NCBI GenBank assembly: GCA_000934665.2
Contig: KZ539034.1
Location: 1 to 35,758, forward strand
Length of the DNA: 35,758 nucleotides
Direction: 5' to 3'
Source of the DNA: Catajapyx aquilonaris
Taxonomy: Eukaryota
Shown: piece by piece, positions 1 through 35,758 of the stretch
How the letters are laid out: each line of letters opens with the position of its first letter
Position numbering within the stretch: position 1 is the first letter of the stretch
Translations under genes and position numbers: made by a program
The notes under the pieces: model-generated
What the model was told of the DNA's origin: nothing
The model's database searches: none
Seen by the model: only the letters and a program-made list of their open reading frames with translations

Positions 1-446
1 ACGACGTTTTGAACCACAATAACAAAATGGTGAAGCAAAATGGAATACTTGAATAGCTCCAGTCAAGGTGAAGACCAGCAGGAGGAAGTGCCAACTGTAC
101 CAACATATACTAACTCCGATGGCATGTCGGATAACTCGCCAAATGGCCAAGAGCGTATGTGTAGCCTACTGTACGAGCAGGTAAGAAACGGTAGAATCCA
201 CACCAATAAGCTTTGAACACCATACAGTGACAACATTGACAGTAATAATTATTGCATTTTATGGACAGTGCGTGTTCAACTGTTCATGCAGGGATTTCAT
301 GTTTCTTAATTACGGACATATACTCATGCATTATAGTCCCGCACCATCTGACCTTATTTTTTCCATCACACCGTAGCCATATAAACCGGTCAACTTGCCC
401 CTTATTAGTTGCAAAAATTCTACAGTGCTTCTAGTCAGAAAGAGTA

Positions 447-1008
447 ATGGCAGAAGAAGCCAAGGAAGAGGCCACTGTGCACACCTATCCCCTCATTCGG
501 GTACGTAGATTCCACAGGTCACTGCTCCCATAATACAGTACTGTATTATTTGTCCCTCTGCCACAACAGTATGGATAACGAAAGCCCCTCGTTGGGATCA
601 TAGTTTTCAGACTTGTCCGATGAGATTAGAGAAGCGGTAGTGAATATGGTCATCGCAGCGTGTGAAACCCATGCCCCTAACAATGACGTAAGTACTATCG
701 TTTATTGGGGAAAGTTGTCATGCAGTGGTATAAAAGGCGACATGACTACGACGGTGTGTGGTTGAAAGCTTTGTTTGTCATTCACCATTTTAATAAGCCG
801 CAAATAAATTAAAATATCTTTAACTGGGGTTATTTGTCCGCAGCAAATAGCCAAACTTCTGAAAGAGAGCTTGGACAAGAAGTTGGGTCCGCCTTGGCAC
901 GTGGTGGTGGGGCAGGCGTTTGGCTTCGAGATCACCTACGAGCTGAAGAACGTCATCTACATGTTCTACGGGGGAGATACCGGGATATGCGCCTGGAGAT
1001 GCACCTAG
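447..1008 (+). CDS. DNAL4: Dynein axonemal light chain 4 (LC8-family fold), 3 exons: 447-500, 604-687, 844-1008; 100 aa
   Basis: Spliced translation MAEEAKEEATVHTYPLIR|FSDLSDEIREAVVNMVIAACETHAPNND|QIAKLLKESLDKKLGPPWHVVVGQAFGFEITYELKNVIYMFYGGDTGICAWRCT* matches the DNAL4 pattern (T[FY]PL[VI]R.SD, DKK.G..WHVV.G..FGFEIT, [FY]GG...C.W.C). Both introns are phase-0 GT-AG (gtacgt 501/ag 603; gtaagt 688/cag 843). Confidence 0.92.
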
Positions 1009-1417
1009 AGTCCTAGGTGGTCCTAGGCCCTAGTAATTGTGCGTGAAGAAGATGACAAAAAAAAACTCTCCTTCTGTTGGTTGAAAAAAAAAGTGTTATG
1101 GTCATGTCAGAGGTCAGCTCTCCTTAGTAGTTTTGTTCGCTGACTCTTTACTCTTGTGGTTATGAATGGCCCTTTTGAGGTAATATTCTGTTTCAAAGTG
1201 GCCATTTTAGGAGCAAACAAAAATATTAGAACTATAGCAGGATACCCAAGTTCCGTACTCAGTGGTACGATTCGAAGTGACTCCGACCCACAGACTCGAG
1301 TCAACCAAAGGGTTGTGGCAGTATTTGATATACTTACTGGTCAAGTATCAGTGATGCTGACCAGAAGAGATTGTGCAGTTGTTCTGAATGATGAAAATAT
1401 CTTGCTGCAGGTTAACA

Positions 1418-1608
1418 CAATGGCGGTGTAGACGTCGTTGTTGGGGGGGGGGGGGTGATTTGTTGCCGCCCCCCAAACNNNNNNNNNNNNNNNNNNNNNN
1501 NNNNNNNNNNNNNNNNNNNNNNNNNNNNNNNNNNNNNNNNNNNNNNNNNNNNNNNNNNNNNNNNNNNNNNNNNNNNNCCCCCCCCCCCCCCCCATAGATC
1601 CGCCACTG
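1418..1608. mobile_element. hAT-type MITE with G/C-rich interior (spans an N gap)
   Basis: Imperfect TIRs CAATGGCGG...CCGCCACTG and an 8-bp TSD GGTTAACA (1410-1417, 1609-1616). Confidence 0.8.
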
Positions 1609-3648
1609 GGTTAACACAGTCCGGACTAGCTGCATAAGGTTTTTTAAAAATAACTTGCATCATTGGAGGATGAATTGGGTGGATCGCGCAAGGACCATTA
1701 AGTTATTAATACTGTAATGACGTTACAACGCTATACCTTCTCTCTGGCTTATTTCGCCTTTACTGGGTTTTTCTTTCTGGTTTCCCCATTATTATGTACC
1801 AAATGGTCAGTTTATAGGATGCAATGTTTTGTGTAATTGGTGTAGGCTACGAATATCCTGTACCACAGCATTTAAAATGTTTTAAAATTATCTTGTTTAG
1901 GGATTTGCCCTGGGCCTACATGAACTTTCACATAACGAAAGTATTTTAAGAGTCAAATCTCAATTTTGAAGGTCTGTTTGGATAATAGCTTATCAATCCC
2001 CCTCAATTTATTGTAGGCCTAATTACTCTTTTATTAGGCTAATTTAATTTATTTATTGACCCAGTGAGGTCGGTGGCAATTGCCGGAGACAGTCAGTGGC
2101 ATCAAAATTTTTTACAATAATGGAAAAAGGAAAAGAAAAAAAAAATGATATCATCAGAGGCAGGCACAAAGAAACCATTTATGGAAAGCAAAACAAAATC
2201 TCAAGGCAACAGTCAGAAAATCAATACTTGAAGAAATTCACTATCTTTAAAACATTTTTAGAAAATTGAATAAGTTGTCTTCACATACCCTACAGTGATT
2301 TATTGTAATTACTCCACTTTGCTTGGCATATGGCCTCAGAAACAGTACTGATACCTACCACGCAAGCAATCTTGAGCAAATTCCCCCAGTCAGAGACACA
2401 TTATGGGCCCGATGCACGTTCGCCTGACACCATGCGGATTTGCCGTACGTTAAGTTTCAGGTAGGCCTGGATCACTCTAGGATGGTACAGGTGCTCTTTT
2501 TATGGTGTCACCTTGTTTGGATCTGATTGGACAATGCGTGACTAATTGACATGGAACTTTCTGTCCAAGTTTTGATAAAAAATAAAAAATAAAGATCACC
2601 CTATACTGTTTAGCATTCCACAAAAACATTACATCATTTTATCAATACTTACGAAGTGTGGTAAGCAGCGAAGTTCAGATAAGTTGTGCCAGTGACAATC
2701 CTTTCCAAGTGGGCCATTCCTATTTATCACAATAATTAGTTGTTATTCAGAACCTGAAGAGTTGCTTTTGTCCAACCTAATATTAGAAAGAAAAAAAAAG
2801 TGATAAAGCCTAAAAGTAACTGTCTGAAAGTATCTGCTTCATTCAGAATGGTACTGCATTTATTAGAGATTGAAAGGTTATTACTGCACTACAATTAGTG
2901 TGCATGACCTGTGATTTATTGGAGTAATGACTAATATATTGGCACAGTGGATCTTAGTCCTCATATATGCATTGGTCAATTCATGTTTTGAAGGAGGAAA
3001 GGACATGAAGGTAAGCCTTTCCCTCCATAAGACAATTCACTGCTGGAAAAGCAATACATGTAGGCTTCCGATGTGCTGTGCTTCAGGACCCAGCTGGTTT
3101 CTTACTATGCAAGTTTACTATAGTGGAATCCCAAGTGCATGGAAACAAGCAGAATCTGGAGGACTTCAATTTTCAGTGCTGCAGCCTGCAGGTGAAATTT
3201 GAAAGTATCTAGGGCTGGGTTGCGTGATTGAGAGTGATTACAGACCAAGTGGTTGATCCTATCTAGGGTTGGCAACCATGTTCCTAACAATGAAAATTAA
3301 GGATTAACCACTTGTTCTGGATTAACTATCAGTTACACAACTTATAAGCTTTTTGGTTTTTATCATAATTAGTGGTTTTTCAATTAAATTCTGTTTGTAT
3401 CACTTCCATTATCCTGCTAACCATGGTTATAAATTCCAGGTGTAATGTGACTTTATGGGTCCCTAGGGGAGTTTGTCAAGATGTCTTCCCACACCTCTCC
3501 ATATAAAATGATGTCCTGCCTCTGAAACTGGTGAGGATCCTGATCATCAAATGGTATTAACAGAGCCAACTATGAATATTGCAGCATATCCTGGAACATT
3601 CAATGCTATAAATCGGAAGCCAGGGAGGTAATTTGGGGCTCAATGGTT

Positions 3649-3654
3649 TTTATT
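3649..3654 (-). terminator. Candidate polyadenylation signal AATAAA serving ADAT2 and probably SMUG1
   Basis: TTTATT on + at 3649-3654, about 135 nt past the ADAT2 stop. It is the first canonical signal I see downstream of the SMUG1 stop. Confidence 0.5.
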
Positions 3655-3788
3655 ATTATTTGCATATATTTGGAGAAGTACAGTCAATACATGTAAAACT
3701 AGCTACAAATGGAATCAAAAGTTCCTTTTTTTGTTTGTTTTCCTTTTTTGAAATGTTTAGTAGTAATAAATGGAATTCTAAGGAATAA

Positions 3789-4292
3789 TCACGTCCTACG
3801 CTTTTTCTTGACTTTGTCAGGAGGAGCCGAGGGATTTTCCCCTTTGTAGAATTCCTTAAGGAGCCTAATGGCTTCGTCCTTCCGGATTCCGGCATGCAGC
3901 GAGGGATGCCACGTGGAACCGGTCCGGACATCGTACACTGAGCCACAGCCTCCAAACCTAGGGTTTGAGCAGCCGAAGAAGATCTCTCTAATTTGTAAAT
4001 CTCGCAGGGCTGAAGCGCACATGATGCAAGGCTCAACTGTCACATAGACAACAATATTTGGAAACACATCCACATGCGAAACACCATTTTCAGAGCAATA
4101 CAGCAACACTTGATCTACACAATTAATTTCTGCATGACGAGTCGCATTTTGGGTCTCGTTGACAGTGTTCCTTCCGGAAGCTATGATTTCACTGTTGTAC
4201 ACAAAGACACAACCTACTGGCACTTCGCCAACTGCAAGTGCTTCGTAAGCCTTAGAGAAAGCAGCATCCATGAATTTCTGCGTGACTTCCAT
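3789..4292 (-). CDS. ADAT2: tRNA-specific adenosine-34 deaminase catalytic subunit (Tad2/ADAT2), single exon, 167 aa
   Basis: ORF carries GEVPVGCVFV, NATRHAE (Zn-binding His plus catalytic Glu), YVTVEPCIMC, FFGCSNPRFGGCGSV and LLKEFYKGENPSAP, all typical of ADAT2. Start context is GCCGCCAAACCATGG. Confidence 0.95.
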   Translation of the reverse strand: MEVTQKFMDAAFSKAYEALAVGEVPVGCVFVYNSEIIASGRNTVNETQNATRHAEINCVDQVLLYCSENGVSHVDVFPNIVVYVTVEPCIMCASALRDLQIREIFFGCSNPRFGGCGSVYDVRTGSTWHPSLHAGIRKDEAIRLLKEFYKGENPSAPPDKVKKKRRT

Positions 4293-4322
4293 GGTTTGGC
4301 GGCGACAAAAATTAGAAACTGT

Positions 4323-5400
4323 TCATGAGGCAAGGTCGGTCTGGAAGAAGTGCATCAGACCCAGGTCCTGAAGGGCTTTGCGGGTTGCTTCCTTCCACCC
4401 CTTGTTTGCTGCTGGGTTGATGGGGCTTGGGTGCATCAATGAAAACACCTGCACAAAGGAGATTGGCCAATAAGAAAGCCGCTGTGGGGGTTGGCACCCG
4501 ATACACTACCTGAACATTGTTCACCACGCCTGACTGGAGAGCCAGCAGCGCCCTCTCCTGCGGGAATTTTCCAATGCCAAGGATCACCTTGACCTTCAGC
4601 AGGTGAACAATCTGTAGCAGTGCCTCGTCGCAGGCAGCAAATAGTGCCCGGCGTTCAGCGGCCTGCAAAAGAAAGAAGCGTGGCAGTGAGCAGACAAACA
4701 CAGCAAATGAAGCAGGCAGTCACCTTCAGCTGTGGGGGTGTGATGTTCTTGGCCGATTCTTTCATGAAGGCCAAGGGGCAGTAGTTATGAACAAATGCGT
4801 GTCGGAAGAGAACCTCTGGCTCAGAGCACAGCTCACGAAAGAAGGTCCAAAATCGCTGGCCGCTGACTTCGCTGCGAGGGCACTGTAGTCCCTGGATCAG
4901 TCTTTGCGGGTGCTCCCGTGCAGGTTTATGGACACTACCTTGGACCTTCAACCAGTCTTTGACCAGGGTCACCTCTCCAAAAGGAATCTGAAACAGCCAG
5001 GCATAAGCATCAGACCAACAATCCCACAGCAACGGATCAGCATGGACGACGTCGAGATTGAGGGTATGGCACTAACCCCTGTCTGCGACATCCCCCACGG
5101 TCCCGGATTCATCCCCAGGAGGAGGATATCTTTAGTGCTATTGCAATACTTTCGCACGTAATCACCGTGCGTCTCGTATGCATACTCAATCGGGTTATAG
5201 ACATAAGCAACAGGAGGGGAAAAGAAAATTCCTCGCAGTCTCTGATTGAGTCGGTTCTCTATCCACAAAAACTGATCTGAAACGCTGCATGGTATGTATT
5301 CGCTTTGAGGTAGTCCTGGGTAGCACACAGGACCCGTACTATAATCCTGCGAGACAAGGTAGGCCCGCTTTGCCAGCGGCTCTCCTTCCTCATAATACAT
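4323..5400 (-). CDS. SMUG1: Single-strand selective monofunctional uracil-DNA glycosylase (UDG family 3), 4 exons: 5400-5077, 4987-4724, 4662-4510, 4448-4323; 288 aa
   Basis: Motifs YVYNPIEYA, LLGMNPGPWGMSQTG|IPFGEV, RSEVSGQRFW, FVHNYCPL, NITP and LMHPSPINPAANKGW. Three phase-0 GT-AG introns of 89, 61 and 61 nt join the ORF fragments in frame. TGA at 4325-4323. Confidence 0.93.
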
Positions 5401-5639
5401 GGTGCTATGTGTGGAGTGACTGTAACAGACCAACACATTACATTACAGGCAACTGTCACTTTCCACTGTCTACCCCTAACCCACTCCTACTTGCCTGACT
5501 TCTCTGGCAGGTCTCCAACACTCAGCAAACACACAGGTCACTCGCACCTTCCTAGACCCGCTCCTCTATTCAAGCCCCACTCCTTGCCATTGTCAACATC
5601 ATTGATTTTTTACTTTTACAGGTCCATTACTGCCATTAC

Positions 5640-5800
5640 GCCCCGTTACTTTGCACATGAGCCGCCAGTTGGCGCGCATGTTGTTCACCAGGATTATCTT
5701 CAACATTGCTAGTGGTGGCTGACTCTATGGTCTCAGGAAGACATCTTGCTACAGGCAACTTATTCCCCCCAAGGGGTATGGGCTCCGCTTCACTACTCAT
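5640..5800 (-). CDS. Possible upstream coding exon (or 54-codon uORF) of SMUG1
   Basis: ATG at 5800 opens MSSEAEPIPLGGNK...VQSNGA. A phase-2 donor GC|GTAATG at 5639 joined to the acceptor ttacag (exon resumes 5419) is in frame with the SMUG1 ATG. No homology recognised. Confidence 0.35.
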
Positions 5801-8800
5801 TTCACATGCACTAGTGGATGCTAGTGGGGATAGTTGGGATAAAAGGCGGACGGTTAAAATACCTTTTGGGCTCTCTGTGTGTGTAAGGCAGAAAGCAATG
5901 TGGTGCAAGTTGATTGTAAGGCAAAATATGGCGTGTACAATGTAATGATGCGGAATATTTAATATATTGTTTAAAAAAATATGGAAAAATAGAGTATCGG
6001 TTTTTTAGCTACACAATTGCAGTAAGTGCTTATACAGTATACATGTTAGGACCTACAGCGCACACTCATATAACTTTTGCCACCACTTTAAAATAAACAC
6101 ATTTTTTGTCGCTATTTATATTTGTGGATTACATGTGCATCATAAATTTCCCAATGTAACCCACTGTATAAAAGTGGTTTAATATTTATTGTAGTTTATG
6201 AGATGATGTATGCCAATGAATTGTTAATTTTGTTATGCGTAACTATACGTATTAAGTGCATGCCATTCTAACTTGACCTTCACATACAGTATACTCTGAA
6301 GTCGGCATGCAAGTACCATGGCCAGGAACAGGCTGTGCTTTGGAACTATACCTTCGGAATAACCTCTTGCTTCCGTTAGTCGTTAGATAAGAGGCTGTTT
6401 CATCAATACTGTCCTTCTCTGTCTCGGAATAAAACTCAGACGAAAGTTGAGGTTAAGATCGCAATGCACTGTCAGTACTTGCTAATATAGCCTCTGACAT
6501 AACTGAGGCATACACAGCTTTTTTTCCATAATTGAGCTCATATCCATAAATGTAAAAATCTCGCTCATTCTCATGTCCATACTCCTTGTGTCAACTCACA
6601 CTCAAGTGTGGGAGAGAGTTACACACAGAGTTGAAAGTGCTTTACAACTGTGTTGATTATATGATTTCTTGAATATGAATTCATAAGGTCAGCTAAATTC
6701 GCACCGAAACAAATGTGAGCTAAGTTCTGAAGCACATGGTAATATATGAGAGCGAAAATGACACAGCTGAACAATAATTTTGAATTCGCCTTACACATTA
6801 TCTTTAGAACTGCAATTAGTAAATAATGCATACCGTACAATGAAATGCAGAATGAAAAATGGTATCATGACTAACTAGTTACACTTGTACCTTGCTGGTA
6901 CTCAGTTCACATATACGTAACAGGCTTGCAAAAACATACTTCCTTATTGTAAATCGCAGAATATTTAAATTTGTATGCAACAGCATTTCTCTGGCCTCTG
7001 CTCACGCGATACAATTTTTTGTGGGAACTGATATTTTCAGGTATTTTCGGAATCTCTGTACCAAAGTTGATCCTTAGGGGACTTGTGAGAACAACCTCGG
7101 CTTAACTTGGATACACAGTCAGTTATACAGAAAACCCGCAAAATAACCCGCAAAATTGCAACTTTTAATGAGTTTTTTTAAACAAAATTCGACCATGATT
7201 ACGATAAACGGCTTCAGTGTCTTCAGCGAGCTTATTGTTCTTTTATTTCTGGCCTAATCTTAACTGGTATCTTATTGCAGTACACCAAGATAAATAAGCT
7301 CTTACAGAAAATCTATTACAACACACCTGCCATCAGCATTATAATTATTCATAATTAATTCAGAACAATATTAGAATTACCACATTTCGTCCCTTGCCAG
7401 ATCCAGTAACACCCCCCAGATTAGTAGTTAGGCATACTAGAAAATATTTAAATCACAATTCAGGCTTTTATAATAGTTTTCAGCCCTATAAAAAAATGGA
7501 TGAAGGTTCTGAATCCAATCAGACGAATATTCCTTCTTGGACTTCCAAGAAATGCTGATGAGGGTTGAGAAGCAAGATGAACACCACTTCCGCCACTAGA
7601 GTGAAGCTTCTTATTTCTACACCATCTAAGACTGTAAGGACCCGCTTGCGTATGCCATCTGCATTGCCGCGCAGGAAAGTTGGTAATGGGCATTTTACGT
7701 TTCAGTCTATCGATCTACTGACTCGGTCTACAGCCAAGACCGAAGGGAACCATGCTTCAGGTTTCTTAGTTTTTCCGTCTGGCGCGCTTCGACACTATCT
7801 GCCCTTTATTTTGTCTTTAGTTGTATAGTACGGCACTTCACTAACGACTTACAGTCGTTATGTTGTGTCAAGGGAGATAAATGTCTTATCACTTAAGACT
7901 CTAATGCAGAATATCCCACATTCAAGGCCAAATTTTTATTCTAGTCGAATTTTACGTACGAATAGTAGGATTTAAATAGTTATCTCATCAAATGTTAATA
8001 GACAGTCATTTTGCAGGGTATTTAGTTATGTTATTATAAATTTGCATAAAAATGGTGGAAATTAAATATAATGGCACAAATCGGAAATTGACTGCAATTT
8101 GACATAAAATATAGACCTACTGAAAGTGCAAAATAGCCTTCTTGTGTTGGACACATAGGTCTAGAAAAGCAGGATTTAGATGTAAGTCAGGAGGGAGCGC
8201 TGGGGTGGGGAATAAAGAAAGCAGGGACTGGACAGAGTTTATGAAGTGGCGCACAGGTGGCAGCAATACTGCTAGGATTGATTTGAAGCAAACAATCATG
8301 TACAGTACGTACTACACAACTTGCACATTACGAAGATATCGTGGACATACAAGTGAAACACACTATTGTAATTTTGGAAAATTTGAGTTATACACTAAAT
8401 AACCTTTTAAATATTTTATTGCCTGGAGCAGTCTATTTAGTTCTAAAGACTCATCGTTAGCTAGTATTTCATTATGTAAGCCAATTTGCTTATGATTATC
8501 TCAAAACTGATTTTTTTGATCTTACAGTTAGAGTGTTTCAATTGTATGCCGTCGATGTAATAGTATATACCTCAATACCTGTCTAAAAGTTGTTGTCTTT
8601 GGGAAAAGCAGACTGTGTGTATATACTGTAGCCATTTCGAATCTAACAGGCCAGAACAAACCAAGAGGATTTTTATAAAGGAATTTCCTTATAAAGCCAG
8701 CATATGAAAGCAAATATAAGGCTTTTTAAAAACTTTTGGAGAGAAAAAAAACTTATTTCCGCCGGAAGTTTGTACTTCAAATGGCAGCCACTAGTTCAAT

Positions 8801-10540
8801 ACCATTTCAGTGTTTTGAAAAAAATAAATGTTGGACTTCCATTCCACGATTATATACGCCTACGTACCTTAAAATAATTTTTGCATACCCCCTTTTACCA
8901 CGGCTCTCTTTGGTAGCCTGTAATATTATATATACCCTGCACTGGAGTCAAGAATATTTAATTCAAAAGTGAGCAATTCCGCCTCTCCTGACGCCCACAG
9001 TTTGTTCTAATTCTACTTCTGGGCAATATATGCCATATGCTCCATTTTGTTTTTCGTGGAGAAACAAACCTTAATGACCTATTGATTGAAACCAGATAAA
9101 TTAATATATCGGAAAAATAATTAGATGCCCCATTTATAAGAAAAAGGACTACCAAAGGTCAGGAGGCATTACTGCACGACCTACAATGGGAATTTAATAT
9201 GTGTACCGTACTTTAGTACAAAAAGGTATTGACGTCATTTCTCTAATCAAGTTATAACTGCGTGACTAATGATGATACGCGATATTTCCCTTCATTTTTC
9301 CAATTTTTGGACCTGTGGTAATTGAATTTTTTTTCCGCTCTGGCCAATATTATCCGGCACCCATATTTGGCCCCCTCCCCCCATTAGCTGCCCCGGGCAA
9401 TTGCCCCAGTCTCCCGATGCGTAAATACGGTCCTGCCAATTGTGGCATTCAACAGTGTGCAGAACGGCCCAGAACTAATGCAAAATAAAACCGCATCCTC
9501 TAAATAAAATCGCGTGGTTTTCACTCGATTAGAGTTAATTTTCACTCGTCCTGGTCTAAAATTGACCAATTTTAGACTGAACTTCACTCATTTGAACGAT
9601 CTACCCATGGAATGTACTATCGCTCAAAAAGATTGGATATCGTCTCAGTATTTTTTTTAAGCGATAGAGTACACTTGCATGAAAGAAAATAGCTCCTGTT
9701 GGGTGGTACAGGAAGACCTAATTGGACAGCAAACATACTTATTATATGTCTACATCAGATGAGAAAGCATTTAAGTTATTCTATGACACGCGACTACTGC
9801 AATCCTTCCAAGGTCTCAGGCGAAGAACGTTATAGATTTAGTGTTCCACTTCGCTTCGGGCTGTGCTTTTGTACGACTGTTGATTAGGTCTACTGTTAAA
9901 ATATTTCTGGCCGGCCTCAACCCTGTATGATTTGTTGTGTTAACGTATCACAGAGTACACATATGTACATAAAATTTGTAAGTGGCCTAGGTCTTCCCTG
10001 TGTTTGATTCGTTATTCATTCAGACTGTAGTCCTGATACTGTAGGCTACAGTTCTGCCCAACCTTGCAAACAATTCGGGCGTCAATTTACGTTGTTCTCC
10101 ATACAGTGCCTGATACTTGTCCATTGTTACACTGCCATATACTCTGAAAGTGGATTTGTTGGACAACAAAAGAAGCATACTCTTTCTACAAAATAATAAA
10201 TTTTTAACGTAGAATGAATGCGGTTCGAATGTGAAGACAGACTGTATCATTTGCAGATAGGCTACAGTGTGTACAAAATGGAGTACAAATTAACGCATTT
10301 TTAGGTTGGGTACTATCACCATCACTTTCTTATACAGTCTGTATCTTTTTAAACGAAGGCTGGACATTTTATTGCCCATGGGCAAGAAAATGTCCAGCGA
10401 CTTGCCAGCGATCACTGGAAAGTAAAACTTGGAGTCATTCTGATGTACAGTACAGTACTTGTGTAGCAGTTTCAATGCCTACAAAATGTTCCACTGGAAA
10501 TGTCCGTTTTAAGTTAGCGATGTTTGGGCAAATTTATTCA

Positions 10541-11162
10541 CAGTAAAACTTCTATAAGTCGAATCTCCATGGGACCGGAAAAACTTCGAGTTATACTTAG
10601 AAGATTCGAGTTGGAGAAGTTTGGATTTTTTTCAAGTCTCACATAACTCTATAAGGAAGCCTACCTTTATATCCAGCGACAAAAGGTGTCCAAAACTTAA
10701 AAATAACTGTCACTATCACGCTTGCAATGTTCCTCGTTGTTTTGTTGTAAAAAAAAATCTTTGTTATGGACATTTGCGGCTACTCTTAGATTCAAGGATT
10801 CAATATTGTCACAATCGAGTCATTCGGTACAATTCGGTACGTCTGGTAGACGGAGATCAGAATATTGAAGCCTTTCTGTACATGTCTGTACTCTCGACTC
10901 TTAGGCTGGGAAATGAGACAATTTTCCGAACTCGCCAGCATGAACTTCGACTTAGGGAGAAAATGCATTGATATCCCATCGTAAGGCCCTGCCAAACACT
11001 TCGAGTTATGGAGAATTTCGAGTGATAGAAATTCGAGTTAGGGAAGTTTATTTCCTATTATTTTACATTGTGACCAACCAAGCTCATCATTTTCTTCGAC
11101 TTATAGAGAACTTCGACTTAGACGTTCGACTTATACAGAAGTTCAACTTCAGAGGTTTACTC
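10541..11162. mobile_element. pogo/Tigger-like non-autonomous DNA transposon (degenerate)
   Basis: Left end CAGTAAAACTTCTATAAGTCGAA. Right end is a decayed inverted copy (TTCGACTTATA...AGAGGTTTAC). TTCGAGTTAT/TTCGACTTAT subterminal motifs are repeated. Confidence 0.6.
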
Positions 11163-12504
11163 GCACGCTTCGAAATCATTTTTATGTAGCAATTTATGAA
11201 TCAAGTTTAATCAATAATTTACATATCACTGATACCGACACTGGGACCGACATCCAGCGACCAGCGACCTGATGCAGGTGTTTTGGCTTCGGAATATCTC
11301 CTTTTGACTTGTATTTTGACCCTGGCACCCTGCTAACGTGAAAATAAGTAGCAGAGGTGATGTTTGCACAACACTATAGAGTATAGGCCAAGCAGAATTA
11401 GAAAATACAAAAAAATCTAAATTTAAGAGGGTAACAAGTTTGGTTTTCAGTAGTGTCCAAAGCTGGTCCCCAAAGAATAATGAATGTACCGAGTTTCATA
11501 CTTTTGTCACAAAATGCAGTTAAACCCCGTAGCATCCGGACTATTAAAAACAATATTTAGGAAGAAGGGGCGAATATCCATTTAAATTTTACACTTAAAT
11601 ATACGGTATATAAATATTTTCTAATTGTTATTGCCAAAGAAAATCAATGCAATCCAAAAATTTTGAGCTTATACAGCGATACTGCGATTTGTGAGGGCGA
11701 TTTTAAACCTATGATTAGCTCTCCTGTAAAAATAAAATGGTATATTCGCCCTTTCTCCTTAATGCCGACTATGTGACTTTGTAACCTTTTGTCGTCAGGA
11801 ATCGTCGTATGAATGTCAGGAATGACCATACTCGCCTTGTACGGAAGTATTGAATATTTCCGCTTCTCGTGATTCCGGCCGATATACACGTATGCATTAT
11901 ACAGCCCTGGTTGAAGGCACGCCTGCCTACCTAGACCCATCTCAGCGAGGGGTTGTGGCGGATGGAAATGTCCAGATAGGACTAACGTTGGTGGATCTCA
12001 CCTCTGACATTCCGATAGTTAGGTTCGTCATCTATAATTCGAAAAGGGTACGACCACTCTATCCATACGTAACAATCACAGCCAAGAGCTGTGACGTTAT
12101 AGGCCTACACACTTTTATTTCACACTGTTTTTATTCAAGTGAATCCTGAGTGAATCTCACGAGCCCCACAGTAAAACATCTTTTTATAATAAATACAGTA
12201 GTTTAATAAAACTGTATACCACAGACCATAACATGTTTCAAGCACAAAATAATATGCTAAATCAAACGATCTTCTTCTCCGTCTCTTTTGGTAAATTAAG
12301 AGTGACCTTCTCCTGTTTCTATAGGCTATAAGTAACTTCATCACTCATAAGTAGGCCTACCTTACTTCGGGTTCTTTAATACAGGCATCTTCAGTGGGAT
12401 CAAGGAAGTACAGTACTTCCAGTTGTGACCATAATCCAAATAGTTCTTTAAGTAATCTTCATCTATTCGGCCTGTGATTTGTTCCTTTATCATTTGATTC
12501 GCCA

Positions 12505-12659
12505 CGGGGGCGGATCCAGGAATGGGGGGGGGGGGNNNNNNNNNNNNNNNNNNNNNNCCCCCCCCCCCCCAACAACGGCGTCTAGATCCGCCACTGGAGC
12601 CGTGGGGGGGGGGGGGGGGCGATCGCCCCTTCGCCCCCCCACCCCTGGATCCGCCACTG
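12505..12659. mobile_element. hAT-type MITE containing a nested end of the 1418-1608 family (spans an N gap)
   Basis: TIRs CGGGGGCGGATCCAGG...CCTGGATCCGCCACTG with 8-bp TSD ATTCGCCA (12497-12504, 12660-12667). The internal end at 12571-12596 is a near reverse complement of the left end of the 1418 element. Confidence 0.78.
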
Positions 12660-12884
12660 ATTCGCCAACTGTTCAGCATTTGCTCTTTCCTTTCCAATAA
12701 CCTGTATAGGTATGAGAAAGGAGGGAGAGGTTCATGAAGCAAGTTATCAATCATGAGAGATATCAAATGGATGGTGCAGAAAATTGTACAATAGTAATGT
12801 ATCTCCTCTGCGGTTCTAGTATCTATAGTGTATACCGCCCAAATCTCTTTCCGGACATGGCAGAAAAAGGAATACTGACCAAAC

Positions 12885-13027
12885 CAAGGGGGTAATCACT
12901 CGACTGAAAAGTGTACACTGGAGTACCAAATTCAAGGAGTAGGCTACCACGGAGTAATAAAGAGTGAGGTGCCTGAGGAGTACCACTCCCAGGTGTACAC
13001 CGGAGTACAGAAGTGATTACCCCCTTG
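12885..13027. mobile_element. 143-bp MITE, P-element-like or hAT
   Basis: Perfect 16-bp TIR CAAGGGGGTAATCACT, 8-bp TSD GACCAAAC (12877-12884, 13028-13035), internal GGAGTA repeats. Confidence 0.8.
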
Positions 13028-13046
13028 GACCAAACCCTCTGGAATA

Positions 13047-13798
13047 TACAGGGTGTTCCAGAGTTAACGACTCACTCTTTGAAACGCAATTACTTTCGAA
13101 CGGAACAACATATTTATTTAAAGTACGTACCAAAACATCAAGGGAGGTTGCGAAAATCTTCCATGTAGGTGACAGTACTAAGCAATGCTCAGGTCTTGCA
13201 ACAAAAATGGCCGAAGCAAGACTGTCGTTAGAGAAACGCGTCCAGTGTGTTCGACTGTATTCAGTGACAAAAAATGTTACAGAAGTGTGCCGTCAAATGG
13301 CAAACCTTTTCGGTGGACCGGCTCCTACCCGAAAAACTGTTGCGAGGATAAACCAACGGTTCGATGAAACTGGAAGTGTCTTGGATCAAAAGAAACCCGG
13401 CAAAGGGAGAACAGTTGTGAATGCAGAAAACAAACAGCGCATCCGAGATGCACTGGAAAGTTCTCCAGCAAAAGCAAAATCAGTCCGACGCCTGTGGGGT
13501 TATCTGAAGGAAAAGGTTTACCACCATCGAATGGGCTCCCTGGAGCATCTGCGTGACATAATCACACAGGAATTCAACGCGATCCCTGTTGACTTCTGTC
13601 GGAAGGTGTGCGACAACGTCGCCTTGCGATTGCAGGCCTGCATCGACGTGGAAGGGGGGTTGACCATACCATGGACCATACCAGGTCTTAAGTTAGTATT
13701 TCCTTGATGTTTTGGTACGCACATTAAATAAATATGTTATTCCGTTCGAAAGTAATTGCGTTTCAAAGAGTGAGTCGTCAACTCTGGAACACCCTGTA
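13047..13798 (+). mobile_element. Internally deleted Tc1/mariner element, 752 bp
   Basis: TIRs of about 98 bp starting TACAGGGTGTTCCAGAG with 4 mismatches, TA on both sides, and a transposase-derived ORF inside. Confidence 0.9.
13207..13707 (+). CDS. Truncated Tc1/mariner transposase: HTH domain fused in frame to the C-terminal tail, catalytic core missing (166 aa)
   Basis: N-terminal HTH (PAPTRKTVARINQRFDETGSVLD...GKGRT...SP..KSVRR) runs directly into LWGYLKEKVY...RLQACIDVEGG. The DDD/E region and the SPDL motif that normally precede LWGYLK are absent. Confidence 0.75.
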   Translation: MAEARLSLEKRVQCVRLYSVTKNVTEVCRQMANLFGGPAPTRKTVARINQRFDETGSVLDQKKPGKGRTVVNAENKQRIRDALESSPAKAKSVRRLWGYLKEKVYHHRMGSLEHLRDIITQEFNAIPVDFCRKVCDNVALRLQACIDVEGGLTIPWTIPGLKLVFP

Positions 13799-15133
13799 TA
13801 GTAGGCACCCAAGCATTCTTTTTTGGCTTGGGAAGGACACGGGTCTTCTTGATGTCGTTGTCGTGGTTTTCCAACGAGGTCTCTGTAATCTTCATTCTGG
13901 ACGCAAGTTCCGGGAACATATATGAGGGCTGCAGACGGCTTGATTAGCGGTACATCCGAAGCGACGTACATGTTTCCCGCAGGTCGAGTTGGTTCATGCT
14001 GTAACCATAATAGCAGCAAATTAGAGTATGAACCCGGGATCATGACAAATAAGTTACGCAAGGGTGACCATGAATGAGAAGGAGATAAGTAGAATTAAAA
14101 GGAGTGATAGCAGTAAATAAATAGATTGAATAGACTCTAATGTGCACAAAAATATTCTGCCTACTGCATAGTGCATACAGAAAAGAGGTATAGGCCTACT
14201 GACTTTCGTCTCTGGAGCAGGGAGTGTCTTGGGCTGCTGCTTAGGCTTGACACGATTAGTTTTCGGCGAAGGACGGTACCACTGATATTTGGACGTAGGC
14301 GGGTCATTTTCATTTTTTTTTGCGCATTTGGTGTGTCAATGTAGAAAAAAATAATATTAATAACTGTGACCAATCCTGCAAGTAATTTTTCATTTACGTG
14401 AAAGAGACATTTATATGTGTTCATTTGATATCAAAAACATGGATTTGAATACATTCAGTCATATGTAACTAAATAAAAAATGATGAAAAGTGTATGGAAA
14501 TGAGGTGAAGCCGATAGCAAGATTAGTCCTTTGTGAATTTCATATACAGCTGTGTCAGTACCCCGATTTTTTGAACCCAATTTTTTTTACGCCTGTTATC
14601 ATTGGATACCCCAAAGTTTATACATATCATTGTCATGTAACATATAACTAAATTTTACAAATCGTTTAAGCATGTGAAGCGTGACATCGTCACACTGTTA
14701 CCATCTGACTGGTACTCTTGTATAGGAACTTGTGAAATCGCTCAAAATAGGGCAGTAAAATGCCCAAGTGTAGCATAGATTCAGTCGCGATGGAATCATT
14801 TGTCAGTTGGAAGATGAGTGCTGGACAAGGAGGAGGCTGGCCCTGTTTTCTCTCAAGGTTGCTGCGTATTTTTTCTGCCTGTCACGTATGTTACCTTCTT
14901 AAATCCTATTCACTGCATGTAATTGTCAAAGCTGAATTGAGCTTGTTGCATACTGAGGTCCCACCTCTTCAGGTACTAATAACTTTTCATAAAAACAAAT
15001 AGTCTGCGAGGAAAAAATTACTACATTCAATTTGTCACTGTCTGTTACTGTCACGTATGTTACCTATACCATAGAGTAACATATGTGATGGGCTTGGTAA
15101 CAAATGTGAATGATGACACCTATTATGCTATAA

Positions 15134-15352
15134 GGCAGAACAGCCTAACATCTGTTTGATTTCATCATCGCAGCCGCATATTCGTAAGCACCCATGACTG
15201 TTGCCTATTATTGTCACCAACAATAAGCAACAGCTATATGGTTGTGATGGATGTTATGGTTAATGATACGCCAAAGTCGTGGGCCGTGCGTGTGAGTATG
15301 GTTTCCCAACAGCTGATACGATGACATCAAACAGAAGTTAGGCTGTTCAGCC
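15134..15352. mobile_element. MITE nested in the Sola element (GGC termini, possibly PIF/Harbinger-like)
   Basis: TIRs GGCAGAACAGCCTAACATCTGTTTGAT / ATCAAACAGAAGTTAGGCTGTTCAGCC, with TATAA on both sides. Exact TSD length is ambiguous. Confidence 0.7.
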
Positions 15353-15429
15353 TATAATTGTATTTAGATCATAATCACATTGCTCTCATTAATGGTGCCA
15401 TGTATGTATGTCAAGTTTGAAGAAAAATC

Positions 15430-17045
15430 ATGGCCTTAACTGCAGCAGAAAAGTAAAGACGGTATCGAGAGAAACTGCGCAATGATCCTCAGCGGGAAGC
15501 AGAAAACTGCAGGAAAGATAGGGAGAGGTATGTAAAGTCATGTCTGTCATGACCATAGCCCACCAGCCATATGGGCACACATGTCCCCTGTGATCCGCTA
15601 CTTAAAGGGACACTCCAGTCTGAAGACAAGTTGATGTCTAAAAATCAGGCAAAAAATCCTGACTCCAACGCAAAAATCCGTTTGTCTCAAAACAGAACCG
15701 TAACCGGGGTCGTGGGGTCAAATCCTCGCCGTCTGCTAACCAAGCAGAGCCGCCACTCGGGGAATGGCAGTTTCAATGCGTTTTTCCCTATTCGGGAGTG
15801 TCGCCGCCTGCTGAGGATGATGTCAAACATCAAGCAGTCATACCTTTGGGATGGACCTAAGCGCTATTGTATGCGCATCTACAATTAGCTGCTACTTTTA
15901 GCTGCTAATTAGATCCATTAATTCCAAGATGGCGGCGCCCGGGCGGTCGAGAGCTAGTTGTAGTCACACGGAGGAGACTAGTACCGGTAAGTACCGGTAG
16001 TACCGGCTGATATGTAAATGCAGCTGTAAATAAATGCGTCAAATGCTGTCGCAGGTGATGTGGAGGGCCCCGCCGAGGTTGGCAGTGGCCCCAGTGGGGA
16101 AGGAGCGGGCTACATGGAGCCTAGCTGGCACGGGTTTCTCCCCTACCAATTCCAGCTTCTGGTTCCGGTTCCGAGTTCCGGGCGGTTCCAACCCCACCCA
16201 GTAGGTTGGAAAAAAATTGTATTTTGTTGCGCTTGGATCCATGGTTGGATCCGCCGCATTAACATTTATACATTTTCAATCGAGCGCGCCAGGCATTTGT
16301 CCGGTCGTCGTTTCACCACCCACCCGAGTGAGGCGCCACTTATGGCGAGTCGGCGAAGACACGCCTCCCGTGACGTCACTCCGCAAGCGGGGGATACGAA
16401 TGCTGCCAACTTTGACCTTCTCTCCGGGCCTTACGGTTCTGTTTTGAGACAAACGGATTTTTGCGTTGGGGTCAGGATTTTTTGCCTGATTTTTAGACAT
16501 CAACTTGTCTTCAGACTGGAGTGTCCCTTTAAAAGAGATTACACCAGAGGTGAATACACTACATTTTTTTCTGATGGACCTTCCACACAATACAGGTAGA
16601 AGAAAAACTTCTTTCTCTTCAACAAATTGCTTCTGGGAGAGGGATTTCAAAAAGGAACGTTGTCGTTTTTTGAGGCAGGACATGGGAAGGGGGTTGCCGA
16701 TGGGGTAGGGGGGTGTCTGAAGCGCCCAGCTGATGCACTTAAGCAGCCCATGGAAAAGATATATCTAATGCTAAAGCATTTTATGATCATTTGAAGAATG
16801 CCACTAATGTGAAATTGTTTTACGTTACTGAGAATGAAGTAGACTCTGTGTCAAAGAATGTGCCATCGTGCATTCCAACTCTGAAAGGTACCATGGCTAT
16901 CCACCAAGTTATGTGCAAAACACTGGGACTGTTAAGTTTCAGAGATGTGTCATGCTTCTGTGAAGGAAAAGAAGGATTTTGTGACTGTTATAATCCTCGA
17001 TTGTATTTTCTTGGTTGTCCCTTGTCAGCCTCTGATGATACATGA
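15430..17045 (+). pseudogene. Sola2-type transposase pseudogene
   Basis: MALTAAEK*RRYREKLRNDP, then after a large deletion HSPPAIWAHMSPVIRYL[Kolobok insertion]KEITPEVNTLHFF/SDGPSTQYR*KKNF...FFEAGHGKGVADGVGGCLKRPAD...KGTMAIHQV...RDVSCFC. Contains stops and frameshifts. Confidence 0.78.
15606..16528. mobile_element. Kolobok-type non-autonomous element nested in the Sola transposase
   Basis: TIRs of about 98 bp starting AGGGACACTCCAGTCTGAAG with 1 mismatch, TTAA TSD (15602-15605, 16529-16532) and purine-purine termini. Confidence 0.85.
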
Positions 17046-18633
17046 TGTCCAACCTCATATACAGTATGGTATAGAAAATGTGAATCAAGTTCTTTGGTAA
17101 GATTCATCATATTGCTATTATCATTTCTTGAAATGAGGAGTTGTCACATCTGTTACTAAATGTCACATCTGTTACCCAGGTGAATCTTTACCATAGCATT
17201 ATAGTGGTATGAGGTACTGTTAATTAAAGTATAGTAAGTGAAAGCCTCCCAGGTGCCTTACATATTTAAAAATATTACACCTATGTGCATGAGCTTCATA
17301 ACTCTGAGTCGCAAGTGAAACCTTGTGAAATTTTGATAATTCTCGTTGCCAGCCATTCCTATCCACAACAATTGAGCCGAATTTCATGTTTCCTGTAAAT
17401 AAAAAATAATACTACCACGAGAGTGGTGCTCTCCTTGTATGGGAGCATTACAACTTCAAGATTACGTACACAGTGCAGTGGTTTAAAAAAAAACATCCAC
17501 ACGATGGTAACAGAAGTGACAAAGGAAGCCACTATCCCCTGTTAAATCTGTAATATCAATTAAACTTCTCCGACCATATCATGTCCAACATGGGATTAAA
17601 ATACTACAGATGATTCCAAATCATGTGGCATAAGTTAAAACTATGACGTTTAGGTTTCATATTTCACAAACAAATATCGGCATTTGCTCAAAAAAAGAAG
17701 AAAATGACCCAGGCTCCTCTTTCACTTTCAAGGGCTTCAGAAGTTTTTCGAAACCCGTAGAGCGAGGTTGTTCAGGTGGCCATCGCTCCATGTTATAACG
17801 GCTGGGCCCACTCAGTTTGGCCTGTAACCATAATAGCAGTAAAAATTAAAGTATCAAGCTGGGAACATGACGAATCAGTGACAAAATTGCAATCTCACTG
17901 AATAAATAGGTTTATAACATTGATGCACAAATGCATAACATTAACAAAAGTACTATAATATGTTGCATCCTCTAACATAATAATTCTTTTGTGTACATAC
18001 TAGTAGTTAAATTTCAAGTGTAAGTAAAAATTTTTACCTCTGGAAAGAAAATTAGGTGGAAATTACTGGCAATAATATTGTGATGACGTAACCAATGTTG
18101 CCACCATCAACAATGGCGCATACTGTAGAGGGGCGCGGTTTTCGCGGATAACCACATCTACCATGTATACCATCATACATAAGCGTCGGATCGGGCTGGA
18201 AAAGAAAATTATGCACTTCACGGGAAGCGCCACTATTATTTTGTAGGTACTGGCTGTCAAAATACGAGTGAACAGGAATTCTGATGATGTCTGCTCCAAT
18301 ACGAATGTATAGTGTGATTTAAAATATTCTTCTGATGGCTGTTGCGATTTTTTTTGGCACTGAGCTGCTTATGTTTAAGCAGTTACTCTTGCATAGTTAC
18401 GTTCAGTGATTATCAAAAGTATTATCTGCTTCCATCGGGAAGGGTAGAGGTTTTTCTGCCCTCCTTCGTCCCATGCACGGCGGCAGGTTGCGGCCTGATG
18501 GTACCAACAACTCAGCAATGAGATGGTACTCCTGCCTCGCCCGTCCATTGTTGGTGGATGTGACCTGGGACACCGCCGAAGTCAACAACCCAGCATAGCC
18601 TGTCCTGTCGGCAATCTGTTGACCACCTCTTTT

Positions 18634-18923
18634 TTAAAACCCTGGAACGTGCCTGAAAGTTACGGTAACCGTGACGTGGGGTCTATTAGGACCCCATCCA
18701 TGTTTTAATATTAATTAATTTTTATATAATACTTTTCAATGTATTGACTATATGCAATCATTCTTGAACAATGCCTAAAATGATCGCTAATTCAAAATAA
18801 ACATGCACTTCCTGTTATATACTTTTTTAAATGGCAAAAGTTCATTGTAATTATCATTTTAGTGCATTTTAATTCCTTTGGGGTACTAAAAGACCCCACG
18901 TCACGGTTCCAGGTTTTTTTTAA
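18634..18923. mobile_element. piggyBac-like MITE (degenerate)
   Basis: Inverted ends CCTGGAAC..CCGTGACGTGGGGTC / GACCCCACGTCACGGTTCCAGG with TTAA near both ends. Confidence 0.55.
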
Positions 18924-19050
18924 AAAAAATCTGCGAGTACCTGATCAGGCTTCAGATTTTGTGTGTGTAGTTGGCAGGTGATCATACGAGGATAATGAGG
19001 ACCTCTTCCTCGATATCCGCTGGCAACCCCATATCTTTTTGGGAAACGCC

Positions 19051-19113
<63 letters not shown>

Positions 19114-19136
19114 ATTATTATTATTATTATTATTAT
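19051..19136. repeat. Compound microsatellite (ATG)20(ATT)8
   Basis: Directly visible. Confidence 0.97.
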
Positions 19137-19353
19137 CTGCTGAAGTTAGGCCAAATTGAATAATATGTCCAAGCTCTGAATTTCAATAAATTTCTGATTG
19201 AGAAATGGCAATTGGAGCAACTGACATCAAACGTGAATAACAGAATCCAATTTTTTGCAGGCTTCATAAAGGAAGGGTACACACAACCTAAAATTAGTAG
19301 CTAGTACTTTTGATTACGCTCGTATCACGTAAGTTAACTGTGCAATAATAACT

Positions 19354-19543
19354 GCCAGGAGAGCTCTCTACAAAGAGGCGTCGCGTGTGTTGCCGCCTTT
19401 GTCCAGGGGTAGGCCAATGTTTCAGGTTGTCTACCTCGTTACAGGTTGGTCCCTCGACATTTCTCCCCCTTACATTTTAGACTTCGTTTGGGCCATGGAA
19501 TATGCCACTTACGGCTTGACCTACTAGTAAGAAACACCCTGTA
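19354..19543. mobile_element. Solo right arm of the Tc1/mariner foldback MITE family seen at 27764-28330
   Basis: Closely similar to about 28130-28330; ends ...CTACTAGTAAGAAACACCCTGTA followed by TA. Confidence 0.8.
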
Positions 19544-20719
19544 TACTGTATAAGTGAAAGGCAATATTAGCGGTTAGTTACCTTCTGTAACAGATTCCCC
19601 CCCCCCCNCCCCTGTGATGTAGAATAAATTTTGGACCCTCTATGTTACCTGTCGGAGGGGGGCATGTGTATTGTTTTTAAAATACAGTATGTAATATATG
19701 ACGGGGTACTTCAATGTAAAATCTTGAAAAGGAAGGCCTTACTGTCTGGTCCTGCAGTGTCAAACTCAATAATTAATTTTAGAGTTTTAAAAAGCAACGT
19801 TTTGTTAAATAATGAATATTTCAGTATAAAATATACACATGGTGTTTCTTATTGCTAATGTAATATTCACTACAACTTAGAGAAAATTGGAGATGAGAGA
19901 AATGTCGAGGTACGCGAACCAACCGGTAACAAGATAGATAAGAAGATATATAATTTCCCGTCCTCTAACATAAAGTAATTTAAATCGAGACAGATGAAAA
20001 GGATGATAAAATATGCTCACTCAACATGTGTCATAAATAATGCAAGTTGGCTGTATACGATTGGGAGATCCAAAATGAATTGATTTTTAATTCCGCATGC
20101 TGTATGTAACTCTAGTAATAAAACAGTACCACATGAAAGCTGATGACGAGTTTTTCAAATGTGGTTTTCTATGTACAAGTCTAATTGGTAGTTAATTAAT
20201 GCTGTGAAATGGTAAATTAATTGAATTTTTATGCAAATATAGGCTTTATCAGCTTTAGAAAAAAACAATAAGTCACATCCATTGAATAATACAGTGAACA
20301 AAATAATGTGCCACAGGGCACAATAGTATAATATGTGGTCAACTTTTTTGCATGGTTGAAAATATTCACGTTTTACGTAATGAATTCTCGAGCCTCATTG
20401 GACAATTTTTATTTCGAGGAGTGATATTCCATATTGGTTTCAGAACATGCATGATATTAGGTACGTGCACATCATGTTTCAGGCCTACAATTTGTGCCTG
20501 ATAATTCACAAATGATTATTTCTGGTGATACTTCTTATAAAGACTCACTTAAACCTGAAAGTAGTATTCCATAAGTTATTTTATTAATTTTCTCACATAT
20601 GGGGGAAAATAATACATCGCATTAAGACAAGTTTGAAACACCCGCGGTTTTAGGCCTACTGTTCTTTGGGTCCCGAGCACGATCTATGAATACTCAGGTG
20701 TGGTCACTCCCACCCACCC

Positions 20720-21231
20720 CCTGCCGGGGCGTTTTGCAGAAGGTGCTCACTTGAGAGCGCCATGAGATTTAGAGCCCAGGTAAGTGGCGACCCTACCGGA
20801 CTAGGCTGAACTTTATAGGTACAAAAGGGAAGCGCTACATGCGGGCCCAACATGGGCGCCGGAGGCCATTTTGGGTCCACATGTAGCGCTTCCCTTTTGT
20901 ACCTATAAACTGCCGTCAGATGTGAGAGGACCTTAACTCAATATCCACTTCCCTTGCGGCGAGAAAAGAAAGCAAGTGTTACCGAAAGCATCCAAGAGGT
21001 GGCGTTGGGGGAAGGGGGGAAAAGGAACGGCACCCCAACTCCACCTGTTGGGTGCTTTTGGTACCACTGCTTTTTTTCTCGCCACTAGGGGAAGTGGATA
21101 TTGAGTTACGGTCCTCTCACATCTGACGGCAGTAAAGTTCAGCCTAGTCCGGTAGGGTCGCCACTTACCTGGGCTCTGAAATATCTCATGGCGCTCTCAG
21201 GTGAGTACCCCCTGCAAAATGCCTCGGCAGG
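20720..21231. mobile_element. Foldback element with arms of about 200 bp and a nested hairpin (20812-20909)
   Basis: Left arm CCTGCCGGGGCG...CCCAGGTAAGTGGCGACCCTACCGGACTAGGCTGAAC...ACTGCCGTCAGATGTGAGAGGACC pairs with about 21030-21231. No TSD resolved. Confidence 0.75.
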
Positions 21232-24200
21232 CGATAACATCAGAATGTAGTATATAAGTGTCCGGGGGCTGGTCCCGAGTAGTGACACTTCTTTGCTACT
21301 CACTTGTCAGTTTGTGTGCCCCGTCAAGGCGCTTTGTGGACAAATTTTGACCTTTCACCCTGAGTTTACCTACCATTCATATTTAAGGAACACGGTTTGA
21401 ACAGTCGGTATCAAGATATTTTTTTGCTCAGTTTTAGAGCTCAATGACATGCAAATCGATCTCAGTGTCCCTTTAAGCCCTTCTAAAATGTCTGGTGTAT
21501 AATGTCATGCCATATGAAACCAGGATGCAGATGCCTCGAGGCCTGTGTTATCTGTGAAAACGGAATACGACATGAAAGCAATTAAATAACCTTGAAACTG
21601 GTTAGTATATACTGTTAAGAAATTGCTGCTTTACCTATGTTTACATCTAGCGACGCAAGCAACTCATGTGTAACATGACACGGTATGAGTAACGAGCAGG
21701 GCACAATGACCCTGAGTTTGATAATGGTCAGCAATAGTGCAATGGACAAACTTCATTATCGACTGCCCAAGGATAGCAATAATCACATGTGACTCATTGT
21801 CGCTTCCAACCAACATTATCTGTTTAGACTGGTTAATAGTGTGAACAATCCATAACTTGTTCGGTGAACCATGTAGGCTACTGTACATCATCCTCTTTCA
21901 GTGTAAGCAGAACCGATTTGCTGTTCCGGGTCTAAAGAAATGCCCTGCCCATCCTGTCATCGATGTAGCAATTCGATTTTCGAAACAAGGAAGCTCGATT
22001 TCACATCTGGATGAACCATGGTGTAATAGGGTGAGGGAGAGAAGGGGGCAAAGCTAAAACAAACGTACACAGAGGGCTCGCGCATGTCGAATAGGCTCGT
22101 GCTCTAGATATTCTACAGGCTGTATGGTAGAGAGAAATGCGTTTTCAGGTTTGAAACCAGAGACTGGAACAAGCTTCTTTCACAACTCCGCCATCGTTCA
22201 GTGACCTTTTTCTCAACTTGGTCACAGTATGGGCAAAACCGGGGACTGTCGAGTCATGTAAATTCACTTTAGACTCCAAGGTTGTTGGGCTATACACTGC
22301 CACGTGGCTATGACTATGGCAGTTTATGGGCAGTTGATTTCCTCATGAAATTGGTAGTGTTTGTGTTCACACTAGACTAGAGGACTGTACAGTAGGCTAT
22401 ATACTCTAGAAGGCAGTGTTGTCCGATAGCTCAGTAAACTCGCAGGTCAGAGGCAGTTCCGTAGTTGAATGGGAGAAAACTTTCCGTTGAGCTTTACTAT
22501 CATTCAATGGCCTGTATCATATAATCCACAAGTATAATTATTACCACGGGGCTATTAAAACTTCCAGCTATAGAAAATACAACTTTTCGTTATTGCATTA
22601 CTTCGAGAGTTTGGAGTAGGGAGCAACTTTCTTCCCCAGCAGCATCATTTTATACTGCAAAGAGGTATGGTGTCGAATACACGGCTTCATTACAATGGCG
22701 TTCCTTTTTATATAGGCCTATATTTTTAGGCTCGTTTTTCATAAGCCTGCATTCTTTTGGCAGCCATGAAAAAGGAGGGAGCATTGATCAATCCCACTGC
22801 TATACATATGAGGACTTGATAATATCGCGGCGCATAAGCATCGGATGTATCAATTTCTCCTCGAGAAACAAATGAACAGACCAGATGCATAAAGTATTTC
22901 GATTTTTACCAAAACGTCATATCAAGTACAGGAGTGCAGCTGGACAGGAGGTAACTCAATGATTAACTTGCACCTCTGATGTGCCAACGAGACACTGCTA
23001 TGATCTACTTTTTGTCAAGCGTTATGACAGTGCCCCCTGGTATATGGAAAACCAATTTCCATATAGTGTCCTTTAAAGCTTTTAGTTTTATGCATTACCA
23101 TTAAGTGAATTTTTTGCAATGATTTATGATGGGCACTTTGACTGCACTGTGGATGAGAGACGGGTCAGTTTTTGGCGTTGGCTTGATGTGGTTCGGACCA
23201 TTGAGTGCAAAAATTATTACCTGCGCATCAAAAAATAATAAGTCAAGCTCTTCGTCACTCTTGCCTATCCATTTTCAAGCCATTTTTGTTTGGCGGCTAA
23301 GAGGTACCTGTGCTCCTCCCAAAACAACAACAACACATTGGTCCTTTTCATGTTTGTTTTGGTTGGCAGACATGACACATTAAACGGTGCCACATGGGTT
23401 ATATTTTTCTTTAATATTAAGCATGGAATTCAGAGAATAGCTTAAACGAGCTGTTTAAAATAGTGTAATGTTACGTAAATATAATTTAAAATCCGCTTCA
23501 TAAGAAGTGTTGTGCTAAATGCCTCCTGAATTGGTGGGTGCTCACATAGGTGTTTAACCTAATGTGACTTTAAAGGCTCGTGCTGAAGGTCGTGCCTGGT
23601 CACTACTCGTTCGTCCCAACAGTGGTCACTTCTTACGATGGTGGATGTCTGGTCGCTCATTGGATGGACACATGACTCACCCTGCTAGCTATCAAAAATT
23701 CATGATCAAGAACTACTCCTGATGTCATACACATGAAACTCACAGGTGAAGTCGTGTATGTAACCAGTAACAAATTGGTGCACTCGGCTTAATACCATGC
23801 TGGGGGTGTGTGCTACAATGCTCGTCACCTTTACATTTGGACAACCCATATACGTCGTACAATGAATTTTTGCGCCGAGACAGCCAACGATAATTTCGTT
23901 GCCTCGGCGACTACCTGCGACAAGGTCAATTTTTTTAAAAAAAGCGAGCCAGTGAACCGGACGCCAATAACAAGGTTTCGGACTGCGGAGGCCAATAATT
24001 GGCACCTAGCAACATGAAGTGATTATATGATTCCCAGAAGTGTATCATATAGAAGGTTTCCTAAATCATTATGAAACACCCTGTGTCGTTCACGCATTTT
24101 CTTCCACGCATCCTATATTGACCCCTTCTCTGGAGCTGACGACTTACCTGGAAGTAACACGTCTCACCATTTTTGAATGGGCACGAGGAAGGAAGCATAA

Positions 24201-25472
24201 AATAACCAACTTCATCTGGAATAACTATTGACCCCCATTGATGAATCAAGCTCCTGGATATCACTGATCCAGAAAAGGTGTCAATATGGGCAAAATTATT
24301 ATTGTTGGTTGGCTTTGGTTTTATTTTCGGAAATAAGTGCATCATGAATTGAAAGTGAGTGTAGAGTAGTTACACCGTAATTAAAGGGTGTTTTACGCAG
24401 GTAAATGCCACAGATTAATGTAGCACAGTTGATTCTGAAATCCCATAACTATATATTGAGAATGGCAGTGTTAGCCTATTTAAACGTCGATTTAAGTTGT
24501 CCAAATATTGACACTAAGCTGCTTTTTATTAAACATTTGCTCCCCGAGGGTTATTTATAGGGACAGTGAAAGTAGGAACTGCTAATATTAGGTTGAATGG
24601 AATCCTTGTTGGCAGATGTATAGGGGAAGGACGGTGGAGTATGGAATCGAATCGCACATTTTCCTGGAAAAACTCGGAAATGATGTTCTACACTCTTGAC
24701 CTAGGATATCAATAAGTCTGAGCAACTGTTTCATAAAAATTTGCTTCTCTCAGATTTAGAATAAACTGTACTTCCATACCTACTTTCAGCTTCTACAGTA
24801 CTTTGGTAAACACGCCTGTCATAGGAAAAAGTTACCGAAAAAGTTGTACGGTATAGAAACTGCAAATTATTATCAGTCTTATATAAAACTGACTGCCGTG
24901 GTTTTTAGGGACATAAATTGGCACACTGCATGGGTGTAAGAAATATATTATTGCCATCACAATGACAGTAATATTACGCCTACTGTAGAGTGTAGAGACC
25001 CTACGACAAAGTGATTGAATCCCTTATTTCATATTTTATTGGCTATAGTGTTAGAACAGATTACAAGCTATACAGCAGAGTCCGCAACTCATTTTGACCG
25101 GAAATGTCAGTCACTCTGTCCATGAGGAGTACCACATCCCCAATGTGATAAAAAGTCTTTTGTTGACGCCCATGTATGCTACTGAACAGTGAAGGGCTCT
25201 GACATCACTAGTGATGAATACCGAACTTGTGAACAATACGCAAGCGATTAGCCTTATCACGAAGAGATAATTCCGCATCCCGGCCAAGTGCGATCAGCAA
25301 AAGTCAGCGAGTTTGAACATGAATCACCGGGCATGAGGGTTAGAGATCAAGGTTATTCCACCGGCCTACTGTAGCATCAAATTATCCTAATCCACTAACA
25401 CAGCATAAGACGTGTTAGTCCCACTCAATTTCAGGAGATCAATGAATCCGACGTGAGCCAGACATAGCTATG

Positions 25473-25609
25473 CCCACGTGGACGCGTACCAAACATGGCT
25501 GAACGCACGCCACGTGGAAGCGTACCAAACATGGTTGAACCCACGTGGACACGTATCAAACATGGCTGAACCCACGTGGACGCGTACCAAACATGGCTGA
25601 ACCCACGTG
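25473..25609. repeat. 31-bp minisatellite, about 4.3 copies
   Basis: Unit CCCACGTGGACGCGTACCAAACATGGCTGAA at 25473, about 25509, 25540, 25571 and partially at 25602. Confidence 0.95.
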
Positions 25610-26890
25610 TAGGCAGCCTACATTTTGTTTGGCTCTTATTCACATCAGTACGGCACAGACATATGGTGCTTTTCGGTTGATGACATCTTAGAGGTGACGT
25701 TGCCCTATGTGGCCGCTAAGTTGAGCCGACGTCTTTAAACCTGTCGGCTCTTTCTGGATCCAATCAATTGCAAGGCAGAGGCGAACATAATTACACAGAG
25801 AGAAAGATTACCAAACGCAAGCCCGTTTCCGAGAGGAAGGGCACGAGTTCCGCCTTTCTTCTCGAGTACATTAATTTTCTCTTCCACTTTCGCTCGATCT
25901 TGGAGTTAAGAAAAAGGGTATAAATGCGCAATCCATACAAGAAGGGATGGGAAGAGGGGGAGGCGCATTAGAGATTCATGATATTCCAGAGGAATAGAAA
26001 ATCAGAAATTTGATTTTGTGGCCTTGTAGAAGATGAGCTGTGGAGTTGGAAGAGCTACAGGATCAGACCTTCTCCTGCATTGTTGCGCAGGAGCCCTGCC
26101 AGCTTTTCCAATCTCTTGAGCTGACTTGTGTTCATCTGTGAGCGAATTAAATGCTCTTGAATTGGAAGCGATGCAACTCGGACGGGGGCAAGAGAGTGCG
26201 GGGGTGGGAAGGTGAGAGGGGTGAAATCGGAAATCGATGTTGTAAACAATCCTTCCTATTCACTCCGCCGCTCTTTTTCGGCTTCATTTGGCGAGTTTCC
26301 ATTGGGTTGTTTCTAGAATAACACGTGAGAGTGGATCGGAAAAAAGGAATCTTTGCGCTTTTTTCTCTCTCTCCTTCTTCTTCTTCTTCTACGTGTGGCC
26401 TGTTAGCTCCTTGTCAGATTTAAGCGCGGAATCGAATTGCCGGTGTATGCTTTGAATTTCTTGGGTAATGGACAAGAAAGCTGCGCTCCTGGATGTCTTT
26501 GAAGTAACTTTATCAGCCATATTAATGGGACACTTTAGTGAGATTGCTTTTCATCAGTTTTCAGTGTACTGTACAGTACGTGAGTAGTAGTCTGGTTTTG
26601 AAATTCATTCGCAAGGTACTGTATATGGCGCAGCCTAGTTACCCTATGCCTGAATATTTGTTTAGTTTTATTTTCTCCCTTGCACATACGCAGCATGCAA
26701 TACGGCTCAAGCAAAAATACATTTGGGCAAGACATTCCGCTGTATAGGGTGATGCATTGCCCAATCCCAAGTGCAGAAGATGAAGTTATGAATTGGTGAC
26801 TCCAGCAAAAAAACAAAATCACGTGAATCATTTTCTCAAAGCTGGGATCACTTATTGATAAGTAGAGATCTCATTTCTAGGTTTTTACCT

Positions 26891-27257
26891 CGTTACCAGG
26901 AATTTGTCCATTCGGACACTGCCGGGAATGAGGATTTTGCCATAAAAGTGCTCATAACTTCCGTGTATACAAACATATTCAGTTAATTAAAAACATGTCC
27001 CGAGGTGTATATCAGAGGTATAGTTTACAAAAATAAAACCAGACAAATATGTCATATTTGAGGAGATATTTTATTCGAATCGTTCTTATGAACAATTACA
27101 TGGGGTAATGTGTTTAAATTTTTTTACGTTGGAAATAATAGTCAGAATATCAGAGGTATAACATAGTTAACAAAAATAAAACCTGAAAAATATGTAATAA
27201 TAGAGGAGATATTTTATTCCATCCGGCCGCGCTCGACCGGACAAATTCCTGGTAACG
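26891..27257. mobile_element. MITE with 19-bp TIR and an internal duplication of about 70 bp
   Basis: CGTTACCAGGAATTTGTCC...GGACAAATTCCTGGTAACG. The block ATATCAGAGGTATA...GAGGAGATATTTTATTC occurs twice. Confidence 0.7.
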
Positions 27258-27763
27258 TACTGTATTTTTTATTGTGTAGGCAGAACACCAGAACCAACCA
27301 ATCTGTCCGTTTCATAACGCAAGGACCTCAAAAATCATATTCTTGTACAGTATAACCTGCCTTTTCAGGCGTTGGAACCTAAATGGCATATTAGCGACTA
27401 TTTTCACCTATTTCCACCTTGACGCCGTTCCATAAGATTTTCGAGAGTTTGCGTGTTTTCCGTTCCAGGAACCCCTCCCAATTCAACATGCAAAAGGTGA
27501 AGAAGCTGTAGACATACCGGATGAACTGGCTGTAGAAGACATTTCACCTTTCAAGTATATGATCCAGTTACTTCGTGTGACGTCGAAATGTCATTTCCAG
27601 TGTATAAAGATGTATTGTCAGAGAGGCATTGCCGACTAACTAACGTAAATATGGAACAACTGCTATAGTTTGTTACTTTCTGCAAAATTCCATGGCCAAA
27701 TGTAGGCTGTAATAATGCATAGAAATGAAAATAAATTAGGACATGCTTGATTTTTACTGCATA

Positions 27764-28330
27764 TACAGGGTGTTTCTTACTAGTAGGTCAATCCGCAAGT
27801 GGCACATTTCTTGGCCCAAACCAAGTCTAAAATGGACGGGGAGAAATGTGGAGGGATCAACCTGTAACGAGGTAGACGACCAGAAACACTGTCCTATACC
27901 CCTAGACACAGATGGCAACAGACACGAAGCCACTTTGTAGGGAGATCTCCTGGCAGATGGACGTGAACAGGGGTTGCCTAGAGAGCAGGATATGAGAGTG
28001 ATGATCACTTCTGCGAAAGAGGCGATCTCGAAAAACCCCCATCGGTCATGATTTATCACTCTTACTTGTTAGTGTCTTATATCCTGCTCTCTAGGAAACC
28101 CCTGTAAGGCACGCGCGACAATCTGCCAGGTTATCTCCCTATACAAGAGGCGTCCGCACTGTGCATCGCGTCGCGTGTGTTGCCGCATGTGTCTAGGTGT
28201 AGGCCAATGTTTCTCGTCTATCTCGTTACTGGTGGGTCCCTCGACATATCTCCCCCCTACATTTTAGACTTGGTTTGGGCCAAGGAATGTGTCACTTGCG
28301 GCTTGATCTACTAGTAAGAAACACCCTGTA
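27764..28330. mobile_element. Tc1/mariner foldback MITE, 567 bp
   Basis: TACAGGGTGTTTCTTACTAGTAG... inverted at both ends, arms pair over most of the length, TA on both sides. Confidence 0.88.
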
Positions 28331-31181
28331 TAAGAGCTTATTTTGACTCTTTTCAGGACATAGATACTTACCTACTTGAGGGTTTTTTATAACCTAAAAT
28401 TCGTTCTTTATTGATAAGTTACCACGAGTTACCAGCTACAGGAATATTGTTGAATATCAACCAGCAATAATAAGCTGTGTCTAAAGGTTTCCTCTCGGTA
28501 TCAGAGCAGCATTAATATTCATGATGTCACTTAACCATGTGCGTGCCATCGCGCAATGGAGAGCGATGAGTCCTTTCTGGTGACCCGAAGAACAACGCCA
28601 TATGTCGCGTAGGCTATAGTTTTTTTAACAGCGAGTCAGCCACATTTGAATATTTTGAAAGTTATGTGCTGCTAATTTTATTCCACTAAATCTAAAAACT
28701 ACATGAAGGATCTATTTGTGGCGTGAACCAGGAAATGCCGTCTGAGAGCATTTGCCAACATGTTAGTCACTTTACTAAATGCGGGATCGACCACTTGTCC
28801 CGACGTGTCCCTTGAGGTTTTCAGCCAAACCTGACTCCGACGGTCGTTATGGTAATGAGACATCATAGACGTTGATGTCACTTACAGGATACCTCCGGAG
28901 AACTCTGCGATACACGTTTTATTTGAGATCGTCAGATTAGTCCCGCAGTGTAGATTTGTCACGAAACAAAATGTTGTTCCAGTCAGTGTAATGAAAGCAG
29001 TACAGGATGGATCGTTAATCCTTTTTTTAAACAGGCCTGCATTATATTGACGCCACCTGCAACTGTACATCCAAAATGTAAACAATCGTTCACAAACACA
29101 ATGTTATTTTTAAATGTAAGCTACATGTATTTTGCTCTATACCGACACGTAATTGTTATTGTTTACGGTTTAGTTTTCATGTTCCTGCAGGTTCATAATT
29201 CGTCCATAAAAGCGGCAAAACAGCTTGAAAGTTGAAACCATAGAGTACATGTCAAATGATTTTTTTTACCTCTACTAGTGCTTATCCCACTGGAAGCAAG
29301 CCCATAACAATATAATGGAGTCCAATGAAACTTCAGCCACTCCAGTCTCAACTGGAAGGCAAGCAACCGTAATGAAATCGGCGTTTGCGGGCGATTGTTT
29401 ACATTATTGAGTGTTAAGCCTTGTCCCAACTGCAGGCTCTGGTCCTCCGCACTTTCCGGAGAGCCAACGTCTTCATGCTATCCCACAATTAGGTGGCACC
29501 GACCTGAAAATGACCTCCTATAAAATTCTGTATGCGAGCCTACTTTTAATGCACGCTATGATTTTTCAATGTAAAGTTGTTGGAGTTGTGCAGGGGTTGG
29601 CTCAATAACACAGGTGGTACCGACTGCAATAGGCGATGGGGACCATGGGGTGGGCGGTATTGTCCAAAATTGGAATCTGTGCAGTGGTAGTGTACGCAGG
29701 GGGAATGCTATAGTAGAGTAGTCCCGGGTGTCAGCTTACTCAATATTTAACAAGTACCGCCATTCCCATGCCAAATGTTGGGCGAATGTGTGGTCCTCTG
29801 TGCCGATGCAGAGCCTCGAAGGTGTCTTCCTTTACTTCTGACGACATGGTAGAAATTTTCCTCAGATCTCCTGCATAATTATACCTACGGATGTACAGTA
29901 CTGCCCCCGGCGGATTTGGCTCAGTCCTTTGGACCACAAGTGGCCAGATTCGTGACGGGGATTGTGACCTGGGTCTTAATAATTTGTGACTGCTTGCTAA
30001 GAGGGTTTATTTGGTAGGCCTCGGCTTAACCATTGCTGATATTTAGTATATCTGCTGAAAGCAAAGACACAAACATTTCCCTAAAAGGGATAGGACACAC
30101 AAGTCAATAAAAATATGACAAATAAATGAAGTATATCCCATTATAACTAATAAAAAACAAACATTTGACTAGTGCTTCAGAAAATATTAAATATTAAATT
30201 TTCATTTTGGTCAATTGAATCGGGAATGGCCTCTGGTACCTACATCCTTGAAGCTCTGCAACCGAAGCTGCATAAGCTGATGGAAAGCCTGGTATTACGG
30301 GCGTGAATAATCCATCCCTTGCGGCCAACCCGTCCCATTGATGCGTTTCTTTTGGGCATCCTGCATAGTCGATGCATAAAGAGGCCTGCACTGTATAGGC
30401 ATACATTATGCAAATGTACGTCGTTAGGGCTAGAAAGTGAACTGCATATGGTGTAAAATATCGCCAAATTCTGGTTGGTTTATGGTACTTCCTCATATAT
30501 GACCACCTTGTTAGCAGTTGAGTAAGGGCACCATTCATCTAGACTTCAACAGTGCTATTACCATCGTTGTAAGTGTTTTTCGAATGACGCCATTTCTTGT
30601 TGCTTTGATGCGCCTAAAACCATGTCACTTACAACGTGAGTTATAATAACACTGTTGACATTGACAGCCATATTAATTGTGCCTACCTGTGCTTTTATTA
30701 TGCTATTTTATATGCCAAAAATGTCCTGGGTGGCTGTAGTAAAGGTTAACAGTCAAATTCAGGTCAGATATCCTGAAAACACTAAATATTTTACAAAGTT
30801 CTGTTTATTTTGTAAGTTGCAGTCGTTAAAAGCCAGGTTTAGAACAAATATAACTACGGCTATCCATTTAAATGCATTTAATATTTAACCTTCTCCTTGA
30901 TCCTGCCTGATGGATGGTCCAGGCAGCCACCAGACCGTGTCCTAGGTGCCTTCTATAATTATGTTGCCAACATTATTTGCATCAATATGGAAATTAACAA
31001 TGATAACATAACACAACGTAACGTACGTTTTCACCTCGTTTCTGTGGAAGGATCTGTTGCATAATCGATTTTGCTGTACAAGTATACCAAAATAATTTAA
31101 GTGCTGGAAACTGTTTCTAATACCGGTACTCGTAATATTACCTGAAAAGAGAAAATCAGTGTCGAAGTATTTGATCTAAAC

Positions 31182-31408
31182 CAGTGGTTCCCAACTTTTT
31201 CGGATTGCGAGCCCCTTTTATGATAGTCAAGTAACCTGCGACCCCCCCCCCCCCCCCCNCCCGAGTGTTAGTAGGTGTTGAAAAAAACCTTCGTGATGAA
31301 ATTTCCTATATTTTTTTGTTTTGTTTTTAAAACAATTTTAGTAATTTTTAAATTTATAAATCCGACCCCCCGGAAAAGGCTTCGCGACCCCCAAGTTGGG
31401 AACTGCTG
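31182..31408. mobile_element. hAT (Charlie/Buster-like) MITE
   Basis: TIRs CAGTGGTTCCCAACTT / AAGTTGGGAACTGCTG and 8-bp TSD ATCTAAAC with central TA (31174-31181, 31409-31416). Confidence 0.88.
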
Positions 31409-32251
31409 ATCTAAACGCTATAAAAATATGACCTTGAAGTCACAAATTCGCATATTTTTGTCACAGATTGCGAATCTTCCATAATTTTCATTTTGTTTGT
31501 AAGGATTCCCATGGATGGGTGATGCCCATTTTGAAAAGGTTATGGAACATATTGTTACTACAACCGATATGTAATAAAATCGATGATTTAGAAAGTCTGG
31601 TTGCACTATGATTGTGGTATAACACTATTCACCTGGGGTATTTTAATGAGACAAATTAACTGGTACCAGTACAGTACATTTCAATTTCATTCAAGTTCAG
31701 GTTCAATTAAAAATATACGACTCTCAAAATAGGAAATTATGTGCTATTGCAGTAAAAATTAAAATCAAAATTCTGGGAAGTGCCTAGCACCTTCTGTATA
31801 GTTATTTCAAAAGCAAAAAAAATGACTCAAATTTTCACAAAATAGTGAATACTCAACACTGACACTAGTGAGTCTCACTTTTTCATCCAATATTATTAGA
31901 AACAACTTTCACTAAAAATAACAATGTCAGTATGTTACACATCAAAATCAATACGGTACTGCAGCAGATCCTTTCTAAAATACACAAATTGTGTGAAAAT
32001 GTAGGCTATACTGTATGCCCACTTTCTAGTTTTCAGGTTAGAATGTGCATTAACATTCAAAAGTATGAATGCATTCAGGAATGATAGCTATTTTTAGAAC
32101 CAGTTATGCAAAAAGACCTTGTATCTATGAATACCTCGTTATCACGGAGCGGTAAATTAGGTTGGCCCTATCTAGAAGAAGCTAGAAAGATAGACCTACG
32201 CATTTCTCACCTTGCTTTTTTTGCATTTTTGGTAGTGTATATGGGCCTAGT

Positions 32252-32254
<3 letters not shown>

Positions 32255-32316
<62 letters not shown>

Positions 32317-32583
32317 TCATACCCCGTTATCAGCCGGCGGTTCTTTAGGGGGGATTTTTTTTTTGACTGGAACTCTTCGTTTCGTTTTTACTGCGCTTTT
32401 TGGGATAGGAAAGGAAGGAGGCGGCTGTGGCCTATTAGTTTAGGAAACAACTCCGGAATTCTCCTGGAGGAACCGTGGGAAACCACAGAAAACCACGGTT
32501 AGAGTTGCCGGCATCGGGATTCGAACCCAGGACCTGCTGATTAGCAGTCGGATACCATATCCCCTCCGCCACCACTGCTTCGG
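32255..32583 (-). mobile_element. tRNA-derived SINE, full length, with (TTA)n tail
   Basis: Minus strand shows A box TGGCGGAGGGG, B box GGTTCGAATCC, body GTTTTCTGTGGTTTCCC...AGGCCACAGCCGCCTCCTTCC and a (TTA)n tail at about 32255-32315. 15-bp TSD TATGGGCCTAGTATA (32240-32254, 32584-32598). Confidence 0.88.
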
Positions 32584-33958
32584 TATGGGCCTAGTATATT
32601 AGCTAAGAAATGTCCCCCCCCCCCCATGTGTCACTATNGTCACTATGCAGCTCTGAGAAAATAATTAACTAATCTAATTTGACGCAGAAGTTTAATGACA
32701 CAATGTCCACCTCCGTATGGCTATATGAACCATACAGTTTGATGGAACCACTAGTATTTCTTAGAATCACTTGACCAGCAATGGCCAGTCAAGTATAATA
32801 ATTGTCTTCCAATATACAGTATAAAATCTGATATTTGGCCTCGCGTCCTTTACCCTCTGCAGAATACCTTTCAAGTAGTTCCTACTCTATGCAGGCAAAC
32901 GCACTAGTGCATCGAAGCTTAAAAATTGTTCAACCAGCACTTCTTTTAGTACCGGTACTTACGAGGGCAAGCACTGTGTATTGCCCCGGAACTTTTTTTA
33001 TATAAAAACTGACCAGCCTTTTTACTATCCCACTTGGCGATTTGAGATGAACATCTCACTTTTTTTTCTGCCCTCCAAAAAATCGGATTTGAAATGGGGG
33101 CAATAGAGTCTCTCACTCCAATCGATGTCCGCCATCTGACGGTACATCCGATGCGCTATTGACCATCCCGCTTGAAAGGGTACGGTCGTACAAGGTCTCA
33201 TGTCTGGGTACCTACAAAAAAAAAAACTCAATCTCAGCATTGCGTGTATGCATCTCCAGTAGGTAGAGCTCATCTTCAGGGTTTGTTGGCACACAGTTGC
33301 TTTTGGCCAAATGCCTAGGGTCGACCTGAGCACAGCCAAAAGGCAAGCCAGGTCGGCACATGCGATGGAAGGTCTCCTCGAAAAGGAAGACCCCCAGAAA
33401 TTCATTTTCTTGTCAGAAGCACGGAGTTGCTTCATTTCCGGAGAAGGCGGACCGTGTGTCAAACTCTGTCCTTTTCTGATGTTTGCACCCCCACTCGATA
33501 TTAATAGTCCGGAGCTTCACAACAATCGTTTTGGAAAATATGCTGACGGGTTTCTGTTTCAATACCGGTTGGTAGGCATTTCCCGTTTGCGGTCATTTTG
33601 AGGTAGGGAGGACTTTATTTTCCTCGTTTCTTTAACGGCGTTTTAATGCAATGGTCTCAAAAGTTGGGACCACCTGGCAGCGAGAAATAGGATTTGAAGC
33701 AGGGTCATTTTCAGGTAATGGCCTGGGAGTAAATGGGGTGAGATGGAGAAATGTGTAAGGGGTTGGATGGCTTGATGATAGGGTATAATAACCAAATTGG
33801 CAGGTGTGATTGCATCAATTGGAAAAAATTGAAACCATGTTCCTGATCAATGATCAGAATCGCCAGGAGAAAGTGAAAAAAAGAGTGTTTATAATACGAA
33901 CGGATAATTCCTGACGTGAGAATCAAATGGTGCATATTGACAACCCAGACGTACCGAA

Positions 33959-34242
33959 CAGTGTTGGACATTAATCGCGTCATACTGCATGCGACATTTT
34001 AGGATGCGGCAGAAGTGCAAATCGAAGTGAGAGAGTGTGAGCCGTGCGAGTAAGAAGAGGTAGGCCTTGAGTGACGTCACAGGATGGGTGGGCAATGGAG
34101 AAAAGGCTTGTCCCCATCCAGTGACGTCACCCAAGGGCTACCATTTCTTACTAGCACGGCTCGCACTCTATCACTTCGATTTTCACGTCTGCCGCATCGG
34201 AAAATGTCGCTAGCAGTATGACAGAATTAATGTCCAGCACTG
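33959..34242. mobile_element. Foldback MITE with CAGTG termini
   Basis: CAGTGTTGGACATTAAT...ATTAATGTCCAGCACTG, arms pair over about 130 bp. TSD not clean. Confidence 0.75.
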
Positions 34243-34349
34243 TACAACAAGTTTGTCATCTGATTGCATGTCAATATGGATTTTATCTGTCGGTATCAAA
34301 CTCGACACCATTATTTCGAGAATAATTCTCGAAAATAATGGTGTCGAGT

Positions 34350-34953
34350 AAATAACACATTTGTGAATATTGTTCGTAGACTATACAAAATGTATGATTT
34401 CAAAAATTGTTACATTTGTGTCTACAGGGTGTATCTGAACTCAGTGCCTCGACGTATATGACTGCCTTCCTAGCCACCAGAGGATCAACACTTATGTAGA
34501 GGAGTCATTATGTCTGGGCAGCCTCATTACTGAGATACACTCTTTAGCGATTTTTGCCTAATCGCTCCTTCTGACTTTTAAATAGAATTTTCTGGTGTAA
34601 CTAGCCAAAGAGGCCTTACCACCTGTGGGCAACAAACCAACAAAGTCCCGCCCCCAGAGCTTCCAGAGCCTTCTGACTGGGGGAGGGTTCGATGGGTGGC
34701 CTAACCGACAGGATATTTTGTACTACATGTTTGCGGCCAATTATCTCAGTAATGCGGCGGCCAGACATAATGACTCCTATACTTAAATCGATCCTCTGGT
34801 GGCTAGGAAGGCAGTCATATACGTCGGGGCACTGAGTTCAGATACACCCTGTATAATAATTATAGACACAAATGTAACAATTTTAGCCCAGACTTCCCAT
34901 TGAAATCATACATTTTGTATAGTCTACGAACAATATTCACAAATGTGTTATTT
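34350..34953. repeat. Outer palindromic element whose centre is occupied by a mariner MITE
   Basis: AAATAACACATTTGTGAATATTGTTCGTAGACTATACAAAATGTATGATTTCAA (from 34350) is perfectly inverted at about 34900-34953. AATTGTTACATTTGTGTCTA is inverted at 34863-34882. Confidence 0.8.
34423..34853. mobile_element. Tc1/mariner foldback MITE
   Basis: TIRs of about 115 bp starting TACAGGGTGTATCTGAACTCAGTGCC. Confidence 0.85.
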
Positions 34954-35758
34954 TAAAGCCACTTCATATGAGCTAAAAATATACTCCTCACGTATTTCTG
35001 GCATATTGAGCCATAAAATATTTATAAGCGCTCTTCCCAGATAATCTGGCACTATCAGAAGCATACAGTACGTTCCTGTGCTATACACCAAGTTTATAAA
35101 AAAATTTGCATACGCTCAAGTTTTTTGTGCCCAAGTAAGTTATAAGTACGGCTGTTTTAATGAATTTTTAGGCACTCGCCCAAATTGTCCCAGTTCAGAC
35201 CACCACCGGTACCCTCTTTTCTTGCTACTGTCACGTGGCACGAAATGCGAGATGCATGCTTTTAATTAAATCTGAGGACATCTCAGGCACCGAGCAGACA
35301 TAAAGAGGTCAAAAACGCAGCACTAGTTCATTTTCTTACAAATATGGACTTGGGTATAAGAATGGAACTGGAGGAAGGGAGGCGCTCAATTATTCTAGCA
35401 AGTGAGCGAAACGACGCTCGCTCTACTGCTTCCATTGTGCCATTTCCTGACAGAACCTCGTGTATTATAATGATCACCCACCTGCAATGTGTTCAAGAAA
35501 ACAAGTATTTTAGATACCACCCATACATTCCTATTTCTAAAATATATATTTCTGACAATAATTTGGTCATGCACACGTCATCAAGTTGAGATAAATTCGA
35601 ACTGCTTCCGAGTCTTTTGCACAGGGCCAAAACTTCCAAGGGCTAGACAGGTAGAAGAAAATGATGCAGTGGCATGTTAGGAAAGGAAGCGGCGATCCAT
35701 CACCTATTTTGCACAAATGGAAACTAGGCCTGGTAGATTGGGTGGGGGCAAAGGGGGG

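Follow-up and report, generated by a model that had tools for sequence, protein, structure and literature searches.

A SMUG1-ADAT2 gene pair bridged by spliced RNA in a pancrustacean genome, and its likeness to the dicistronic units of Drosophila

Spliced-leader operons are known from nematodes, tunicates and some crustaceans, and those of tunicates have very short intercistronic gaps. Termination-reinitiation after a long open reading frame (ORF) is known from the calicivirus TURBS, influenza B M1/BM2 and some non-LTR retrotransposons. For Drosophila, the part of the FlyBase review covered here counts 159 dicistronic pairs in release 6.04, 45 of them without a monocistronic alternative, gives examples such as Adh/Adhr, stoned A/B and Mocs2 with CG42503, and states that most of the pairs do not fit a scanning mechanism (PMC4528330). 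Here we describe the genes SMUG1 and ADAT2, which lie in tandem on the minus strand of a 35.8-kb stretch of DNA, termed the window below, and which are covered together by spliced RNA. We give a probability of about one half to the reading that they form an old dicistronic unit of the Drosophila type, in which ADAT2 would be read from the shared mRNA by a downstream start.

Locus layout and the two proteins

The features of the locus are listed below from the 5′ to the 3′ end of the RNA, with window coordinates and with the basis of the call in brackets where one applies; a slash marks a splice site.

5495..5640, minus strand: exon 1, 5′UTR only (contig pieces, ATG positions and sequence)
5420..5494, minus strand: 5′UTR intron with GC-AG ends, CAG/GCAAGT ... 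TTACAG/ (joint 5419/5495 in run X1)
5077..5419, minus strand: exon 2, 19 nt of 5′UTR and then SMUG1 codons 1-108 from the ATG at 5400, with GMNPGPWGM
5400-5398, minus strand: SMUG1 start ATG (sequence reading and ORF list)
4724..4987, minus strand: exon 3, SMUG1 codons 109-196, ending in ...NITPPQLK (contig joint, cut +1)
4510..4662, minus strand: exon 4, SMUG1 codons 197-247 (contig joints, cut +1, cut +2)
4326..4448, minus strand: exon 5 as far as the SMUG1 stop, codons 248-288 of SMUG1, including HPSPIN
4323..4325, minus strand: SMUG1 stop TGA, in the same frame as the ADAT2 ATG
4293..4322, minus strand: intercistronic spacer of exactly 30 nt
4292-4290 and 3791-3789, minus strand: ADAT2 start ATG and stop TGA
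3789..4292, minus strand: ADAT2 ORF, 167 codons plus TGA, intronless (Pfam, alignment and solved ADAT2 structures)
3635..3788, minus strand: shared 3′UTR of 154 nt, 27% GC (X1 contig ends at 3635)

SMUG1 has four coding exons, and their joined ORF runs for 288 codons without a stop. Its stop codon sits in the last exon and the same exon holds all of ADAT2, a point on which the exon numbering of the initial annotation was slightly off, as it was in lacking the additional 5′UTR exon. This exon 1 contains two short upstream ORFs of 6 and 10 codons, which contain five ATGs, and the 5′ ends of the contigs described below fall in it at 5640 and 5641, one for each of two species. The placement of the SMUG1 stop at 4323 and the ADAT2 ATG at 4292, on one strand and with a 30-nt spacer, is borne out by the coordinates and the ORF list. 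UGA and AUG share a frame at a distance of 33 nt, and no stop intervenes; a search of the spacer (4293..4322) found neither an ATG nor an in-frame stop or poly(A) hexamer. The ADAT2 start has the context CAAACCATGG, with A at -3 and G at +4. That the spacer lacks a poly(A) signal and the first AATAAA lies past ADAT2, as had also been claimed, holds on the 1720-nt spliced transcript model, in which AATAAA occurs once, at 3654-3649 and 638 nt beyond the ADAT2 ATG, ATTAAA occurs nowhere, and neither hexamer was found upstream of the spacer.

ADAT2, or Tad2, is the catalytic subunit of the tRNA A34 deaminase, which works as a heterodimer with ADAT3, and it is essential in eukaryotes where tested; no ADAT3 was found within the 35.8-kb window. 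The protein matches the Pfam family dCMP_cyt_deam_1 (PF00383) at 3.4e-21 and, among solved structures, human and mouse ADAT2 (3dh1 and 7nz7) at 3.6e-52 and 4.7e-52, whereas solved bacterial TadA gives weaker matches (1e-16 to 1e-19, vs about 4e-52). Its zinc motifs H53-A54-E55 and P88-C89...C92, which correspond to HAE and PCxxC, are invariant in an alignment of 22 sequences. Its C-terminus reads ...PPDKVKKKRRT, and the alignment keeps the K/R-rich C-terminal tail that sets ADAT2 apart from bacterial TadA.

SMUG1 is the family 3 uracil-DNA glycosylase, whose motif 1 is GMNPGP(F/W)GM with the catalytic Asn. Exon 2 matches human SMUG1 (9ggs) at 8.3e-20 with GMNPGPWGM aligned, exon 3 matches the solved SMUG1 1oe4 at 1.6e-35, and exon 5 matches residues 237-266 of 9ggs at 3.3e-06, so that three of the four coding exons (2, 3 and 5) separately resemble solved SMUG1, as is expected of a full-length protein. 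Motif 2, HPSPRN near the C-terminus, is present as HPSPIN with Arg replaced by Ile. A Pfam search of the raw SMUG1 exon ORFs gave no match, and the identity was settled by the PDB searches. The named sequences among the best 120 matches are all from insects or crustaceans, which makes the organism a pancrustacean. In trees, the SMUG1 of the window falls outside the sampled insects, in a poorly resolved group with Daphnia and non-arthropods, and its ADAT2 is poorly placed among insects and malacostracans.

RNA across the junction

Contigs from two public runs cover the locus, and we take both as RNA from their removed introns. Run X1 yielded one contig of 1720 nt with 0 mismatches to the window, in which all four introns are removed; its pieces are 3635-4446, 4508-4661, 4723-4987, 5077-5419 and 5495-5640. 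In run X2, which comes from another organism, a contig of 1717 nt differs from the window at 99 of 1702 aligned letters (about 6% divergence) and has the same three coding-region joints, with the 5′UTR joint shifted. Its spacer keeps the 30-nt length with 0 gaps and four substitutions (4296, 4301, 4305 and 4315). X1 possibly stems from the same project as the window, and only X2 is independent. Both contigs (2/2 runs) pass unbroken through the SMUG1 5′UTR, the spacer, ADAT2 and the 3′UTR, and no intron-retaining or alternative contig was found at the locus in X1 or X2.

Because intron-free contigs cover SMUG1, the spacer and ADAT2 in both runs, RNA bridges the SMUG1-ADAT2 junction. The two ORFs also share a 3′ end, with no signal between them and one poly(A) site, the X1 contig ending at 3635, 14 nt past AATAAA. 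The initial annotation had proposed one dicistronic mRNA, and to this the bridging spliced contigs of two species, the sole canonical poly(A) signal and the gene order kept in other arthropods all lend support. From the bridging contigs we infer one molecule carrying both ORFs; k-mer assembly can join transcripts that overlap into one contig, and a contig over two genes is not the same thing as a single transcript.

Gene order in other arthropods

Among 80 metagenome loci with ADAT2, two carry SMUG1, in both cases directly upstream and on the same strand. One is an insect-like contig (L005) with a 2-nt spacer, in which SMUG1 and ADAT2 are both intronless, and the other (L002) is ant-like, its ADAT2 being 86.7% identical to an ant's, and has a spacer of 192 nt; spacer length varies accordingly, the window having 30 nt. 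At the locus whose ADAT2 matches best (L001, 61%, placed with Artemia), the 10 kb on each side contain no SMUG1, and the other 77 of the 80 loci, most of them short or non-arthropod, have no SMUG1.

Further evidence comes from four small genomic contigs with both genes, which are sawfly-, chalcid-, ant- and tenebrionid-like and whose one-contig linkage is judged, for these four Logan pairs, from the equal size of the contigs and their matching taxonomy. When the match lists of ADAT2 and SMUG1 were compared, equal-size pairs from the same source were taxonomically concordant in 4/4 cases, and equal-size pairs across sources were discordant in 2/2, which points to chance for the latter. The contigs of the four Logan pairs are genomic, the SMUG1 reading running into an intron, and have no bearing on RNA. 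Of the four named species represented by contigs in both lists, three (Oratosquilla, Athalia and Prorops) show SMUG1 and ADAT2 on contigs of equal size. An intron also interrupts SMUG1 after NITPxxLK, the position at which exon 3 ends here, in hymenopteran- and beetle-like relatives. Six public gene models, from Holotrichia, Trypoxylus, Lamprigera, Pyrocoelia, Diabrotica and Rhynocoris, join SMUG1 at the N-terminus to ADAT2 at the C-terminus. By taxon, these models come from five beetles and one assassin bug (Rhynocoris). Public insect annotation contains at least six such erroneous fusions of SMUG1 and ADAT2, and annotators should split these models. In mite gene models it is eIF4E, not SMUG1, that is joined to ADAT2, with eIF4E in front, and an ostracod gene model joins ADAT2 to MEAF6.

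The SMUG1-ADAT2 order is kept in Hymenoptera, Coleoptera and Hemiptera, and it is not universal. Synteny of the pair across arthropods, as envisaged at the outset, is found for the order in several insect orders; it does not extend to spacer length, nor to the branchiopod-like L001. Because few genes lie elsewhere in the 35.8-kb window, where 1 of the 67 other ORFs with 75 aa or more has a Pfam match, and the same tandem order occurs in several insect orders, the 30-nt spacing of SMUG1 and ADAT2 is more than chance. The possibility that ADAT2 is a recent local retrocopy was also considered and is ruled out, since ADAT2 lacks introns at the ant, L005 and L001 loci as well.

CG5285 and CG5292, which we take to be the fly SMUG1 and ADAT2, presumably share a neighbourhood in Drosophila. 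In FlyBase the pair is not listed: 11 of the 12 supplement files of the review, among them File S1, which gives every polycistronic gene, contain no CG5285, CG5292 or SMUG (PMC4528330). The available portions of the literature on CG5285 or CG5292 do not state the encoded products or their location. The listed papers that name both SMUG1 and ADAT2 hold, in their titles and abstract beginnings, no account of a linkage of the two genes, and a literature search gave nothing on SMUG1 together with "dicistronic". The remark in the initial annotation that the pairing had not been described agrees with the literature to this extent, and needs amending in that the pair is already in public annotation in the form of fused models.

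Expression of ADAT2 and comparison with known systems

In the reading that we prefer, SMUG1 and ADAT2 would be one transcription unit with a promoter upstream of about 5640, five exons and the poly(A) signal at 3654-3649, and this unit would give rise to a spliced mRNA about 1.72 kb long, with the end of SMUG1, the 30-nt spacer and the complete ADAT2 ORF in its last exon. SMUG1 would be read by ordinary cap-dependent scanning and ADAT2 from the same mRNA through a non-canonical downstream start, either by ribosomes that halt at the SMUG1 UGA, resume and initiate at the well-placed AUG 30 nt on, or by internal ribosome entry. Re-starting after a 288-codon ORF is normally inefficient. Leaky scanning to ADAT2 was rejected as unlikely, because 11 AUGs lie between the two starts and SMUG1 is not depleted in AUGs, either in the window (10, vs 12.3 +/- 2.3 in codon shuffles) or in L005 (13, vs 15.4 +/- 3.0). 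No structured element was found at the junction, where 180 nt fold no better than shuffles (z = +0.37), and spacers as different as 2, 30 and 192 nt argue against one fixed coupling mechanism. The tandem order would be old and common to Hymenoptera, Coleoptera and Hemiptera, and the linkage would owe its persistence chiefly to ADAT2 lacking a separate promoter and terminator, not to a need for the two enzymes to act jointly. Both this mode of ADAT2 translation and this reason for the conserved order are what we infer.

The bridging contigs might also be composed of two overlapping transcripts, the SMUG1 mRNA running on to the common poly(A) site with ADAT2 as part of its untranslated 3′UTR, and the ADAT2 protein coming from a shorter monocistronic mRNA with a promoter inside the SMUG1 exons. 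We regard this as possible, though as a tentative account: contigs reveal neither start sites nor single molecules, the 288-codon upstream ORF and its 11 intervening AUGs make downstream initiation of ADAT2 hard, and the 192-nt ant spacer is AT-rich, includes an ATTAAA and might carry separate signals, but spacers of 30 nt in the window and 2 nt in L005 leave promoter room only inside the SMUG1 coding sequence. No contig with another 5′ end or a retained intron was found in either run, which counts weakly as contigs drop rare forms, and in Drosophila at least one gene can also be expressed from a monocistronic transcript at 114 of the 159 dicistronic loci, according to the FlyBase review as far as covered here (PMC4528330). 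If the long RNA were instead a precursor, trans-splicing would free the ADAT2 mRNA by attaching a leader to an AG at the spacer or immediately ahead of it; candidate acceptors are ...cttcttccag/ and ...atgaacag/. Such pyrimidine-preceded AG dinucleotides do occur at the SMUG1 end, the organism is a pancrustacean loosely placed in trees, and some crustacean groups trans-splice; nevertheless we hold a spliced-leader operon very unlikely, for the unprocessed two-ORF form is what the assemblies recovered in both species, no poly(A) signal is present for a SMUG1 mRNA end, and no loose-ended contig with foreign 5′ letters meets ADAT2 in X1 or X2 (contigs drop minor forms). To our knowledge, insects, which share the SMUG1-ADAT2 order, do not trans-splice leaders.

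Stop-codon readthrough is among the categories that FlyBase recognises, according to the same part of its review (PMC4528330), and at the SMUG1 UGA it would produce one SMUG1-linker-ADAT2 fusion protein of 466 residues. The ORFs 4323..4505 and 3789..4322 are consecutive in one frame and the four spacer substitutions in the X2 relative add no stop, but a spacer both in frame and open arises by chance about 1 time in 5 (an estimate, 1/3 x (61/64)^10), the L005 pair is out of frame, and the ant spacer is in frame with several stops. The leakiest context has C after UGA, and here the base is A. With the ADAT2 start keeping its own strong context besides, we see a fusion protein as most improbable. 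A functional reason for the pair would be that ADAT2, with ADAT3, may deaminate C in DNA and that the co-expressed SMUG1 removes the uracil. The ADAT2/3 of Trypanosoma brucei reportedly has C-to-U activity on DNA, and the order is kept across several insect orders; a downstream cistron lacking a promoter would be expected to keep its place in any case, whatever its function. This expected linkage of a promoterless cistron, the mite models with eIF4E before ADAT2 and the branchiopod-like locus (L001) without SMUG1 within 10 kb somewhat weaken functional coupling, the ostracod model joining ADAT2 to MEAF6 is a further point against it, and we think it improbable. Unlikely, too, is an ancient obligate dicistronic unit held together by the need for the uracil-removing glycosylase whenever a deaminase that can attack DNA is made, and in which a readthrough fusion enzyme may occur in this lineage. 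Such a need would have preserved the unit over hundreds of millions of years, both in insects and in crustaceans related to them. The link between DNA repair and tRNA editing is speculation.

To return to a shared mRNA with a downstream start, if the long RNA feeds ADAT2 synthesis, several insect orders would have in common a naturally dicistronic mRNA, whose upstream ORF here is 288 codons long. The differing spacers of 2, 30 and 192 nt would then make up a comparative series provided by nature, with which to ask how animal ribosomes get to a second cistron once they have read a long first one; the FlyBase review, in the part covered here, itself leaves this point open (PMC4528330). With the spliced-leader operons of nematodes and tunicates the locus shares close same-strand genes and, as we propose, one upstream promoter; it differs in that neither a contig with a leader nor an upstream poly(A) signal was found, and in that an uncut two-ORF RNA was assembled. 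It is like termination-reinitiation systems in having the stop of a long ORF near the next AUG (2 nt in L005, 30 nt in the window), but no conserved motif or structure was found upstream, and the 192-nt ant spacer misfits tight coupling. As for the enzyme itself, it is of one family with Trypanosoma brucei ADAT2/ADAT3 and has the motifs HAE and PCxxC and the K/R tail. The closest likeness is to the dicistronic mRNAs of Drosophila, which as described in the same part of the review have two non-overlapping and unrelated ORFs on one strand of one processed, polyadenylated transcript, without a spliced leader and in an arthropod host, and whose downstream ORF needs a non-standard start (PMC4528330). 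Unlike these mRNAs, SMUG1 is a long upstream ORF of 288 codons that is not AUG-poor, and the SMUG1-ADAT2 order is conserved across orders, as is documented for few pairs.

Layout and identity of the SMUG1 and ADAT2 genes

The initial annotation had placed SMUG1 and ADAT2 on one strand with a 30-nt spacer between them, and both the window sequence and the stop-to-stop ORFs confirm this arrangement. The features read from them, and one further ORF found with Pfam, are as follows.

5400-5398 (ATG) to 4325-4323 (TGA), minus strand: SMUG1
4322-4293, minus strand: intercistronic spacer, exactly 30 nt
4292-4290 (ATG) to 3791-3789 (TGA), minus strand: ADAT2, uninterrupted ORF of 167 aa
12961-13704, plus strand: DUF4817/HTH_32 ORF, transposon-type helix-turn-helix

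ADAT2 matches the Pfam families dCMP_cyt_deam_1 (3.4e-21) and MafB19-deam (1.3e-21), and the solved human and mouse ADAT2 structures match it at 3.6e-52 and 4.7e-52, far ahead of bacterial TadA. In an alignment of 22 sequences HAE and PCxxC do not vary, and the K/R-rich tail is retained. Among its best 120 matches, all named proteins are from insects or crustaceans at 53-62% identity, and one further match reaches 92%. Against solved SMUG1 proteins, the SMUG1 exon with GMNPGPWGM scored 8.3e-20, a second tested exon 1.6e-35 and the C-terminal exon with HPSPIN 3.3e-06. The SMUG1 tree sets the window sequence apart from the sampled insects, with Daphnia and non-arthropods in a group that it does not resolve, and in the ADAT2 tree the window sequence lies, without support, among insects and malacostracans. 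The named matches point to a pancrustacean, whose position the two trees narrow no further.

Only one of the 67 other window ORFs of at least 75 aa has a Pfam match, so genome compactness does not account for the tight spacing. Apart from SMUG1 and ADAT2, the DUF4817/HTH_32 ORF is the one coding remnant that can be recognised in this otherwise gene-poor window, where assembly gaps appear as N runs at 1479-1577 and 12536-12557.

Spliced RNA across both genes

A contig from the public sequencing run X1, which may belong to the sequencing project behind the window, is identical to the window at 1720 of 1720 letters and aligns to the minus-strand genes in these segments.

3635-4446
4508-4661
4723-4987
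5077-5419
5495-5640

The gaps it skips are bounded, on the minus strand, by GT..AG, or by GC..AG in the case of the 5′UTR intron, which argues that the contig derives from spliced RNA; neither X1 nor the second run, X2, is recorded as RNA, and this origin is deduced from the removed introns. X2 comes from a different organism (99 of 1702 aligned letters differ), and its 1717-nt contig has three identical coding-region joints, a slightly shifted 5′UTR joint and a gap-free spacer. In two species, therefore, unbroken RNA reaches from the 5′UTR exon over both genes and the spacer to 14 nt past the AATAAA. The assembler's word is longer than the 30-nt spacer, so that reads must have spanned it. Bridging spliced contigs in two species fit the proposal of one dicistronic mRNA, but a contig over two genes, with read depth flat per contig in these data, is no proof of a single molecule.

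The three coding introns of SMUG1 are GT-AG and just 61-89 nt each, and the 5′UTR intron (5420-5494, minus strand) is a GC-AG pair, CAG/GCAAGT...TTACAG/. Another X1 contig, of 4245 nt, meets the window only at 6702-6738 (37 nt, 5 mismatches, both ends loose) and is probably a fragment of a repeat expressed at another locus.

Translation signals and alternative explanations

The transcript model comprises a 165-nt 5′UTR, 288 SMUG1 codons, TGA, the spacer, 167 ADAT2 codons and an AT-rich 3′UTR of 154 nt. As the initial annotation had stated, the spacer has no poly(A) signal: the sole AATAAA of the model lies past ADAT2 at 3654-3649, ATTAAA is absent from it, and the terminal exon contains the SMUG1 stop. 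Two short upstream ORFs of 6 and 10 codons, with 5 ATGs between them (exon 1, 5587-5636, minus strand), might influence how SMUG1 is translated and how ribosomes scan.

At a probability of roughly 0.5, we favour a shared transcription unit, in which SMUG1 and ADAT2 would be transcribed together into a dicistronic mRNA and ADAT2 would be translated through a non-canonical downstream start. The ADAT2 AUG context is strong (CAAACCAUGG). Leaky scanning is unlikely, as SMUG1, with 10 AUGs against 12.3 +/- 2.3 in codon shuffles, is not AUG-poor; eleven AUGs in all separate the two start codons. Folding of the 180 nt that flank the junction is no better than in shuffled sequences (z = +0.37). In the main rival, ADAT2 would have a cryptic promoter within SMUG1 and the long RNA would be used for SMUG1 alone; this would accommodate the bridging contigs and is a possibility of real, if lesser, weight. 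A readthrough SMUG1-ADAT2 fusion could draw on the SMUG1 UGA and ADAT2 AUG sharing a frame across an open 10-codon linker with no stop between (4290-4325), an arrangement expected by chance in about 1 in 5 cases by our own estimate; we regard it as very improbable, and hold spliced-leader processing of the long RNA to be just as remote. The four spacer substitutions listed for X2 introduce no stop. Selection for co-expression of repair and deaminase activities is improbable too, and the functional story joining them is speculation.

The pairing in other arthropods and in comparison with dicistronic genes

Eighty metagenome loci encoding ADAT2 relatives were searched with 120 SMUG1-family proteins, and SMUG1 was found in two, both times directly upstream on the same strand. 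At L005 (226-1499), which is insect-like and AT-rich (GC3 0.11-0.15), both genes are intronless with 2 nt between stop and AUG (TAA AA ATG); at L002, whose ADAT2 shares 86.7% identity with the protein of the ant Polyergus, the AT-rich spacer is 192 nt and includes ATTAAA. A relaxed search of the remaining 78 gave nothing credible, most being short or merely 31-50% identical and hence not arthropod, with the exception of L001, the best ADAT2 match (61%), which groups with Artemia in the ADAT2 tree.

Four Logan contigs of 2.1-8.6 kb recur at identical size in the ADAT2 and SMUG1 match lists, and the taxa agree in all four (sawfly-, chalcid-, ant- and tenebrionid-like); the shared contig is deduced from equal size and matching taxon. 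In these contigs the SMUG1 ORF is interrupted after NITPxxLK by an intron positioned as in the window, which marks them as genomic. This intron has the same position in the window (4724) and in P0121, P0123, P0124 and P0184, from hymenopteran- or beetle-like genomic contigs. Two cross-source size coincidences were dismissed as chance, their proteins pointing to different taxa. Both lists include contig data for four named species; equal-size contigs carry both genes in three of these (the stomatopod Oratosquilla, the sawfly Athalia and the bethylid wasp Prorops), Neodiprion being the one without.

Both UDG and deaminase Pfam domains occur in 5 of 90 longer ADAT2 relatives, and sequence reading adds Diabrotica as a sixth. 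These models, SMUG1 N-terminal and ADAT2 C-terminal, come from the beetles Holotrichia, Trypoxylus, Lamprigera, Pyrocoelia and Diabrotica and the assassin bug Rhynocoris, and we take them as merged gene models betraying tight adjacency. A single 370-aa ORF on a beetle-like Logan contig of 1353 nt (P0242) has the reverse order in one frame, with degraded motifs in its SMUG1-like part (GMNPGLNGM), and could be a duplicate, pseudogene or chimera.

The linkage to be checked across arthropods thus holds in hymenopteran, beetle and assassin-bug sequences, but L001 has no SMUG1 within 10 kb on either side, and ADAT2 has other partners elsewhere: the N-terminal part of two trombidiform mite models is eIF4E (P0254, P0255; ADAT2 C-terminal), and a model from the ostracod Notodromas joins ADAT2, as the N-terminal part, to MEAF6 (P0251). 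ADAT2 seems inclined to lie very close to genes on its own strand, the partner differing from case to case.

The pairing had been thought undescribed, and our literature search likewise found no paper on the linkage among those listed for SMUG1 with ADAT2 (judged by title), and none for SMUG1 with "dicistronic"; the pairing is apparently old and widespread. We take CG5285 and CG5292 to be the fly SMUG1 and ADAT2 orthologues. Entries for CG5285, CG5292 and SMUG are absent from 11 of the 12 supplement files of the FlyBase review, File S1 included (PMC4528330). That review counts 159 dicistronic pairs, 45 without a monocistronic alternative, and states that scanning does not fit most of them (PMC4528330). 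SMUG1-ADAT2 would work like such a Drosophila-type dicistronic gene pair, and has the same signal architecture.
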